A stretch of DNA of 64,000 bases from a virus (taxonomy: Duplodnaviria > Caudoviricetes). The stretch spans positions 1-64,000 of IMG/VR virus record IMGVR_UViG_3300031555_004309; one strand, written 5' to 3'. Both the position numbers and the translations under genes were made by a program. Of the stretch, positions 1 through 64,000 are shown in pieces; positions within the stretch are counted from its first letter, which is position 1, and the number at the start of each line of letters is the position of its first letter. The notes under the pieces are model-generated. The model searched no databases. It worked only from the letters and a program-made list of their open reading frames with translations, and was not told where the DNA came from.

Positions 1-31
1 CATAAAATCCTTCAAAAGTCAAGATTCTTAT

Positions 32-103
32 TGGAGAGGAAGGTGAGAGTCGGACTCACTTTAGTGGCTTTGCAGGCCACTGCCTTTCCGAAAGGACTTC
101 CCC
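32..103 (-). tRNA. tRNA-Cys(GCA)
   Basis: Cloverleaf; anticodon arm GTGGC-CTGCAAA-GCCAC; U73 and encoded CCA; short D arm; T-loop TCCGACT. Confidence 0.85.
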
Positions 104-106
104 AAA

Positions 107-193
107 TGGCGCCGTGTGAGAGAATCGAACTCCCGCTCCTTTTACAGAGTGCTGTTTTCAAGACAGTTTATCAAGCCAACTGAAATACACGGC
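107..193 (-). tRNA. tRNA-Ser(TGA)
   Basis: Anticodon loop CTTGAAA; long variable arm; GTTCGA; G73-CCA. Confidence 0.9.
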
Positions 194-196
194 ATA

Positions 197-272
197 TGGC
201 ACGCCCAATAGGATTTGAACCTATAATCTTTCGGTTCGTAGCCGAATATTCTTTCCGTTGAACTATGGACGC
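197..272 (-). tRNA. tRNA-Arg(ACG)
   Basis: TTCGG-CTACGAA-CCGAA; GGTTCAAATCC; CCA end. Confidence 0.92.
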
Positions 273-278
273 ATATAA

Positions 279-353
279 AGCCAAGCAGAGCAGATATTAG
301 CGATCTGTTTCAGTCTTAGGGTGGCCATCTCCCTTTGTCTGGTTACTTGGCTA
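279..353 (-). ncRNA. tRNA-sized structured RNA inside tRNA operon (unassigned)
   Basis: Terminal stem AGCCAAGT/GCTTGGCT with internal hairpins AGGG/CCCT and CAGAT/ATCTG; no canonical anticodon or T-loop. Confidence 0.5.
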
Positions 354-430
354 TGGCACGCCAGGTAGGACTTAAACCTACGACCTATTGATTAGAAGTC
401 AATTGTTCTATTCATCTGAACTACTGGCGC
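354..430 (-). tRNA. tRNA-Arg(TCT)
   Basis: ATTGA-CTTCTAA-TCAAT; CCA end. Confidence 0.92.
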
Positions 431-437
431 GTATAAA

Positions 438-510
438 TACTCGCTGACGGACTTGAACCGCCGACCACCAATTTGTAAGAATGGCACTCTACCAACTGAG
501 TTAAGCGAGT
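438..510 (-). tRNA. tRNA-Val(TAC)
   Basis: Anticodon loop CTTACAA; GGTTCAAGTCC; CCA not encoded. Confidence 0.9.
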
Positions 511-518
511 ATATGAAG

Positions 519-590
519 TACCCCGTACTGGACTTGAACCAGTATCTGACAGATTAAGAGTCTGCGATTCTACCATTAAACTAACGAGGT
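519..590 (-). tRNA. tRNA-Lys(CTT)
   Basis: GCAGA-CTCTTAA-TCTGT; GGTTCAAGTCC; CCA not encoded. Confidence 0.9.
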
Positions 591-593
591 ATA

Positions 594-680
594 TGGCGCG
601 GAGCGTTGTACTCGAAACAAACACCGTGAAGTGCGCATTGCTTAGCAGGCAAGCAGCAAGACCTCTTGCTTTCACTCCGC
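594..680 (-). tRNA. tRNA-Ser(GCT)
   Basis: Anticodon loop CTGCTAA; long variable arm; G73-CCA. Confidence 0.88.
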
Positions 681-683
681 ATA

Positions 684-757
684 TGGCAGGGGAAGTAGGA
701 CTTGAACCTACATCCTTCGGTTTTGGAGACCGCAATTTTTCATTAAACTACTCCCCT
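684..757 (-). tRNA. tRNA-Trp(CCA)
   Basis: AGGGGAG acceptor; loop CTCCAAA; G73-CCA. Confidence 0.92.
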
Positions 758-762
758 ATATT

Positions 763-849
763 TGGTGGGCAGGGTTGGAGTTGCACCAACGGTGTTTCTT
801 GTGTGGGAGTTTTACAGACTCTTGCCCTCGCTGCTAGGCATACCTACCC
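763..849 (-). tRNA. tRNA-Tyr(GTA)
   Basis: Loop CTGTAAA; extended variable arm; A73-CCA. Confidence 0.88.
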
Positions 850-853
850 ATAT

Positions 854-930
854 TGGTACTGGAGGTGGGAGTTGAACCCACAAACGCTTGTTTCTAAGAC
901 AAGTCTCTATGCCAATTCGAGTACTCCAGC
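854..930 (-). tRNA. tRNA-Leu(TAG), short variable loop
   Basis: CTTGT-CTTAGAA-ACAAG; A73-CCA. Confidence 0.85.
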
Positions 931-934
931 ATAT

Positions 935-1010
935 TGGTACAGGTGGTGGGAGTCGAACCCGACTTAACCACGATTAAAAGTCGTGTGCCTGACCGTTAGG
1001 CTACACCTGT
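935..1010 (-). tRNA. tRNA-Lys(TTT)
   Basis: CACGA-CTTTTAA-TCGTG; GGTTCGACTCC; CCA. Confidence 0.9.
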
Positions 1011-1014
1011 ATAA

Positions 1015-1089
1015 TGGTGGGAACGATAGGAATTGCACCTATACTGACAGAGCCACAATCTGTCGTGCTACTTTTACACTACGCACCCC
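1015..1089 (-). tRNA. tRNA-His(GTG)
   Basis: ACAGA-TTGTGGC-TCTGT; extra 5' G(-1); A73-CCA. Confidence 0.85.
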
Positions 1090-1094
1090 ATATT

Positions 1095-1210
1095 TGGTAG
1101 TCTGCGCACCCAGCCGTACGACTACCGTGGGCCCTGTTTATTTATATACCGCTACAAAACGTAATTAAATCGTTAAACTGATCAAGTTGTCTGGCGGCCA
1201 TCCAGCGGTT
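1095..1210 (-). ncRNA. two non-tRNA structured elements between tRNA-Gly and tRNA-His (unassigned)
   Basis: ACCGCTG/TAGCGGT-closed multi-hairpin (about 1148-1209) and GGTAGTC/GACTACC hairpin ending in CCA (about 1095-1126). Confidence 0.4.
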
Positions 1211-1214
1211 AATA

Positions 1215-1289
1215 TGGAGCCGAAGAAGGGAATTGAACCCTCATCTTCTCGTTGGCAACGAGAAATACTAACCATTATACTACTTCGAC
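1215..1289 (-). tRNA. tRNA-Gly(GCC)
   Basis: TCTCG-TTGCCAA-CGAGA; U73-CCA. Confidence 0.92.
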
Positions 1290-1291
1290 AT

Positions 1292-1368
1292 TGGTGGGAA
1301 GGAAGAGACTCGAACTCTTAAACATCAATTTTTGAGATTGACCGCTTTGCCAATTTGCGTACCCGCCC
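1292..1368 (-). tRNA. tRNA-Leu(CAA), short variable loop
   Basis: TCAAT-CTCAAAA-ATTGA; A73-CCA. Confidence 0.85.
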
Positions 1369-1371
1369 AAG

Positions 1372-1445
1372 TGGAACAGACAGGACTTGAACCTATAACC
1401 CACCGCTTATGAGGCGGTTGCCCTTACCAATTGTGCTACTGTTCC
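1372..1445 (-). tRNA. tRNA(CAT), probably Ile2 (lysidine type)
   Basis: ACCGC-CTCATAA-GCGGT resembles Firmicute Ile2 anticodon arm; CCA not encoded. Confidence 0.75.
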
Positions 1446-1449
1446 GTAG

Positions 1450-1521
1450 TGCCAGAAGAAGGAGTCGAACCTTCCTATTACACCGTATGAAGATGCTGTC
1501 GCGCCGATTGACTATTCTGGC
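1450..1521 (-). tRNA. tRNA-Met(CAT), elongator
   Basis: Loop TTCATAC typical of elongator Met; fully paired acceptor stem. Confidence 0.8.
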
Positions 1522-1524
1522 ATT

Positions 1525-1601
1525 TGGTAGGAGAGGGCGGGTTTGAACCGCCGACTTCGCGCTTATCAGACGCGTGCTCTGACCAACTGAACTACTCTCC
1601 T
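1525..1601 (-). tRNA. tRNA-Ile(GAT)
   Basis: CGCGT-CTGATAA-GCGCG; CCA. Confidence 0.93.
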
Positions 1602-1604
1602 ATA

Positions 1605-1681
1605 TGGTGGACGAGGCAGGGAATCGGACCCGCTCCTTCTGGGCTTCAACCAGACGCTTCTACCAAGTTAGCTTCCCGTCC
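1605..1681 (-). tRNA. tRNA-Phe(GAA)
   Basis: TCTGG-TTGAAGC-CCAGA; CCA; irregular T arm. Confidence 0.85.
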
Positions 1682-1685
1682 ATAT

Positions 1686-1764
1686 TGGTGGAGTATATGG
1701 GAATCGAACCCATCTGAATTTCTCCTTGCAAGGGAGACGACCACCCCAAGCAGTCCCATACCCC
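1686..1764 (-). tRNA. tRNA-Ala(TGC)
   Basis: G3:U70 pair; loop CTTGCAA; CCA; first tRNA of the operon. Confidence 0.92.
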
Positions 1765-1803
1765 AAATAAAAAAATCCTCCAGCGCTCTTGCACCAGAGG
1801 ATT
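1765..1803 (-). terminator. intrinsic terminator (attenuator) directly upstream of tRNA operon
   Basis: Minus strand AATCCTCTGGTGC-AAGA-GCGCTGGAGGATT followed by TTTTTATTT, ending at the first base of tRNA-Ala. Confidence 0.85.
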
Positions 1804-1828
1804 ACATCTATAAAATTAGACTATCTGC

Positions 1829-1936
1829 CTAACTTTTATCCTCTGATATATATAGAATATGATAAGGGCGTACTGAACTAAACCCACAATTCTTTGCGAG
1901 TTGAATGGCTTTTATTGTTCTCGTTTGCCACAACAT
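1829..1936 (-). CDS. 35-aa leader peptide MLWQTRTIKAIQLAKNCGFSSVRPYHILYISEDKS (putative attenuator)
   Basis: AAGGAGG RBS at 1946-1952; ATG...TAG; contains all 20 amino acids; 3' end forms an antiterminator with the downstream terminator. Confidence 0.8.
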   Translation of the reverse strand: MLWQTRTIKAIQLAKNCGFSSVRPYHILYISEDKS

Positions 1937-1969
1937 TGTTCAGTTCCTCCTTTTTCATTTTCTATATAT

Positions 1970-1998
1970 ATTATAACACGACTTCTTAAAAAAGTCAA
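1970..1998 (-). promoter_or_regulatory. sigma-A promoter of leader peptide/tRNA operon
   Basis: TTGACT-17 bp-TATAAT with extended -10 TG. Confidence 0.85.
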
Positions 1999-2068
1999 GA
2001 TTTTTATTTAAGAAATCTAATTTAAAGTATGATTTACATTAAGTGAATCTAAAAATTAATGCGTATCG

Positions 2069-2248
2069 TCAATTTTCAATTTCTTCAATGAGGGAATAAC
2101 TATCCTCGCCAGGGATTACCGCAAGACCGCCCCAAGTTCCGTGAAGCTGTCCCATATCATCAATGGAAGTTACATATCCCTGACGTCCCGTATACTCAGG
2201 CTCGTCTGTCATTCTCAAAATTCTAATATAGTCTCCTACTTTTGCCAT
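2069..2248 (-). CDS. DUF4314-like small protein (59 aa, below ORF-track cutoff)
   Basis: MAKVGDYIRILRMTDEPEYTGRQGYVTSIDDMGQLHGTWGGLAVIPGEDSY; GAGGAG RBS. Confidence 0.7.
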   Translation of the reverse strand: MAKVGDYIRILRMTDEPEYTGRQGYVTSIDDMGQLHGTWGGLAVIPGEDSYSLIEEIEN

Positions 2249-2249
2249 A

Positions 2250-2363
2250 TTATTTTCTCCTCTTTAACATAATAATGGCTACTACCAGTTGTGCAATATT
2301 AACAAGAAGAATAAACAAGGAGAAATTTCCTGAATATGCTTCATTGATAATATTCCACAACAT
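2250..2363 (-). CDS. 37-aa membrane peptide
   Basis: MLWNIINEAYSGNFSLFILLVNIAQLVVAIIMLKRRK; GAGGTG RBS; sigma-A promoter at 2392-2420. Confidence 0.6.
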   Translation of the reverse strand: MLWNIINEAYSGNFSLFILLVNIAQLVVAIIMLKRRK

Positions 2364-2427
2364 AGTTTCACCTCTTTTTTATTCTAATATTATTATATCA
2401 GAAAAGAGTAAAATTGTCAAGAAATTA

Positions 2428-3624
2428 TTATTCAACTGCCTTGAAGTTGTAAATAGGTACTATTCTTTCTATAATATCTACTGTTGGTTCAATAACAATC
2501 ATAATTTCTTCCATATCCTTATAAGCAAAAGGAGCTTCATCTATGGTGCCGACGCAGATAGTAGAAGAATATATCCCTTCCATTGAGTGTTGGAAATCCG
2601 CAAGAGTAATTTCCTTCTTGGCTTTTGCTCTTGACATAATACGACCTGCGCCGTGAGGTGCAGAGCAGTTCCAATCTTCATTACCCTTACCAACACAAAT
2701 CAATGAGCCATCTCTCATATTGAGAGGAATGATGCAAGTTTCTCCGCGTTGTGCAGAGATTGCGCCCTTACGGATTATGTTGTTTGTAAGGTCAATATAG
2801 TTATGGATTGAGTGGATAACAGTATCCGCTGCAGACCAGCCCATTAACTTCATCAATTCAAAAGACAATACTTGACGGTTCTTTCTTGCCCATTCTTGAC
2901 AAATCTTCATATCGTGGAGATAGTCTTGTGCGGCCGCGCCTTCTAAATAATCTAATTCAGAAGGATTATGGCGTGCTATCTTCTTTAATTCTTCTTGAAT
3001 ACGATATTCCTCACCTATTGACTTTAAATGGTTGATAAGTTCGAAACGGTCTTCATTATCAACTTCTGCCCAATGTTCTTGAGTACGAAGTTGATAAAAG
3101 TCTGCTACTTGCTTACCAAGATTACGAGAACCTGTATGAACAACAAGCCAATTATAGTTATCACCTTTATTAAGTTCTACAAAATGGTTGCCGCCACCCA
3201 AAGTACCGAGAGACTTGTATATCCAATCGTGATTCTTTAGGTTATCCCAGCAAAGAAGCCGAGAATATAAATCTTCTTGATATTCAGGAATAATAGCTTC
3301 CTCTCTTGCTGCGCGCCCAGACACTAATACCTTATGGCAGACTTCGTCAAACTTTTCAAGGTCTATTTCTTCCTTAAAAGGTATTGCTAAAACACCACAA
3401 CCTATATCTACACCCACTATATTTGGGCAGATCTTACCCTCATACTTCATTGTAGTGCCAATGACGCAACCTTTACCTGCGTGCGCATCTGGCATTATAC
3501 GAACATGAGCGTCTTCTCCTAAAGGAGAATTTGCAATAGATATAATTTGGCTTATTGCTTCTTGTTCTATTGTTTCTGCGAAGATTTTTACTTCGCCATA
3601 TTTTGAATTAAGTTCAAACATCAC
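2428..3624 (-). CDS. rtcB: RtcB family 3'-phosphate/5'-OH RNA ligase
   Basis: Motifs MPDAHAG, VGVDIGCG, GTLGGGNHF, HTGSR, HNY, RKGA, SAPHGAGR, DEAPFAYK. Confidence 0.95.
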   Translation of the reverse strand: MMFELNSKYGEVKIFAETIEQEAISQIISIANSPLGEDAHVRIMPDAHAGKGCVIGTTMKYEGKICPNIVGVDIGCGVLAIPFKEEIDLEKFDEVCHKVLVSGRAAREEAIIPEYQEDLYSRLLCWDNLKNHDWIYKSLGTLGGGNHFVELNKGDNYNWLVVHTGSRNLGKQVADFYQLRTQEHWAEVDNEDRFELINHLKSIGEEYRIQEELKKIARHNPSELDYLEGAAAQDYLHDMKICQEWARKNRQVLSFELMKLMGWSAADTVIHSIHNYIDLTNNIIRKGAISAQRGETCIIPLNMRDGSLICVGKGNEDWNCSAPHGAGRIMSRAKAKKEITLADFQHSMEGIYSSTICVGTIDEAPFAYKDMEEIMIVIEPTVDIIERIVPIYNFKAVE

Positions 3625-3675
3625 AGTTCTCCTTTCAATTTTATATTTATATTATATCAGAAAAAGACACTTTTG

Positions 3676-3903
3676 TCAAGTGTCTTTTTTCTCAAAATTT
3701 TCTATTGCTTCCCTTATTCTCTTTTCACTACTATATGGATTTACATATATCTCACAACCTGTTAAATAATCATAATCTTCAAGTACTGAATCAAGTCCAT
3801 TTTCAAGAATAAATTTATCAATAATACAACATTGGTCCATTAGCATATCTGCATAATATGCTCTTTCTTTAAGTGCTTCATCAATATATCTTGGTATTTC
3901 CAT
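3676..3903 (-). CDS. hypothetical phage protein
   Basis: Coupled ORF in minus-strand early gene cluster. Confidence 0.6.
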   Translation of the reverse strand: MEIPRYIDEALKERAYYADMLMDQCCIIDKFILENGLDSVLEDYDYLTGCEIYVNPYSSEKRIREAIENFEKKDT

Positions 3904-4295
3904 TATTTTTCCTCATTAAGATTTATATTTATTTGATATTCGTCTTGTATCACTGGTTGTGTACCTGTCATAAAATTTCGTATTGGTGTGTCTGTTTGTG
4001 TCATATAGGGCAAAGTACAATGACAAATACCTGAACCACCATTTGCAGGATTATTAGAACAATTCCTACAACATTCAGGCGAATTAAAAAATGAGCTGAG
4101 ATACCCCTGTTTAGAGATTTCCTTAAGAATTTCTATTTGTTCAGGATTTATGCTAATAGTTTTATCAGAAATGAGAACATGGGTTTGCCTTTGTTTAAGA
4201 GCCTCTATTGCAATATCAATGGCTTCGTCAAAAATCTCATTATCTATTTCTTCTTTTCCTAATTTTAAGAATTTTATTGCTTCTTGATCAGTCAT
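3903..4295 (-). CDS. hypothetical phage protein with Cys-rich motif
   Basis: MTxxEAI...AIDIAIEAL phage motif; CCRNCSNNPANGGSGICHC. Confidence 0.65.
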   Translation of the reverse strand: MTDQEAIKFLKLGKEEIDNEIFDEAIDIAIEALKQRQTHVLISDKTISINPEQIEILKEISKQGYLSSFFNSPECCRNCSNNPANGGSGICHCTLPYMTQTDTPIRNFMTGTQPVIQDEYQININLNEEK

Positions 4296-4458
4296 TCTTC
4301 GACCTCACTCTCAAACCATTTCTCACGATTTTCCCATAATTCTTGGTCTTTTTTGCTCGCTTTATAATCATACCATATACATTTAGTAATTATAATAAGA
4401 CATATTGTTCTAATAATCATAATTACAGACCACAAAATGAACATAAGTATTTGCTCTT

Positions 4459-4665
4459 TCATTTTGTTACCTCGCTTTCCATTCTTTTGTTCCATATCTC
4501 TACTTGTTTATATATATCTGTGTCAAGTGCAAATAGCCAAGTATTCGGTTCTATTTTACAACTCTTTTTATGAAACGCTGTAATATATGGGGTTTGCATT
4601 ACTACTCTTATATACGCCTCGCCGCCACAAAACGGACAAGGTTTCAAGGTAAATTCATTTTTCAT
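4459..4665 (-). CDS. Lar-family restriction alleviation / Zn-ribbon protein
   Basis: LKPCPFCGGEA...WNKR signature. Confidence 0.7.
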   Translation of the reverse strand: MKNEFTLKPCPFCGGEAYIRVVMQTPYITAFHKKSCKIEPNTWLFALDTDIYKQVEIWNKRMESEVTK

Positions 4666-5017
4666 TTTCTTCTACTCCTTTTATAGAATACTCATTGTAC
4701 CTTGCACAATCTACACAATATATATCTCCATAATACATATAATCTAAACAATCAATACAAGGAAAATCACAATAACTATCATTGGTATCTGTAATTACCT
4801 CGCTTTCCAATGGTTTGTTGGGCTTAATTCCCAAACTACTACAATAGTCTAAATAGTCATCAACTGCATTATGAAATTCCTCAACTATTTCTTTAGTTGT
4901 AGTGGCATGAAAGTTTACTAAATCGCTTATATATTCAATTTTGCCGTACAGAATTTTATCATCGGCGTCAAAATATATGCGAGTTGAGTATCCTTTATAT
5001 GATAAAATATTAGTCAT
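4655..5017 (-). CDS. HicB-family antitoxin-like protein (orphan)
   Basis: YKGY...LYGKIEYISDLVNFHA...EFHNAVDDYLDYC...PNKP; Cys-rich C-terminal extension. Confidence 0.8.
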   Translation of the reverse strand: MTNILSYKGYSTRIYFDADDKILYGKIEYISDLVNFHATTTKEIVEEFHNAVDDYLDYCSSLGIKPNKPLESEVITDTNDSYCDFPCIDCLDYMYYGDIYCVDCARYNEYSIKGVEENEK

Positions 5018-5231
5018 TCTCTTCTATTTCTCCTTCATCTCTCCACTTCACACCGTAATCATCATATCTATAAGTTTCGCCATATTCATCACACTGCAAT
5101 ATTTTTAATATTGCTAAAGCATTTGTTTGACTATCTACAAATAATATGGGTGTGCTTCGATATAGTATTAAAAATCGTCCTAAAAATGGCTCTAATGTAT
5201 AATTACTTTCCATTCTTTTATAATCATTCAT
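5010..5231 (-). CDS. hypothetical phage protein
   Basis: Coupled ORF. Confidence 0.55.
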   Translation of the reverse strand: MNDYKRMESNYTLEPFLGRFLILYRSTPILFVDSQTNALAILKILQCDEYGETYRYDDYGVKWRDEGEIEEND

Positions 5232-5478
5232 TTTCTATTACCTCGCATTCCCCATCCATTTTTGCACCGCAGTTTTGACAGAAGTATCTTCCTGTGTCAG
5301 CTCCATATTGTTCTTCTCCGCAAACAGAACATATTTGACAACTCCCAGTCCATTCCCAATATCCGTGAACAATCGGTCCTGCTTCAACTGTTGGAGCATT
5401 GTCTAAATCATTTTTAGCTACTCCAACAAAATGACCATCATAGGATATTTTAAGTTTATCAGCATCAATTAATCTCAT
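5224..5478 (-). CDS. phage MRLIDAD-type Zn-ribbon protein
   Basis: MRLIDAD...APTVEA...CSVCG...FCQNCGAKMD. Confidence 0.7.
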   Translation of the reverse strand: MRLIDADKLKISYDGHFVGVAKNDLDNAPTVEAGPIVHGYWEWTGSCQICSVCGEEQYGADTGRYFCQNCGAKMDGECEVIENE

Positions 5479-5491
5479 TCTCTGCCACCTC

Positions 5492-5815
5492 TCACAAAAC
5501 TTCTGTCAAAATGCGAAATTCCTTAATCATCATATTTTCAACCGTAACCTCAACAGGCTTATTCACCAACTCACTCACATAATGACATTGTGCATCTGTC
5601 AAAATCTGATTTATATCATCAATAATCTTTGTGAAAGCACAGGCACGCGTGAGGGTTGGCCAATCACATTCCTTACTTATATTTTCACAATATTGGTTAG
5701 TACTTACACCAACACACCCCAGTATAAAAGTGAGCTGAAGCCCAAAGAGATATTCATTATCTTTCACCTGTCCAAATTCTGCTGAAGTAATTTTACCTAA
5801 TAATTTTTCAGTCAT
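5492..5815 (-). CDS. hypothetical phage protein
   Basis: Typical phage ORF with RBS. Confidence 0.6.
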   Translation of the reverse strand: MTEKLLGKITSAEFGQVKDNEYLFGLQLTFILGCVGVSTNQYCENISKECDWPTLTRACAFTKIIDDINQILTDAQCHYVSELVNKPVEVTVENMMIKEFRILTEVL

Positions 5816-5816
5816 A

Positions 5817-6065
5817 TTATATCTCCTTCTGATCTGTTACTATAAATTCCATTCTCATACGAGGAAATTCATTCATTTCCCATATCATTTCCGTCATAAC
5901 AGAATAAACTTCTGCTTCAATAACTCTTCCCATATGATTAAAACGAATAACATTTTTCCCTTGTATGTTAAAGTTTGTGAAATCGTGAAAGACAGTACCA
6001 CAATATTCACATTTAGAACTTGTAATAGGCGCGCCGCAATTCGGGCAATTTAACTTATCTTTCAT
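5817..6065 (-). CDS. zinc-ribbon protein
   Basis: NCPNCGAP...KCEYCGT; same motif in ORF 8127-8336. Confidence 0.65.
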   Translation of the reverse strand: MKDKLNCPNCGAPITSSKCEYCGTVFHDFTNFNIQGKNVIRFNHMGRVIEAEVYSVMTEMIWEMNEFPRMRMEFIVTDQKEI

Positions 6066-6130
6066 AATTACACTCCTTTTCTATTTTTATCTACTTATAT
6101 TATATCACAAAAATCTTCTTTTGTCAAGAA

Positions 6131-6163
6131 AGAAAAAGAGAGCCAGACGCATCTGACTCTCTT
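6131..6163 (-). terminator. intrinsic terminator of ncRNA operon
   Basis: AGAGAGTCAGA-TGCG-TCTGGCTCTCT plus T-tract. Confidence 0.8.
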
Positions 6164-6201
6164 AGGCATAGTCCGAAGACGTCCGCCGCAATTCGCTACA
6201 T

Positions 6202-6242
6202 AAAAAAGAAAAACAATCGCTAACTCGTACTTAGCGGTTATT
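6202..6242 (-). terminator. intrinsic terminator
   Basis: AACCGCTAA-GTACGAG-TTAGCGATT plus T-tract. Confidence 0.65.
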
Positions 6243-6249
6243 AAATATA

Positions 6250-6540
6250 TTTAACGACTTACAAGTTCGTGGAGTTACTTTGCCTTTTATTTTTGAGAAA
6301 GTCGTTTAGCCACTATGCCACATACCAAATTCTTCCGTCAACAACGAGGTCTGCACGTATGCCTAACTCCAAAAGTTTCTGTCGGTGGTAGTTTACTCTC
6401 ACGCTATAATCCATGTCTACGACTTTGAAAGATTTTCAGTTCTTTCCACTTTATCCACCAGCCTGTTTAATGTCACTTGGTGCGGGACAGAGAATACTAA
6501 GGGGCTGTATTCTTTACTCCACTAATGTAGGAGTCAACAA
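6250..6540 (-). ncRNA. unassigned structured RNA (about 290 nt) downstream of tRNA-fMet
   Basis: No credible minus-strand ORF; hairpins ACTCC/GGAGT, AGAATAC/GTATTCT, GAAAGA/TCTTTC; long-range TCTGTC/GACAGA, AAAGTCGT/ACGACTTT, TGGAGTTA/TAACTCCA. Confidence 0.5.
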
Positions 6541-6541
6541 T

Positions 6542-6619
6542 TGGGTGCGGAAGTGGGATTTGAACCCACGACATCCTGATAATGAGTCAGGTAGGCTGAC
6601 CAGACTGCCCCATTCCGCG
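6542..6619 (-). tRNA. tRNA-fMet(CAT)-like initiator, atypical
   Basis: C1:A72 mismatch, CGCGG 5' end, R11:Y24, CAT anticodon, CCA. Confidence 0.8.
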
Positions 6620-6639
6620 ATATTAAAAGTTGCAAGAAA

Positions 6640-7440
6640 GGAAGAACGATTAGAATTCTCATTCTTAATAACTGACTTTCGTAGGATTATTTATTCCCTA
6701 CTTTTCCACTACCTTTTGGGCAGTATCAGTTGTGCCCGCAATATTTATAGTCCTTGCATCGGGACTCTAACAAATTACTACTCAATTTTGACTTCACTAC
6801 TAGTCTTGCGGACTATTCAGGTTGCTACACCTTATAGTTTCGTTTAAAGATTAAATAGAGGTTGCTTGCGACAAACTCTACTCCAGATTGTCTTGCACTC
6901 TGGAATTAGGACACTTTCGTAATTTGCGGCGATAGGCTTTTGCTTCTGTGGATCTAGTTAGATTTGAACTAACGCTTTATAGTTTAACAGACTATGGCTC
7001 TACCCGCTGAGCTATAAACCCTATTGACTTTAGACGAGCTACCGCAGTAGCTTACTATTCTTTTGGAGTAGCAAATACTACTCGCCTAAATACACTTTCA
7101 GCAACAACTTACTTATGCGGTAAATACCCTTATCGGATATATACTGGTTACCGCCCTTATTCGTTACAACTCGGACTAATTAACCTTCGGTTTTTCAGTA
7201 CCTTAACAAAATATTTAGCGTGACCTAGCCGCCAGCTAAACGGCACCAATTCAGTATCCCTCACAGATTTGCCTTGGGAATCCCTTTCGGTCTATTTTAT
7301 TAAGTTATCTCAGTTTCTTCTAAGCAGGGACATCATTTATGTCCCTCTGATTCTCGAATTGCTTGGGGTACCTCTTTCAAGGCGAAGTTTGTCAGCACTC
7401 CTTTCAGTTACTTGCGTAACCTTATCTGCCAAGCCAGAAG
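6640..7440 (-). ncRNA. GOLLD-like large RNA (about 800 nt, boundaries approximate)
   Basis: Long ORF-free structured region with own promoter; 3' half motifs CGAAAGTGT, AAGGTGTAGCAACCT, GAGTAG, CCAAAAGGTAGTGG, GGAATAAATAATCC match my recollection of GOLLD; embedded tRNA is known for GOLLD. Confidence 0.75.
6949..7021 (-). tRNA. tRNA-Asn(GTT) embedded in GOLLD-like RNA
   Basis: ATAGT-CTGTTAA-ACTAT; GTTCAAATC; no CCA. Confidence 0.85.
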
Positions 7441-7471
7441 AAAAATTTTATTTTTTATTTTCTATATTTAT

Positions 7472-7500
7472 ATTATATCATAATTTTCAAAAAAAGTCAA
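7472..7500 (-). promoter_or_regulatory. sigma-A promoter of GOLLD/tRNA-fMet operon
   Basis: TTGACT-17-TATAAT. Confidence 0.8.
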
Positions 7501-7540
7501 ATTTTTGAAACTACGATTTTCTACTTAGTGCGCGCCCGCA

Positions 7541-7915
7541 TTAAGAACTTAGATACCAATAAGAATACGGCCCTACTGGTATCTTATTTAACGCATCTAC
7601 TACCTTCTTAATCTGAGGTATCCACTTTGCCAAGTCCTCATTAAAATCAAAGAAAAACGCTTCTCTAAAGAACTTGGTTGTCATAACTTGGTCATAATGA
7701 GTACTTGCAACAAACACATTATTACAAATAATTCTAACCTCTCCAATACCACTATACTTAATAAGGGCAGGTTCTCCTACCTCATAAGGAATGGAAGTAT
7801 CAAGATTTGACAGTAAAATTCTTTCAATGCGACAACCAAATTTATCATCTATATCTTCGATTTCAGCAAGTAAAGTGGTATCTTCAGTTTCATTGCTATA
7901 AAATCTTAATGTCAT
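7541..7915 (-). CDS. hypothetical protein
   Basis: ORF with RBS. Confidence 0.55.
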   Translation of the reverse strand: MTLRFYSNETEDTTLLAEIEDIDDKFGCRIERILLSNLDTSIPYEVGEPALIKYSGIGEVRIICNNVFVASTHYDQVMTTKFFREAFFFDFNEDLAKWIPQIKKVVDALNKIPVGPYSYWYLSS

Positions 7916-7958
7916 CCATTTCCATTCCTTTCTAAAAAATTTGAGATTAGTTTCCTAA

Positions 7959-8111
7959 TTAGTTCTGCGCGCCTACCACACTGAAATAAAGGTTTACAAG
8001 GTCAGCATACTTGAGATGCTTAAGACCAACTGTACGACCATCACTTGTGTCGCCATGGCGAATTCCCATTTTCTTGAGTTCTTTGATAAAAAATCCTTTT
8101 GTATACGGCAT
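7959..8111 (-). CDS. 50-aa basic protein, possibly YflJ/DUF2639-like
   Basis: MPYTKGFFIKELKKMGIRHGD...LVNLY; AAGGAG RBS; below ORF-track cutoff. Confidence 0.5.
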   Translation of the reverse strand: MPYTKGFFIKELKKMGIRHGDTSDGRTVGLKHLKYADLVNLYFSVVGAQN

Positions 8112-8126
8112 ATTATTTATCTCCTT

Positions 8127-8336
8127 TCAATATTTTGTACCACAATATTCACATTTATTTCCTGTTAAAATTGCGCCGCAATTAACGCAATTATGCGGAA
8201 TTTCTTCGTGAGAAGACACAATATCATAAATACAATGGGCAGAAGGATAATCATTTATTAAAGTTCCTTCAATTAATTTACCATCTAGTGTATATTGTCC
8301 TCCTATAAGATAAGAATCAAAATTAAAAGTATTCAT
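8127..8336 (-). CDS. zinc-ribbon protein
   Basis: NCVNCGA...KCEYCGT; promoter upstream. Confidence 0.6.
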   Translation of the reverse strand: MNTFNFDSYLIGGQYTLDGKLIEGTLINDYPSAHCIYDIVSSHEEIPHNCVNCGAILTGNKCEYCGTKY

Positions 8337-8445
8337 AAACTTTCCCTTTCTTTTTTATTCTATATATATTATATCACTAAAATTAAAAAAAGTCAAGGAT
8401 TTCTCCTTGACTTTTCTCTTCTCTCAACCCATGCGTTTTATAAAA

Positions 8446-8742
8446 TTAGAACCAGAATAACCAGTCTCTTAAACTGTTAAATGGTCCGAAATCAGTATTC
8501 TTGATAGTAGTATGAAAACTACCATAATCTGCTACAAAATCACTCATAAGTTCATATGCTTTCTTTTGTGCATCTGCGGCCGCCTTATAAGCGTCCTCGA
8601 CTTCTTTTGCTCTATCCGCGCGCTTTGTCGCAAGAGCCTTTTTCTCTTCTTCTACCTTCTTCACAGCTTCCTCTGCGGCAAGGCAGTCCTCTTTCGAGTC
8701 ATAATACTTCTTTGTGATTGTTGAATAATAACATTCTTTCAT
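8446..8742 (-). CDS. coiled-coil phage protein
   Basis: Strong RBS; Ala/Lys/Glu-rich helix. Confidence 0.65.
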   Translation of the reverse strand: MKECYYSTITKKYYDSKEDCLAAEEAVKKVEEEKKALATKRADRAKEVEDAYKAAADAQKKAYELMSDFVADYGSFHTTIKNTDFGPFNSLRDWLFWF

Positions 8743-8786
8743 TTAAATTCCTCCTCTGCTTTGAATTTTGAAAGATAGGCTGAGAG

Positions 8787-9188
8787 TTATATAAGCGCCA
8801 TTAAAATACAAATTTCAACAATAATCTGAACAAGATGTGCAAATTGGTCTTGTATTAAGTTAATCTCATGCTCATTCGCTTTTAAATCATCGATAATACC
8901 GTGCATCATTGTTTGAGTAATAATCAAAAATAGTAATGGAAGACATATCTCTTTATTGATAATATAATAATAAACTAAAGAAGGTATAGATATTGCCGCA
9001 GCCCAGCTAAAAGAATGAGCAAGTAATGCTATTGTATAATCATATTTATATTTTTCAGTATAACTTGACTGAGATGTCCACCATTCTTTCTGTTTCATAC
9101 TGGCTAATATCCCCTGAGATTTAAAGTCATCATAAATATGGAAAAAGATTGTGGCGAAGAATACTATTAAAATATGAGAAAAATTCAT
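8787..9188 (-). CDS. DUF3307-like membrane protein
   Basis: HxxDDF..QG, HxxxD, DQxxH motifs and hydrophobic segments. Confidence 0.7.
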   Translation of the reverse strand: MNFSHILIVFFATIFFHIYDDFKSQGILASMKQKEWWTSQSSYTEKYKYDYTIALLAHSFSWAAAISIPSLVYYYIINKEICLPLLFLIITQTMMHGIIDDLKANEHEINLIQDQFAHLVQIIVEICILMALI

Positions 9189-10003
9189 TAATCTTTCACT
9201 CCTTCAAGTCCATAAAATATCAGCTCATCTGCATATGGTAACTTATGCAATTCACTAATAAAATCGTGCCACTCTTGAAGTCTATGATGCTTTCTCTGGT
9301 CTACCATTGTTCTCAAAGTCTCATAGTTACAAGTGAAAGTACGCTTCTGATTCCAGCCTTCAGGTAAGATTTCTACTAAGGCGCGCCAGTAACGCGAATC
9401 CTTTGTTGCATTATACTTCAGGCGCAAATCTTCACACGCATCTATGATAGTGTCCTGTACATCAAAACACTCCATCGGCAAATCCTTACTAAAAGAGAAG
9501 CACTCTCTTGTGATAGGAGTAGATGCCAACTTGTGCATTGTACTACAAGAATTAGTTACAGTAGCAATGCGGTACTGGTCTGCTTCTTTCCACCAGAGCA
9601 GCGGCGCATCTATATCCATACAAACAGAGATTTGACGAAGGAACTTCCTATCTGATGCGCCCGCGCTAATCATTCTCTGCGCCAGTCCCATATCCACAGG
9701 ACCAATATACGCATACTGGAAATAGTTAGGAGTTAATCCGAGACTATTTGAACTATACTTCCTACCATTGTGTTTAAGCCACATCTCACGAAGTTTTACA
9801 CTTTCAAAATACTCTTGACTGTTTACTTCTTCGGGTACATCTTTCTTTACCCAATCCATATTAACTTTGATAAGGTCTTTATCAGTTTCTTCAGTTTCAA
9901 AACCAAAAATACTATCGCTCTTATCCCAACTGTTCATTGGATTGCGCAGACCTCGAAATGCGCCTTCGAGATTAAAGGCTTCTAAATTACCAATATTTAT
10001 CAT
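9188..10003 (-). CDS. ThyX-like (FAD-dependent thymidylate synthase-like) phage protein
   Basis: RKFLRQI, APLLWWKEADQYR, NSCSTMHK, LPEGWNQKR, QRKHHRLQEW. Confidence 0.6.
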   Translation of the reverse strand: MINIGNLEAFNLEGAFRGLRNPMNSWDKSDSIFGFETEETDKDLIKVNMDWVKKDVPEEVNSQEYFESVKLREMWLKHNGRKYSSNSLGLTPNYFQYAYIGPVDMGLAQRMISAGASDRKFLRQISVCMDIDAPLLWWKEADQYRIATVTNSCSTMHKLASTPITRECFSFSKDLPMECFDVQDTIIDACEDLRLKYNATKDSRYWRALVEILPEGWNQKRTFTCNYETLRTMVDQRKHHRLQEWHDFISELHKLPYADELIFYGLEGVKD

Positions 10004-10735
10004 TATCTATTACCTCCTGAATTTTCTTTATAACATAATCATATTCTTCTTTTAATACAAAAGCATCTTCATCATCTTTCATATAAACTCTTGTTTTTCC
10101 TGAACAATGATCTTTGGTAATAAACTCAAGAAAATTTATATTTAAGGTTACAGGGACATCTTTTAATGTATGAAATGTTATTAAAATCGGTCTCATTTCC
10201 TATTTTCCTCCAACCATTCTAAATACATAACCCCACAGCCGCAATAATCATCACTATGAGATGTACAATATTCTCTTATCTCACAATTTTTACAACCTTC
10301 GGTCATTGCTTTATCTATGAATTTTATAATCTTATCTTCATTCATAATAATAAGGCCTCTTTTCAAAATGTTCTAAAAATCTTTCTTCAAGAACTTTTTT
10401 TCTTTCGAGAAGTGTTTTTAATACTCTTTTTTCCCTGTCAACTTCATATGCATCATAATTGGTAAATTTTTCCCTTGTAAGATATATATCAATCGCTTGA
10501 TTTACATATACTAAGTCAGCGTATAAAATTGTTTCAGGATTCATAATCTTCTATCTCCTTATATTTCTTCTTAAACGGTTCAAGAATTTCTTTCATCTTG
10601 TCCTCTCCTACTTCTGCCGCAGCCCAATTAAAAGTCAAAGCCATTAATGGATCAAACTTATAGCAGAAATTCTGAGTACAATGTCCATAGTTATCTTTAT
10701 ATTCACAAATATGTGGGCAATAAATATTACCTGCA

Positions 10736-11101
10736 TTATAATTCATCTTTCATTAACTCCTCTATGAATTTCTTTTTTAATCCTAAGATATACTCATTAG
10801 GAGTCCAACCATTTTCAAAATGATTTCCGCTATAATAACAAGACTTACAAGGTTCTTTTTCTAAACTTCTTGTCTGTTCCCAAGTTCCACATACATTACA
10901 AGCATCGAATTCAAAACACTTTACTACTAATCCAAAAATTTCTTCGGGATTTCTTCTCTGCCAACCCCAATCAATATCTCCAGTCGCAGTATTTTCTAAT
11001 ATCTGAACCTTACACAAAGGCTCAATCGTCTCCTTATCAAAGAAACTTAATTGTTTCTCTTTACAATCTATTGTGTGTGCAAGGACTTCTTTCTTATCCA
11101 T
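10736..11101 (-). CDS. hypothetical protein, first of a small-ORF operon (also 10534-10746, 10338-10544, 9987-10196)
   Basis: Promoter at about 11157-11186; overlapping start/stop codons. Confidence 0.55.
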   Translation of the reverse strand: MDKKEVLAHTIDCKEKQLSFFDKETIEPLCKVQILENTATGDIDWGWQRRNPEEIFGLVVKCFEFDACNVCGTWEQTRSLEKEPCKSCYYSGNHFENGWTPNEYILGLKKKFIEELMKDEL

Positions 11102-11246
11102 ACTTAATCTCCTACTTGGGCGCCGCCCAAGATTTTTTTATTTTCATATCTAATTATATTTTACCACAAGATGCGAAAAAAGTCAAGCATTTAGCTTGAC
11201 TTTCTTCCTTTATACTAACAACCGCTAAGCTTGCCAGCACGATCGT

Positions 11247-11699
11247 TTATTCTTCTTCAATTTCTTCTTCTTCTTCTTCTCCGAAAAGAACTTCCGCTTC
11301 CATACCTGTCACACAATCCCTTAACTGATGAACTTTCCCCATCATAAACATAGTCACATACAAAGTATATGCCCCGCGCGCATCATTCTCATCTTTTGAG
11401 TGATAAACACAGAAGACATCTTGGTTATCTGTGTTAGGATATATTGTTGCAAATACCATATAATTTTCTCCTGCTTTTTCAAGAGAAATCTCATAGCTTG
11501 GCATTTTATACTCATCTAATGTTTCAATGTTTTCCTCGATTTGGTCTATCTTCTTCATCATATCGTCAAGGAGTTCTGTAAAAAGACCGTCAGGTTTGAT
11601 AACGGTGACAAAGTCTTCAAGATTAAAGGGGATATAGTTACCTTCTTTATCTTTATAGTATAAATCTGTAGGGAAGGGAAATTCAAAATTATCTGGCAT
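11247..11699 (-). CDS. acidic hypothetical protein
   Basis: GGAGG RBS; sigma-A promoter; poly-Glu tail. Confidence 0.65.
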   Translation of the reverse strand: MPDNFEFPFPTDLYYKDKEGNYIPFNLEDFVTVIKPDGLFTELLDDMMKKIDQIEENIETLDEYKMPSYEISLEKAGENYMVFATIYPNTDNQDVFCVYHSKDENDARGAYTLYVTMFMMGKVHQLRDCVTGMEAEVLFGEEEEEEIEEE

Positions 11700-11766
11700 T
11701 GAAAGTTGCCTCCTTTTTTATTTTCTATATATATTATATCAGAAAAAGACCTATTTGTCAATAATT

Positions 11767-13626
11767 TTATAATGAAGCCGCGACTAAATTATGAGATAGT
11801 TTATCTAATTCTTCATCACTCATAATTTCAAATAAATCTATATGTAAATGAGGATCTTGTAATGTTATAGCTTTTAATGCCTTTTGTCCATATACCATAC
11901 CATATTTTACATATCCCATATCACTATACCACTCATTAGGAGTTGTATTATTTGAACGATAAAGTCTTTTATCATTAACCATGTTAGTAAAATCTCCTGC
12001 AGAAAAAATAGATGTATTTAATTTTGTTGCCATTTTTACTCTTGCAAGTTCTCCCTTTTGTTCTTGCATTTTATCTTGTAAATGAATGATAATCTTTTCA
12101 TAAATAAGAGACATTGGTATTAATGCTTTACCAGCATAAACAATAAAATCATAAGGCTCTGCTTTAAACCCTTCACCTGTTTTTTCGATAAAATCTGAAA
12201 TAAAAAGAATAAGAAAGTTTTCTAAGGTTTTACTAATAATATCTTCTGTTAATTTAAAATAAGGGACTCCTTCATTAATAGATTTTCCCTTATTTGCTCT
12301 TACATTTTCCAAACTTTTCCATCTTTGTGAAAGAACATTATAGTTGACTAAAATATATTCAAGTTTAGAATATGTGTCAGGTTGAATATTTAATCCTTTA
12401 ATCATTTCCGTATCTCTTTTAAAATCAAGATAACTCATTCCTTTTTGTCCAAATCCATGTAGTTTCATATTAACAAAGGAATTTAGATTATTAATAGATT
12501 TTCCTGTTAAAAGATTTTCTAATATCTTTCCCGCATCTGTCTCTGTATTTTTTAATTGAAGACGATATCCGCCCTCTTTCCCCAATTTTAACAATATATC
12601 AGTTTTAGGATCGACGGGATTTCTATTAAAACGAGGTTTTTTTACATTAGACCATCTTTCAACTTTATCCTCTCCAAATTCAATTTGAAATGTTAAGGTC
12701 AATGCGCTTTCAAGAATAAATCCTCCTTTGGGCGCATCTTGTCCCTTGGTCCAAATATTTAATTCTTGTTTTAATTGATTCATATATTGATCGAGAAGAA
12801 TTTGATCAACATCTGGTATTTGTTGTCGAATATAATCTTTTAATCTATTAAGTCGAACAGAATTATCTTCCTTATAAAATTCATTTATTATTCTGTTTAA
12901 TTTACCACCTTTTTTTCGCATAGGACCAAAATCTTCTGCTTGTTCAAATTCTTCTTTACTATTATATCCAAAAACTTCTTGAAAACCTAAAACTTCTATT
13001 AACGCTTTTTGATATTCAGTTTTAGAAAGGTGTGAAGAAGTAAAATCTTTTGCTTTACTGTTTATTTTAAAAACACGAGTGAAGAACTGTGATACTCCTT
13101 CGTTCTGTCCTAACTTTAAGCTATATTTTTTCAATAAAGAATCGCTAAACTGATTTAAAAAATCTTGTAATTTTTCTCGACTTTCTTCCCAACTTAATTC
13201 TCTTCCCGAATATAATATTTTTCGTCCTTCTGTACTATTAATTACCGTTTCTATATTTTGAGCTTGAGCAGATTTTTCATCTAAGTTTTTAGAATCAGGT
13301 CTTTCTAAAAAATAATCTGCCCAATCGTATTGATTCGTAATAATAATATCTTCTCCATACTTTTCTTTATAAAATTTTTCACTATCTTTATAAAAACTCT
13401 TTTCTGTTTCTCTTGCTTCTGTTAATCTATCAGAAAAAAATTTTATCGCATCTTGATAAGGCGCATCTTCTTTTGACGTCCTCATTCCGCCTATATCTAT
13501 TTTTGTAGCATAATTAGTAAAATTAATTGATTTAGAATGAAGATATGTCATATCTACAATATTATCATTATAAGAATGAGCATCAGGTGCAGAATAAGAT
13601 CTTTGTGATTGAGTTTTTCTTGCCAT
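11767..13626 (-). CDS. 619-aa unknown protein with possible PD-(D/E)xK-like motif
   Basis: Long ORF; GGFILE...PKTDILL...LQLK pattern. Confidence 0.7.
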   Translation of the reverse strand: MARKTQSQRSYSAPDAHSYNDNIVDMTYLHSKSINFTNYATKIDIGGMRTSKEDAPYQDAIKFFSDRLTEARETEKSFYKDSEKFYKEKYGEDIIITNQYDWADYFLERPDSKNLDEKSAQAQNIETVINSTEGRKILYSGRELSWEESREKLQDFLNQFSDSLLKKYSLKLGQNEGVSQFFTRVFKINSKAKDFTSSHLSKTEYQKALIEVLGFQEVFGYNSKEEFEQAEDFGPMRKKGGKLNRIINEFYKEDNSVRLNRLKDYIRQQIPDVDQILLDQYMNQLKQELNIWTKGQDAPKGGFILESALTLTFQIEFGEDKVERWSNVKKPRFNRNPVDPKTDILLKLGKEGGYRLQLKNTETDAGKILENLLTGKSINNLNSFVNMKLHGFGQKGMSYLDFKRDTEMIKGLNIQPDTYSKLEYILVNYNVLSQRWKSLENVRANKGKSINEGVPYFKLTEDIISKTLENFLILFISDFIEKTGEGFKAEPYDFIVYAGKALIPMSLIYEKIIIHLQDKMQEQKGELARVKMATKLNTSIFSAGDFTNMVNDKRLYRSNNTTPNEWYSDMGYVKYGMVYGQKALKAITLQDPHLHIDLFEIMSDEELDKLSHNLVAASL

Positions 13627-13710
13627 CTCCTTTCACCTCCAAATTACATTCCAATTATATGTAATCTACTCTCTTCTTTCCTATAAAAAAAAGACGACAT
13701 TACTGTCGCC

Positions 13711-14274
13711 TTATCCATAAATCTCAACTTCCAACCACTTACAGCCCCAATTCAATGCATCCTCGTGACTTCCAAAATATATATCTATCACATTCCCGTT
13801 TACTGCGCCACCTCTATCCATAACCTCACAAGTACCAAGACCTGGGATATTAACAAGAGTTCCAAACGCATAACTACTACTCATAGCAATTGTATATTTG
13901 GGTACTGCTCTCTTTCCACTTGCAGTATACACAATCGGTTTTCCATTCTCATCTAATGGTCTACTATTTGCATAATCCCCACAACATTTCTCACAAGCAC
14001 AATAAGCAGTACATTTCGCATAAATATAAGTATGAGGAGTTTGAATAGAAGGTTCATAGTCTTCTTCTTCAATTTCTACCTCGGCGCGCTCGTCGTCAAA
14101 ATCTTCGTTTACTTCTACTAACACGTACTCTTTTATCACTAAAGTTTCTTCTTTAGTTTCCTGAATTTCTTGCGGCGGGACCGCACTATAAAATAAAACT
14201 AAATTAGAAAATAAAAAAAGTCCGATCAACCCAATTATTATAAGATTTTTGAAGAAAATTCGCATCAATTTCAA
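13711..14274 (-). CDS. membrane-anchored 3D (Asp-Asp-Asp) domain cell-wall protein
   Basis: N-terminal TM; TAYCACEKCCG, TASG, DRGGAV..IDIYF; terminator at 13685-13711. Confidence 0.85.
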   Translation of the reverse strand: MKLMRIFFKNLIIIGLIGLFLFSNLVLFYSAVPPQEIQETKEETLVIKEYVLVEVNEDFDDERAEVEIEEEDYEPSIQTPHTYIYAKCTAYCACEKCCGDYANSRPLDENGKPIVYTASGKRAVPKYTIAMSSSYAFGTLVNIPGLGTCEVMDRGGAVNGNVIDIYFGSHEDALNWGCKWLEVEIYG

Positions 14275-14307
14275 ACGATTTCACCTCAGATTTCTACTTC
14301 ATTTTAT

Positions 14308-14340
14308 AAAAAGAAAACCGCCCAATTTCTTGGGCGATTT
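14308..14340 (-). terminator. terminator of ROOL-like RNA
   Basis: ATCGCCCAA-GAAA-TTGGGCGGT plus TTTCTTTT. Confidence 0.8.
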
Positions 14341-14357
14341 ATATAAAAGAGAACAAA

Positions 14358-14969
14358 GACAATTTAACACCCTATTTTATTTACAAATAGACCTTCGTCT
14401 TACCTCTATCTTATCCTTCAACCATATTCAGTCACCGAGTAGATATATGTGAGGAGTTGGTAGCGAGCCAAAACCTATATACCCAAGAAAGACTTCCGTC
14501 TTTCACAAAGCTCGTAGAGGATTGATTACCTCTAACTTTCAGACATCTTTCACTTTTTATCTTGTTATATCTCAAGATCCCCAAATATTAACTCGGTGTC
14601 ATTATTGTCCTACTCGTTCTGCGTCTCTCCTTATACCCAATTTCTTGGTTCAACGACACGGCTTTCCTTATTGTAGCATTACCCGTCTGGTCAGAGTGCT
14701 ACCTCTGCCTTCTTGGCTTCTTCTCTTCCTCAGAGCGTCTATTACGGAAACGGAGAGTTACAAACTTTTAATTGCGAATACTTCAGCACCTACCCTTAGT
14801 CTTGAGAGGTTCCTCTCTCGTGAGAACTACATTACTGCACCCTCAACGATTTCACCTGCCTTGAGAAAGTATCCTTACTCATAAGGCTCGCACTATACGG
14901 ATAGTCCCAGCACATTGACAATGCTCTTCACTGGGGTATTCATAAATAAAATACGATATTAAATTGTCT
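14358..14969 (-). ncRNA. ROOL-like large RNA (about 610 nt)
   Basis: Ends pair (AGACAATTTAA..TATTTTATTTA / TAAATAAAATA..TTAAATTGTCT); motifs GGTAGGTG, TAAGGAAAG, GAGTAGG, GTGAAAG, GGTAATCAATCC, GTAAGACGAAGGTCTA match my recollection of ROOL; own promoter and terminator. Confidence 0.85.
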
Positions 14970-15024
14970 AAGTCCGCTGGAGAGCAGAAAAATTAATTTC
15001 TAACTCTTTATTTTCTATATTTAT

Positions 15025-15053
15025 ATTATATCATAAGTTCTTAAAAAAGTCAA
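15025..15053 (-). promoter_or_regulatory. sigma-A promoter of ROOL-like RNA
   Basis: TTGACT-17-TATAAT. Confidence 0.8.
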
Positions 15054-15071
15054 ATTTTTAATTGAAAAGAA

Positions 15072-15659
15072 TTAAATATTTGAATTTTCCATTTCATCTA
15101 AAGTTTGATTAAGAGCAACTTCTACTTGACTTTCTACCTCGGCGGGCTCACCATCAAAATCCTCGTCTTCTTCGTCTTCTTCATCAGATGCCGAGGAATC
15201 TATGACAGTCGCGCCGTCTTCAGAATCTTCATTTCCTTCTTTCCAGAACTTACCAGGATTCTTAAATCTCATTGTATTGTGAAGAGAAAGTAACATAGCA
15301 TTCTCTAAATACTCTAAGAACTCTTCCACTCCATTATTCATATCAATGAAGAACTTTGCAAGATAATGGTAGAATTTATTGAGAAGTCTTTCTCTTGCAA
15401 GTTTCATACCAAAATCAAGGTCAAATTCATCATTCTCACTACAAATTGACTTGCCTTTGAGAGTTGTAGGAATATCCATTTTTCTAACCCAGTAGTTAGT
15501 CACATATCTTCCAAACTCATCAGTTTGACGCTTTAACTTATTCACATTCTGCATAATCTCGTCATGCACATTGTCCATTACAGCAACAACAGTTCCAGCT
15601 TCCACATCTACATAATAGTAAATAGAACTTTTCGGAACAGTAATAATTTCTGCACTCAT
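15072..15659 (-). CDS. conserved phage protein with acidic tail
   Basis: GKSICSENDEFDLDFGMKLARERL motif common in large phages. Confidence 0.7.
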   Translation of the reverse strand: MSAEIITVPKSSIYYYVDVEAGTVVAVMDNVHDEIMQNVNKLKRQTDEFGRYVTNYWVRKMDIPTTLKGKSICSENDEFDLDFGMKLARERLLNKFYHYLAKFFIDMNNGVEEFLEYLENAMLLSLHNTMRFKNPGKFWKEGNEDSEDGATVIDSSASDEEDEEDEDFDGEPAEVESQVEVALNQTLDEMENSNI

Positions 15660-15700
15660 ATTGAAACCTCACTATTTTTATTTTCTATACATATATTATA

Positions 15701-16495
15701 TCATATATCTTTAAAAAAGTCAAATTTTTCATTTAACTCTTGGTGCGCGCGCATTATTTGAGAGAGGTATTGACGATACCACATTTGAATATAGGCATCT
15801 CCTTTTGGAATTGAAAAGTCGTTCCAAGGTTTCCGCGGGCCGATGAAGTGGAGAACAGTTACGTCCTCCGGCCGCATCGTATTTTTATACTTTTCCCAAT
15901 AAGGTGCGAAAACATTATAGGATTGAGGAAGATGAAGTTCTTTTCTTTTAACCCAATCAGGGCAAGATAAACGAAGGGCGTCTTGGTCTTGAACTGTACG
16001 AGTAAGAGAAATTTCCATTAACCAATAAGAAAATTCTTTACTTGGTTGAATGACAACAAGTCCCGCATTTAGCATATAATGAGTATGTTTTTCTTCATCG
16101 TCTCTCGCAATTTCTGGTGAGTCTGGCGCCGCCGTCATATGTGGCATATCAAATAAATGGTCAATATTTTTCATTACCATCATATCACAATCTATAAATA
16201 CTATCTTCTCAAATTGGTCAAGTCCAAAACAAGAAAACTTACCTGCCGTTCCATTCCAATGAGGCATATTCATATTTTTATTTTTCTTTAAAAGTTCAGA
16301 GGAATAGATAAAGTCTTCTACTTCTACGACTTCTATTTTAAGAGCTTTGAGAGCTTCTCGGAGTTCGGGAGGAATGGAAGAGGTCACTGCACAGACTAAG
16401 GGGTAGTGCGCGCCCACCTCTTTGAGACTTTGATAGAGGCCAAGAACCCCGTCAAAATAGTCTTTTGTACCTAATAATGTCACATATGCTTTCAT
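15701..16495 (-). CDS. glycosyltransferase family 8 (glycogenin-like)
   Basis: AYVTLL, KIVFIDCD (DxD), NAGLVVIQP, DQDAL, HFIGPRKPW. Confidence 0.9.
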   Translation of the reverse strand: MKAYVTLLGTKDYFDGVLGLYQSLKEVGAHYPLVCAVTSSIPPELREALKALKIEVVEVEDFIYSSELLKKNKNMNMPHWNGTAGKFSCFGLDQFEKIVFIDCDMMVMKNIDHLFDMPHMTAAPDSPEIARDDEEKHTHYMLNAGLVVIQPSKEFSYWLMEISLTRTVQDQDALRLSCPDWVKRKELHLPQSYNVFAPYWEKYKNTMRPEDVTVLHFIGPRKPWNDFSIPKGDAYIQMWYRQYLSQIMRAHQELNEKFDFFKDI

Positions 16496-16507
16496 AATTC
16501 CTCCAAA

Positions 16508-16688
16508 GAAAAAAGGGTAGGATTAACTCCTACCCTAAGTGATACTCAGTAGTTATTGTTCTCAGCGCCCTCGGACTTATTTTAAAACGCCTTGGCGGCA
16601 GAAAATAAAAGTATTCTACATAACTTTAATACTTTACAACTCTCCAGTATAAAAGGATAGAGTCCTAATATCTATGTATCACTCATTA
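16508..16688 (-). ncRNA. candidate small RNA (about 180 nt including terminator)
   Basis: Promoter 16694-16722; end pairing AGTGATAC/GTATCACT; terminator AGGGTAGGA-GTTAA-TCCTACCCT plus T-tract; no ORF with RBS. Confidence 0.6.
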
Positions 16689-16725
16689 ATTATATTATAT
16701 CAGATTTTTTCTTTATTGTCAAATT

Positions 16726-17406
16726 TTAAAGTGTTAATTCTAACTTACCCGCTATTCTTTCTGCGGCTTGGATGAGCGCAGTATCTATACGACTTTCAGC
16801 AACTTTTTGTTGTTCAGCATACGTAATACATACGAAGCCAATAATTTGTTTATCTGTTGTAGTTGTTAGTGCGCGCGCATAAAACTTTTCTGCATTACCA
16901 AAAAGTTTCATAATTCCAAGCAATTCTGATTCATTACTCTCAATAGAGTTTTTATCTTTCACATAAACCTTATGTTGCTTGAGAAGAGTGTCGCAAAAAT
17001 CTCCATATAAAGAACGAGATATTTCTTGGATTTTGTCACCAACTTGTAAGTAGCCAGGCTTTGCTTTTTCGTTTACTGCATAAAATTTAAGAATTGAACT
17101 TCCTATACTATCATAATTGCCGTTTCGGTAACGGACTACAAGTGCATTAGTAGCATCCGTTTCCTCACGCAGAGTAGTTAAAACTTGGTCTATTTCTAAG
17201 CCTAATTTTTCAGATGCAAGTTCTTTTTCTTTATGGATTGAAGATACGATTGCGGAAAAGCGTTCTACGATTTTCTTTGCTATGAAAGTAGATGCTTTAT
17301 CGTTTGAAAATACAACCCATACTATAAAAAAGAAAATAGCGACTAAAAGTGCCTGCCAGCCATGTAGTCCGAGATAATCAAGGAGTTCTTTAAGATTGAA
17401 GTCCAT
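16726..17406 (-). CDS. single-TM protein with GAF-like C-terminal domain (T4 T-type holin-like)
   Basis: N-terminal TM; GAF-like pattern (LTTLREETDATNALVVRYRNG...IIGFVCITY). Confidence 0.45.
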   Translation of the reverse strand: MDFNLKELLDYLGLHGWQALLVAIFFFIVWVVFSNDKASTFIAKKIVERFSAIVSSIHKEKELASEKLGLEIDQVLTTLREETDATNALVVRYRNGNYDSIGSSILKFYAVNEKAKPGYLQVGDKIQEISRSLYGDFCDTLLKQHKVYVKDKNSIESNESELLGIMKLFGNAEKFYARALTTTTDKQIIGFVCITYAEQQKVAESRIDTALIQAAERIAGKLELTL

Positions 17407-17458
17407 TTATCCACCTCCCAATATTCTCTCAATTTAAAGTGGAATTTGTGGGAGGAGA

Positions 17459-17746
17459 TTATAAATTTTTATTGCCCTTGGTCCAGTAAGTAGAGAGTAA
17501 GTCTGCAAGTTTTTGAGCATCTTTTCTTTCATTGAATACAAGATATGGGTAGCCAGTTTTACCTATAATGGTTGCGCCGTATGCGTCTCTACCCATACGG
17601 AGATACTCTGCGAAGGAAATTCCAAGAACTCGACAAGGAATTCTACCTGCAAAATTTACCCCAGCAAAATAAGAATAAACTTCGTCAGACGGTACTATTT
17701 TATATTTATTTGTGATAGGACTGAGATCGACTGAAAATGCTTTCAT
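17459..17746 (-). CDS. hypothetical protein
   Basis: Coupled ORF. Confidence 0.6.
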   Translation of the reverse strand: MKAFSVDLSPITNKYKIVPSDEVYSYFAGVNFAGRIPCRVLGISFAEYLRMGRDAYGATIIGKTGYPYLVFNERKDAQKLADLLSTYWTKGNKNL

Positions 17747-18021
17747 ATCGTGATTTCCTTTCTTAGTTCTTCTACCTCAGCGCGCTCGTCATCCGACAGG
17801 TCAATAGCAACTATAGTGAAAGTACCTGGCTGCGGCAGCTCACCATTCCAAACTTTCTTTTCGGTAGGAATAGAAAAATCGTCTATGATATATTTTTTTA
17901 CAGTGGAAGGTGAGAAACCTGTAATGCGGGCTACGGCCGCATACGAATGTGTTTCAGGCTGAATATAGAGAGTATTCATTTTAAGAATATCTTCTTGAGT
18001 TACTTTCTTCGCCATTTTCAT
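17743..18021 (-). CDS. HTH DNA-binding protein
   Basis: SYAAVARITGFSPSTVKKY helix-turn-helix. Confidence 0.65.
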   Translation of the reverse strand: MKMAKKVTQEDILKMNTLYIQPETHSYAAVARITGFSPSTVKKYIIDDFSIPTEKKVWNGELPQPGTFTIVAIDLSDDERAEVEELRKEITI

Positions 18022-18189
18022 TCTCCTTTATACTACATTCATCATAAAACATACAATTTTGACATTGATTATTATACCAACATTCTTCACAATTATGAAT
18101 GACATCATATCCTCTTTCGGCATAATCTTCTTCCCAAGCCACTGGACAATTCCCATTTACACATTCAGGTCCACAATATCCTTTACACT

Positions 18190-18408
18190 TCATTTTTTAA
18201 TCTCCTTTAAAAAGTATCTATCACAACGTTTTGCAGTAAGATTCCAACATTTTTCACAAACCCTAATTGACCATTCTCTATTATTAGGACAGTTACCTGA
18301 ACCTAAACTATTATCAAGTCCATAATGATATGGACATGAATCCATATTAAAAACTCCAAAATGTTCTAATACCCATTCTCTATTAGTCATTCTTTCAAAT
18401 TTTCTCAT
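18190..18408 (-). CDS. small Cys-rich protein (coupled to 17981-18193, also Cys-rich)
   Basis: MTNREW...CP...CEKCW. Confidence 0.55.
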   Translation of the reverse strand: MRKFERMTNREWVLEHFGVFNMDSCPYHYGLDNSLGSGNCPNNREWSIRVCEKCWNLTAKRCDRYFLKEIKK

Positions 18409-18759
18409 TCTATCTCTCCTTCTCTTTTTTATCTACTTATATTATACCACGAAAAATAAAAGAAGTCAAGATTTACTTGACTTCTTTTTCTTGAAAGCCT
18501 TTACAGATATAGTAAAGTACTTCGAGCATTTCTTCTCTTACTAATGAACTTGTAACCAAGAATGGTAAGAATTCCTTGAGAAGAAAGTCCCATATTCTTT
18601 CACTCATTACTTTGTACCTCCTGTATTCGTGTACACGAATAGGAATGTAATGAGAGAAGTTTTTTATTTTATGATTTTATTATAACATAAGATTGGAGAA
18701 ATGTCAAATTTTTAATTGACACTTTTCCATCTTACATTTTTAAATCTATAATTTTTATA

Positions 18760-19308
18760 TTATTGAGTAACAACTATACTTCCTCCAATTTTAAATGTTA
18801 CTGTGAAAGAAGTATTTGGAGTACAAATTATTTTATCTGACTCTTTCAATACTGTTCTTGCGAACATTACTGTTCTGCCATAATACTGTCCAGAAACTGA
18901 CTCGTTTACTGATGCAAATAACCCTATCTCTTTAATCTCTAATGTATCCGTACCTGTATATGTCCATAATTGAGAAAGTACTATATCATTCCAATTATTC
19001 ACTGCAGCAGATGAACTGTTCGTTACAGAAAAATTTGTCATATCTATCGGACTAATTACATTATAATCATCATAGTCTTCTGGTTGATTAGAGCTACCAA
19101 ATGAGAATGTAGAACAGATAGAATTAGGTAAAGGTATTTTATTATTGGATACTGACTTAATTGCATTTAATATATTAGCACCTGATGAATTTACACCTAC
19201 TCCAAAGTAATTGCCATCAGTCTTCTTTAAGGGAATTTTATTTACTCCTCCATTAAGAGTGCTCATGACTGCAAGAACAAAGTTTCTATTTAACATATTA
19301 TTCACCAC
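18760..19308 (-). CDS. tail-collar/baseplate-like protein
   Basis: IKEIGLFA...VMFARTV motif of tail collar/fibre proteins. Confidence 0.55.
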   Translation of the reverse strand: MVNNMLNRNFVLAVMSTLNGGVNKIPLKKTDGNYFGVGVNSSGANILNAIKSVSNNKIPLPNSICSTFSFGSSNQPEDYDDYNVISPIDMTNFSVTNSSSAAVNNWNDIVLSQLWTYTGTDTLEIKEIGLFASVNESVSGQYYGRTVMFARTVLKESDKIICTPNTSFTVTFKIGGSIVVTQ

Positions 19309-19531
19309 TCCTTATTATTAATTCGCTTTGAATACAGCTTAAAATATTCGCAAATGGAACTGTTCCCACACCTACTTTTGTAGAAATCAATTCTATTCCC
19401 TCTTTTTCTCCTATTGCTTCTTCAACTTTTTCCAATAAATTTCCATAAGTCACGTCCTTATCTTCAGGATAATATTTTTTATATAACCTTTTTACCCTTT
19501 CAGGCCATCTTTCTATTAAGAGACGATTCAT
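19298..19531 (-). CDS. small protein paralogous to the N-terminus of 26432-27352
   Basis: KYYPEDKDVTYGNLLEKVEEAI vs KYFPEDKSVTYGNLREKIDEAI. Confidence 0.6.
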   Translation of the reverse strand: MNRLLIERWPERVKRLYKKYYPEDKDVTYGNLLEKVEEAIGEKEGIELISTKVGVGTVPFANILSCIQSELIIRSGE

Positions 19532-19561
19532 TTTCTCCCCTCCTATTTTTCGGTCTATTTT

Positions 19562-21190
19562 TTATGAGGTAGCAACTGTCCATCCTGTCGCCAATGCTAT
19601 TTCTGCCGCAGTTAATTCACTTGTACCTTCACAATTTACAATTTTTATTTGCTTGCCTGTAAGATTTAATGTACCAAGATATGTTAATAAATTTACTAAT
19701 GCAGTATGGTCTAGTGCTTGGTCTGTGAAATCGATCTGCGGCGCGGTCCCGCCAAAAGTCGAATTAGGTGGTAACGTTACTTCTGTAAGGGATCCTCTAA
19801 CTATTGATGAACGAGTGCTATTTGCGTAGCCTTTACAAGTAATTTTTTGTAAATTAACACCACAATTTGCTGATAATTTTTTAAGATTTCTATAATTCGT
19901 TAAATCCCAAGTCTGTTGTGGATGAGATGTACTTCCATATTCTGATGGGAAATATATCTCTTCTATTATCGAGTTACCTGAATTAAACAGATTATTAGAT
20001 GTTGTGGTATCTATTTTTGGGGCTTTGGGAAATTTTAACACAAGAGTAAATGTTGATGAACCAAAAGCATTTAGATTAGTAACATTTGACATCGAAACTC
20101 CACTAAAATCAATTTCTTTTAATCCTGATAATTGTAAAAATGCGGCCATATTTGTTATATTATCTGCCCAATCATTATTAGTAGGTAGTGTTAATTTTTT
20201 AAGATTTATATCATAATAAAATACGCTATTAAATGTGCCCGCTTTTGTACTGTCAGTATTCATTGTAGCAGGAAAACTAAATTCTTCGAGAGCAGTGTAT
20301 GAAAATGCACTGGCTACAGAATATAGAGCTGGGTAAGAATTACCTTTCCAAGTAACTTGTTTTAAATTAGTACAATACGTACACATAGAACTAATACTGC
20401 TAAGGAGGGGCGCATTAGGAATTGTAATTTTCTTCAACATACAACACCTATAACACATAGTTGTCATACTTGCCAAACTCGGCATATTGGTAGGAAGTAT
20501 GAGTTCTTGAAGTGACCTACAATCATAACACATATAGTTCATTGTAGTAGCCGCGGTGCAGGATGATACATCAATATATTCAAGATAGGGGCAAAGACCA
20601 ATATTTATGCTTTGATTAAAACATCCCGCCATATATACTAAACTTGTAGGGGTCGAAGTATTTGTTTTTATCGCTAACCAGCTTTGATATGCAGAGTGAT
20701 CGTCTTGTCCCCAAATACGGAAACCTGCTATGAAATTGCTCCCAGTTGTAGTTTGGTTTATTTTTATAATATATGTATTATACCCATCTTCTGTTCCTTG
20801 TGTTGCATAATGATGATGAGCTTGATATGAATAAGAAACAGACATTCCTTTATAAGTATTTTTAACATTTGTTTGGAGATTAGTTTCTACTGTGCCATCT
20901 CCCCAATCTATAGAAACTTTTACATTATTATTTTTTCCTATCACTAAAAAAGTCACATCAGGGCAAATGTCAGAAACCAAAATTACAATATCATCAGTAG
21001 TATTAGTACGAATATCTGGCCAACCTTGCGGCCAAGTCCAATCTCCTCCTGAAGGTATATTTAATACTTTTGGTACGAGTTCTGTAAAAGTTTCAGAAGA
21101 TGATGAAGGGACTCCTTTTGTGGTTAAGTTCGCAGCGAGATCGGCTTTATCAGAAATTAATTGATTGAGGTAGTCAGTAGTTGTTGGCAT
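19562..21190 (-). CDS. BspA-like leucine-rich repeat virion/receptor-binding protein
   Basis: Phage N-terminal anchor (LAANLTTKGV..ETFTELVPKV), IDWGDG PKD-like motif, repeated MCxxCxxL LRR units. Confidence 0.7.
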   Translation of the reverse strand: MPTTTDYLNQLISDKADLAANLTTKGVPSSSSETFTELVPKVLNIPSGGDWTWPQGWPDIRTNTTDDIVILVSDICPDVTFLVIGKNNNVKVSIDWGDGTVETNLQTNVKNTYKGMSVSYSYQAHHHYATQGTEDGYNTYIIKINQTTTGSNFIAGFRIWGQDDHSAYQSWLAIKTNTSTPTSLVYMAGCFNQSINIGLCPYLEYIDVSSCTAATTMNYMCYDCRSLQELILPTNMPSLASMTTMCYRCCMLKKITIPNAPLLSSISSMCTYCTNLKQVTWKGNSYPALYSVASAFSYTALEEFSFPATMNTDSTKAGTFNSVFYYDINLKKLTLPTNNDWADNITNMAAFLQLSGLKEIDFSGVSMSNVTNLNAFGSSTFTLVLKFPKAPKIDTTTSNNLFNSGNSIIEEIYFPSEYGSTSHPQQTWDLTNYRNLKKLSANCGVNLQKITCKGYANSTRSSIVRGSLTEVTLPPNSTFGGTAPQIDFTDQALDHTALVNLLTYLGTLNLTGKQIKIVNCEGTSELTAAEIALATGWTVATS

Positions 21191-22569
21191 TATGAACCAC
21201 CTCCTATACTTGCAAGAGTTGCAAGAATTGTGTTTATTGAGCCTACTGTAGTGTCTACATAAGATTTTATAATGGAATTTTGAACGGGGTTCGTAGAAGA
21301 ATCTGACATTGCAGTATCAATAGTTAAAGTATCTTGCTTATTGTTCCAATTACTTATATCAGTAGAGGTAATAAATAAACCAGGATATTCAGGAATATAA
21401 TTAGTAGGAATTTTATGATATTCTGCTCTTGTACCTGAAAAATTTCCTATAGAAGCCGTATTTCCTTGAAGATACGCATCACGATAAGCATTAAAAGTAT
21501 CTTCGTTTGTAAGAATAAATGCTGAGCCTGATTTATATGGAGAACTTATCATTGTTGAGGATAACTCACGATTAGTAACAATTACAAATCCAGCACCAGA
21601 ACTAGGATCAGTTTGAAATGTGAGCACATAAGAATCTTCTTCAGGTTTTGAACTATCCCATAAACTAGGTGTTGCTGAGCTAATACTGATGTTATTAGCA
21701 TAGAAGTAATAAGTTTCATTTGGATCAATACTTAAAGACATTTCGCCTGTCCAATAGTAATTGGTTGTATTGTATTCTTCACGACTGAAAAATTCTATTG
21801 GAGAAGGTATGTTTATTTTGTTATTAGAAAGAGAAACTGTTTCTTTATAGAAGGGTCTATTTTTTATGTATGCTGATGAAGCCTCGTCTTCTTCATCCCA
21901 ATTAGATTTTAGTAATATTTGTTGTAAAATATTTTGAAAACTGGGATCTTTGAAATTAATATAGGATAAGGGAAGATGATGTGTATTTTTTACATACCCA
22001 TCTACCATACCTAAGTAGTAAAGATGATTACCATCAAAATAATCTTCTTTAAACATATCATACAATGATTTTGAAGTCATTATTAGAATACTTTCAGGAT
22101 TATAAACTGCTTCTCCTGTTTCTGATATACCTGTATTTGTTTGAATCATTAAAAATCTATTATTATTATCTATAAAATTAAGTGTAAAAACAGTTTCATC
22201 ATCTAATATGGCAGTACTAGCTGTCGCAGAAAGCAAACGTGTGTCATCTTGATATAAATAATATGTTTCTCCTTCTGTTAATTCTAAATGTACATTTGCA
22301 TTTATGATTGCTAATTCTCCAAAATATCTGTCCGTAGCTGTTACCCAATAAGGAGGCGGGAACTCCATTTTCTCAGAACTAAGTGTAGTTGTTTCTAGCC
22401 ATATAGGTTTATTTTTAATATAATCTTTTGAAGAACTATCTTCTTCATTCCAATCTGGGTTTGGTATTGCTGTTGCCGGCGCATAAGTTGAAGAAATGAT
22501 ATTACCTTCTCCATCTCTCACTGCTGCGCCCGCAACTAAATCATCTGAAAATTGTTTTTCTATCGGCAT
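21190..22569 (-). CDS. tail fibre-like protein with internal duplication
   Basis: Two DW.EED..S..YIKN.P fibre repeats; WNNKQD, STNPVQN motifs. Confidence 0.65.
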   Translation of the reverse strand: MPIEKQFSDDLVAGAAVRDGEGNIISSTYAPATAIPNPDWNEEDSSSKDYIKNKPIWLETTTLSSEKMEFPPPYWVTATDRYFGELAIINANVHLELTEGETYYLYQDDTRLLSATASTAILDDETVFTLNFIDNNNRFLMIQTNTGISETGEAVYNPESILIMTSKSLYDMFKEDYFDGNHLYYLGMVDGYVKNTHHLPLSYINFKDPSFQNILQQILLKSNWDEEDEASSAYIKNRPFYKETVSLSNNKINIPSPIEFFSREEYNTTNYYWTGEMSLSIDPNETYYFYANNISISSATPSLWDSSKPEEDSYVLTFQTDPSSGAGFVIVTNRELSSTMISSPYKSGSAFILTNEDTFNAYRDAYLQGNTASIGNFSGTRAEYHKIPTNYIPEYPGLFITSTDISNWNNKQDTLTIDTAMSDSSTNPVQNSIIKSYVDTTVGSINTILATLASIGGGS

Positions 22570-22584
22570 ATATTTTCACCGCCT

Positions 22585-23427
22585 TTAACCTTCACTTTCC
22601 CAATTTGTAAATGTTCTTGAGTGGAGATTAAGATCTACCACTGTGTTAATTGCAGAAATTTGAGTAGTAGAAAGTTTGTCTTGTTTTGAAGTTTCTAAAG
22701 TTGTAACTCTGCTACTAAGACTTGTTGCAGTTGTTTCAAGAGAAGTTACTCTTGTGGCTACGCCCGCGATACTTGAATTTATCGTAGTAGCCATTATATC
22801 AATTTCTGTCTTAGTATAATAATTACTTAAATCAATTCTTTGAACGCCCAATCTTTCCCAATGGTCACCAGAAGGAGAGGGGTTTCCTTTTATATAAATC
22901 CACTCAGTATATAATTGTCCAGTTGTAGAAGAAGAATCTGGTACAAGATATAAAGTGGTATAAGAAATATCCTGTGTTGGTAAAGTTTGAACTACTTCAA
23001 TTGCGAATTTCGGTATTGTCGAAATTAATTGGTCTACGTCATCTTTTGAATAAGTGGTTGCTTTATCTGCTTTAAGGGCTAATGCCGCGGTAGTATCGCT
23101 AATATGCGTGTTTACAGTTGAAGTAAGTGTTGCTAAACTACTTTTAGTTGTGGTTAAGTCTGTTTCTAAAGTTGTGACTCTGCTACTTAAAGAAGTTGTA
23201 GTAGTTTCTAAAGTTGTAACTCTGTTACTTAATGAAGTTGTTGTTGTTTCTAATGAAGAAACTTTTGTCTCTAATGTAGAAACTCTAGTACCTAAAGTAC
23301 TATCTACATCTCCCTCTGTTAAATAAGTTGTAGAAATTATTCTACCCTGATCATCACGTATCGCCGCACCAGCGACTAGATCATCAGAAAATATTTTATT
23401 ATAATCTGCCATTATCTTGCCTCCCAA
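22585..23427 (-). CDS. tail fibre-like trimeric coiled-coil protein
   Basis: Heptad repeats RVTTLETTTTSLS; KADKATTYSK; DLSNYYTKTEID; N-terminus paralogous to 21190-22569. Confidence 0.65.
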   Translation of the reverse strand: MGGKIMADYNKIFSDDLVAGAAIRDDQGRIISTTYLTEGDVDSTLGTRVSTLETKVSSLETTTTSLSNRVTTLETTTTSLSSRVTTLETDLTTTKSSLATLTSTVNTHISDTTAALALKADKATTYSKDDVDQLISTIPKFAIEVVQTLPTQDISYTTLYLVPDSSSTTGQLYTEWIYIKGNPSPSGDHWERLGVQRIDLSNYYTKTEIDIMATTINSSIAGVATRVTSLETTATSLSSRVTTLETSKQDKLSTTQISAINTVVDLNLHSRTFTNWESEG

Positions 23428-24140
23428 TGGTCAAAAGTTATTTCTGAAAAAATTGCTTTGCCTAAATTTTCAATTGCATCAACTTCTCCATTTAAAAGTA
23501 AATTTTCAGGAGTAATTTCCACATCTCCTTTTCTATATTCTGTTTCTTGTGCGCCCTTTACTCCAGTTACAACATCGTCAAGGTCTGCTTTTTCTGCAAT
23601 TGCCGCACGAAGTTCACTATCATCATAATTAAAAATATGGGATAATCTTTCTATTTCCTCGTCAGAAACTAAAGATTTTCCTATCTCTTTATCTACTTTT
23701 CCATTTAAAAATTCATTAATCTCTGTGCGAGAATAGGTATCGACTTGACGTCCAAGGTCTCGTGCAAATTCTTCTTCTGTGCCTTGATATCCCGCCTCTA
23801 CTGCATATTGATAAGCAGATTTACCATCTTTACCTATTAATTCTTTATCAAAACGATATACTTCGCCATCTGACATCTCAAAACAAAGATACGAACCTTC
23901 AACATAGATATCTTTTACACCTCGTCCAAACCAGCCATTGAAGTCTGAATCAACAGATTCTGTTTCAGCATTTAACTCAGCGGTCGGTGGTTGCGACAAA
24001 GAAAAAATTATATTAGATGAAATATCAGGAGTTGTTGTAGATACTTCTGCTGAAAAAATTTCACCTGTTTGACCTTCTATTGTTGATTGAAGAGAAGAAA
24101 GGGTAGCAACAATATCTACATTAAGTTCGTTGTTTCCCAT
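23412..24140 (-). CDS. tail fibre-like protein
   Basis: GKDGKSAYQYAVEAGYQGTEEEF and VTGVKG..E..YR.G.V.IT motifs. Confidence 0.65.
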   Translation of the reverse strand: MGNNELNVDIVATLSSLQSTIEGQTGEIFSAEVSTTTPDISSNIIFSLSQPPTAELNAETESVDSDFNGWFGRGVKDIYVEGSYLCFEMSDGEVYRFDKELIGKDGKSAYQYAVEAGYQGTEEEFARDLGRQVDTYSRTEINEFLNGKVDKEIGKSLVSDEEIERLSHIFNYDDSELRAAIAEKADLDDVVTGVKGAQETEYRKGDVEITPENLLLNGEVDAIENLGKAIFSEITFDHWEAR

Positions 24141-24153
24141 TTTCTACCTCCGT

Positions 24154-24513
24154 TTATTCTACAATTATTCTATTTCCTCTTGAAATAGTCGTTTTAGTAT
24201 CACTATGAATGAAAATAATATCAAATGTATAAGTACCAATGGGTAACTTTGAAGAATATTCTTCTGTCATTTGTAAAGTAACTGTATCCCCACTCATTGA
24301 ACTTCCTTTATATGAGATTGAGAAGATTTCTTTTTTCTGCATAGAACGGAAACTAAAGACTATTTGATCATCAGGTAGAATGGTTACAGGTGAGGCAGAG
24401 GGGTCTTTAATGGTAATAGTGACATTCATTTCAAAGGTGTCATTTGCATACCATCTTAGTGTACCGTCTTCTGCAAAGCGCGGTGAGGCGGCAGCAGGTT
24501 TTAAATTTCCCAT
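24154..24513 (-). CDS. Ig-like baseplate upper protein-like
   Basis: beta-rich; LPIGTYTFDI motif. Confidence 0.4.
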   Translation of the reverse strand: MGNLKPAAASPRFAEDGTLRWYANDTFEMNVTITIKDPSASPVTILPDDQIVFSFRSMQKKEIFSISYKGSSMSGDTVTLQMTEEYSSKLPIGTYTFDIIFIHSDTKTTISRGNRIIVE

Positions 24514-24552
24514 TTTATACCTCCTTTATAAGTTTTATTTTTAAAGGTTTGT

Positions 24553-24780
24553 TTACCACGCATCTATTGGACCTGGCGCAGGATTACTCTGAATAGGAGG
24601 TTTTTCTCCGTATTTTAACCAACTTCCTGCTTCTATACAAAAATATAGGTCTCCATTAATTAGCAGGGCTCTGTCGCCTGGTTTTGGATTAGTAGGTAAA
24701 TCATTTGCCGATTTTGCAAAATACTCACTATAACCAATAGTAGGTCGGCCCATATATTCGGTTTTAATTATGTTTGGCAT
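24553..24780 (-). CDS. small virion-associated protein, paralog of 25469-25651
   Basis: MPNIIKTEYMGRPTIGYSEY vs MANIVKTEYMNQPILGFSEY. Confidence 0.6.
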   Translation of the reverse strand: MPNIIKTEYMGRPTIGYSEYFAKSANDLPTNPKPGDRALLINGDLYFCIEAGSWLKYGEKPPIQSNPAPGPIDAW

Positions 24781-24793
24781 TTATTTCACCTCT

Positions 24794-25465
24794 TTATGCT
24801 GTTGCGCCAAAATATGCGTTAAGTATTTCTGTTACCACCAATTCATAAGAGGATGCATCATAATTTGGCATAATATTTGACGTAATATAACGATTATTTG
24901 GATTTGATACTTCTCCATCTCTTGCACCTAAACTTGAATAATAATAAGTTGTCCCATTATATGTCAAATTTCCTTGTACAGAAGCGACTCGTGTGGCACT
25001 ATCGGTATATGTCATCATATTATTTGGTGAATTTGTTTTTGATATAACAATTGGAGTGTATTGCTGATTAAATGGAAATACCGTCCTGTAAACACTTGTA
25101 ATAGCACAAATGTCATTACTTCTTCCATCTACTAAATAATAATTAATGTTATTAACTGTTCCAATAATTTCACCAGCTGAAACAAGGAAATTATAATTTA
25201 CAATATTTGCCGTCAATTCAATATTTGTTGTTGGTGTATAAGGAAATGAAATTACATTTCCATTTCCATCTTTCCACCCTGTGAATGTTTTACCCGTTTC
25301 AACTGTCGGCACAGGTGGTTCTGTTATACTTTCACTTTGCTGACAAGAAGCAATATAATAATCTTCCCCATCAACTTTGAATGTAACTGTATAACCGCCT
25401 GTTATGCCGCCGGAGCCTCCACCAAGGCTTTTACCTATTAAAAAACTCATAATATCTAATGCCAT
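24794..25465 (-). CDS. InlB B-repeat (Flg_new)-like module plus variable domain
   Basis: YTVTFKVDG..EPPVP..FTGW..FPYTP. Confidence 0.65.
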   Translation of the reverse strand: MALDIMSFLIGKSLGGGSGGITGGYTVTFKVDGEDYYIASCQQSESITEPPVPTVETGKTFTGWKDGNGNVISFPYTPTTNIELTANIVNYNFLVSAGEIIGTVNNINYYLVDGRSNDICAITSVYRTVFPFNQQYTPIVISKTNSPNNMMTYTDSATRVASVQGNLTYNGTTYYYSSLGARDGEVSNPNNRYITSNIMPNYDASSYELVVTEILNAYFGATA

Positions 25466-25468
25466 TTT

Positions 25469-25651
25469 TTAACCCCCTATCTTTTCCCAAGAACCTTGAG
25501 TAATACAAATATAAAGTCCACTTTCTACCACAATCGCGCGGTCTCCAGGTTGAGGAGATATCGCGGTGAGATCGGTTGTATATTTGACAAGATATTCGCT
25601 AAACCCAAGAATTGGTTGGTTCATATATTCAGTTTTTACTATATTTGCCAT
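25469..25651 (-). CDS. small virion-associated protein, paralog of 24553-24780
   Basis: Shared KTEYM, SEY, PGDRA, LY.CI..GSW motifs. Confidence 0.6.
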   Translation of the reverse strand: MANIVKTEYMNQPILGFSEYLVKYTTDLTAISPQPGDRAIVVESGLYICITQGSWEKIGG

Positions 25652-25663
25652 TTTATACCTCCT

Positions 25664-26419
25664 TTATACTAAAACTTGTTCATCAGGATAAAGCGGAATT
25701 CCGTGATAATACCAATCTAAACATTTTCTTGAATATTCTAACACATTATCTTCTGTTGGATTAAAAACTTGTGAAATATTATACAAAGTATTGTCCAAAA
25801 AACGATTTAAATTCGTTGCATCATCTAACCCATAACCATTACTAGTTCTGCTATAATTTAAAATTAAATTCTTATTTTCATAGCTAAAAGGTATAGGCGT
25901 ATAAATTTGATAGCTTCCTGTCCCAGCAGTTTTATCTATATATCCCGTATCATTTTCAGTAATTATAAAAGCATAAATAGATGTAACATTTAAACTAGAA
26001 CTATTCTTTTTATAATCTCTTAATAAAAATACTAATGAAGGTTTTGTTTCTAAAGTTGTTTCTCTCCAATAATATCTATTTGCAGTAATATTTCCTCCAC
26101 TTGCTATATTTATTAATCCATTAGAAACTACTAAAAAATTGTATTCCTTTATATTCGCCGTTAAGGTCATATCTCTTGTGGGAATAAAAGGAAATATTAT
26201 ATCATTTTCATCTTCATCTTGCCAAGAATTGACTATCTTACCTTCCAAGAGTGGTTTAGGAGGTTCTTTAATATTTTCACCTTGTTGACAACTTGCTACA
26301 TAATAATCTTCTCCCTCAACTTTAAACTTAACTTTATATCCTAAATTTCCGCCCTCGACTACTGTACTTCCTGCGGCAAGACCGACTATAAGTCCGTTTT
26401 GAAAATCTTTATTCGCCAT
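25664..26419 (-). CDS. InlB B-repeat-like module plus variable domain
   Basis: YKVKFKVEGEDYYVASCQQGENIKEPP. Confidence 0.65.
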   Translation of the reverse strand: MANKDFQNGLIVGLAAGSTVVEGGNLGYKVKFKVEGEDYYVASCQQGENIKEPPKPLLEGKIVNSWQDEDENDIIFPFIPTRDMTLTANIKEYNFLVVSNGLINIASGGNITANRYYWRETTLETKPSLVFLLRDYKKNSSSLNVTSIYAFIITENDTGYIDKTAGTGSYQIYTPIPFSYENKNLILNYSRTSNGYGLDDATNLNRFLDNTLYNISQVFNPTEDNVLEYSRKCLDWYYHGIPLYPDEQVLV

Positions 26420-26431
26420 TATAAAACCTCC

Positions 26432-27352
26432 TTATTCTGTAATGCCAAAATATGCATTAAGCAATTCTATAACTTTTTCATTGTCTGTTCCAGTTGAAGA
26501 TATTTTATATCTTACACTTCCTCTGCTTGATGCTTCTGCTCCATATGCCGATTTCGCATAATAATAAGTTGTACCATTATATAATATTTCATTTGTTGCA
26601 CTAGTACGATAATGGTCGGAAGAAGTATAACGACTCCAAACCATACAATCACTAACTTGTTCTGTAAATACAGCATAGGCAGAACCGGAACTATCAAAAC
26701 CAACAATGCAAAGTCTTGAAGCAGAATAATTAGTTGAGGTATGATTTGCTGCATATTGATTACCATTAATTGATGTAGATATAGCTGTACCGAAATCGTA
26801 TTCTGTTAAAATAGCAATTATTTCTATATCTGAATCTGGAGTATACGGAAATGCAATCAGATTATTGTTGCTATCTTTCCAACCGTTAAATGATTTACTT
26901 GTTACTGGCGCAGGCGGCTCTGTTATACTTTCACCCTGCTGACAAGAAACAATATAATAATCGTCACCGTCAACCTTAAATTTTACATAATAGCCGATAT
27001 TTCCTATTTCAGGATTTGGATAACGGTCAATATTAATATCTGTATCACCAACGCCTGTTAACTCACCACTACTAAAACTTAACGGAACATTGTTGTCATC
27101 ATACATTATTGCTGTAATCTGTCCGTCTGTTTCGGTTACTGTAAGTGTATGTTCATTTTCGTCTGCGTCTGTTATAGTATATTTTCCGTCTGCATTTAGC
27201 ATTATGTCGGTTATCTCTATACCGCCATTTTCTATCGCCTCATCAATCTTCTCTCTTAAATTCCCATAAGTCACACTTTTATCTTCGGGGAAATACTTTA
27301 AATAAATCTCTTTTATATCTTCAGGAAACTTATACACTAATTCTCTATCCAT
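26432..27352 (-). CDS. InlB B-repeat-like module plus variable domain
   Basis: YYVKFKVDGDDYYIVSCQQGESITEPP; C-terminal ELLNAYFG shared with 24794-25465. Confidence 0.65.
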   Translation of the reverse strand: MDRELVYKFPEDIKEIYLKYFPEDKSVTYGNLREKIDEAIENGGIEITDIMLNADGKYTITDADENEHTLTVTETDGQITAIMYDDNNVPLSFSSGELTGVGDTDINIDRYPNPEIGNIGYYVKFKVDGDDYYIVSCQQGESITEPPAPVTSKSFNGWKDSNNNLIAFPYTPDSDIEIIAILTEYDFGTAISTSINGNQYAANHTSTNYSASRLCIVGFDSSGSAYAVFTEQVSDCMVWSRYTSSDHYRTSATNEILYNGTTYYYAKSAYGAEASSRGSVRYKISSTGTDNEKVIELLNAYFGITE

Positions 27353-27383
27353 TTTCTCCTTTCACCTCTTCCAAAATGTTGTC

Positions 27384-27425
27384 AAAAAAAATATTGCCGA
27401 AAACAATTTTTGTCTTCGACAATAT
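27384..27425 (-). terminator. intrinsic terminator after helicase
   Basis: ATATTGTCGAAGACAA-AAA-TTGTTTTCGGCAATAT plus T-tract. Confidence 0.7.
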
Positions 27426-27454
27426 GTGAGATTTAAAGTTAAAAACTCTAATTT

Positions 27455-28531
27455 TTAAAATTCCATATAACTTAAATTTTCTTTTTTCTTACGTGGTGCG
27501 GCCGCCTTCTTAGGAATGAACCAAAATAAACTATTTCTTGCTCTTGTCGCCGCAACATATGAAATTCTCTTCTCTTCATCATTCCACCGATGCGCGCCTA
27601 TTACCATAACATTATCATTCTCCAACCCTTTCGAAGTATGAATAGTGAGAACTTTTACAGTATTCTCCTTCATTCTCTCTTGAAGTTGGGATAAGTCCAA
27701 GTCCGCTTTCTTAAAAGTATCACAAGGTATATCATTCTTCTCCAACACTTTTATCATATCATCAACTTCTTTATTCGTTCTACAAAGTATGAACCACGAC
27801 CTATACTCCTCACCCATTTCAAGCTCTTGAAGAATTTTATGTATCTCGAATTGGTTAACTTCTACATATCCACGGCGCGCCGTCATACAAACATTGGGAA
27901 CTTTATAAATATCAGTAACTGAGGCAAGGATTGTATCTGCATAGTCGATTATATCTGCGCCGCAACGATAGTTATAAGTCAAATTGAAAACAGTAACAGA
28001 AGGATCTCTTACCAATCTCATAAAATGGTGATAATTAGAGCCTTTGAAACTATATATACTTTGGCATGAGTCACCGCAGAAATAAAAATTCTTTGGCTTC
28101 AAATCTTTTATCATAAACTCATACTCATTATCACAAATATCTTGAAACTCGTCCACCAATAAATGTTCAACTTCAGGAATATATAAATCTCTATTATGTA
28201 CTTGTTCAAATAACCAATCAAAATTTTCGTTCTCTAATTGCGCCGAGGTCGACACCCCGTTCATTAAAAGAATATAGTTTGCAAGACTATGGATTGTACC
28301 TATAAACACTCCTTCTGCCTCTTTCGGTAATCTACTCCTCATTTCTTGTGCGGCGGCGTTAGTGAAAGTTATTGCGAATATGTTCTTGGAATCAATACCT
28401 TGAGAAAGGAGAAACTCGATTCTTGCCATAATTGTTCGTGTCTTACCAGTTCCGCACGCAGATGCGACAAGAACTTTGTCTGAGTCAGTTATTACGGCCG
28501 CACGCTGTTCTTCGTTTAAATCTATTGTCAT
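27455..28531 (-). CDS. compact UvrD/Rep SF1A helicase
   Basis: LNEEQ, GTGKT, ITFTNAAA, DEFQD, GD..QSIYSF, NYR, TIHTSKGLE, YVAATRAR. Confidence 0.9.
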   Translation of the reverse strand: MTIDLNEEQRAAVITDSDKVLVASACGTGKTRTIMARIEFLLSQGIDSKNIFAITFTNAAAQEMRSRLPKEAEGVFIGTIHSLANYILLMNGVSTSAQLENENFDWLFEQVHNRDLYIPEVEHLLVDEFQDICDNEYEFMIKDLKPKNFYFCGDSCQSIYSFKGSNYHHFMRLVRDPSVTVFNLTYNYRCGADIIDYADTILASVTDIYKVPNVCMTARRGYVEVNQFEIHKILQELEMGEEYRSWFILCRTNKEVDDMIKVLEKNDIPCDTFKKADLDLSQLQERMKENTVKVLTIHTSKGLENDNVMVIGAHRWNDEEKRISYVAATRARNSLFWFIPKKAAAPRKKKENLSYMEF

Positions 28532-28632
28532 TTTGGATACCTCTTGAGATTAGATTTTCTATTTATATTATAGCAGAAAAGAGAAAAAAAGTCAAGGATT
28601 TGGAATCCTTGACTTTTAGAAAAATTATAAAA

Positions 28633-30381
28633 TTAATCTGCAACTCTTTTTAATCTTAATACTGTTACTCCAACATCAACATTAACATTATTTAAAGCTA
28701 AATGTCGAGGAATTTCTGTTAACCAGCGAGCATCAAGTGTTTCATCTCCTGTTTTAAAAATATCACTATCTCCTGTTCCATTTGGGAAAGGTATCCACTT
28801 TTTATAACATAAAGCCGGACTTGTTGAAGTATCTTGAAAGGCTAATGTTGAATTTATGCCTCTTACATACTTATCGGCACCATCTTGATTATTTGGAAAC
28901 GCCCAATATCTTCCAGTACACATTTTAATTGTAATTTTTAAAGTCTGATTTCCAAAAAATTCTGAACTCGTTTCAAAACCATATCCATCCGCTGACTCTG
29001 GAGAATATTGCTCTTTCCATATAGTGGCTTGAGTGCTTGTAACTTCATTTTTACCAACGACTCTATTCCAAACACTTATGCCTATTTTCTTTCCATTGTC
29101 TTTTACCAATAATCCTGGGCAGTTCAGAGATACTCCGGTTGTAGGCCAATGAATATCTGAAACATAACTATAAGTAGTAGTAGTTCCTTCTATTGTTGTT
29201 GAAGTCGTAGTAGTTAAGAAATAACATTGGTTAGAGGCTCCTGTATTAGGTGTTAAAGAAATCTCCATATTTCTTGAACTTTGTCTTTCTCCTTCTGCAT
29301 AATAATGCCGAGGATAAGTTCCATTACAATGGAGAGGACAATCTGATATTGTATTATAAAATTCATAAGAATGTTCTCTACTTCTTCCTCCTGTATGATC
29401 TGGAACTAAAGCGGTAGCTACAGAAGCTTCATTTACCATCCAAGTATCATCATTATGTCTTACAAAACCATATTCTCTAAAACCATGGGCATAATAATCT
29501 CTATAATATCCTGGTTGGCCCCCTCTTGCTAAAATTGCTAAATCCCATATCTCATAGTGGTATCCGGTTCCTGCTGGTCGAATTCTTTTGGGTAATTGTA
29601 AAGTAAATTCCATTGTCGTTTGATTATTAGTTATAACTCCTGGACAATGGATGATATTTGTTTGATCATCTGGTATACAAGAAGTAATTGTAATATAATT
29701 TCCATCTTCAATATCATAGAATATCCTTGGCTCTGTAACAGTAATCCAATTTTCAATATTACAAACTCTTGTATTTAAACCATTAATTTCCGACTGTATA
29801 GTAATAAAACTACTCGTAGTCGTCTCTTCAAACTCTTCCAGACTACTAATAGTTGTCTCAACCACACTACTTAAAGTAGTCAATCCACTCTCTAAAGTAG
29901 TCACCCTATCTGTCAAATCGTCTATCTCTTCCAATGCATATTCTGCGGCTTCCCGCGCAATCTTCGCATCAATATAACTATCATCGTCATACTCTAATGG
30001 TTCTTCACCAATTCCATTCGTATATACAGGGAAAAATACATAATTCGTAGTAATTTGATTATTATTATTTTCATAAATAATACTTACAGTAAAGCCAGGT
30101 TCTCTCAAAACTTCAGAAGGAAATTCTCTATCTTTATCTTCTTCAGTTTCTGCTTTTACAATTAAAGTCGCAACCCCATCTACTGCTTGTACTTCTTTAT
30201 GAATATGTCTATTAAAATAAAAATCAACTACCGAATTAACATTAGAGGGTAAATTAACAGTCATACTAACTAACCCTTCACTACGAGCAACAAGATGATA
30301 TTCTCCTGTTACTTTTTCCGCAGTTAATTTCTGAGGCTCAGGTAAATTAGCATACATTATAATCTGTTTTTCTTCTCCCAT
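28633..30381 (-). CDS. tail fibre/receptor-binding-like protein
   Basis: N-terminal Ig-like region, RVTTLE coiled coil, beta-rich C-terminus. Confidence 0.5.
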   Translation of the reverse strand: MGEEKQIIMYANLPEPQKLTAEKVTGEYHLVARSEGLVSMTVNLPSNVNSVVDFYFNRHIHKEVQAVDGVATLIVKAETEEDKDREFPSEVLREPGFTVSIIYENNNNQITTNYVFFPVYTNGIGEEPLEYDDDSYIDAKIAREAAEYALEEIDDLTDRVTTLESGLTTLSSVVETTISSLEEFEETTTSSFITIQSEINGLNTRVCNIENWITVTEPRIFYDIEDGNYITITSCIPDDQTNIIHCPGVITNNQTTMEFTLQLPKRIRPAGTGYHYEIWDLAILARGGQPGYYRDYYAHGFREYGFVRHNDDTWMVNEASVATALVPDHTGGRSREHSYEFYNTISDCPLHCNGTYPRHYYAEGERQSSRNMEISLTPNTGASNQCYFLTTTTSTTIEGTTTTYSYVSDIHWPTTGVSLNCPGLLVKDNGKKIGISVWNRVVGKNEVTSTQATIWKEQYSPESADGYGFETSSEFFGNQTLKITIKMCTGRYWAFPNNQDGADKYVRGINSTLAFQDTSTSPALCYKKWIPFPNGTGDSDIFKTGDETLDARWLTEIPRHLALNNVNVDVGVTVLRLKRVAD

Positions 30382-30394
30382 TCTCTCACCTCTC

Positions 30395-31102
30395 TTATTT
30401 AATCTCCTCTATACAAATATATCCTACTTCTTTTCCTACTCGGACGCGCGCCCAAGCACCAAAATAATCTTCTATTTGTATCAGAGTTCCTCTTTTTAAT
30501 TTTTTTATTGTATAATATCCTTTACTCGGCCCGCTTTTTAATTCAACCTCTTCCCCTAAAGTCCAAGGTTTCGGTAAATCCGCCCAAGTAGGATTTTTAA
30601 CTACATTCTCTAAATCAATCCAGCCTTGACCAGAGAATAATTTTCCTTTTCCATCTTTTTCAAAAATTATTAAATGAAAGGAATTTTCTTTCAATTTTTC
30701 GCCAGTATCAGTTTCAATTTCTTTATCTAAATATACATAATAAGGTTCGAAGGTGAATTGCGCAAGTTCATCTTCTTTTTTTTCTTCATTCTCTTTAATT
30801 ATCGTTTGATAATCTTCAAGAGTTTGAAAAAGAAAATTAAAACTCTTTTTCATTTCTTCAATAGAAACTGTTTGTGCGGCGAATAGCTTATCCATTTCAC
30901 TAAAAATTTCCGCGGCTTCTTTAAGTCTTTTTTCCTCTTCTTTTTCTTTTTCTTTTTTTAAGGCTTTTGCGCCCTTCCGCCAAAGAAGGACGCTTATGCC
31001 TATTCCTATTAAAATTAGTCCGATTATTACACTCAATAAAATTTCTAATTTCATAACTCCATCCAGCCTGTTACATAATCTCCGATAGGTCTCTTGCCGC
31101 AA
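30395..31102 (-). CDS. membrane protein with C-terminal SH3b domain
   Basis: TM helix, coiled coil, SGP..Y..I..L..G...W.RV....VGYI. Confidence 0.65.
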   Translation of the reverse strand: MRQETYRRLCNRLDGVMKLEILLSVIIGLILIGIGISVLLWRKGAKALKKEKEKEEEKRLKEAAEIFSEMDKLFAAQTVSIEEMKKSFNFLFQTLEDYQTIIKENEEKKEDELAQFTFEPYYVYLDKEIETDTGEKLKENSFHLIIFEKDGKGKLFSGQGWIDLENVVKNPTWADLPKPWTLGEEVELKSGPSKGYYTIKKLKRGTLIQIEDYFGAWARVRVGKEVGYICIEEIK

Positions 31103-32079
31103 TACTTCTTACTAATTGTAACTCTATATCTACCATTAACCTTTTCGCCATCATAGATATAAAAAGTACCAGTTCTTTTCTTTGAAGTAGAAGTTGAAGT
31201 TGCGCTTGTATAAAGAGGTTTATCTTTAACTGCAACGGCATCTCCTTTTTTATAACCTTTTTTCGCTTTCTTTGCTGCGGCTGCCTTAGCCTTTTCTTCT
31301 GCTTTCTGTTTCTTTAAAAGTTCATTAACTTTCTTTTGAACTGCATCATAATTATATCCCGCAGCTTCAAGTCTTTGCTTACGAGTGGGTTTTGAATGTT
31401 TATCTCCCCACTTATCATCAATAACTTCTTGAGCGATTACAGAAAGGCTCTTCTTCACAACTTTTTTATATCCGTTAAGTCCTTTCTCTTTCATAATCTT
31501 AGGATAGTCCTTGTATGCATAATCCTTATCAACATTACCAGAGATACCTTTAACTTTTCCGCTCTCTGAATATTGCCACATTGTATAGGTGCCAGTATAA
31601 GTACATTTATCATTCCACTGAGCAACCCATACATCATAATCTTTTAAAGCTTTAATATCTAATTTTGAAGTGAGCCAGCCTTTGCTTGCATAAATACCAA
31701 CATAGTATCCTGCAGCTGCAACCTTATCACAAAAAGTCTTTGTAATTTTAGTTAATGTCGCCGCAGAAAGTCCAGCAATAGACTTATCTTCAATATCGAA
31801 CCAAATAGGATATTCAAATTGTTTACCTTTTAAAATCCCAATAACAAAATTAGCTTCTTGAGTTGCCTTTTCAATTGTATCAGCATAGGTATAGTGATAA
31901 TAACCAATTGGTACGCCCGCAGCTTTTGCGTTCTTATAATTCAGTTCAAACTTCTCATCTTTACCTGTTCTTCCGTAACTACCTCTCAAAATTGCAAATT
32001 GAACTTCGTTTTTCTTAACCTTATTCCAATCTATAACACCTTGAAAGGTAGATACATCAATACCTTTTACTGTTGCCAT
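31051..32079 (-). CDS. endolysin, GH25 muramidase plus CW_7 repeat plus SH3-like domain
   Basis: GIDVS.FQG, YPIWFDIE, WQYS, IAQEVI..KWG...RLEAAGYNYDAVQ; start set at MATVKG after GAAGGTG RBS. Confidence 0.92.
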   Translation of the reverse strand: MATVKGIDVSTFQGVIDWNKVKKNEVQFAILRGSYGRTGKDEKFELNYKNAKAAGVPIGYYHYTYADTIEKATQEANFVIGILKGKQFEYPIWFDIEDKSIAGLSAATLTKITKTFCDKVAAAGYYVGIYASKGWLTSKLDIKALKDYDVWVAQWNDKCTYTGTYTMWQYSESGKVKGISGNVDKDYAYKDYPKIMKEKGLNGYKKVVKKSLSVIAQEVIDDKWGDKHSKPTRKQRLEAAGYNYDAVQKKVNELLKKQKAEEKAKAAAAKKAKKGYKKGDAVAVKDKPLYTSATSTSTSKKRTGTFYIYDGEKVNGRYRVTISKKYCGKRPIGDYVTGWMEL

Positions 32080-32080
32080 A

Positions 32081-32434
32081 TTATTCACCTTCCTCTTCTT
32101 CAATTTCTACTTCTTCACCTTTAACAGCAAATGCAAGAGAAGGATTGTTCTCAATCCAATCTTCTAATTGGAGAAGTGCAAGTTCTACCCAACCGCTAAA
32201 TCTTTCAAAAGAAATGAAAAGTTGCATAACAGGAAATTGCTTCATAAACATATCGTATACTGCACGAAGTTTTAATTGACCAGTTCCGCTACCAAGTTCT
32301 ATCTCGGCTTGCGCGCAGGCCCAAACAAGCCATTCCTTAATCTTTTCAGGTCTCTTAACAAGATTATAAATTGCCATTCCACCAACTAAAAGTACAACAA
32401 CAATATAAGGAATATACTTTACAAATTCTTGCAT
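32081..32434 (-). CDS. phage holin (LL-H-like)
   Basis: TM plus EWL.WA...AE..LGSGTGQLKLR.VYD; directly upstream of endolysin. Confidence 0.8.
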   Translation of the reverse strand: MQEFVKYIPYIVVVLLVGGMAIYNLVKRPEKIKEWLVWACAQAEIELGSGTGQLKLRAVYDMFMKQFPVMQLFISFERFSGWVELALLQLEDWIENNPSLAFAVKGEEVEIEEEEGE

Positions 32435-32437
32435 ATC

Positions 32438-32686
32438 TCATACCTCCTTTTTTAATAATTCTGAAACATAGTTTAAAGTTTCTTCTCTTTGAGAAGAGAA
32501 TTTTATTTTATCTCCCTTTTTAATTCCTAATGAAAGTAAGCCAAGTAACGAATGCGCATTTATTTTTCTTTCATCTTTTTCGCAATATAAAGACGAAAAC
32601 ACATTTAAAGAAACTGTTTGCACAAATTGTTGCGCGGCCCTTCCATTAAGGTCATAAGGAAATTCAATTACCTTTTCGAATTCCAT
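32438..32686 (-). CDS. HPr-family phosphocarrier-like protein lacking His15
   Basis: DLNGRAAQQFVQ (vs GLHARPA) and INAHSLLGLLSLGIKKGD (Ser46 motif). Confidence 0.8.
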   Translation of the reverse strand: MEFEKVIEFPYDLNGRAAQQFVQTVSLNVFSSLYCEKDERKINAHSLLGLLSLGIKKGDKIKFSSQREETLNYVSELLKKEV

Positions 32687-33096
32687 TACTTATCACCTCC
32701 AAACTTTTCTCTTGTTAATTGATCGTTGTGATAGATAGATTTAACAAGATACTCTGGTAAAAAAAGAGATTTTAAATCTGTTAATTTATCATAGTCCCAA
32801 AAAGGAATACGATATAATGGAATATGATGTGTAATTGCATATGCGTTTTTCTTTCTATCGCATTCTTTTCTATACATAAAACTCGAAAAATTCTTGTTAA
32901 AGTATGAAGAATATAAGAAGTGCGGCTCACCATCATATTCAAGTAATCCAACTAATTGTCCATTCCTATATATAGCAAAATCAAACCTTAAAGGCGCTTT
33001 CTTCTTCCCATTTAAATATGGGAAAGTTACTTCTCTTTTAAAGGAGATTTTATTTGCCTTTAAGATTTGAACAATCTTATTTTCTCCTTTGCTCAC
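32686..33096 (-). CDS. PD-(D/E)xK / Vsr-like endonuclease
   Basis: SKGE..I, LRFDF, EYDGEPH, D..KN.YA, L.RIPFWD. Confidence 0.75.
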   Translation of the reverse strand: MSKGENKIVQILKANKISFKREVTFPYLNGKKKAPLRFDFAIYRNGQLVGLLEYDGEPHFLYSSYFNKNFSSFMYRKECDRKKNAYAITHHIPLYRIPFWDYDKLTDLKSLFLPEYLVKSIYHNDQLTREKFGGDK

Positions 33097-33172
33097 TTAT
33101 AACACTCCTCATTTTACTCTATTTCAATTATAAGTGAGCAAAGTCTTTTTAAACTTCAATTTTTATTTTTTA

Positions 33173-34282
33173 TCAACCAAAAACCTTATCATAGGTACAA
33201 TCTTTCCAACTTATATCATCTCTCCATTCCATTATCTTCGCGTGACGTAATGCTTGAGTATCTTTTTCAATCATCATTGCACTTACCTTACAAACTTTAT
33301 GAAGAATAGGACAAGGTTTTTCTATTATTTGAGATTTAATTTCTTCTGTTACATTTGAAATCCAACCAATAGGAACAACTTCATCTCCTTTTAAAACTCC
33401 TATCTCAACTGCGCCCGCCCAACCAAAGAACGCACCTTTAGTAATAGGAATAAGCGGAGAACCCATCGCATATGCAGAATAATAATCTCCCATTAATCTC
33501 GTCTCATTTTTATCATTCCACCAATAAGGCCAGGTCTCAATTTCTTTTCCTTTATATTCCCAAGTGGACGGTTTATAATTACCAGTTAAGAAGCAATCAA
33601 TTTCATTCCCAATTTCTTTCTTAACTTTAATACTTTTTCGCGCGGGCCGCTTACCAGGTTCATACTTACCATCTTTAATTTGAAGTACGACGCCTTCCCA
33701 ACCTTTTTCTAAGCAATAGCCAATGTAATCAAGAAGTTCATCTCCTTCATAGTAGCGGGCGCGCACCAAGTAAGTAAACTTCATTCTTTCAAACACATTT
33801 TTAAACAAAGTAATTCTATCTACCATTTCAGTGTCCATTAAATTTTTTCCACCGTAAGCTAAACAATCAAAAATATAATAATAAAGTTTTTCACCTTTTT
33901 CTTGACGTTCTATTGCTTTTGCGGGTAAACATCCCATTATAGTGGTAACTGCACGACTTTGTTCATTATTAGGAAAGAAAATTTCACCTATTAAACAAGT
34001 TCCATTAGGAAATTGAGAAAATTCTTCTTTTAAGTGAGGAACAAGTTCAATTTTATTGAGATATCCACCTTTTGTGCTTTCAGTTCTACTACGAAGAAAA
34101 AGATTTCCATCATCATCTTTTAGCATCATAAACCAATGACCGTCGATTTTTCTTGCCGCGAAATAGTCACCACTTTTAACTGCATTATATACTAATTCTT
34201 TAAGGTTAAGACTCTTTGTAGGACTCCAATATTTTTCTGGTGTCATATTTAAAAAATCATAGTTACCAATATATCCGTACAT
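33173..34282 (-). CDS. ATP-dependent DNA ligase
   Basis: KIDG adenylation motif, GEI, FDCL, EGVVL, KVKK; OB-fold C-terminus LRH. Confidence 0.85.
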   Translation of the reverse strand: MYGYIGNYDFLNMTPEKYWSPTKSLNLKELVYNAVKSGDYFAARKIDGHWFMMLKDDDGNLFLRSRTESTKGGYLNKIELVPHLKEEFSQFPNGTCLIGEIFFPNNEQSRAVTTIMGCLPAKAIERQEKGEKLYYYIFDCLAYGGKNLMDTEMVDRITLFKNVFERMKFTYLVRARYYEGDELLDYIGYCLEKGWEGVVLQIKDGKYEPGKRPARKSIKVKKEIGNEIDCFLTGNYKPSTWEYKGKEIETWPYWWNDKNETRLMGDYYSAYAMGSPLIPITKGAFFGWAGAVEIGVLKGDEVVPIGWISNVTEEIKSQIIEKPCPILHKVCKVSAMMIEKDTQALRHAKIMEWRDDISWKDCTYDKVFG

Positions 34283-34357
34283 TACATTACCTCTTTTCTA
34301 TTTTTATTCTAATTATATTATACCACAAAAAAGAAAAAGTGTCAAGAATTCTTGACA

Positions 34358-34891
34358 CTAATTCCACTTTTCTATTTCTTTTAAAAATTCTTCACTTTTT
34401 ATACTTAATTCTTCTATTGTTCCATTGTTCCAAATCGTATAATCATATTTTCCAGTATCAGTATTTAAATCTGCGGAATTAAAAAACTTCTCAATCCCAT
34501 CTCTTTTTATCAAAAGAGTTCTTACAATAATTTTTCTTTTCTTGAATAACTCCACGAACTCTTTTATTTCCAATTGTTCTCTACAATGAATAAAAACAAT
34601 ACATTCTTTATCGCAAATTTCTTCATATAAATTAATATTTGCAATATCTTTCATTACTTCTTTAACAGGACCGTTATTATAACTCTTCCACGCTCGTTTT
34701 AAGTCTGCTAAAAAGGCGCGCCCAGCATTATCTTTCTCACCTTTCCAGCCCATCGTAGTCGCAATCTCTTTCACACTTGTAATTGTAGAAAGATTCTTAA
34801 TTTCATACTTATCCATACAATAAGTCCTTAACAAAGTAACAAAAGTATCTTTACCTGCACCGCCAGCGCCATTAATAATTACAACTTTCAT
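34358..34891 (-). CDS. P-loop nucleotide (dNMP) kinase
   Basis: INGAGGAGKDT; FIHCRE; YDYTIWNNG. Confidence 0.75.
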   Translation of the reverse strand: MKVVIINGAGGAGKDTFVTLLRTYCMDKYEIKNLSTITSVKEIATTMGWKGEKDNAGRAFLADLKRAWKSYNNGPVKEVMKDIANINLYEEICDKECIVFIHCREQLEIKEFVELFKKRKIIVRTLLIKRDGIEKFFNSADLNTDTGKYDYTIWNNGTIEELSIKSEEFLKEIEKWN

Positions 34892-35892
34892 TATTTCTGC
34901 CTCGCTGCTAAATTAAAATCTTCAATTTCCATTTTTCCATTCGGAAATAAGAATTTAAACACTTTCATTGCAGAAGGAGTTTCAAGTCCAACTTTTGGAA
35001 ATTTTACATATCCATCTGCAAATCCATATTTAAAATATTGAAATTGAATAGGAGTAAAATGTTCAAAATCAAGTTCTTTCTTAAAAGTTTCAAGACTTTT
35101 CCAAAATACTTCTTCTCTTGCTTCACGCGCGGCTCCTTCTTTCGTAGTATAAGTTGTATCTAACATTTTATGGAAAAAGGCACAATGTTCGCCCATATTT
35201 CTAAAAACTTTCTTTTCGTTATATTCATTTTTAAAAATAGTTTGATATGCGAAAATCAAAGTTTCTATTACATCTTCTAAATGGTCAACTGTAAAAGAAC
35301 CTTCACTTCTTGTAATCGATTCTTCATTATGCATCCAATAATACATAGGTTCATTTAAATACCCAACCTTATCAGATAACATATAACATATAGTATTAAA
35401 ACTACCATCTTCATTATATCTATCACAGAATTTAATACCTTTTTCTTTTAAATAACTTCTTCTATATACATTACCGTGAAGCCAAGTAGTATCGCCTTGT
35501 CCCATTCTATTCCAAGTCTTTTCTTTTGTTTGACTAAAAAATGCGCCAATAAGGACGTCCATTCCATTTCTTGTCATTTCCGTCTGTGCCATTTGAACTG
35601 CACTTGGAGCCAACATATCATCAGCATCTAAAAACATAATATACTGATTATTAGTATGGTCTATACCGACCTGCCGCACTAAGCCAGGATACTTCATATT
35701 CTTCTCATTTCTAATATACTGAAGTTTAATGAAAGAAGAAAACTTGTCACAAATCGACTTAATATCCTGAGTTGAACAATCGTCTACTACTGTCACCATA
35801 CATTTTTCAGGATTTGTTTGGGATACGATTGATGCTAAGGCGCGCGGAAGCGTCTTTTCTGCATTATAGCAAGGAATTATAATATCAACCAT
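34891..35892 (-). CDS. glycosyltransferase family 2
   Basis: IIIPCYNAE, VDDCS, FLDADD, NED. Confidence 0.9.
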   Translation of the reverse strand: MVDIIIPCYNAEKTLPRALASIVSQTNPEKCMVTVVDDCSTQDIKSICDKFSSFIKLQYIRNEKNMKYPGLVRQVGIDHTNNQYIMFLDADDMLAPSAVQMAQTEMTRNGMDVLIGAFFSQTKEKTWNRMGQGDTTWLHGNVYRRSYLKEKGIKFCDRYNEDGSFNTICYMLSDKVGYLNEPMYYWMHNEESITRSEGSFTVDHLEDVIETLIFAYQTIFKNEYNEKKVFRNMGEHCAFFHKMLDTTYTTKEGAAREAREEVFWKSLETFKKELDFEHFTPIQFQYFKYGFADGYVKFPKVGLETPSAMKVFKFLFPNGKMEIEDFNLAARQK

Positions 35893-36367
35893 TGGAAACC
35901 TCCTGTGTTTTTGCCTTTACGGCTAATTTATCTACATAATCATTCCAATCATTTTCTCCAGTATGACCTTTTACTTTATAAAAACCAAATCTCATATCTT
36001 CAAAGAAAGGAATAAGTGCTTCCCATAAATCTTTATTTGCAACGGGTTGACGACCACTATTAATCCAACCATTTTGAAGCCATTTCTTATACCAACCTGC
36101 GCGCATACAATTATGAAGATAAGCAGAATCTGTATACACATCAACATAAAGTTCATTATCTTCAGAAAAATGGTCTACACAATACCATAGCCCTTCAAGT
36201 GCCGCATAAAGTTCCATTCTATTATTAGTTGCACCCGCAATCGGACCAATCGCATATTCATATACAATTTCTTCATTTTCATTTAAAACAATGCCCGCGT
36301 ATCCACCAACTGCATTACTATATCCATTATTACTAGTCGCGCCGTCACAATAAATCTTATATTTCAT
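35885..36367 (-). CDS. rnhA: ribonuclease HI
   Basis: IYCDGA, TNNRMEL, TDSAY, NKDLW, KVKGH, N..VDKLA. Confidence 0.92.
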   Translation of the reverse strand: MKYKIYCDGATSNNGYSNAVGGYAGIVLNENEEIVYEYAIGPIAGATNNRMELYAALEGLWYCVDHFSEDNELYVDVYTDSAYLHNCMRAGWYKKWLQNGWINSGRQPVANKDLWEALIPFFEDMRFGFYKVKGHTGENDWNDYVDKLAVKAKTQEVSNG

Positions 36368-36416
36368 ATACTTATACTTCTCCTTTTATTCATTTAATTT
36401 TTATATTTATAATTAA

Positions 36417-36490
36417 ATTATACTCCAATTTTTTGTTTTTGTCAAATTTTAAATTCTAAATTTGACTTTTTCTACAAAATATGGTATAAT
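36417..36490. promoter_or_regulatory. back-to-back sigma-A promoters at the strand switch
   Basis: Minus: TTGACA(36440-45)-17-TATAAT(36417-22); plus: TTGACT(36462-67)-17-TATAAT(36485-90). Confidence 0.85.
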
Positions 36491-36527
36491 TATTATGTAT
36501 GAATACAAAAAGTAAGGAGGGAATATA

Positions 36528-36734
36528 ATGACTTTGTATAGTACAGGTTGTCCAAAATGTAAAGTTTTGGAAACAAAATTAAAAATGAAAAATATTAATT
36601 ATGAAATTAGTAATGATATTGATTTGCTGGTGCGAAATGGCATTATGTCCGCGCCCGTTCTCGAAGTAGATGGGGAATTTTTGCTGTTCGCGGACGCAAA
36701 TAAGTATGTCAATTCGTTGGAGGCAAATAAATGA
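36528..36734 (+). CDS. glutaredoxin/NrdH-like redoxin
   Basis: YSTGCPKC; SAPVL; upstream of RNR. Confidence 0.85.
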   Translation: MTLYSTGCPKCKVLETKLKMKNINYEISNDIDLLVRNGIMSAPVLEVDGEFLLFADANKYVNSLEANK

Positions 36735-38650
36735 ACATCAACATTAAATTGAGCAAAAATTTCACAACCCAATACAATAAAATGCAACAAGAATATGGCG
36801 AGGAATTTGCTTATTTAAACGGTTTTGGTGATAAACAATTATCGTTCACCGACTTTATCGATAATTTTATTGATGCTCAAACTGTTGCGGACGCGTCTGT
36901 TGATGGAAACGCAAATGTAGGTAATAAAGATATGAGGACTTTGATGAATGAGATGCCGAAGCCTCATAGAAAATTACTTGCCTTTAACAAAATCCATTAT
37001 GAATTGAATAAAAAATATGGATTTAAAACCGCAAATGAATGGCTTCAAGCAGAATGGACAAAAGCGTTGTATATGCACGATGCAGATACTTCTACTTATA
37101 TCCATTATTGTTTTGCTTATGACTTAAAAGATTTAGCAGAACAGGGCTTATATTTCTTAAATAATTTTAACCCAGAGCCGCCCAAGCATTTATCTACTTT
37201 TGTCGACTTCGTAAAAGAATTCATTTCTTTTGCAAGTAATAGATCTTCTGGCGCAGTAGGACTTCCCAATCTTATTCCTTATATGTATTATTTTTGGAAA
37301 AAAGATTGCGAAAATGGATATGCGACAAAGAACTCTGATTATTACGCCCGCCAACAAATTCAACGCTTTATATATGCAGTAAATCAACCTTATGTAAGAG
37401 ATGGACTTCAAAGCGCTTTTACAAATGTAAGTGTTTATGACAGTGAATACTTGGAAGCATTATTCGGTGGAAGTGTATTTCCTGATGGAAGTTTTATGGT
37501 AGATGAACTTGAAGAAATCAAAGAATTCCAAAAATTATTTATGGAAGTCGTATCTGATATTCGTTCTCATAATATGTTCACTTTCCCTGTCCTTACGATT
37601 TCTCTTTTAAGAAAAGATGGTGAATTTGCAGACAAAGAATTTGCGGTTTGGGGCATTAAACATAATATGAAATGGAATGACTCGAATCTTTTCATTGATG
37701 ATAGTGTTACAAGTCTTTCAAACTGTTGCAGATTAAAAAGTAATATTGAAGATTTAGGATATTTCAATTCTATTGGTGGAACCGCATTAAAAGTTGGTTC
37801 AGTAAAAGTTTCTACTGTTAATTTAGCAAGAATTGCTCTTGAAACAGACAATGAAGAAGATTATTTACTTAAACTCCAAAAAATGGTAGAATTAGATTGT
37901 AAGGTTCTTGATGTTGTTCGTCATATTATTGAAAGAAATGTTGAGAAAGGACTTCTTCCAAACTTTTCAAAAGGTTTAGTTGACTTTGAACATTTATATA
38001 ATACTATTGGTATTATTGGTATTTATGAAACTATGAAGAAATTTGACTATGTTAAAGTAGACGAATTTGGAAATTCTTATTACACAGAACAAGCAGATGC
38101 TTTTGGTAAGAAAATTTTTGAAGTAATCCATAAGACTAAAGATTACTTTGCTTTAGATAAAAACTATCAAATCAATATTGAGCAAATCCCAGGTGAGAGC
38201 GCCGCAGTAAAAATGCAGAAAGCAGATGTAATGTTATATCCTGAAACTGCAATTACTGACCTTCCACTTTATGGAAATCAATTTATTCCACTCGGAATTA
38301 AAACAACTCTCCAAGAAAGAATTCGTATAGCAAGTCTTTTTGATAGTTATTGTAATGGCGGCTCCATCGCTCATATCAATATTGAGGCCCCATTCACAAC
38401 CTTTGAACAAGCTTGGGATATGACAAATTATATTGCTGACCAAGGTTTGACTTATTTTGCCTTTAATACTAAAATTCAAGCGTGTGAAAAGAATCACGCT
38501 TTTTACGGAGATAAGTGCCCAGTTTGCGGCGGCCCCGTAACAACAGAATTTACGCGTATTGTAGGCTTCTATACTCCAATTAGAACTTGGTCAAAAGAAA
38601 GAAAAGAAGAATATTCAATGAGAGAATGGGAGAAAGTAAATGAAACTTAA
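36731..38650 (+). CDS. nrdD: anaerobic (class III) ribonucleoside-triphosphate reductase
   Basis: SNCCRL, PGES, GGSI, C-terminal C..H..CPVCG and RIVGFY glycyl-radical loop; no ATP cone. Confidence 0.93.
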   Translation: MNINIKLSKNFTTQYNKMQQEYGEEFAYLNGFGDKQLSFTDFIDNFIDAQTVADASVDGNANVGNKDMRTLMNEMPKPHRKLLAFNKIHYELNKKYGFKTANEWLQAEWTKALYMHDADTSTYIHYCFAYDLKDLAEQGLYFLNNFNPEPPKHLSTFVDFVKEFISFASNRSSGAVGLPNLIPYMYYFWKKDCENGYATKNSDYYARQQIQRFIYAVNQPYVRDGLQSAFTNVSVYDSEYLEALFGGSVFPDGSFMVDELEEIKEFQKLFMEVVSDIRSHNMFTFPVLTISLLRKDGEFADKEFAVWGIKHNMKWNDSNLFIDDSVTSLSNCCRLKSNIEDLGYFNSIGGTALKVGSVKVSTVNLARIALETDNEEDYLLKLQKMVELDCKVLDVVRHIIERNVEKGLLPNFSKGLVDFEHLYNTIGIIGIYETMKKFDYVKVDEFGNSYYTEQADAFGKKIFEVIHKTKDYFALDKNYQINIEQIPGESAAVKMQKADVMLYPETAITDLPLYGNQFIPLGIKTTLQERIRIASLFDSYCNGGSIAHINIEAPFTTFEQAWDMTNYIADQGLTYFAFNTKIQACEKNHAFYGDKCPVCGGPVTTEFTRIVGFYTPIRTWSKERKEEYSMREWEKVNET

Positions 38651-39122
38651 ATATCTCATAGATGAAGACTTCATAAATTACAAAAAACCTTCAATGTTTT
38701 TAGGTTTTCCTCATTGTAGTTTAAAATGTGATAAAGAGAATGGCAAACCAGTTTGTCAAAATTCTCATCTTGTTAAAGCACCCATAATCGAAATCCATAC
38801 TGAAGAAATCGTAGATAGATATCTTAGTAATAGAATTACTTCTGCAATAGTCTGCGGCGGCATGGAGCCTTTTGACTCTTGGGAAGAACTTAAACATTTA
38901 GTCGAAACCTTCAGAATTTGGACAAATGATGATATTGTTATTTATACTGGATATGTGGAAGATGAGATTAAGAATGAGATTGAATTTTTGAGTGATTTTA
39001 AGAATATTTATGTAAAATTTGGGAGATTTAAAATTAATGATGAAAAGAGATATGATGAATTATTGGGAGTAACTCTTGCCTCTTCTAATCAATATGCGAA
39101 AAAAATTTCTCGACAGCAATAA
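38640..39122 (+). CDS. nrdG: anaerobic RNR activating radical-SAM enzyme
   Basis: C...C......CQN, GGMEP, IYTGY, KFGRF, ASSNQ. Confidence 0.85.
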   Translation: MKLKYLIDEDFINYKKPSMFLGFPHCSLKCDKENGKPVCQNSHLVKAPIIEIHTEEIVDRYLSNRITSAIVCGGMEPFDSWEELKHLVETFRIWTNDDIVIYTGYVEDEIKNEIEFLSDFKNIYVKFGRFKINDEKRYDELLGVTLASSNQYAKKISRQQ

Positions 39123-39174
39123 ATAATTAAAAACTTTCACCTCTTTATCACATATATCGGGAGAAAAATAGGAG

Positions 39175-40383
39175 GTGAAAACAATGAGAAAAAATATTAT
39201 TTCAGCAATTTTAAGTATAATTTTAGCATTTGTTTTTTCTATCGGTGTATTTGCTGCTACTCCCGCCGCAAAAACAGAAGGGTTCTGGTATCATAAAAAC
39301 TCTTCTTTTTCTTCGGAAGGAAGCAATGGTAGTGGTGGAGATTATTATACAAATATGATGATGAATCACACTAAAATGTATTTCGTTCAGACAAAAGATA
39401 ATGAAATCTTTGAGGTCTCAAATACTCTTTATTTAAACAAAAGTAATGGTATTAATTATCTTTGGATAAATAGTGTTACAACAAATACTAATGGTACTTG
39501 GTCAATTACCACGGGTGCACCTGATAATACAAGCAAGGCAACTAATGTAAATGCACCTAATAATGTAGGTATAGGAAGTAATGTAGTTGGGTATACTTAT
39601 ACCTCTACTTTTACTGGTAATGGCGCAGAAACAAAAAATATTAACTGGGATATTGATTATAAAGCTGGCGCAATTTCTTGGATAGCATCAAATCATAAAA
39701 CTTCTTCAGATAATGAGGCGCCCGCAATCGAAATAGTTGTCTCAGATATGAGAGAATTATTAAATAGAATGGGCGAAGTAGAAATGCTATTAGCAAATGG
39801 CGACCTTGAAGAAGAACAATGGGATGTACTTAATGCAAATCTTCAAACCATTTTAAACAACTGTGAACTTGATGGTTCTGTATACTATCCTCAAAATACC
39901 ATTGACCAATTAGTAGCATCTTTAGAAGTTCCAGAATTAACAAAAATAGTTCCAAAGAATTATTCTTTTGCATTAGATAGAGATGAATTCCTATTCACAG
40001 GTCTTGACGCAGATAATAATTCTGTCGGTGCGATTAAGGCGCAACTTAAAAATGATAGCACTCAAATTATCATTTTAAGAAATGGCATTGAATTAACTGA
40101 TGAAGAATTAGTTGGTACAAATTGCGTAATTAGATTAGTATCTAAGGCGGACCCGTCAATAATTTATGAAGAGTTTACCTTCATTCTTTATGGAGATGTA
40201 GATGGTGATGGCATTATCAATGAAACAGATTATGAGAATACTTTTAATGTTTCATTAGGTTTTGGAACTTTAGAAGGTTTATTTGCTGTTGCAGCAGATA
40301 CAAACAGAGATACAGTAATTGACGGTTTTGACTGCGCGCAGATCGACTTACAATCAAATGGAATGAGAAATATCGTTCAATAA
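39175..40383 (+). CDS. secreted protein with C-terminal type I dockerin
   Basis: Signal peptide ending VFA-A; duplicated Ca-binding loops GDVDGDGIINETD and ADTNRDTVIDGFD; terminator 40404-40436. Confidence 0.8.
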   Translation: MKTMRKNIISAILSIILAFVFSIGVFAATPAAKTEGFWYHKNSSFSSEGSNGSGGDYYTNMMMNHTKMYFVQTKDNEIFEVSNTLYLNKSNGINYLWINSVTTNTNGTWSITTGAPDNTSKATNVNAPNNVGIGSNVVGYTYTSTFTGNGAETKNINWDIDYKAGAISWIASNHKTSSDNEAPAIEIVVSDMRELLNRMGEVEMLLANGDLEEEQWDVLNANLQTILNNCELDGSVYYPQNTIDQLVASLEVPELTKIVPKNYSFALDRDEFLFTGLDADNNSVGAIKAQLKNDSTQIIILRNGIELTDEELVGTNCVIRLVSKADPSIIYEEFTFILYGDVDGDGIINETDYENTFNVSLGFGTLEGLFAVAADTNRDTVIDGFDCAQIDLQSNGMRNIVQ

Positions 40384-40507
40384 AATGAAAGAAATAAAAG
40401 ACGACTCCAAGTTTTTAAAACTTGGAGTTTTATTTTTAGAAAATCTTGACTTTTTCGCGCGATTTTGATATAATATTTATATATAAAGAAAAAAGAGGTG
40501 AAATTTA

Positions 40508-42376
40508 TTGGCAGATAATTATGGAATTAATGATATTGCCCATCTTGAAACAAGAGAAGCCATGAGAACAAGAATACAGATGTATCTCGGCTCAGATGAT
40601 ACAGATGGAATTTATCAAGCATTAAAAGAAATTATCAATAATTCTACCGATGAGGCGCTTGCAGGTTATGGAGATAGAATAGAGATTATTGTTGATGAAA
40701 AAAATAATAATGTATCTGTTCGAGATTATGGCCGCGGCGTCCCATTTGGAATTAAAGACGGAAGAAACTACCTCGTTGCGATTTATACCGAAAGTCATAC
40801 TGGAGGTAAATTTGATAAGGGAGTTTACAAAAATTCGTCGGGCCTCAATGGTATTGGTGGTACAGCAGTATGTATGTCTTCAAGATTTTTTATCGTTAGT
40901 TCAATTAGAGATGGTGTAGTTGCGACTGCACATTTTTCAAAAGGAAATCTTGAAAATTATAGTGAGAAATCAACGAAAGGTTTAGGAAAAGATTTTGAAA
41001 AAAATGGTACTTTAATAGATTTTGGTCCAGATCCCGAAGTCTTTAAGAATATGGAAGAAGGATTTTCTTTTGAAAGAATTTGTAAAGAGATAAAAAATAT
41101 TTCTTATCTTAATAAGGGTATTCATTTTGTTATTAAAGAATATCTTGGAGACGGAAAATTTGGTAAAAAAATAGAATACTATTCTAAAAATGGTATTGCC
41201 GACTTCATCACAGACAAAGTTCAAAACCCAATTATGAGTAAACCTATAATTGCTACTGCAAAAGATGATGAAGATGAAGTGGAAATTGCTTTTATGTGGA
41301 GTAAGGACGCTACTCAATCTTATGTATTTGTAAATGGTCTTTATTGCCCAGAAGGCGGCACCCCGATAACTGGCGCAAAAACAACTATTACTACTTCGAT
41401 TAAAAGATTAAGTGGTAAAAGTTTCGATCCAGAATTAATTAGAAAGGGACTTGTTTTTGCGATAAATTGTAAGGTATCAAATCCTTCTTTTGCAAATCAG
41501 ACAAAAAGTAAAATAAATAACCCCAATCTTCGTACTCTTGCTTCGGCGGCCTTTAAAGAAGGTCTTGAAGAATTTGCCAAAACATCAGATTTTGACAAAA
41601 TTATTGAAATTATGAAGAAAATGACAAAAGCCGAGGCGGCCGCAGATAAAGCAAGAGAAGCCGTTCTTAATCATACAAAAGAAATGAACGAGGCTGCGAA
41701 AGATAAATTCTTAATGATGGATAAATTAAAAGATGCGGAGTTCTTAGGAGAAAACGCAACTTTATTGATTGTAGAGGGTGACTCGGCTGCGGGCGCAATC
41801 ATTCAAGGAAGAGATGTCGACTATTATGGACTTCTTCCAATTCGTGGTAAGTGTATAAATGCAATGTCTAATCCAATTGAAGATGTTCTCGCTAATGCAG
41901 AAGTAAAAGCAATTTTAAAAGCATTAAATATAACTGCAAATGGAACTTACAATCCAAAGAAATTAAGATATGGAAGACTTGGCATATGTGTCGATGCGGA
42001 TGATGACGGCGCACACATAGCACTTCTTGTTACAACACTTATCTATACGCTCTGCCCGCAGTTTGTGCTTGATGGAAGACTTTATTGGTTGCAAGCCCCT
42101 CTCTATAAAGCAACAAGTGGTGGAAAAACAACTTATTATTTTAATGATAAAGAAATGCCGAAAAATATTACGGGAGAAATCACTCGTTATAAAGGACTTG
42201 GTGAAATGAGTCCGCAAGATGTTGAAGTTTCTATGTTTGGTTCTGAACAGAGACTTCTTCAAATCGTACCAAGTGAAGAGGGTATTAAGAGATTAACTGA
42301 ACTAATGGATAAAGATGTTGAGCCAAGAAAAGAATTTGTTTTCAATAATATAGATTTTAGTACAATAGAGGTATAA
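40508..42376 (+). CDS. gyrB: type IIA topoisomerase B subunit (gyrase B)
   Basis: E...NS.DE, D.GRG, GGKF, GLNGIG, VEGDSA, PIRGK, DADDDG, RYKGLGEM; promoter 40446-40474. Confidence 0.92.
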   Translation: MADNYGINDIAHLETREAMRTRIQMYLGSDDTDGIYQALKEIINNSTDEALAGYGDRIEIIVDEKNNNVSVRDYGRGVPFGIKDGRNYLVAIYTESHTGGKFDKGVYKNSSGLNGIGGTAVCMSSRFFIVSSIRDGVVATAHFSKGNLENYSEKSTKGLGKDFEKNGTLIDFGPDPEVFKNMEEGFSFERICKEIKNISYLNKGIHFVIKEYLGDGKFGKKIEYYSKNGIADFITDKVQNPIMSKPIIATAKDDEDEVEIAFMWSKDATQSYVFVNGLYCPEGGTPITGAKTTITTSIKRLSGKSFDPELIRKGLVFAINCKVSNPSFANQTKSKINNPNLRTLASAAFKEGLEEFAKTSDFDKIIEIMKKMTKAEAAADKAREAVLNHTKEMNEAAKDKFLMMDKLKDAEFLGENATLLIVEGDSAAGAIIQGRDVDYYGLLPIRGKCINAMSNPIEDVLANAEVKAILKALNITANGTYNPKKLRYGRLGICVDADDDGAHIALLVTTLIYTLCPQFVLDGRLYWLQAPLYKATSGGKTTYYFNDKEMPKNITGEITRYKGLGEMSPQDVEVSMFGSEQRLLQIVPSEEGIKRLTELMDKDVEPRKEFVFNNIDFSTIEV

Positions 42377-42682
42377 ATGAAAAGAATTAAAAAATTTATT
42401 ATGTGTTTAAAACAAAAACATTACTCAAAATATTATACTAAAAATTTGCCTCATAACTGTCACAGTTGTTATTATCGACATAGATGTTCATATCCAGTTC
42501 CAGGTTTTAATGAAGTTAATGGAAAAATCATTTGGAATGAATGTAAGCATTGGAAACCTGGAGGATGTTATAGTTGCCAAATGATATTAGAAAATGATGA
42601 TGTTTGGTTTGAAAATAATTGTGAATGTGAGTGTTTTGGAGGTTGTAGCAAATGGAAATTACGAAAAGATTTCAACAAATAG
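42377..42682 (+). CDS. Cys-rich hypothetical protein inserted between gyrB and gyrA
   Basis: Multiple CxxC motifs; very AT-rich. Confidence 0.55.
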   Translation: MKRIKKFIMCLKQKHYSKYYTKNLPHNCHSCYYRHRCSYPVPGFNEVNGKIIWNECKHWKPGGCYSCQMILENDDVWFENNCECECFGGCSKWKLRKDFNK

Positions 42683-45033
42683 ATTTAAAAGTAATGACAG
42701 AAGAAAATTTTATAATCTATGCTGGAATGGTCATTCAAAAAAGAGCATTAGTAGATGTTAGAGATTGTCTGAAGCCTTCTGCACGCGAATTAATGTATGC
42801 TCAATATATTGATAAAATAGATTGGAAGCATAAGTATCAAAAAAGTTTAAAATCTGTAGGTTCTGGCACATCTCATTTTTATGTTCATGGTGATACTTCT
42901 GCCTATGGCGTTCTTATACGAATGGGTAAGCCTTTTGTTATGAGATATATGTTAGAAGATGTTAATGGTAATGCTGGTACTATGACAGCAAATGGTAATG
43001 AGGCATCTTCTCGTTATACTGAAATGAGGTTATCCCCTATTTGTACTAATCTTTTTAATAGTATAGATAAAAATAGTGTCAAATTATGGTTCAACAATTA
43101 TGATAATACGGAAATCTACCCTTCAGTATTTCCATCATTAGGATTTTATAATATCGTTAATGGAACTATGGGTATTGGTGTTGCATTAGCCTCTTCTATT
43201 CCTCAATTTAACTTGAAGGAAGTTAATGCGGCCCTGGTGACACTTTTGAATAATCCCAATGCAAGTTTTGAGGAACTTTACTGCGCACCTGATTTTGCTA
43301 CGGGCGCAATTCTGATAAATGAAGAAGAAGTAAAGGAAAGTTTAAAGAATGGACACGGTAAAGCGTGTAAATTAAGAGCGTGCATTGAATATAATGAGAA
43401 AGAGAATTGTTTAGTAGTTACTGAAATTCCATTTGGAGTTTATACAGATAATATCTGTATGCAAATTGCAGAAATGGTAAAGGAAAACCCAACTTGTGGT
43501 ATTGATAAGTGTGTTGATAGGACGAAGACTTCTCCTGAAATTAAGATTTTCTTAACTAAGCGCGCGAATGTACAGCAAGTGGTAAAAGAATTGTATGCAA
43601 ATACAGACCTCCAATCTCATTATAGTATTAATATGACAATGCTTGATAATGGTACAAGTCCTCGTGTCTTCACTTGGAAAGGAGCATTATCTGCACACTT
43701 AGCACACGAAAAAGAAGTTCTCACTCGTTCTCTTGAATATGATAAGCAGAAGTATAGCGATAGATTAAATATTGTTGAAGGCCTCCTTATTGCTCTTGCT
43801 CGAATTGAGGAAGTAATTGCAGTTATCAAGAATTCCTTAGACGGCGCGAGCGCCAAGAAATCTCTTGTATCTAAATTTGGATTAAATGAAGAACAAGCGA
43901 AGGCTATTCTTGATATTAAATTAGTGAGATTAGCAAATCTTGAAACTGTTAAGGTTGAGAATGAGAAGAAAGAATTGATAAGTAAGATAGAAGAAATTAA
44001 CACAATTTTATCTTCTCCTCTTAAACTGAATAAGATAATTGAAGAAAAATTAAATGAGGTCGCTAAGAAATACGGAGATGCGCGCAGAACGCAAGTAATG
44101 AATCTTAATTTTGATGGGGAAGATGAAGAACCTATTGAAAAGAAAGAACTCATTGTCTATCTCTCAAATCGTGGTACACTTTATACAGAAGAAAAGTCTA
44201 CTCTTCTCGTTCAAAGACGCGGTGGCAAGGGCACCCGCATCAAAATGAATAAAGGCGAGTATGTTATTGACTCTATCGCAGACATAAACACTTCTGCGTG
44301 TTTGGCTTTTTCAAATAAAGGAAAAGTCTTCTCAATCGCACTTTCAAAATTGCCAGAAAATGGAAAGATAAATTGTAGTGAGATTTTTGAACTTTCAGCA
44401 GGAGAAGAAATTGTTCGTATTCTTGCTTTTAACAAAATGTCTCAATATAACTCTATCTTGTTTACTACCAAGTGCGGCCTCGTCAAAAAATCCTCACTAT
44501 CCGAATATAAATTCAGAAAGAGTAAAGGTATCATTGCCGTAAAACTTAAAGACGGAGATGAACTTGTCGGAATTCATTTTGCGAATAATGAGCCACTTGA
44601 ATTCTTGACAAAAGAAGGAAAGTCTGTTATAATAGACATAGAATCAGTAAATGCGACAGGAAGAGCAACTTCAGGAGTCTGCGGCATTAAGTTAAATGAC
44701 GGAGACGAAGTCGTATGCACTCAGCTCATTCCCGATAATACAAAGTATATATTTACTGTTTCTAAAAATGGTATTGCGAAGAAAATTCCTTATAGTGAAT
44801 GTTCTCTTGCTAATCGTGCGACTAAAGGCGTGTATATGCAGAAATTAAAAGATGATGATGAGATGGCTTATTTTCTTCCTCTTTCAAGTGAAGATAAAGA
44901 AATTACTCTCATTTCAAGTCTTAATACAATAAAAATTTCTCTTTCTCAAATTGTTGAGACGAGTAGAATGGCGCAAGGTGTATCTGCAAAGACTATGGGA
45001 GATAGAGAGAAGATTATAAAGGTGATTGTGTGA
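42652..45033 (+). CDS. gyrA: DNA gyrase subunit A
   Basis: DCLKP, HGD, catalytic SRYTE, GyrA-box QRRGGKG, C-terminal beta-pinwheel repeats. Confidence 0.92.
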   Translation: MEITKRFQQIDLKVMTEENFIIYAGMVIQKRALVDVRDCLKPSARELMYAQYIDKIDWKHKYQKSLKSVGSGTSHFYVHGDTSAYGVLIRMGKPFVMRYMLEDVNGNAGTMTANGNEASSRYTEMRLSPICTNLFNSIDKNSVKLWFNNYDNTEIYPSVFPSLGFYNIVNGTMGIGVALASSIPQFNLKEVNAALVTLLNNPNASFEELYCAPDFATGAILINEEEVKESLKNGHGKACKLRACIEYNEKENCLVVTEIPFGVYTDNICMQIAEMVKENPTCGIDKCVDRTKTSPEIKIFLTKRANVQQVVKELYANTDLQSHYSINMTMLDNGTSPRVFTWKGALSAHLAHEKEVLTRSLEYDKQKYSDRLNIVEGLLIALARIEEVIAVIKNSLDGASAKKSLVSKFGLNEEQAKAILDIKLVRLANLETVKVENEKKELISKIEEINTILSSPLKLNKIIEEKLNEVAKKYGDARRTQVMNLNFDGEDEEPIEKKELIVYLSNRGTLYTEEKSTLLVQRRGGKGTRIKMNKGEYVIDSIADINTSACLAFSNKGKVFSIALSKLPENGKINCSEIFELSAGEEIVRILAFNKMSQYNSILFTTKCGLVKKSSLSEYKFRKSKGIIAVKLKDGDELVGIHFANNEPLEFLTKEGKSVIIDIESVNATGRATSGVCGIKLNDGDEVVCTQLIPDNTKYIFTVSKNGIAKKIPYSECSLANRATKGVYMQKLKDDDEMAYFLPLSSEDKEITLISSLNTIKISLSQIVETSRMAQGVSAKTMGDREKIIKVIV

Positions 45034-45386
45034 ATAATAAAAAATTTACAATTGAAGTTGAAATGAATGAGAGATGGATAAATACTTTCTGTTCTATGCT
45101 AAAAAGAATGGAATTAAATGGAAATATTGGTCATTCAGAATGGATTGCATTATTTTCGGATGGGGACGGAGATTTTAGACCTCGGTTTTCTTTTTCTGAT
45201 ATATATAATGAAGTTTTAGATAAAAGTTCTACTATTGAATCATTTCATAAAGAAGGAAAACCATATTTAGTACAACAGTCTAATTGGGAACCTTGGGAAG
45301 AAGCCATTGTATTATATGATGCAGACTATTGTAGGACAACAAATGAAATTCAGGAGTTGAAAAATCACAATGAGCGAAGAAAATAA
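45030..45386 (+). CDS. hypothetical phage protein
   Basis: DGDGDFRP motif seen in Firmicute phages. Confidence 0.6.
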   Translation: MNNKKFTIEVEMNERWINTFCSMLKRMELNGNIGHSEWIALFSDGDGDFRPRFSFSDIYNEVLDKSSTIESFHKEGKPYLVQQSNWEPWEEAIVLYDADYCRTTNEIQELKNHNERRK

Positions 45387-45798
45387 AGTAATAAAAGTAG
45401 ATTTTGAAAAGGATGCGGCCGCAAACGAGGTAGAAGTACTGCGCCGCAATCAATTCCAAAATAAATTCATAACAGATAGAAAAGATACTTTTGTTTCTAT
45501 TTGTAACAAGGTTCTTGACTATTGCTATGATGCAAAAGATAGAAACGAAATAAAATCGGAACTTTCTTCAGAGGCTCTCGATAATATCGATTCTATTTTA
45601 GAAGACCTCGAATCTATTCGCAAGAAAATTCAAATCGAGGCTCTTCTCGCAGATGAAGAAATTACTCGCATTATTCTCTGTTGTCAACTTCTCGCAAAAG
45701 AATTTATGGCTAATGCAGAAAACTATATTCAAGGCGCAAACTCTTTGAACGGATATATTGAATTCTTGTTAGAAAAAAATTTGACTTCTGAAGAATAA
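45370..45798 (+). CDS. hypothetical protein
   Basis: Coupled ORF with RBS. Confidence 0.6.
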   Translation: MSEENKVIKVDFEKDAAANEVEVLRRNQFQNKFITDRKDTFVSICNKVLDYCYDAKDRNEIKSELSSEALDNIDSILEDLESIRKKIQIEALLADEEITRIILCCQLLAKEFMANAENYIQGANSLNGYIEFLLEKNLTSEE

Positions 45799-45886
45799 TG
45801 TGATATAATATTTATGTAATAAAAAATAGCAGATGATAAGTCGGCTATGAGAATAAAATTATATTATCAAAAGGAGGATGTAAGTA

Positions 45887-46252
45887 ATGGCAGACATTAA
45901 GAAGACACTTACAGAGAAACAAGCACTTATTCACAAATTTTTGAAGGACACAGACGGCGAAAAGTTCACCGCTTATCAGATTGCTGATGCCACAGAAATT
46001 GAAAGAAAATCTATCAATGTTCTTGTTAACGGCATGGTTACAAAAGGTTATTGTGTTCGTGAAGAAGGCACAACAGTAGACGAAGAAGGCAAGGAAACTG
46101 CTGTTAAATTTGTAGTTCTTACTGACGAAGGTCGTAACTATGATGAAGCTGCAGCTGTTGCTCATGATGAGGCACTTGCTGCTGCAAGAAAAGAAGCTGA
46201 AAAGGCTAAGAGAGCCGCTAAGAAGGCTGCAAAGGAAGCTGCTGCTGAATAA
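45887..46252 (+). CDS. winged-HTH DNA-binding protein with Ala/Lys tail
   Basis: LTEKQ...TAYQIADAT....SI...VNGMVTKG...LTDEG; promoter 45781-45810; terminator 46270-46298. Confidence 0.7.
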   Translation: MADIKKTLTEKQALIHKFLKDTDGEKFTAYQIADATEIERKSINVLVNGMVTKGYCVREEGTTVDEEGKETAVKFVVLTDEGRNYDEAAAVAHDEALAAARKEAEKAKRAAKKAAKEAAAE

Positions 46253-46331
46253 TTTCAACAGATAGTTTAAATGAGGGGATTCGTCCCCTCATTCTTTTAC
46301 CTAAAATGAAGATTAAGGAGTGAAATTAAAA

Positions 46332-47237
46332 ATGGGTATTAAAAATTGGACAGATGGCGCACTGAATGAAGTTACAATGGATGGAATTTTAAACGAAGTT
46401 AATCTTCAGTCTAACACAGATAAAAGTGGCCGCCCCGTAATTTATGGAGATTATGTTATTAAGACAACAAACCATATTGGTGATAAAGAATTTGTTGCCG
46501 AAGTTCCGATTAGAGTTTATCAATCACAGTTAACTTCAACTGGTAAGCCTAATCCCGCATATGACACTGCATCAAAAATTATGAAGGAATTTACATCTGT
46601 CGCGGCAGGTGGAGAAGAAAATGCAGATTATATTCGCATTAGTTCTTCAGGTAAACTTTCAGAAAATACTTTTATTTCAAAGACAACAGGTCAACTTGTT
46701 AGTACACCTGTTATTAGAGCAAGTTTTGCTAATAAAATTAAGAAGTCTGATGCTCAAGACGGCGCAAGATTTAAGACAATTATTGTTATAGGTAAAATTA
46801 CGCCTGAACTTTCAAGAGATGGTGTTGAAACTGGTCGTCTTATTATAAAAGGTATTCTTCCTGTTTGGGGCGGTAAGGTTGAACTTATTGACTATATTGT
46901 CGAGAATCCTAATGTTGCAAAGCATATTGAAGGTAATTGGCAGGAAGGCGATACAGTTATGATTGGTGGTTATATTAACTTTGTTTCAAAGACAATTGAA
47001 ACAGAAGAACCTAGTGGTTTTGGTGAACCTATCGTAACTCGTAGAACTATCTCTGTTAAGGAACTCATCATTACTGGTGGTCATGATGCTCCTCTTACAG
47101 AAGAAGAGGGCGCCTATGATAATGAAGCAATTGGAGTTGCTTTAAATGAGAGAAAGGCTAGAATGGATGAAAAGGTAAAGGCTGCGGCTCAGGCTGCAAC
47201 TACATCTAAGCCAGCTTCTAATGGATTTGGATTTTAA
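46332..47237 (+). CDS. single-stranded DNA-binding protein (SPbeta YorF-like)
   Basis: Two OB-like halves, GFGE motif, C-terminal GFGF; position before AAA annealase. Confidence 0.55.
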   Translation: MGIKNWTDGALNEVTMDGILNEVNLQSNTDKSGRPVIYGDYVIKTTNHIGDKEFVAEVPIRVYQSQLTSTGKPNPAYDTASKIMKEFTSVAAGGEENADYIRISSSGKLSENTFISKTTGQLVSTPVIRASFANKIKKSDAQDGARFKTIIVIGKITPELSRDGVETGRLIIKGILPVWGGKVELIDYIVENPNVAKHIEGNWQEGDTVMIGGYINFVSKTIETEEPSGFGEPIVTRRTISVKELIITGGHDAPLTEEEGAYDNEAIGVALNERKARMDEKVKAAAQAATTSKPASNGFGF

Positions 47238-47252
47238 TAGGAGGTCGATTAA

Positions 47253-48239
47253 ATGATTGACCTTCTAAACTTAGAGCCTACTAGAATTAGTAGGAATTTA
47301 AGAGGTAAGTATATGTTGTTTTACGGCTTACCAAAAGTCGGTAAAACAACTTTACTATCCAAATTCCCTAAATCTCTTATTCTTGAATTTGAAACAGGTA
47401 CAAATGCTCTTAATAATGCTTATGTGCAACCTATTCAAAAGTGGACAGATGCAAAAGCGGTCTTAAGAGACCTTCGTAAAGATGACGTTAAAGAAAAATT
47501 TTACACAGTTTGTGTAGATACTGCAGATGTAGCATGGTCGCTTTGTGAAAAATATATATGTCAGCAAAATCAAGTTCAAAACTTGGGAGACATTCCTTGG
47601 GGCAAAGGATATGCACTTTGTAAACAAGAATATGAAGATTTCTTCCGTGAAATAGCGATGCTAGGTTATGGTGTTATCTTTACTTCTCATAGTGCAGAAA
47701 AAAATATGAAGGACGAAAAGGGAAATGATTACATTTCTCTTGCGCCCGCCCTACCACAAAGACCATATGATATAGTTAATAAAATGGTGGATATTATTGG
47801 TTATATCCGTAGCATTAAAAACTATGATACAGGTGAGCAGAAAACTTTCTTATTTTTACGTGGAGACGATAGATTTGTAGCTGGTTCAAGATTTAAATAT
47901 ATTGAACCCCGTATTGAATTTAGTTATGAAGCACTTTCAAATGCGATTTATAATGCAGTTGACCAACAAGTCCAAGCAGATGGAACTGGTGCAGCGAGTG
48001 AAGAATATAATTCATTTTATAATACTTCAGAAGGACGTACTTTTGAACAAATTAAAGATGAAGCAATTCAACTTTGGGACGATTTAGTTGTAAAACCTCA
48101 AAGTGAAGAAATGGCACAGAAAATTTCTTTCATTATAGAAAAGATTTTCGGTAAGAAAATGAAGCTTAGTGAGATAACTGAATCTCAAAAAGATTTGTTT
48201 GAGTTAGTTGTTTCTGAAATGAGGGAATTACAGAAATAA
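47253..48239 (+). CDS. AAA_24 / Sak4-like ATPase (SPbeta YorG-like)
   Basis: YGLPKVGKTT, VDTAD, IPWGKGY, TSH, AGSRF. Confidence 0.8.
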   Translation: MIDLLNLEPTRISRNLRGKYMLFYGLPKVGKTTLLSKFPKSLILEFETGTNALNNAYVQPIQKWTDAKAVLRDLRKDDVKEKFYTVCVDTADVAWSLCEKYICQQNQVQNLGDIPWGKGYALCKQEYEDFFREIAMLGYGVIFTSHSAEKNMKDEKGNDYISLAPALPQRPYDIVNKMVDIIGYIRSIKNYDTGEQKTFLFLRGDDRFVAGSRFKYIEPRIEFSYEALSNAIYNAVDQQVQADGTGAASEEYNSFYNTSEGRTFEQIKDEAIQLWDDLVVKPQSEEMAQKISFIIEKIFGKKMKLSEITESQKDLFELVVSEMRELQK

Positions 48240-48297
48240 AAAGAAAATAAGGAGAGAATGTAATATTCTCTCCTTGTTCTTCTATAGGAGTGATTAA

Positions 48298-49494
48298 ATG
48301 TATCTTGTAGATACAAATGTATTATTAGAATATCCATCAGTTTTAAGAACTTATCAAGGTGAAATTAAAGTTACTTTATCAGTTGTAAAAGAATTAGATG
48401 AATTAAAGCGTAGTTTAAATGCGGAGACGGCATACAATGCGCGCCGAGCCATACATAAATTAAAGAGAGACGAAACAGTTAATTACTATCCGGAGGTAAT
48501 TAAAAAAATAGTTGACGATGATTTGTTGGCGGTGGCGCAGAAAGTAGGAGATATTTTAATAACTAATGATTTAAATATTCACATTAAAGGAAAAGCATTA
48601 GGAGTAGAGTGTATTTTTTATGATAAAGTCGAAACTAATTATACTGGTGTAAGATATTTAGAAGTTGAATGTGATGAGAATATTTATAATGAAGAATTAG
48701 AGGTTATTTTACAAGGAAGAGAGCCTCTCGAAGGAATGAAGGAAAATGAGTTTTTAATTATTACCGATAAGAACAGTGGAGATTTTATGTCTACTATGAA
48801 AGTTAAAAATGGAAAACTTGAATTAATAAAAGAAACTCAGATAAAAAACAGATTTATAAATACTATCTTTCCTCGTAATCAAGAGCAATCGTGCCTGTTT
48901 GATTTATTATGGGATAAAGATATTAGTATTATTCTTGCTACTGGAGAATTTGGAACAGGTAAAAGTTTTATTTTAACTAATTTTGCATTTCATCAGTTAG
49001 ATAAAGGATATATTAATAAAATAGTATATGTTCCCAATAATTCTATCGTTGATAATTCAAGAGAATTAGGTATTTTGCCAGGTGACACAGTAGATAAAGA
49101 ATTAATATATATGGGTCCTCTTCTCGACCTTATTGGTGTAGAATATTCGAGAGAATTCATTCGTCAGGGCAAGGTAGAAGTCGTACCTCTTTCAGTAATG
49201 AGAGGTCGTAGCTTTGAAAATTCTATTGTCATTGTCAATGAAGCCCAAAATTTAACTACCGAGCATGTGAAATTGCTTGTCGCTAGGTGTGGCGAGGGTA
49301 CACGAATTTTCTTTGATGGAGATATAAAACAGACAGATAATCTTATTTTTAAAAATAAGAATGGACTAAAACTTCTTCTTCACCTTGCCGACAGTGAAGA
49401 ATTTGCACCAATTTTTGGTACAGTTAGATTAAATTCTATTGAAAGAAGTAAAACCGCACAGGCGAGTGCATACTTAGATAATCTCTTAATTTGA
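48298..49494 (+). CDS. phoH: PIN domain plus PhoH-family ATPase
   Basis: DTNVLL PIN; GEFGTGKS, LPG, RGRSF, NEAQN, GD..QTD, RS. Confidence 0.85.
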   Translation: MYLVDTNVLLEYPSVLRTYQGEIKVTLSVVKELDELKRSLNAETAYNARRAIHKLKRDETVNYYPEVIKKIVDDDLLAVAQKVGDILITNDLNIHIKGKALGVECIFYDKVETNYTGVRYLEVECDENIYNEELEVILQGREPLEGMKENEFLIITDKNSGDFMSTMKVKNGKLELIKETQIKNRFINTIFPRNQEQSCLFDLLWDKDISIILATGEFGTGKSFILTNFAFHQLDKGYINKIVYVPNNSIVDNSRELGILPGDTVDKELIYMGPLLDLIGVEYSREFIRQGKVEVVPLSVMRGRSFENSIVIVNEAQNLTTEHVKLLVARCGEGTRIFFDGDIKQTDNLIFKNKNGLKLLLHLADSEEFAPIFGTVRLNSIERSKTAQASAYLDNLLI

Positions 49495-49549
49495 CAAAAA
49501 TTCAAAAATGTGATATAATATAAGTATAAACTAAAAAGAAGGTGAAAAA

Positions 49550-50020
49550 ATGGGTAGACCTTGTACTTGTCCTATCTGTCATAAGGTAATTCCGAATTCA
49601 GAAGAGTCCGTTCCTTATAAAAATAAACATTATCATCCAGAGTGTTATCAAGAACAAAAAGTAAAAGATGATTTGTATGAGTATATTTGTAGATTATTTA
49701 CTTTTAAGGCGCCAGGCCCAAGAATATATTCTCAAATATCAAAGTACATTAATCAAGGTTATACTTATAAAGGAATTTATCAAGCATTAGCATATTTTTA
49801 TGAGATAAAGCATGGAGACATAAAAAAAGCAAATGAAGGTATAGGTATAGTGCCTTATGTTTATAATGAGGCACAACATTATTATGCCGAAAAACAAAAT
49901 CAACAAGTAGAATTAGCAAAGAAAATTGGAGAATCAGTAGCAACAACAAATGTGACAAAAATCGTAAAACAAAAACCAAAAGAAAAAAAGAAATTGAGTT
50001 ATGATATAGAAGACTTTTAA
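49550..50020 (+). CDS. Zn-finger protein (SPbeta YorH-like, possible helicase loader)
   Basis: CPIC..HPEC; GIGIVPYVY; precedes helicase. Confidence 0.6.
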   Translation: MGRPCTCPICHKVIPNSEESVPYKNKHYHPECYQEQKVKDDLYEYICRLFTFKAPGPRIYSQISKYINQGYTYKGIYQALAYFYEIKHGDIKKANEGIGIVPYVYNEAQHYYAEKQNQQVELAKKIGESVATTNVTKIVKQKPKEKKKLSYDIEDF

Positions 50021-50037
50021 TAAAAAGGAGTGATTAA

Positions 50038-51663
50038 GTGGAAAACAGAAATGTTGTTATGCAACTTTTTGGTTGTTTAATGAAGAATCCACTTCTTTTA
50101 GGTGAAGTCAACTCTTATAATTTAACTCCAGACGATTTTGAAAAGCGATTAGACAAACAGATTTTTGCAGGTATATATAATCTATTCCTTGGCGGCGCGG
50201 AACGAATAACTGTCGCAGATATAGACAATTATTTTAAAGGTCATAAGGCAATTTATGATAGTTTTGTAAAAGCAAATGGAATAGAATATTTGCAAGATGC
50301 GGAAGAATTAAGCGTAAGTGAGAATTTTCCTTATTATTATTCGACTTTAAAGAAATATAATGCAGTAAAAGATTTGAAGAAAGCTGGTTTTGATACTTCA
50401 AGTTTTTATCCTGAAAATGTATTAGACGAGAATTATGAGAAGAAGATGGGCAGATTTGATGCAATGACTGTCCAAAATATCTTTGATGAAGTTCGACAAA
50501 AGTTGATAGAAGTAGAGGGGAAATACGGTGCGGGAACTAACACAAAAACTTCAACTGCAGTTGAAGGGTTAGGAGAATTGTTGGAGTCATTAAAGAGTAC
50601 TCCCGATATCGGTGCCGCACTTCAAGGTTCTCATTTTAATACAGTAGTTAGAGGCGCGAGAAAAGGTGCGTTTTATCTGCAATCCTCTGGTACTGGTGTA
50701 GGTAAGACAAGAGGTATGATAGGAGATGCGTGTTATTTAGCATATCCTGTAATATATGATTGGTCGGTATCAGAATGGATAAGTAGTGGTTCTACAGAAA
50801 AAGTTTTATATGTAGGAACAGAACAGACAATTAGTGAAATCCAAACTCTTATTCTTTCGTATTTATCTGGTATTAATGAAGAGAAAATAATTAGCAATAG
50901 GCTAACTAACATAGAACAACAAGTATTAGAACAAGCAATAGATGTAATGACGCGATTCGAAGATAACTTCACGATTGTGCAATTGCCAGATCCTACGATC
51001 CAATTAGTAAAAGGTATAATTAGAAAAGAAGTTCTATTAAAAGATATAGAATATGTATTTTATGATTATATCTTTTCTAGTCCAGGATTATTAGGTGAAT
51101 TTAGAGATTTGAGAATAAGAGAAGATGTTGTACTTGGAATGTTATCGACAGCATTAAAGGATATTTGTGTAGAATTGCAAGTATTTTTAAAGAGTGCAAC
51201 GCAAGTAAACGGCGACCTAATGGATATAAAAGGTATCCGTGACCAAAGATGTATTAGAGGTTCAAAGGCAATAGCAGATAAAATAGATTGTGGTGTTATT
51301 ACAGCGAGAGTGACAAAAGAAGAGTTGATCACTTTAGGTAGATTAGGACAAGATAGTGGACTTATTCCTACTCAGGTAACAGATGTATATAAATTAAGAC
51401 GTGGAAGATATAATAATGTAAGAATATGGAGTTCATTTAACTTGGGCACTTGTAGAAAGAAAGATTTATTTATAACCGATGAGGATTTTAAGCCAATTGA
51501 AGGATTTGTTCCTGTTGAATTGAATTTTACAAGTATGGAGATTGGCGAAATTGATGAAATTGTGAGAATGTTAAATGAAGGAATAATGATTTCTTCTGTG
51601 GGTGAGGCCGCAATAAATATAGAAGATTTACAAGTTGACAATCCAAAGAAATGGGAATTTTAA
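50038..51663 (+). CDS. DnaB-like replicative helicase (SPbeta YorI-like)
   Basis: SGTGVGKTR, TE, FYDYI, TQVN, RGSKAIADKID, YK.RRG. Confidence 0.85.
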   Translation: MENRNVVMQLFGCLMKNPLLLGEVNSYNLTPDDFEKRLDKQIFAGIYNLFLGGAERITVADIDNYFKGHKAIYDSFVKANGIEYLQDAEELSVSENFPYYYSTLKKYNAVKDLKKAGFDTSSFYPENVLDENYEKKMGRFDAMTVQNIFDEVRQKLIEVEGKYGAGTNTKTSTAVEGLGELLESLKSTPDIGAALQGSHFNTVVRGARKGAFYLQSSGTGVGKTRGMIGDACYLAYPVIYDWSVSEWISSGSTEKVLYVGTEQTISEIQTLILSYLSGINEEKIISNRLTNIEQQVLEQAIDVMTRFEDNFTIVQLPDPTIQLVKGIIRKEVLLKDIEYVFYDYIFSSPGLLGEFRDLRIREDVVLGMLSTALKDICVELQVFLKSATQVNGDLMDIKGIRDQRCIRGSKAIADKIDCGVITARVTKEELITLGRLGQDSGLIPTQVTDVYKLRRGRYNNVRIWSSFNLGTCRKKDLFITDEDFKPIEGFVPVELNFTSMEIGEIDEIVRMLNEGIMISSVGEAAINIEDLQVDNPKKWEF

Positions 51664-52776
51664 ATGATAGATTTACAAGAATTATTAAATAGTTTTACAG
51701 AAGAAGATATTATTGAAATAATGCAAGAATTGGGTGCAGACAGATATGTGGTGCGCCCCGAAGCAATTATATTTCCAACCATTTGTCATAATGAGGATGC
51801 GGCAGAAGCAAGTTTGAAATTATATTATTATAAAGATTCAAAACTTTTTCACTGTTACACAGATTGTTCAAGTAGTTTTAATCTTATTAATCTTATACAA
51901 AAAGTTTGGGAATTAAGAGGATTAAATTTTGTTCAAACTCATAAAGAAAAGAAGAAAGATAATGATTTTTGTTTCTTTGATATTGTAAAGTTTCTTTTAG
52001 AAAAAGGTAAAGGAGATTTTTCAAATAAAAAGAATAATGAAGTTTATAGAAGTGATAGAGATAGGTTAAAAAGAAAAGAAAGACTCATCACCCTTCCTAC
52101 ATATCCTGAAAGTGTGTTGGATATTTTTGAAAAAAGTTATCCTACTGAATGGATAGAGGAAGGAATTAGTGCGGCGGCACTATCTGAATATCATATTCTT
52201 TATTCTGTTAGAAGAAACAAAATCATTATACCTCATTATGATGTAAACTCAAATCTTGTAGGTATTCGCGGGCGCGCACTAAACAAAGATGAAGTAGAAG
52301 AATTTGGTAAATATATGCCCGTAGAGATAGAAAAGAAATGGTATGCCCATCCACTTGGACAAAATTTATATGGACTAAATCTAGTTCAAGATAATATCAA
52401 AAAATTAAAAAAAGTAGTCATTTTTGAAGGTGAAAAAAGTTGCCTAAAATATTTTGACTACTTTGGAAAAGACAACAATATTGCAGTTGCTTGTTGCGGT
52501 TCAAGTATAAATAAGGCACAAATTGACTTATTGATGAAGACTTGCGCGCCATTGGAAATAGTAATTGCTTTTGATAAAGAATTTGAAAATGGAGATTATA
52601 AAGGAGAAGATAAGTATTTCCAAAAACTTTACTCCATAGGTCAAAAATATAATAAATATGCAAATTTCTCAATAATCTTTGACCATAAAGGATTATTAGG
52701 ACTAAAAGACAGCCCTGTAGATAGAGGAATTGAAGTTTATAAACAATTATTCAAGGAAAGAGTGATAGTTAAATGA
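51664..52776 (+). CDS. DNA primase (SPbeta YorJ-like)
   Basis: TICHN..FHCYTDC Zn finger; GIRGR; LYGL; FEGEKS; TOPRIM AFDKE. Confidence 0.85.
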   Translation: MIDLQELLNSFTEEDIIEIMQELGADRYVVRPEAIIFPTICHNEDAAEASLKLYYYKDSKLFHCYTDCSSSFNLINLIQKVWELRGLNFVQTHKEKKKDNDFCFFDIVKFLLEKGKGDFSNKKNNEVYRSDRDRLKRKERLITLPTYPESVLDIFEKSYPTEWIEEGISAAALSEYHILYSVRRNKIIIPHYDVNSNLVGIRGRALNKDEVEEFGKYMPVEIEKKWYAHPLGQNLYGLNLVQDNIKKLKKVVIFEGEKSCLKYFDYFGKDNNIAVACCGSSINKAQIDLLMKTCAPLEIVIAFDKEFENGDYKGEDKYFQKLYSIGQKYNKYANFSIIFDHKGLLGLKDSPVDRGIEVYKQLFKERVIVK

Positions 52777-54491
52777 AGTTTACAGTACCACAAATTAAAT
52801 ATACAAACAAGTTTTTGGAGAATTTATTGGTAGAAAGAGGAGTTTTTGATTTAGAGAATTTCTTAATGCCAACAAAGTCTGCTTTACTTCCATATGGGGA
52901 TTTAGATAATATTGCTGCCGCAATCCAACTTATTAAACGCCATCTTAATGATGATGTGTTGATTGTAGTTGACTGTGATGGAGATGGTTTTACTTCTGCA
53001 GCGGTAATGTGGCAGTATTTAAGAGATCTTAACCCAGAAATTAATATGGAATATATTCTCCACACTGGAAAACAACACGGACTTGAAGATACTTGGGAAC
53101 AGATTATTGAGAAAGAAAATATAAAATTAGTTATACTTCCCGATTCGAGTTCTAATGATGAAGAATATCACCAAAAACTTGCAGAAAGTGGAAAAGATAT
53201 TCTTGTTCTTGACCACCACGAAGCACCGTCATATTCTCAGTATGCGTGCGTAGTAAATAATCAGTTGAGTGAGAATTATAAGAATAAAGCCCTTTCTGGT
53301 GTAGGTGTTGTATATAAATTTTGTCAGGCACTTGATGAAGAATATAATGTGAAATATGCGGATAAGTATCTTGACCTTGTTGCAGTTGGTGAAATCAGTG
53401 ATATGATGCTGGTCACAACTCTTGAGAATAGATACATCTTTACACAAGGTTTAAAAAATGTTACCAACACAGGTATTAAAGAGCTTATTAAAAAACAAGA
53501 ATACTCAATTGGCGACATCTCTCATTTAACTCCAACTCATATTGCTTTCTATATTTCTCCTCTTATTAATGCAATTATTAGAGTAGGAAAACAAGAAGAA
53601 AAAGAAATCCTCTTCCAAGCACTCATAAATGGAGATAAGAGAGTTCCTTCTACCAAGAGAGGCGCGCAGGCTGGCACATATGAAAGTATTGCAGAACAAA
53701 ATGCAAGAAATTGTGTTAATGCACGCTCTCGTCAGAATAGAGCAAAAGAGAAAGCACTTGACCTTCTTCAAATGACAATTTGTAAAGAAGGACTTGATGA
53801 GAATAAAGTTATTTTAGTTGAAGTCGAAGATAATGCAATTGAAAGTACACTTACAGGTCTGTGTGCTATGCAATTGGTTTCAATATATAAGAAACCCGTT
53901 TTAGTTATGAAAGAGAATAGCGATGGATATTTAAGTGGTTCAGGTCGCGGCGCAGATAGATGCGCGCTGACCGACTTCAAACAGTTTCTCAATGATAGTG
54001 GATATTTTGATTTTGCAGAAGGACATGCGCAGGCTTTCGGTGCAAGTATCCATAAAAATAAAGTAGAAGACTTTATTAAGTACGCGAATGAAGAATTAAA
54101 AGATGTCGATTTTAATGAGGGTGTTTATAACTGTGATTTTTACTTTAAAGCAAATGATGGATTACTGACTGATGCAATTTTCTCTATCGGTTCACATCCT
54201 GAAATTTGGGGTAAAGGTAATGAAGAACCTTTATTTGTAGTTGATGAAGTAAAGTTGAGTTATAGTGACATTAATGTATGTGGAAAGAATTCTGATACAG
54301 TTCGCTTTAATGTAGGCGGAGTTACTTTCATTAAGTTTAATGCTAAAGATTTCATTGAAGAATTGAAAGGTCATAATGAATTCACATTACAGATAGTAGG
54401 CCGCGCGCAGTTAAATGAGTGGGCGGGCAACGTAACTCCGCAAATTATGATAATGGATTATAACTTTAGAAACTCATTATTTGATTTTTAA
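52773..54491 (+). CDS. recJ: RecJ-like ssDNA exonuclease
   Basis: DCDGDG, LDHH, LSGVGV, GSGRG, GHAQAFG. Confidence 0.88.
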   Translation: MKFTVPQIKYTNKFLENLLVERGVFDLENFLMPTKSALLPYGDLDNIAAAIQLIKRHLNDDVLIVVDCDGDGFTSAAVMWQYLRDLNPEINMEYILHTGKQHGLEDTWEQIIEKENIKLVILPDSSSNDEEYHQKLAESGKDILVLDHHEAPSYSQYACVVNNQLSENYKNKALSGVGVVYKFCQALDEEYNVKYADKYLDLVAVGEISDMMLVTTLENRYIFTQGLKNVTNTGIKELIKKQEYSIGDISHLTPTHIAFYISPLINAIIRVGKQEEKEILFQALINGDKRVPSTKRGAQAGTYESIAEQNARNCVNARSRQNRAKEKALDLLQMTICKEGLDENKVILVEVEDNAIESTLTGLCAMQLVSIYKKPVLVMKENSDGYLSGSGRGADRCALTDFKQFLNDSGYFDFAEGHAQAFGASIHKNKVEDFIKYANEELKDVDFNEGVYNCDFYFKANDGLLTDAIFSIGSHPEIWGKGNEEPLFVVDEVKLSYSDINVCGKNSDTVRFNVGGVTFIKFNAKDFIEELKGHNEFTLQIVGRAQLNEWAGNVTPQIMIMDYNFRNSLFDF

Positions 54492-54503
54492 GGAGAGAAA
54501 ATA

Positions 54504-54764
54504 ATGTGTACATTTGGCGTTTATATAGTATATGAGCATACAAATTATCAGCATTTTTATTATGGAAGACAAGATGTTGGCACTTTTTATGTAGAAACAA
54601 AATATTTTGATGATTTAAGAGAATTTATGAAATTTGCAACAGATTTCAAAAAAGAAGTAATTGATGAAATAGTATTTTTTGATGAAGAAGAGGCTAATCA
54701 AGTTGCAGTAGAGCGTACATTGGAAAAACTAAAAAGGGTTCAATTAAAAAAGGAGGAAGAATAA
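54504..54764 (+). CDS. hypothetical protein
   Basis: RBS; coupled. Confidence 0.55.
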   Translation: MCTFGVYIVYEHTNYQHFYYGRQDVGTFYVETKYFDDLREFMKFATDFKKEVIDEIVFFDEEEANQVAVERTLEKLKRVQLKKEEE

Positions 54765-55465
54765 TGGAAACTAATATTGTATATAATTGTGATTGCATGG
54801 ACGTAATGGCAAAAATGCCTGCAAAATCTATTCCTTTTATTCTTACCGACATTCCTTATGATGAAGTTCAAAGGGAAACGAATGGTCTTTCTCAAATGAA
54901 GAGTTTAGATACTCTTGGTGCCGCGGATAAAGCGACTTTTAATACTCTTAAATTCTGTGAAGAAGTTTATAGAATTTGTGGTAATAGTCTTATTATATTC
55001 TGCGGACGCGAACAGTTCAGCGAAATATTTAAATTCTTTGCAAATAAGCCAGGTACTACTCGACCAATAGTATGGGAGAAAACTAACCCAGTACCTTCAA
55101 ATGGACAGTATGTATATTTAAGTGGGGTAGAATTTGCAGTATGGTTTAAAAGAAAAGGTGCTAAAACTTTTAATGCAAGATGTAAGAATACTGTATTTAA
55201 GTACCCTATTCCTGGTGGTAAGAAAAGAATTCACCCAACTCAAAAACATTGGGATTTATTTAAAGAACTTATTCTTGATAATACAAATGAAGGAGATATA
55301 GTTTTCGATCCTTGTGCGGGCGGACTAACAACTATGCTGGCAGCAGTAGAAACTAATCGTAAATTTATTTGTTGTGAAAAAGATTATGAGACTTTCAAAA
55401 AGTCTATTGATTGGTATAAAGCAAATACAGATATAGAAATTATTACAGGAATGGAGGAAGTATAA
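54764..55465 (+). CDS. N4/N6 DNA methyltransferase (beta class)
   Basis: TDIPY (DPPY-like) before HPTQK and FDPCAG. Confidence 0.85.
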   Translation: METNIVYNCDCMDVMAKMPAKSIPFILTDIPYDEVQRETNGLSQMKSLDTLGAADKATFNTLKFCEEVYRICGNSLIIFCGREQFSEIFKFFANKPGTTRPIVWEKTNPVPSNGQYVYLSGVEFAVWFKRKGAKTFNARCKNTVFKYPIPGGKKRIHPTQKHWDLFKELILDNTNEGDIVFDPCAGGLTTMLAAVETNRKFICCEKDYETFKKSIDWYKANTDIEIITGMEEV

Positions 55466-56154
55466 TGGGGGAATATAGTAAAAAGGGTTCTTATGCAGGA
55501 TATGATAAAGACCATTTAGATCGTGCTGACTTAGATTATTATGCAACTCCACCTGAAGAGGTTGAGAATATATTAGAAAAAGAAGGATTGCGTTGGTTTA
55601 CTGTTGAAGGAATAAACACTTCTTGCACTATATGGGAACCTTGTTGCGGTGGTGGACACATGGCAAAAGGTATTATAGATTATCTTAATAAAAATCATAT
55701 TTCTACTACTCATTTCTTTATGAGCGATTTAGTTGATAGAGGTGCGCAAGACTATATCGAATCTTTATATGAAAATTCGCAAATTCAGTATGATTATGGG
55801 ATAGATTTACTTGATCCAGAAGAAGATTTTCCTATCACGGATTTTATTATAATGAATCCACCTTTCAAAGATATAGATAAATTTGTTAATGCAGTTTTTT
55901 CTTGCTTCAGTCATAAACTCATTATGCTTGCACGTCTTAAATTCATAGAAAGCAAGAAGAGATATGAAGAAATATTTTCTAAAAATCCACCAACTCGTAT
56001 CTACCAGTATATAGACCGAATTGCTTGTTATAAAGATGGAGATTTTTCTATCAAACCAAATTCAATAGAAGCATATGCTTGGTTTGTATGGGATAAGGAC
56101 GATCCAAGTAAAGATACAACTTTAAAGTGGATTTGGAGTAAGAAACATAAATAA
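55465..56154 (+). CDS. N6-adenine DNA methyltransferase (gamma-like)
   Basis: DYYATP, WEPCCGGG, MNPPF, YAWFVW. Confidence 0.85.
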   Translation: MGEYSKKGSYAGYDKDHLDRADLDYYATPPEEVENILEKEGLRWFTVEGINTSCTIWEPCCGGGHMAKGIIDYLNKNHISTTHFFMSDLVDRGAQDYIESLYENSQIQYDYGIDLLDPEEDFPITDFIIMNPPFKDIDKFVNAVFSCFSHKLIMLARLKFIESKKRYEEIFSKNPPTRIYQYIDRIACYKDGDFSIKPNSIEAYAWFVWDKDDPSKDTTLKWIWSKKHK

Positions 56155-56534
56155 AAGCAGACAGAAAAGAAGATAGACAGATAGATAGATAGGAGGAGAT
56201 TTTTAATGTTAATGAAAATCCAAAGTAAAAATTATAATACAATATCATATTATGAGGATATTGCTCTTATTAATATAAACCTGGATAGACACCCAATAAA
56301 TTGTGACTGTGTAACTTGCCACATCGCAAATGAAAAATGGTCTGGTCCAAACTGCATCAATTGTTCAGAAGGTTGGGCTGTATATTTAATAGATATTCAA
56401 CAGAAAGATGAATCTATTCGTACAATAGAGTGCGGACCTGGAGATGAAGTTTATTTATTGAATGATCGAGGTCAAACAATAGATAAAATCCGCGTTCCAA
56501 TAGATTAAAAAAAATAAATCTTTCTGTCTGCTTT
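56154..56534. repeat. 14-bp perfect inverted repeats flanking ORF 56206-56508
   Basis: AAAGCAGACAGAAA at 56154-56167 and TTTCTGTCTGCTTT at 56521-56534. Confidence 0.75.
56206..56508 (+). CDS. hypothetical protein
   Basis: GGAGG RBS; C-terminal YLLNDRGQTIDKI motif. Confidence 0.65.
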   Translation: MLMKIQSKNYNTISYYEDIALININLDRHPINCDCVTCHIANEKWSGPNCINCSEGWAVYLIDIQQKDESIRTIECGPGDEVYLLNDRGQTIDKIRVPID

Positions 56535-56623
56535 AATATAAAAAGTCAAGAAAATAATTCTTGACTTTTTTTCTTTTTTGTGGTATAATATAATTATAAA
56601 GAAATAAAAGGAGGAGTAGAACC

Positions 56624-59600
56624 GTGTCTATCAAAGATTATTCGCGCTTTGAATGTCATAGTCACTCTGAATATTCTAACATACGACTTCTTGACTGCAT
56701 AAATCGACCAAAGGATTTATTGCGGACTGCCGCAGAATTAGGATATTCTGGACTCACAATTACAGACCACGAAGCATTATGCGGTCACGTCGACTTCATT
56801 AATGCAGAAAAAGAATTAAAAGAAAAAGAACTTATCCCACAAGATTTCAAACTCGGTTTAGGTAATGAAATTTATCTTACCGATACAAGAGATAAGTCTC
56901 AAAAATATTATCACTTTATTCTTATAGCAAAAAATAACATAGGTCACCGCGCATTAAGAGAATTAAGTTCTCAGGCTTGGTACAATTCATATTTCGACAG
57001 AGGTATGGAAAGAGTACCAACATTAAAATCTGAACTTGAAGTAATAGTTAAGAAATATCCTAACTCTCTTATTGCAAGTAGTGCGTGTTTAGGTGGAGAG
57101 TTGCCGAAATTAGTTTTTGACCTCATCACCGCAGAGAAAAAGAATAATGAAACAGAAATATACGAATGTAAGAAGGCAATCTTTGAATTTTTAAGTTGGT
57201 GTAAAAATTTATTTGGTGATGATTTTTCGATTGAGGTCGCGCCAAGTAAGAGTAAAGACCAAATCACCTTTAATAGTAGAGTAAAAGATATTGCAAAAGG
57301 TATGGGTATCTCAATGTTATTTGCGACAGACGCCCATTATCTAACTGCAAAAGATAGATATGTTCATAAAGCATATCTTAACTCTAAAAATGGTGATAGA
57401 GAAGTAGACGACTTTTATCTCTATGCCCATTTAATGGATAATGAAGAAGCATTTGAGAATTTGAAAGATTGCTTCAATGAAAATGAGTTTGCTACCATGT
57501 GCGCGCGGACCATAGAAATTATGGATAAAATTGAAGGGTACGAACTCTTTCATCAACCTATCATTCCCACAAGACCAGTTAAAAATTATGCTGCGCGCGC
57601 CTTAATAGGAAATGAGTATCCGATACTTCATAAACTTTGCACAGAAGGCAATTCCCAAGAAAAGTATTGGGTAAATCAATGTATAGAAAATCTTAACCGT
57701 CTCCAACCTTGGCTTATCCCAACAGAAGAAGGAGAGCAAAAGACAAGAGAAGATTATCTTACAAGACTTGAAATTGAAGCCGATGTAATTAACACAATTG
57801 GAGAGAAATTAGGTAACTGCTTATTCGCTTACTTTAATACTTTCCAACATTATATAGATTTATTTTGGGATTGCGGCAGTTTGAGTGGACCAGGTCGTGG
57901 TTCTTCAGTTTGTTTCTTGTCAAACTACTTGTTAGGTATAACTCAGCTTGATCCTATTCGTTGGAACTTAATGTATTGGCGTTTCTTGAATAAAGAGAGA
58001 GTTGAACTCCCTGATATTGATACCGACCTCAGTCCTTCCAAGCGCAAACTTATCTTCAAAAAGATAAGAGAAGAAATAGGAGAAACAAATCTTCTTCAAG
58101 TTGCAACTTTCGGCACAGAAGGAACTCGTTCTGCAATCCAAACTGCGTGCCGAGGATATCGTTCTGACGAGTATCCTGAAGGCATCGACATTGATATTGC
58201 ATTATATTTAAGTGGTCTTATTCCTCAAGAAAGAGGTTTCTTATGGCCGCTGTCTGATGTAGTAAATGGAAATGAAGAGAAAGATCGTAAACCTATCAAA
58301 CAATTTATTGCAGAAGTAAATAAGTATCCTGGTCTTCTTGATATTATGGTATCAATTGAAGGATTAGTTAATAAAAGAGGTCAACACGCGTCAGGTGTTA
58401 TCTTGTATAACTCAACTCCATTCGATACAAATGCGATTATGAGAAGTCCAAACGGAGATTTGATAACACAATTCGCACTTCACGAATCAGAGGCATTAGG
58501 TGATGTTAAGTTCGACTTTCTTGTTACTGAAGTTTGTGATAAGTTGACTAATGCAATTAATCTTCTCAAAGCAGACGGTTATTTCGAAGAAGAAACTTTG
58601 CGTGATATATATGAATCTCACTTCCACCCTTCAATAATAGACTTGAGCGATGAACGAATTTGGGATAGTCTTTTTGAAGGAAGCACAATCGACGTCTTCC
58701 AGTTTAACTCAGAAGTAGGTCTCCAAGCCGCGAAATCTATTCATCCAACTAACCCCATTCAAATGACAATGGCAAATGCGTTAATGAGACTTATGGGTGA
58801 GAAAGGTAAAGAAAGACCTATTGAGAGATATATCCGTATGAAGAATAATATGAAATTATGGTACGGAGAATGTCGAAGAAGAAATTTGTCTGATGAACAA
58901 ATTAAGATTTTGGAAAAATATTATCTTCCTCGTGCAGGTACGCCCGCACTTCAAGAAGATCTTATGCTTGTTTGTATGGATAAGGATATTGCACATTTTA
59001 CATTATCAGAAGCAAATCAGGCTCGTAAAATAGTCGCAAAGAAACAAATGAGTAAAATCCCAGAACTTAAAGAAAAATTTATAACTCAATGTGGAGATGA
59101 GAATTTTGGAGAATATGTATGGGAAACTACTATGGGTCCGCAAATGGGTTACAGTTTTGCACTTCCTCATTCATTGGCCTATAGTTTTGTTGGAATCCAA
59201 ACTCTCATTCTCGCAAATTGTTATCCGTCTATTTATTGGAATTGCGCATGCCTTATTACAAATAGTGGAGGCAATGAAGACGCTGAAGAAGAAGATGAAA
59301 TTGTCGAGATAGTTCCGATAAATGAGATAGAGAATGATGATGACGCAGAATATGAAGATTTGCCAGATAGAAGTGGAAAGAAGAAAAAAGTTCGTAACAC
59401 AAACTATGGTAAGATTTCTACGGCAATAGGACAGATGCGGGCGGCCGGCATAATCGTTGCACCTCCCGACATTAATAAATCTTCATTTACTTTTGTGCCT
59501 GATGCCGAAAATAACACAATTATTTATGGTATTAAAGGTATTACAAGAATAGGTGCAGAAGTAATTAATGATATAATGGCAAATCGTCCATTTACAGATA

Positions 59601-60592
59601 TTTGGGACTTTTTGTCAAAAGTAAAAGTTAACAAACCTCAAATGGTGAACTTGATTAAGTCAGGCGCATTTGATTGTTTTGGAGATAGAATAGAAATTAT
59701 GAGAGAGTATATTGATTCAATCTCTGATAAGAAACAAAGACTCACTCTCCAGAATATGGCTATGCTGATAAAGTATGAATTGATCCCCGAAGATTATCAG
59801 TATTATGCAAAATTGTTTAATTTTAATAAATATCTGAAAGCACATAAAATTGGAACTGCATATGAGATAGATAGTGTTGCCGATCCATTCTATAGTCTTC
59901 ACTTTGATAAAGATTTAACTTGGTGGGAAAATGGACAGCAATTAATCTCTCAATTAGAATGGGATAGGATTTATAAAAAAGAGATGGACGGAATGCGCGC
60001 GTACCTTAAAGAAAATAAGGATGCGGTCCTCGCGCAACTAAATGAGAAACTACTTAAAGAAACTTGGGATAAATATTGTCTTGGTTCAATCTCAAAGTGG
60101 GAAATGGACTCAATTGGGTTCTACTATCACGAACACGAACTTGAAAAATTAGACAGTGCAGTATACAACATTGCAAACTTTAATAAACTCTCAACAGAAC
60201 CTCAAGTAGAAAGAGTTATCACCATTAAAGATAAAGAAGTCCCAATCTATAAACTGTACCATATTGCAGGAACAGTTATCAATAAAGAGAAGAATAAAAA
60301 TAGTATCTCCCTTCTTACAAAAGACGGAGTTGTAAATGTAAAAATTTATCAAGCTCAATTTGCAAAGTATGACCGACAGATAAGTGAAAAAGGTGCCGAT
60401 GGCAAGAAACATGTCATTGAAAAATCTTGGTTTACTCGCGGCAATAAGTTACTTGTAATGGGAATGAGAAGAGACGATACATTCCAATTAAAGAAATATA
60501 AAAATACTTCAGGTGAAGTCATTCAATTAATAAAAGGAATCGATGAAGATGGACTGCTCAGTCTCCAATCCAAACGATATGGTGAAGTGTAA
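56624..60592 (+). CDS. dnaE: DNA polymerase III alpha subunit (family C, SPbeta YorL-like)
   Basis: PHP HSHSEYS/TDH, GPGRGS, PDIDTD, HASG, KFDFL, YSF..PH; promoter 56561-56589. Confidence 0.93.
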   Translation: MSIKDYSRFECHSHSEYSNIRLLDCINRPKDLLRTAAELGYSGLTITDHEALCGHVDFINAEKELKEKELIPQDFKLGLGNEIYLTDTRDKSQKYYHFILIAKNNIGHRALRELSSQAWYNSYFDRGMERVPTLKSELEVIVKKYPNSLIASSACLGGELPKLVFDLITAEKKNNETEIYECKKAIFEFLSWCKNLFGDDFSIEVAPSKSKDQITFNSRVKDIAKGMGISMLFATDAHYLTAKDRYVHKAYLNSKNGDREVDDFYLYAHLMDNEEAFENLKDCFNENEFATMCARTIEIMDKIEGYELFHQPIIPTRPVKNYAARALIGNEYPILHKLCTEGNSQEKYWVNQCIENLNRLQPWLIPTEEGEQKTREDYLTRLEIEADVINTIGEKLGNCLFAYFNTFQHYIDLFWDCGSLSGPGRGSSVCFLSNYLLGITQLDPIRWNLMYWRFLNKERVELPDIDTDLSPSKRKLIFKKIREEIGETNLLQVATFGTEGTRSAIQTACRGYRSDEYPEGIDIDIALYLSGLIPQERGFLWPLSDVVNGNEEKDRKPIKQFIAEVNKYPGLLDIMVSIEGLVNKRGQHASGVILYNSTPFDTNAIMRSPNGDLITQFALHESEALGDVKFDFLVTEVCDKLTNAINLLKADGYFEEETLRDIYESHFHPSIIDLSDERIWDSLFEGSTIDVFQFNSEVGLQAAKSIHPTNPIQMTMANALMRLMGEKGKERPIERYIRMKNNMKLWYGECRRRNLSDEQIKILEKYYLPRAGTPALQEDLMLVCMDKDIAHFTLSEANQARKIVAKKQMSKIPELKEKFITQCGDENFGEYVWETTMGPQMGYSFALPHSLAYSFVGIQTLILANCYPSIYWNCACLITNSGGNEDAEEEDEIVEIVPINEIENDDDAEYEDLPDRSGKKKKVRNTNYGKISTAIGQMRAAGIIVAPPDINKSSFTFVPDAENNTIIYGIKGITRIGAEVINDIMANRPFTDIWDFLSKVKVNKPQMVNLIKSGAFDCFGDRIEIMREYIDSISDKKQRLTLQNMAMLIKYELIPEDYQYYAKLFNFNKYLKAHKIGTAYEIDSVADPFYSLHFDKDLTWWENGQQLISQLEWDRIYKKEMDGMRAYLKENKDAVLAQLNEKLLKETWDKYCLGSISKWEMDSIGFYYHEHELEKLDSAVYNIANFNKLSTEPQVERVITIKDKEVPIYKLYHIAGTVINKEKNKNSISLLTKDGVVNVKIYQAQFAKYDRQISEKGADGKKHVIEKSWFTRGNKLLVMGMRRDDTFQLKKYKNTSGEVIQLIKGIDEDGLLSLQSKRYGEV

Positions 60593-61569
60593 TGATAGGT
60601 TTATATGATTGCGATTTATTTGACGGAAAGACCTTCGTTCCAAACCCAGAAATTATGCTCCTTTCTTCTTATTTTAAGAAGAAAGGGGAGATAGTCCATC
60701 TTCTTCTCGATTTCAAAAATATTGACCTTTACCAAAAAGTATTCATTCGTAAAAATCGAAACGGTAAACAGATTACTGTTACTCCTGACATATACACAAG
60801 AGATAATGTAGATTTTGGAGGAATGTTTTTTACAAAAGGAATATACTCTCCAATTCCACAAGAAGTATTAGAATGCGCGCCCGACACTACAATTTACGAG
60901 AAATATATAAAAAGTAGAAAATGGGAAACAAAAGCAGAACGAGAAGAACTCGGAAATGCGCGTGCAGAATTCATCTCAATTCATCAACGAAAAGTAACTG
61001 AGACTCATCAACGAAAAGTATTTATTATTGACCCCGATATCACAGAATATGATTATGAATACTTGTGCAATATTCAAAAATTTACATCAAGCCAAGTATT
61101 CCACTTTTATTATCCTATAATAATGGATAGCGTCGCGGGTGCAATTAAGTTCTTAACTGCAGATTGGTTTCCAAGTCAACAGTATATCTATTTTAGAAAA
61201 GAACTCTCAGTAGAAGAAATGGAACAGGTCTCTCAATATAGAAAAGGTAAAATTATTTTCTTCTCTTATTTAAATGATAAATATCGTTTTAAAACTCAAG
61301 AAGAAGAAGAAGAACTTATTATAGATTGTTTAGAGAAAATATTGGAAACTCGAAAAAGAAAATTATTCTTTAATTTTCGTATTCATCCACGAACAAGAAC
61401 AGGCTCTATTCCTCTTTTATCTACCGTAGAGAAATGGTGTAACCTTTATTCAAATAAAAGTTTTTACGAGTTTTGTGATTGGGATGATAAAATAAGATGT
61501 AGAAGAATAGTAGGACATTATCCTAATTCAAAAGATCTATTCTTTTCAAATATATTTAATTATAAATAG
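60592..61569 (+). CDS. hypothetical protein; N-terminus like phage radical-SAM-associated proteins, no CxxxCxxC
   Basis: MIGLYD.D....PN..IM.LSSY.K.KG. Confidence 0.55.
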   Translation: MIGLYDCDLFDGKTFVPNPEIMLLSSYFKKKGEIVHLLLDFKNIDLYQKVFIRKNRNGKQITVTPDIYTRDNVDFGGMFFTKGIYSPIPQEVLECAPDTTIYEKYIKSRKWETKAEREELGNARAEFISIHQRKVTETHQRKVFIIDPDITEYDYEYLCNIQKFTSSQVFHFYYPIIMDSVAGAIKFLTADWFPSQQYIYFRKELSVEEMEQVSQYRKGKIIFFSYLNDKYRFKTQEEEEELIIDCLEKILETRKRKLFFNFRIHPRTRTGSIPLLSTVEKWCNLYSNKSFYEFCDWDDKIRCRRIVGHYPNSKDLFFSNIFNYK

Positions 61570-61576
61570 GAGGTGT

Positions 61577-61783
61577 TTGGTAATGACAGGGCCAGAGATT
61601 AAACGCGAAATTGAAAGAATCAACGAGTTAAATAAGAGCCTTATCACTCCCGACATTTGGACATTGAATCCAGATATTGCGAAGAATTTAGTAGAAATAG
61701 CCAAGTTGCGCGCCCAGTGTCCTCATGAATTTGAGAACGGAGAATGTAAATGGTGCTATTTAAAGGAGGAGAAAAATGATTAA
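61577..61783 (+). CDS. small protein with CPH..C..C motif
   Basis: GGAGGT RBS. Confidence 0.55.
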   Translation: MVMTGPEIKREIERINELNKSLITPDIWTLNPDIAKNLVEIAKLRAQCPHEFENGECKWCYLKEEKND

Positions 61784-62441
61784 AGAAACAGAACAAGAAT
61801 CAAAATGGACACTTGATACAGATATTAAAGCTCTCCTTCAAGCGTATCTTAATCAATCCTCAATTAAAGATTTTGAAAGTTTATCTGAATATGTTGATAT
61901 TGTAAATAGGAATATCTATATTAGTGATATAGAAGAAGTAACTGGCGCCGGTGTCGACGCATTTATTCGTTTTTATAATATCGTTGATAAGCAACTCAAT
62001 ATCCCCGTAGAAGATAGAATTCCTATTAAAATCTTTATTAATTCAAGCGGCGGAGATCTTACTGCAACCTTTACAGTAATAGATGCAATACATATGAGTA
62101 AGACGCCAGTTTACACTATTAATCAAGGGCGCGCTTACTCAGGTGGCTACTTCATTTATATCTGCGGTCATAAAAGGTATAGTTTTTCCTCTGCTAATTT
62201 CCTTTTCCACGAAGGTTCTACTGTAATGAGTGGCGATGCACATAAGTTCGAAAGTGCCGCGGACTATTACAAGAAAAAGAGAGAAAAATTAAGACAAATA
62301 GTGCTTGACCATACTAAAATATCTCCTGAACTCTATGATGAAAAGAAAAAAGACGATTGGTGGTTCGATACAGAAGAAGCCGAAAGACTCGGAATGGTAG
62401 AAGTTATCGTTACACCTGAGAATTACGATGAAATTTTATGA
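61776..62441 (+). CDS. clpP: ClpP-like (S14) peptidase
   Basis: IKIFINSSGG, AYSG (catalytic Ser), FLFH (His), DWWF..EEA..LG. Confidence 0.8.
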   Translation: MIKETEQESKWTLDTDIKALLQAYLNQSSIKDFESLSEYVDIVNRNIYISDIEEVTGAGVDAFIRFYNIVDKQLNIPVEDRIPIKIFINSSGGDLTATFTVIDAIHMSKTPVYTINQGRAYSGGYFIYICGHKRYSFSSANFLFHEGSTVMSGDAHKFESAADYYKKKREKLRQIVLDHTKISPELYDEKKKDDWWFDTEEAERLGMVEVIVTPENYDEIL

Positions 62442-63399
62442 GTTTTTGATATATTTACTTCTATTAGTTTGCGGCGGCGTCATAGGATTTTTCTTACGAC
62501 GTCGCGCAAACATAGAGATAGATGAACAGTCTCAAGCACAAAATAAAAGATTGAATGAAGAAAACTTAAAATTGGACCGACTTATTGCAGAAAAGAAATG
62601 TACTTTTGCTTCTGAAATTCAACAACTTCAAGAATCTCAAAATGAAAAGAAGAAAGAGTTACTTGCTTCACTGAAAGAAGAAGAAGATTCTAAACGCAAA
62701 GAAATTTCTGAAAAAATTCATTTAGAATTACAATTAGAACGTGAAAAATTGAAACAAAAAATCGCTGAAATTAGCCAAAATGAATTTAGTCAATTGTCTA
62801 TTCAGCTTGAAGAAAATCGTTTGAATTTTGAAGCAAAAACTGCGGAGTGGAACTCTGAATTAGAAACTCTTTCTAAAGAAATAGAGGAATTAAGGAATAA
62901 GAAGCGCGCACTTATTGAGGCGGCTAAGCATGAGGAAGAAATTGCACAGCAAAAAGATTTTTATCGCTTACAAGTAGAAGATGATGTGATAGAAGATGTG
63001 ATAGAGTTGAAAAAATTACAAAATAGACTTCATAATCCTGACGTACTTAATAAACTCATTTATAAGACCTATTTTGAAAAACCATACACCTCTCTTATAG
63101 GAAGGGTTGTAGGTGCAGATAAGGTTACTGGTATTTATAAAATTACCAATATAAATGACCAACGAGTTTATATAGGTCAAGCAGTAGATATCGCGGCTCG
63201 TTGGAAACAGCATATTAAGCGCGCTCTCGGCGCAGAACCTATCACCCAAAATAAACTTTATCCTGCTATGGAGAAGGAAGGAGTTTGGAATTTTACTTTT
63301 GAAATAGTGGAAAAGTGTAAAAAGGAAGAATTAGGAGAAAGAGAACAATATTATCAAGAGTTCTTTGGTGCAAAGGAATATGGATATAGTATTAAATAA
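62428..63399 (+). CDS. membrane-anchored coiled-coil GIY-YIG nuclease
   Basis: N-terminal TM, long coiled coil, GIYKITN...YIGQA...RWKQH. Confidence 0.8.
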   Translation: MKFYEFLIYLLLLVCGGVIGFFLRRRANIEIDEQSQAQNKRLNEENLKLDRLIAEKKCTFASEIQQLQESQNEKKKELLASLKEEEDSKRKEISEKIHLELQLEREKLKQKIAEISQNEFSQLSIQLEENRLNFEAKTAEWNSELETLSKEIEELRNKKRALIEAAKHEEEIAQQKDFYRLQVEDDVIEDVIELKKLQNRLHNPDVLNKLIYKTYFEKPYTSLIGRVVGADKVTGIYKITNINDQRVYIGQAVDIAARWKQHIKRALGAEPITQNKLYPAMEKEGVWNFTFEIVEKCKKEELGEREQYYQEFFGAKEYGYSIK

Positions 63400-63627
63400 A
63401 AGGCTTATTGGTAGAACAGAAAAAATGTTATGGTATGCAAAGTATACTAATGGTATTATTATAAGCAAAAACCCTTCTCTTTTAGAGGAAAAGGCAAAAT
63501 CTTTAGGTATTACAGGATTAAAGATTGTAAGTTGTGATAAAAATGCACAAGGAAGATTTTGTTCCAATGTAAATTTTGACTTTTCTAAGTCATTGTGATA
63601 TAATATGAGATAAAGGAGGCGAGAAGA

Positions 63628-63840
63628 ATGATTCTTTTAAAACGAACAGAAGAGTTTAGAGTAGAGTCCGATGTTGAGGCTCGTAAGGCCATTGATGATG
63701 TCCGTGCAGATGCAAATGAGAAAGGTTATCAAATTGCTTCAGCAGGCTACACTCATAAAGAGAAAAAGGCAAAAGGCGAAGTTATTGATGCTTGTGAAAT
63801 TCTCAAAATCGTAAAAGTATTTGGAGGGATTTGGGAATGA
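63628..63840 (+). CDS. hypothetical protein
   Basis: sigma-A promoter 63576-63604; GGAGG RBS. Confidence 0.65.
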   Translation: MILLKRTEEFRVESDVEARKAIDDVRADANEKGYQIASAGYTHKEKKAKGEVIDACEILKIVKVFGGIWE

Positions 63841-64000
63841 ATGCAAGGATAATTGAAGGTCAAGAACAACCTACTAATGATAATAAGTTACTTGAAAACA
63901 TTATCAATTTAATGGGTAAGATTGAACAAGGCGCGCCGGGGTTTGATGAAAAGGAGTTTGAAGAATTAAAGTCCCAAATGTTGGCTTCAGGTATGAGTGT
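63837..64000 (+). CDS. partial hypothetical protein (runs off window)
   Basis: ATG overlapping previous stop; MNARIIEGQEQPT... open to window end. Confidence 0.55.
   Translation, partial: MNARIIEGQEQPTNDNKLLENIINLMGKIEQGAPGFDEKEFEELKSQMLASGMS

Follow-up and report, generated by a model that had tools for sequence, protein, structure and literature searches.

A candidate ribosome-mediated transcription attenuator at the head of a phage tRNA operon

How phages control their tRNA genes is, to our knowledge, essentially unknown. The window, the whole stretch of 64,000 nucleotides analysed here (IMG/VR record IMGVR_UViG_3300031555_004309), comes from a gut-type phage of the Caudoviricetes in which an intrinsic terminator stands directly in front of a large tRNA array. 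Phage tRNA genes are now seen as sustaining translation when host tRNAs undergo degradation or cleavage by defence nucleases such as PARIS AriB (PMC12409363). What, then, decides whether RNA polymerase enters this array?

The array occupies positions 32-1764 of the minus strand and was delineated with ARAGORN and the Rfam tRNA model. Its gene order is Ala-UGC, Phe-GAA, Ile-GAU, two CAU genes, Leu-CAA, Gly-GCC, His, Lys-UUU, Leu-UAG, Tyr, Trp, Ser-GCU-like, Lys-CUU, Val-UAC, Arg-UCU, Arg-ACG, Ser-UGA, and Cys; tRNAs for Glu and Asp are absent. ARAGORN called 16 tRNAs, and the Rfam model added Phe (1608-1681) and Tyr (766-849). The count of 19 tRNAs in the initial annotation is right only if the Ser(GCU)-like gene at 591-683 is accepted, because neither tool calls it. 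The first gene, tRNA-Ala(UGC), starts at 1764, one base past the T tract of the terminator. The only recognisable promoter for the array lies at 1970-1998. No minus-strand promoter was found within 1-1764, and between the terminator and tRNA-Ala there is neither room for a separate promoter nor a match to one. Since no other promoter is recognisable and the terminator abuts the first tRNA, expression of the array must pass the terminator. Among 28 arrays of at least four tRNAs in the phage loci examined, a terminator abuts the first tRNA only in three homologous ones.

The element ahead of the array is self-contained, with a length of ~235 nt and a leader transcript of ~200 nt, and all of its parts lie on the minus strand. 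The promoter (1970-1998) is an early, near-consensus promoter of the sigma-A/sigma-70 type, TTGACT-17-TGnTATAAT, with TTGACT at 1998-1993 and the -10 box at 1975-1970; it has 11 of 12 consensus matches plus the extended TG, and is one of ~25 near-consensus promoters in the genome. The 5' UTR (1937-1963) carries the Shine-Dalgarno (SD) sequence AAGGAGG (1952-1946) 9 nt ahead of the ATG of a 35-codon ORF (1829-1936; MLWQTRTIKAIQLAKNCGFSSVRPYHILYISEDKS), which ends in UAG at 1831-1829. The intrinsic terminator follows at 1765-1803, with a 13-bp stem (1803-1774), an AAGA loop, and a TTTTTTTATTT tract (1773-1765). The initial annotation had listed promoter, AAGGAGG, ORF, complementarity between ORF and terminator, terminator, and array, and every item was recovered at the minus-strand positions given here. 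RtcB is situated 0.6 kb upstream.

The unit of promoter, UTR, and SD matches the ordinary gene cassette of the phage, and the UTR differs hardly at all from the UTRs in front of other genes, such as at the promoter 11761-11733 and in L162. The non-coding RNA promoters of the phage, on the other hand, have no SD (GOLLD at 7500-7472; also 15053-15025). This difference, together with the spacing of SD and ATG, suggests that the leader ORF is translated. Its other five frames contain 1-3 stops each, and only 6% of composition-matched shuffles have an open leader frame. The first 9 nt of the ORF (ATGTTGTGG) are shared with a neighbouring 37-aa gene.

The leader RNA is predicted to fold into several helices. 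In helix P1, codons 20-29 (1852-1878) form the 3' strand and the 5' UTR the 5' strand, through ACUGAAC/GUUCAGU, AAGG/CCUU, and outer pairs, and the SD is partly buried. P1 encloses the hairpin P3 (1881-1902; AACUCGCAA-AGAA-UUGUGGGUU). Another hairpin, P4 (1812-1836; AAAGUUAGGC-AGAUA-GUCUAAUUUU), contains the stop codon. Single-sequence folds of three variants of the leader gave z-scores of -5.4, -4.5, and -6.5, and in the RNAalifold consensus 12 core P1 pairs are kept in 4/4 sequences.

Codons 30-33 (1838-1847; AUCAGAGGAU) are complementary to the 5' arm of the terminator (AUCCUCUGGU, 1802-1793), and can form an antiterminator of 10-11 bp with it. The duplex proposed originally stands, at 10 bp and -15.9 kcal/mol (P = 0.0065 against dinucleotide shuffles); in the three variants of the close lineage the values are -15.9, -17.0, and -16.0 kcal/mol (P = 0.001-0.0065). 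The proposal that AAAGUUAGGC/GUCUAAUUUU lengthens the antiterminator had to be dropped, as these strands are those of P4, a separate hairpin at the antiterminator apex that forms in both states. The antiterminator is the minimum-energy fold until the 3' arm of the terminator exists. The terminator state has -28.6 kcal/mol versus -20.5 for the antiterminator state (-28.2 versus -18.0 in the deep relative described below), and because the former is 8-10 kcal/mol more stable, read-through depends on kinetics. By geometry, a ribosome at UAG would cover the 5' arm of the antiterminator. The terminator stem starts 25 nt past the stop codon, which is far enough for a hairpin to form behind a terminating ribosome, judging from the distances at which termination was ~90% (28 bp) or <10% (5 bp) (PMC4824070). 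An anti-antiterminator with 1:2-type pairing was not found in the leader, where P1 stops beside the antiterminator arm without overlap; without translation, the default of this leader would thus be ON, in contrast to trp or vmlR.

These features are consistent with a ribosome-mediated transcription attenuator heading the tRNA operon, a reading to which we give about even credence. A ribosome that loads during leader synthesis and is promptly at UAG would cover both the antiterminator arm and P4, the hairpin with the stop codon, after which the terminator would fold and most transcripts would stop ahead of the tRNAs. If the ribosome were late, stalled in about the first 25 codons, or never loaded, the arm would pair with the emerging 5' half of the terminator, RNA polymerase would enter the 19 tRNA genes, and RNase P would cut tRNA-Ala free of the leader. 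After transcription of codons 20-29, their pairing with the SD in P1 would limit further initiation. P4 may act as a pause hairpin, holding the polymerase and letting the ribosome catch up. B. subtilis shows runaway transcription (PMC13323073), and in a host of this kind a ribosome may seldom stay close to the polymerase unless the latter pauses. Overall, the switch would act as negative feedback, in which a decrease in translation capacity increases tRNA synthesis. Counted against the attenuator are the greater stability of the terminator state, the missing anti-antiterminator, the missing run of regulatory codons, the short antiterminator of the deep relative, the presence of only two independent lineages, and the lack of other arrays with an abutting terminator. 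If the attenuator operates as proposed, decoding speed would feed back directly on tRNA supply, and a textbook mechanism of amino-acid genes would also apply to the decoding machinery itself, and in a virus. Such an element could also serve as a compact sensor of translation capacity.

Matching leader/terminator/tRNA cassettes were not found in the literature. The nearest named systems are the amino-acid operon attenuators (trpL, hisL, leuL, pheL, thrL, and ilvL of enterobacteria; his leaders of bacilli, PMC2965389), which likewise have a translated leader ORF, a terminator ahead of the first gene, and an antiterminator sharing one terminator strand, with the ribosome position deciding the structure. 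The phage element has a short 5'-leader ORF with its own SD and start codon, an intrinsic terminator between this ORF and the first controlled gene, and an exclusive antiterminator that a ribosome at the ORF end could block. Unlike these attenuators, it has no 1:2-type anti-antiterminator, so that an untranslated leader should read through; it precedes tRNAs rather than biosynthetic enzymes, and it sits in a phage. It also contains no run or cluster of regulatory codons for a cognate amino acid, and its codon diversity is near the maximum; the only tandem residues, S20-S21, use different codons. Because there is no such run, sensitivity to any single tRNA should be low (the theme of PMC1183508). 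The trp-type attenuation named in the initial annotation is supported by the anatomy, the conservation in the deep relative, the geometry, and the gene cassette, while the sensor design based on all 20 amino acids fared less well, as discussed below.

The vmlR and bmrCD leaders of B. subtilis, a Firmicute, resemble the phage leader in that uORF stalling switches terminator and antiterminator and in that they respond to the state of translation instead of a single amino acid; vmlR, a working precedent for such a switch, also has a hairpin at the antiterminator apex, a pause hairpin there and P4 here (PMC9226507). In those leaders, however, the uORF is tiny (3 codons in vmlR), lies in an anti-antiterminator, and is stalled by antibiotics, whereas in the phage the 3' end of a 35-codon ORF doubles as the antiterminator arm, and a tRNA array is controlled. 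The pyrBI leader of E. coli also senses something other than one amino acid, namely how closely the lead ribosome trails RNA polymerase; its ORF spans the terminator, and a close ribosome prevents termination. In the phage leader the ORF does not run into the terminator hairpin (stop at 1831-1829, stem from 1803), and the stop precedes the stem by 25 nt; a ribosome that arrives promptly should promote termination here, the opposite sign. The ermC-type leaders sense a general slowdown of translation with no amino-acid specificity (PMC2965389), but act on translation by unmasking a downstream SD, while tRNAs are untranslated and the output here is termination. T-box riboswitches of Gram-positive bacteria likewise report tRNA status by transcription antitermination; unlike the phage leader, they bind uncharged tRNA directly and need no ORF. 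A cmscan of 1760-2070 gave no T-box at E up to 10, the best matches being unrelated sRNA models (E >=0.28), and none of the curated Rfam cis-regulatory families exceeded 22 bits in 1765-1998, against gathering thresholds of 39-90.

Five sequence variants of the leader were found. They belong to two lineages, ~95% and 76% identical to the window, the latter represented by the deep relative L250. The same array stands behind this leader also in L242, L250, L267, and L269. All variants keep the start codon, the open frame, the stop inside P4, the terminator, and the shared RNA fold. The same AUG is used in both lineages, and they differ in length by 6 nt, in frame. Despite the 76% identity elsewhere, L250 retains blocks of 25-29 nt with 100% identity. 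Seven one-sided changes were observed in P1, P3, P4, and the terminator, every one preserving the pairing; double compensatory changes were found at no pair in the two independent lineages. In L250, P3 has two such changes (G-U to A-U and A-U to G-U), and two adjacent terminator pairs swap G-C and G-U with the stem retained. All ten P4 pairs are kept in every variant, with G-U changed to A-U in L267 and L250. The antiterminator of L250 is reduced to a 6-bp core, CAGAGG/CCUCUG (-10.2 kcal/mol, P = 0.19).

The ORF of the close lineage has five non-synonymous changes and one synonymous change, and the L250 peptide has 45% identity. Because the changes are mostly non-synonymous, translation may matter and the product does not; purifying selection does not act on the peptide itself, as expected of a cis-acting leader. 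Its conserved residues, MLWQ and CGFSSVRP, coincide with conserved helix strands and show no synonymous change, and their conservation may reflect constraint on the RNA.

Such neutral evolution of the peptide would also be expected if the mini-ORF were a relic of an early-gene cassette, the terminator trimmed the output of a very strong promoter into stable tRNAs by a fixed fraction, and the antiterminator complementarity had no regulatory role. That the cassette is the genome's generic one, that the leader shares its first nine nucleotides with the 37-aa neighbour, and that the modules form a mosaic agree with such a constitutive damper, as do the far greater stability of the terminator and the weak antiterminator of L250. 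On the other hand, a relic would hardly account for blocks of 25-29 nt that stay identical in a 76% identical leader, for a frame and a stop position that survive an in-frame indel, for the antiterminator complementarity in three variants (P = 0.001-0.0065), or for the highly stable, conserved fold. We consider a fixed damper unlikely; even then, the phage family would route all transcription of the array through a strong terminator.

The absence of synonymous changes from the conserved ORF segments points to constraint at the RNA level, and raises the alternative that P1/P3 is the binding site of a trans factor, which might be a tRNA, a small molecule, or a protein of phage or host, or that a phage antitermination factor overrides the terminator at a set time, with the ORF incidental. 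The conserved multi-helix fold, with P1 as its closing helix and an antiterminator/terminator platform behind it, is riboswitch-like, and the SD lies partly inside P1. However, neither an Rfam family nor a T-box matched at any E up to 10, the perfect SD and the AUG belong to a standard gene cassette whereas the real non-coding RNA promoters have no SD, and the ORF is open in both lineages. A switch or timer made of RNA only is rated as distinctly improbable.

The own promoter, SD, ORF, and terminator could also belong to an independent small gene that is merely located upstream of the array and encodes a micro-protein or a terminated sRNA of ~200 nt with a function in trans; a trans activity of released attenuator RNAs is known from rnTrpL (PMC6614838). 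The mostly non-synonymous changes argue against this, as do the lack of room for a separate array promoter after the terminator and the finding of a homologous peptide only in L250: a profile search of 1.84 billion proteins retrieved only the window's own peptide, that of L250, and two repeat proteins. We regard this explanation as very improbable. A 559-aa protein listed in the cluster of the peptide was unrelated. A degenerate tRNA was also rejected; the tblastn match of the peptide to tRNA-Leu of T5-like phages reached only E = 10, the alignment at the DNA level did not convince, and a cloverleaf is absent. Searches of IMG/VR for closer relatives through RtcB and a 271-aa neighbour yielded <=54% identity and another gene order, and five DNA patterns of the leader matched nothing in IMG/VR, or merely an odd tRNA-Ala in unrelated phages. 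GTDB genome scans returned nothing or two apparent chance matches, and loci reached from an 85-aa gene upstream of the L250 leader had no arrays.

For the attenuator, the high codon diversity of the leader would allow integration of overall decoding speed. The peptide contains all 20 amino acids, and its codons 1-26 comprise 25 distinct codons for 18 amino acids, as originally described. The chance level suggested for checking, that of all 20 in 35 codons, is about 0.001-0.002 (P = 1.2e-3 with genome amino-acid frequencies, 1.7e-3 with composition-matched shuffles), and among the 280 ORFs of 30-40 aa in the six frames of the genome, the leader alone reaches 20. The 25 distinct codons have P = 5e-4. 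In L250, 23 of 24 codons are distinct (P = 2.6e-3) and cover 18 amino-acid types (P = 2e-3). The complete set is not conserved, as L267 and L250 have 19 amino acids each and lack Pro and Asp, respectively. Moreover, the other five frames of the leader reach 14-19 amino-acid types, which means that high diversity arises from its base composition alone.

The leader also covers much of the array: 16-17 of the 18 distinct anticodons read an internal leader codon, with P = 1e-5 to 5e-4 under genome codon usage and 9e-4 to 4e-3 against shuffles. Of the two exceptions named at first, Gly-GCC was confirmed, and CAU is one under strict wobble rules only. With the peptide fixed, codon choice favours array tRNAs (P ~0.02; 0.16 with loose wobble). 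Of the 35 codons, 9-13, according to the wobble rules applied, are unreadable by any array tRNA (Gln twice, Thr twice, Asn, Pro, Gly-GGG, Glu, and Asp; strict rules add AUA twice, GCC, and CUC). Glu and Asp occur only at codons 32-33, inside the antiterminator arm, and the array has no tRNA for either, in agreement with the earlier description. The comparison with related phages that had been proposed gave a divided answer: the short ORF and the fold are kept in L250, but only 12-15 of the 17 anticodons in its array find a codon in its leader (P = 0.02-0.25) and its antiterminator has 6 bp. The L250 leader keeps two Tyr codons although its array lacks tRNA-Tyr, and so leader and array do not co-vary.

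A stricter version of the attenuator holds that selection gave the leader all amino acids and one codon for almost every array tRNA; loss of any single tRNA, through anticodon nucleases, toxins, or starvation, would then induce the array as a counter-defence. The all-20 composition, the distinct-codon counts in both lineages, the anticodon coverage, the codon preference, and the nearby RtcB favour this version. So do the positions outside the conserved core, where the amino-acid types missing from the core are provided by variable residues, 8 of 8 in the window (P = 0.017) and 7 of 8 in L250 (P = 0.10), with His and Tyr shifted between the lineages. However, the statistics are post hoc and come from effectively two lineages, and the strict version sits poorly with the losses of Pro and Asp, the lower coverage and unmatched Tyr codons of L250, and the diversity of the other frames. 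Helix strands with no nucleotide change account for the rare residues W, C, M, Q, R, and P, single codons should give a weak response, and a stall at the 9-13 codons without an array tRNA would induce unhelpful tRNAs. High codon diversity is therefore not regarded here as a demonstrated, selected "one codon per tRNA" design; we find the strict version doubtful, and only infer that induction of the array could have a counter-defence role. It is possible, but rather unlikely, that the leader was built for the purpose of sampling the tRNA pool, and that it belongs to a widespread undescribed attenuator class for phage tRNA arrays. The first 24-26 codons would then retain the greatest possible diversity and a match to the tRNA genes of the phage itself, and slowdown at almost any codon, for example through host anticodon nucleases, would turn on the whole 19-tRNA operon beside RtcB.

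The best-supported reading of the leader at 1998-1765 (minus strand) is a ribosome-mediated attenuator of the tRNA array. The window covers the first 64 kb of one virus contig of 97,439 bp (G+C 34%), and the minus strand is the gene direction throughout the first 36 kb. On this strand, a promoter (TTGACT-17 nt-TGnTATAAT, 1998-1970) with 11 of 12 consensus matches and an extended TG is followed by a 5' UTR of ~26 nt with AAGGAGG at 1952-1946, a 35-codon ORF (ATG at 1936, UAG at 1831-1829), a small hairpin enclosing the UAG (P4, 1836-1812), and a terminator comprising a 13-bp stem with an AAGA loop (1803-1774) and a T tract (1773-1765). The first array gene, tRNA-Ala(UGC), starts at 1764; the elements thus occur in the order described in the initial annotation. 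Within the array there is no promoter match on the minus strand, and its first tRNA directly abuts the T tract, so that array transcription must all pass the terminator. Within 32-1764, 16 tRNAs are called by ARAGORN and two more, Phe and Tyr, by the Rfam tRNA model; neither tool calls a Ser(GCU)-like gene at 591-683 (minus strand). This spacer resembles a long-arm tRNA-Ser(GCU), and the spacers 273-353 and 1090-1214 (minus strand) are also without a tool call.

The proposed complementarity of AUCAGAGGAU (codons 30-33) to AUCCUCUGGU, the 5' half of the terminator, is confirmed in the window: the duplex energy of this arm against the upstream 133 nt (-15.9 kcal/mol) is reached by 0.65% of dinucleotide shuffles. 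Before the 3' half of the terminator exists, the minimum-energy fold (-20.5 kcal/mol) is the antiterminator, which carries the stop-codon hairpin at its apex; in the full sequence, the terminator is preferred (-28.6 kcal/mol). The fold of the entire leader is far more stable than those of shuffled sequences (z = -5.4). In its long-range helix, P1, codons 20-29 are paired to the SD region (AAGG, G, ACUGAAC) and the 5' end, and a hairpin, P3, sits within this helix. The terminator stem begins 25 nt past the stop codon. When the UAG occupies the A site, a ribosome footprint of ~28-30 nt spans the antiterminator arm and P4, and in tR2 experiments termination was ~90% at 28 bp from the stop codon and <10% at 5 bp (PMC4824070). 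Taken together, the footprint, the 25-nt gap and the tR2 distances suggest that a terminating ribosome should mask the antiterminator yet leave the terminator free to form. The arm stays free as long as the ribosomal P site has not moved beyond about codon 24-25, which agrees with the first 26 codons singled out in the initial annotation. Prompt translation of the leader to its end would favour termination; read-through would be favoured by a ribosome that is late or stalled, or by the lack of one.

The leader ORF is probably translated, judging from its genomic setting. About 25 near-consensus promoters in the genome, that of the leader among them, lead into a UTR of stereotyped sequence (ATAGAAAATAAAAAAGGAGG..ATG) and then a normal gene; the unit at 11761-11733 is almost identical to that of the leader, and in a relative (L162) a leader-type unit lies ahead of an ordinary gene. 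Promoters of non-coding RNA, e.g., that at 7500-7472 ahead of GOLLD, lack an SD. GOLLD RNA itself (RF02032, 196.9 bits, E=6e-55) is found at 6646-7090 (minus strand), with tRNA-Asn embedded in it (6948-7021) and tRNA-Met after it (6542-6619). The stretch 7500-6136 (minus strand), from the consensus promoter to a terminator at 6163-6136, is a putative non-coding unit of ~1.3 kb, because it contains neither an SD nor a convincing ORF. Near-consensus promoters at 11158-11186, 15025-15053 and 16694-16722 (minus strand), which have the usual UTR start and no SD plus ATG after it, may drive further non-coding RNAs.

No close kin were found in IMG/VR, and relatives were reached through a small DUF4314 protein encoded just upstream. 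Metagenome contigs with the same leader and array are L242-L247, L258 (identical to the window), L267/L268 and L269; L250, with a leader 76% identical, is the sole deep relative. The DUF4314 gene is 73% identical in L269, yet the leader is 97% identical, and in L250 the values are 86% and 76%. These discordant identities imply mosaic modules and recombination between promoter cassettes, so that only two independent lineages are represented in the data. Every variant retains the promoter, SD, same AUG, open frame, UAG within P4, terminator, and T tract abutting tRNA-Ala. The window's tRNA-Ala(UGC) (1686-1764, minus strand) is 79 nt long, has G3:U70, and is missed by the Rfam tRNA model, with only a weak tmRNA match (21 bits); its 17-nt 5' end also occurs in four IMG/VR contigs (L259-L262), three of them 157-307 kb, and an ordinary 76-nt tRNA-Ala occupies the corresponding site in L267 and L269.

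The peptide differs from that of the window by S31P in L242 (plus one synonymous change), T5M, A10V, P24S and K34E in L267, and K34E in L269; that of L250 (MLWQRNYAHKNILTAICGFSSVRPFIYTEVIES, 33 residues) is 45% identical. Non-synonymous changes outnumber synonymous ones by five to one in the close lineage, so the peptide product is not under purifying selection. Nevertheless, the frame is retained despite an in-frame 6-nt length difference; each of the remaining five frames has 1-3 stops in all variants, and an open frame is seen in only 6% of shuffles matched in composition. RNAalifold on four variants recovers P1, P3, P4 and the terminator, with seven one-sided changes that all preserve pairing and no double compensatory change at any pair, and single-sequence folds of L250 and L242 show the same architecture (z = -4.5 and -6.5). 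The two blocks 100% identical between lineages, AAGGAGGAACTGAACAATGTTGTGGCAAA and TGTGGGTTTAGTTCAGTACGCCCTT, are strands of P1 and P3 and also encode MLWQ and CGFSSVRP, with zero synonymous differences; RNA constraint would therefore explain the conserved part of the peptide equally well. Antiterminator complementarity holds in the close lineage (9-11 bp, P=0.001-0.0065), but in L250 only a 6-bp core, CAGAGG/CCUCUG, is left (P=0.19).

The initial annotation regarded the leader as a tRNA-depletion sensor with all 20 amino acids. In statistics of diversity and coverage that are all post hoc, 20 types in 35 residues have P=1.2e-3 under genome amino-acid frequencies, 1.5e-4 when compared with real protein windows of 35 residues and 1.7e-3 with open shuffles matched in composition; no other of the 280 six-frame ORFs with 30-40 aa reaches 20 (runner-up, 18 types). 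Of the first 26 codons, 25 are distinct (P=5e-4); in L250, the first 24 comprise 23 distinct codons (P=2.6e-3) and 18 amino-acid types (P=2e-3). Of the 18 distinct array anticodons, 16-17 can decode at least one internal codon of the leader (expected, 10-11.5; P=1e-5 to 5e-4 by codon usage, 9e-4 to 4e-3 by shuffles; maximum among 5,226 real gene windows, 15); with the peptide fixed and synonymous codons resampled, P is about 0.02, or 0.16 with loose wobble. However, L267 has lost Pro and L250 lacks Asp, and L250 covers 12-15 of 17 of its own anticodons (P=0.02-0.25), keeping Tyr codons with no tRNA-Tyr in the array. Depending on wobble rules, 9-13 of the 35 leader codons have no array tRNA. 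Codon diversity recurs in L250, but other frames of the same RNA give 14-19 types, and the 15-residue core common to both lineages already gives 12, including W, C and M; given this core, the chance that variable positions supply the missing types is P=0.017 for the window and P=0.10 for L250. For these reasons, and since the statistics are post hoc, selected codon diversity is possible but rather doubtful.

The leader lacks the regulatory codon run of trp-type leaders, and also their anti-antiterminator, as P1 abuts the antiterminator arm without overlap. The closest working logic is that of Firmicutes uORF attenuators such as vmlR, in which a pause hairpin lies at the antiterminator apex (PMC9226507), as P4 does here. 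Rival readings are a fixed damper that carries a relic ORF, a switch that is RNA-only or depends on a factor, and a small gene independent of the array. Weak points of the attenuator reading are the energetic lead of the terminator (8-10 kcal/mol), the short L250 antiterminator, the restriction to two lineages, and the possible lag of ribosomes behind polymerase in many Gram-positive hosts (PMC13323073). Full-text literature searches turned up no report of tRNA genes, in phages or in bacteria, controlled by a leader-peptide attenuator. In Caulobacter phage phiCbK (L273, JX100813 47200-52700), three tRNA blocks have predicted terminators immediately ahead of them in the public annotation, and gp083, a 45-aa ORF, precedes a Pro-Pro-Lys-Lys-Leu-Leu-Leu-Ser-Ser block, with 23 of its 45 residues being Ser, Leu, Pro or Lys.

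In the L242 lineage (L242 3999-4837), tRNA-Leu(CAA) is seemingly interrupted after ~25 nt by an insert with a 243-aa ORF (4106-4837), possibly a mobile element or an intron within the tRNA gene. A 37-aa ORF at 2250-2363 (minus strand) shares its first nine bases, ATGTTGTGG (MLW), with the leader ORF, and its counterpart in L250 comes directly after the array. Just upstream of this ORF is RtcB (398 aa, 2428-3624, minus strand), whose relatives in other phages also adjoin tRNA genes, in a different gene order.
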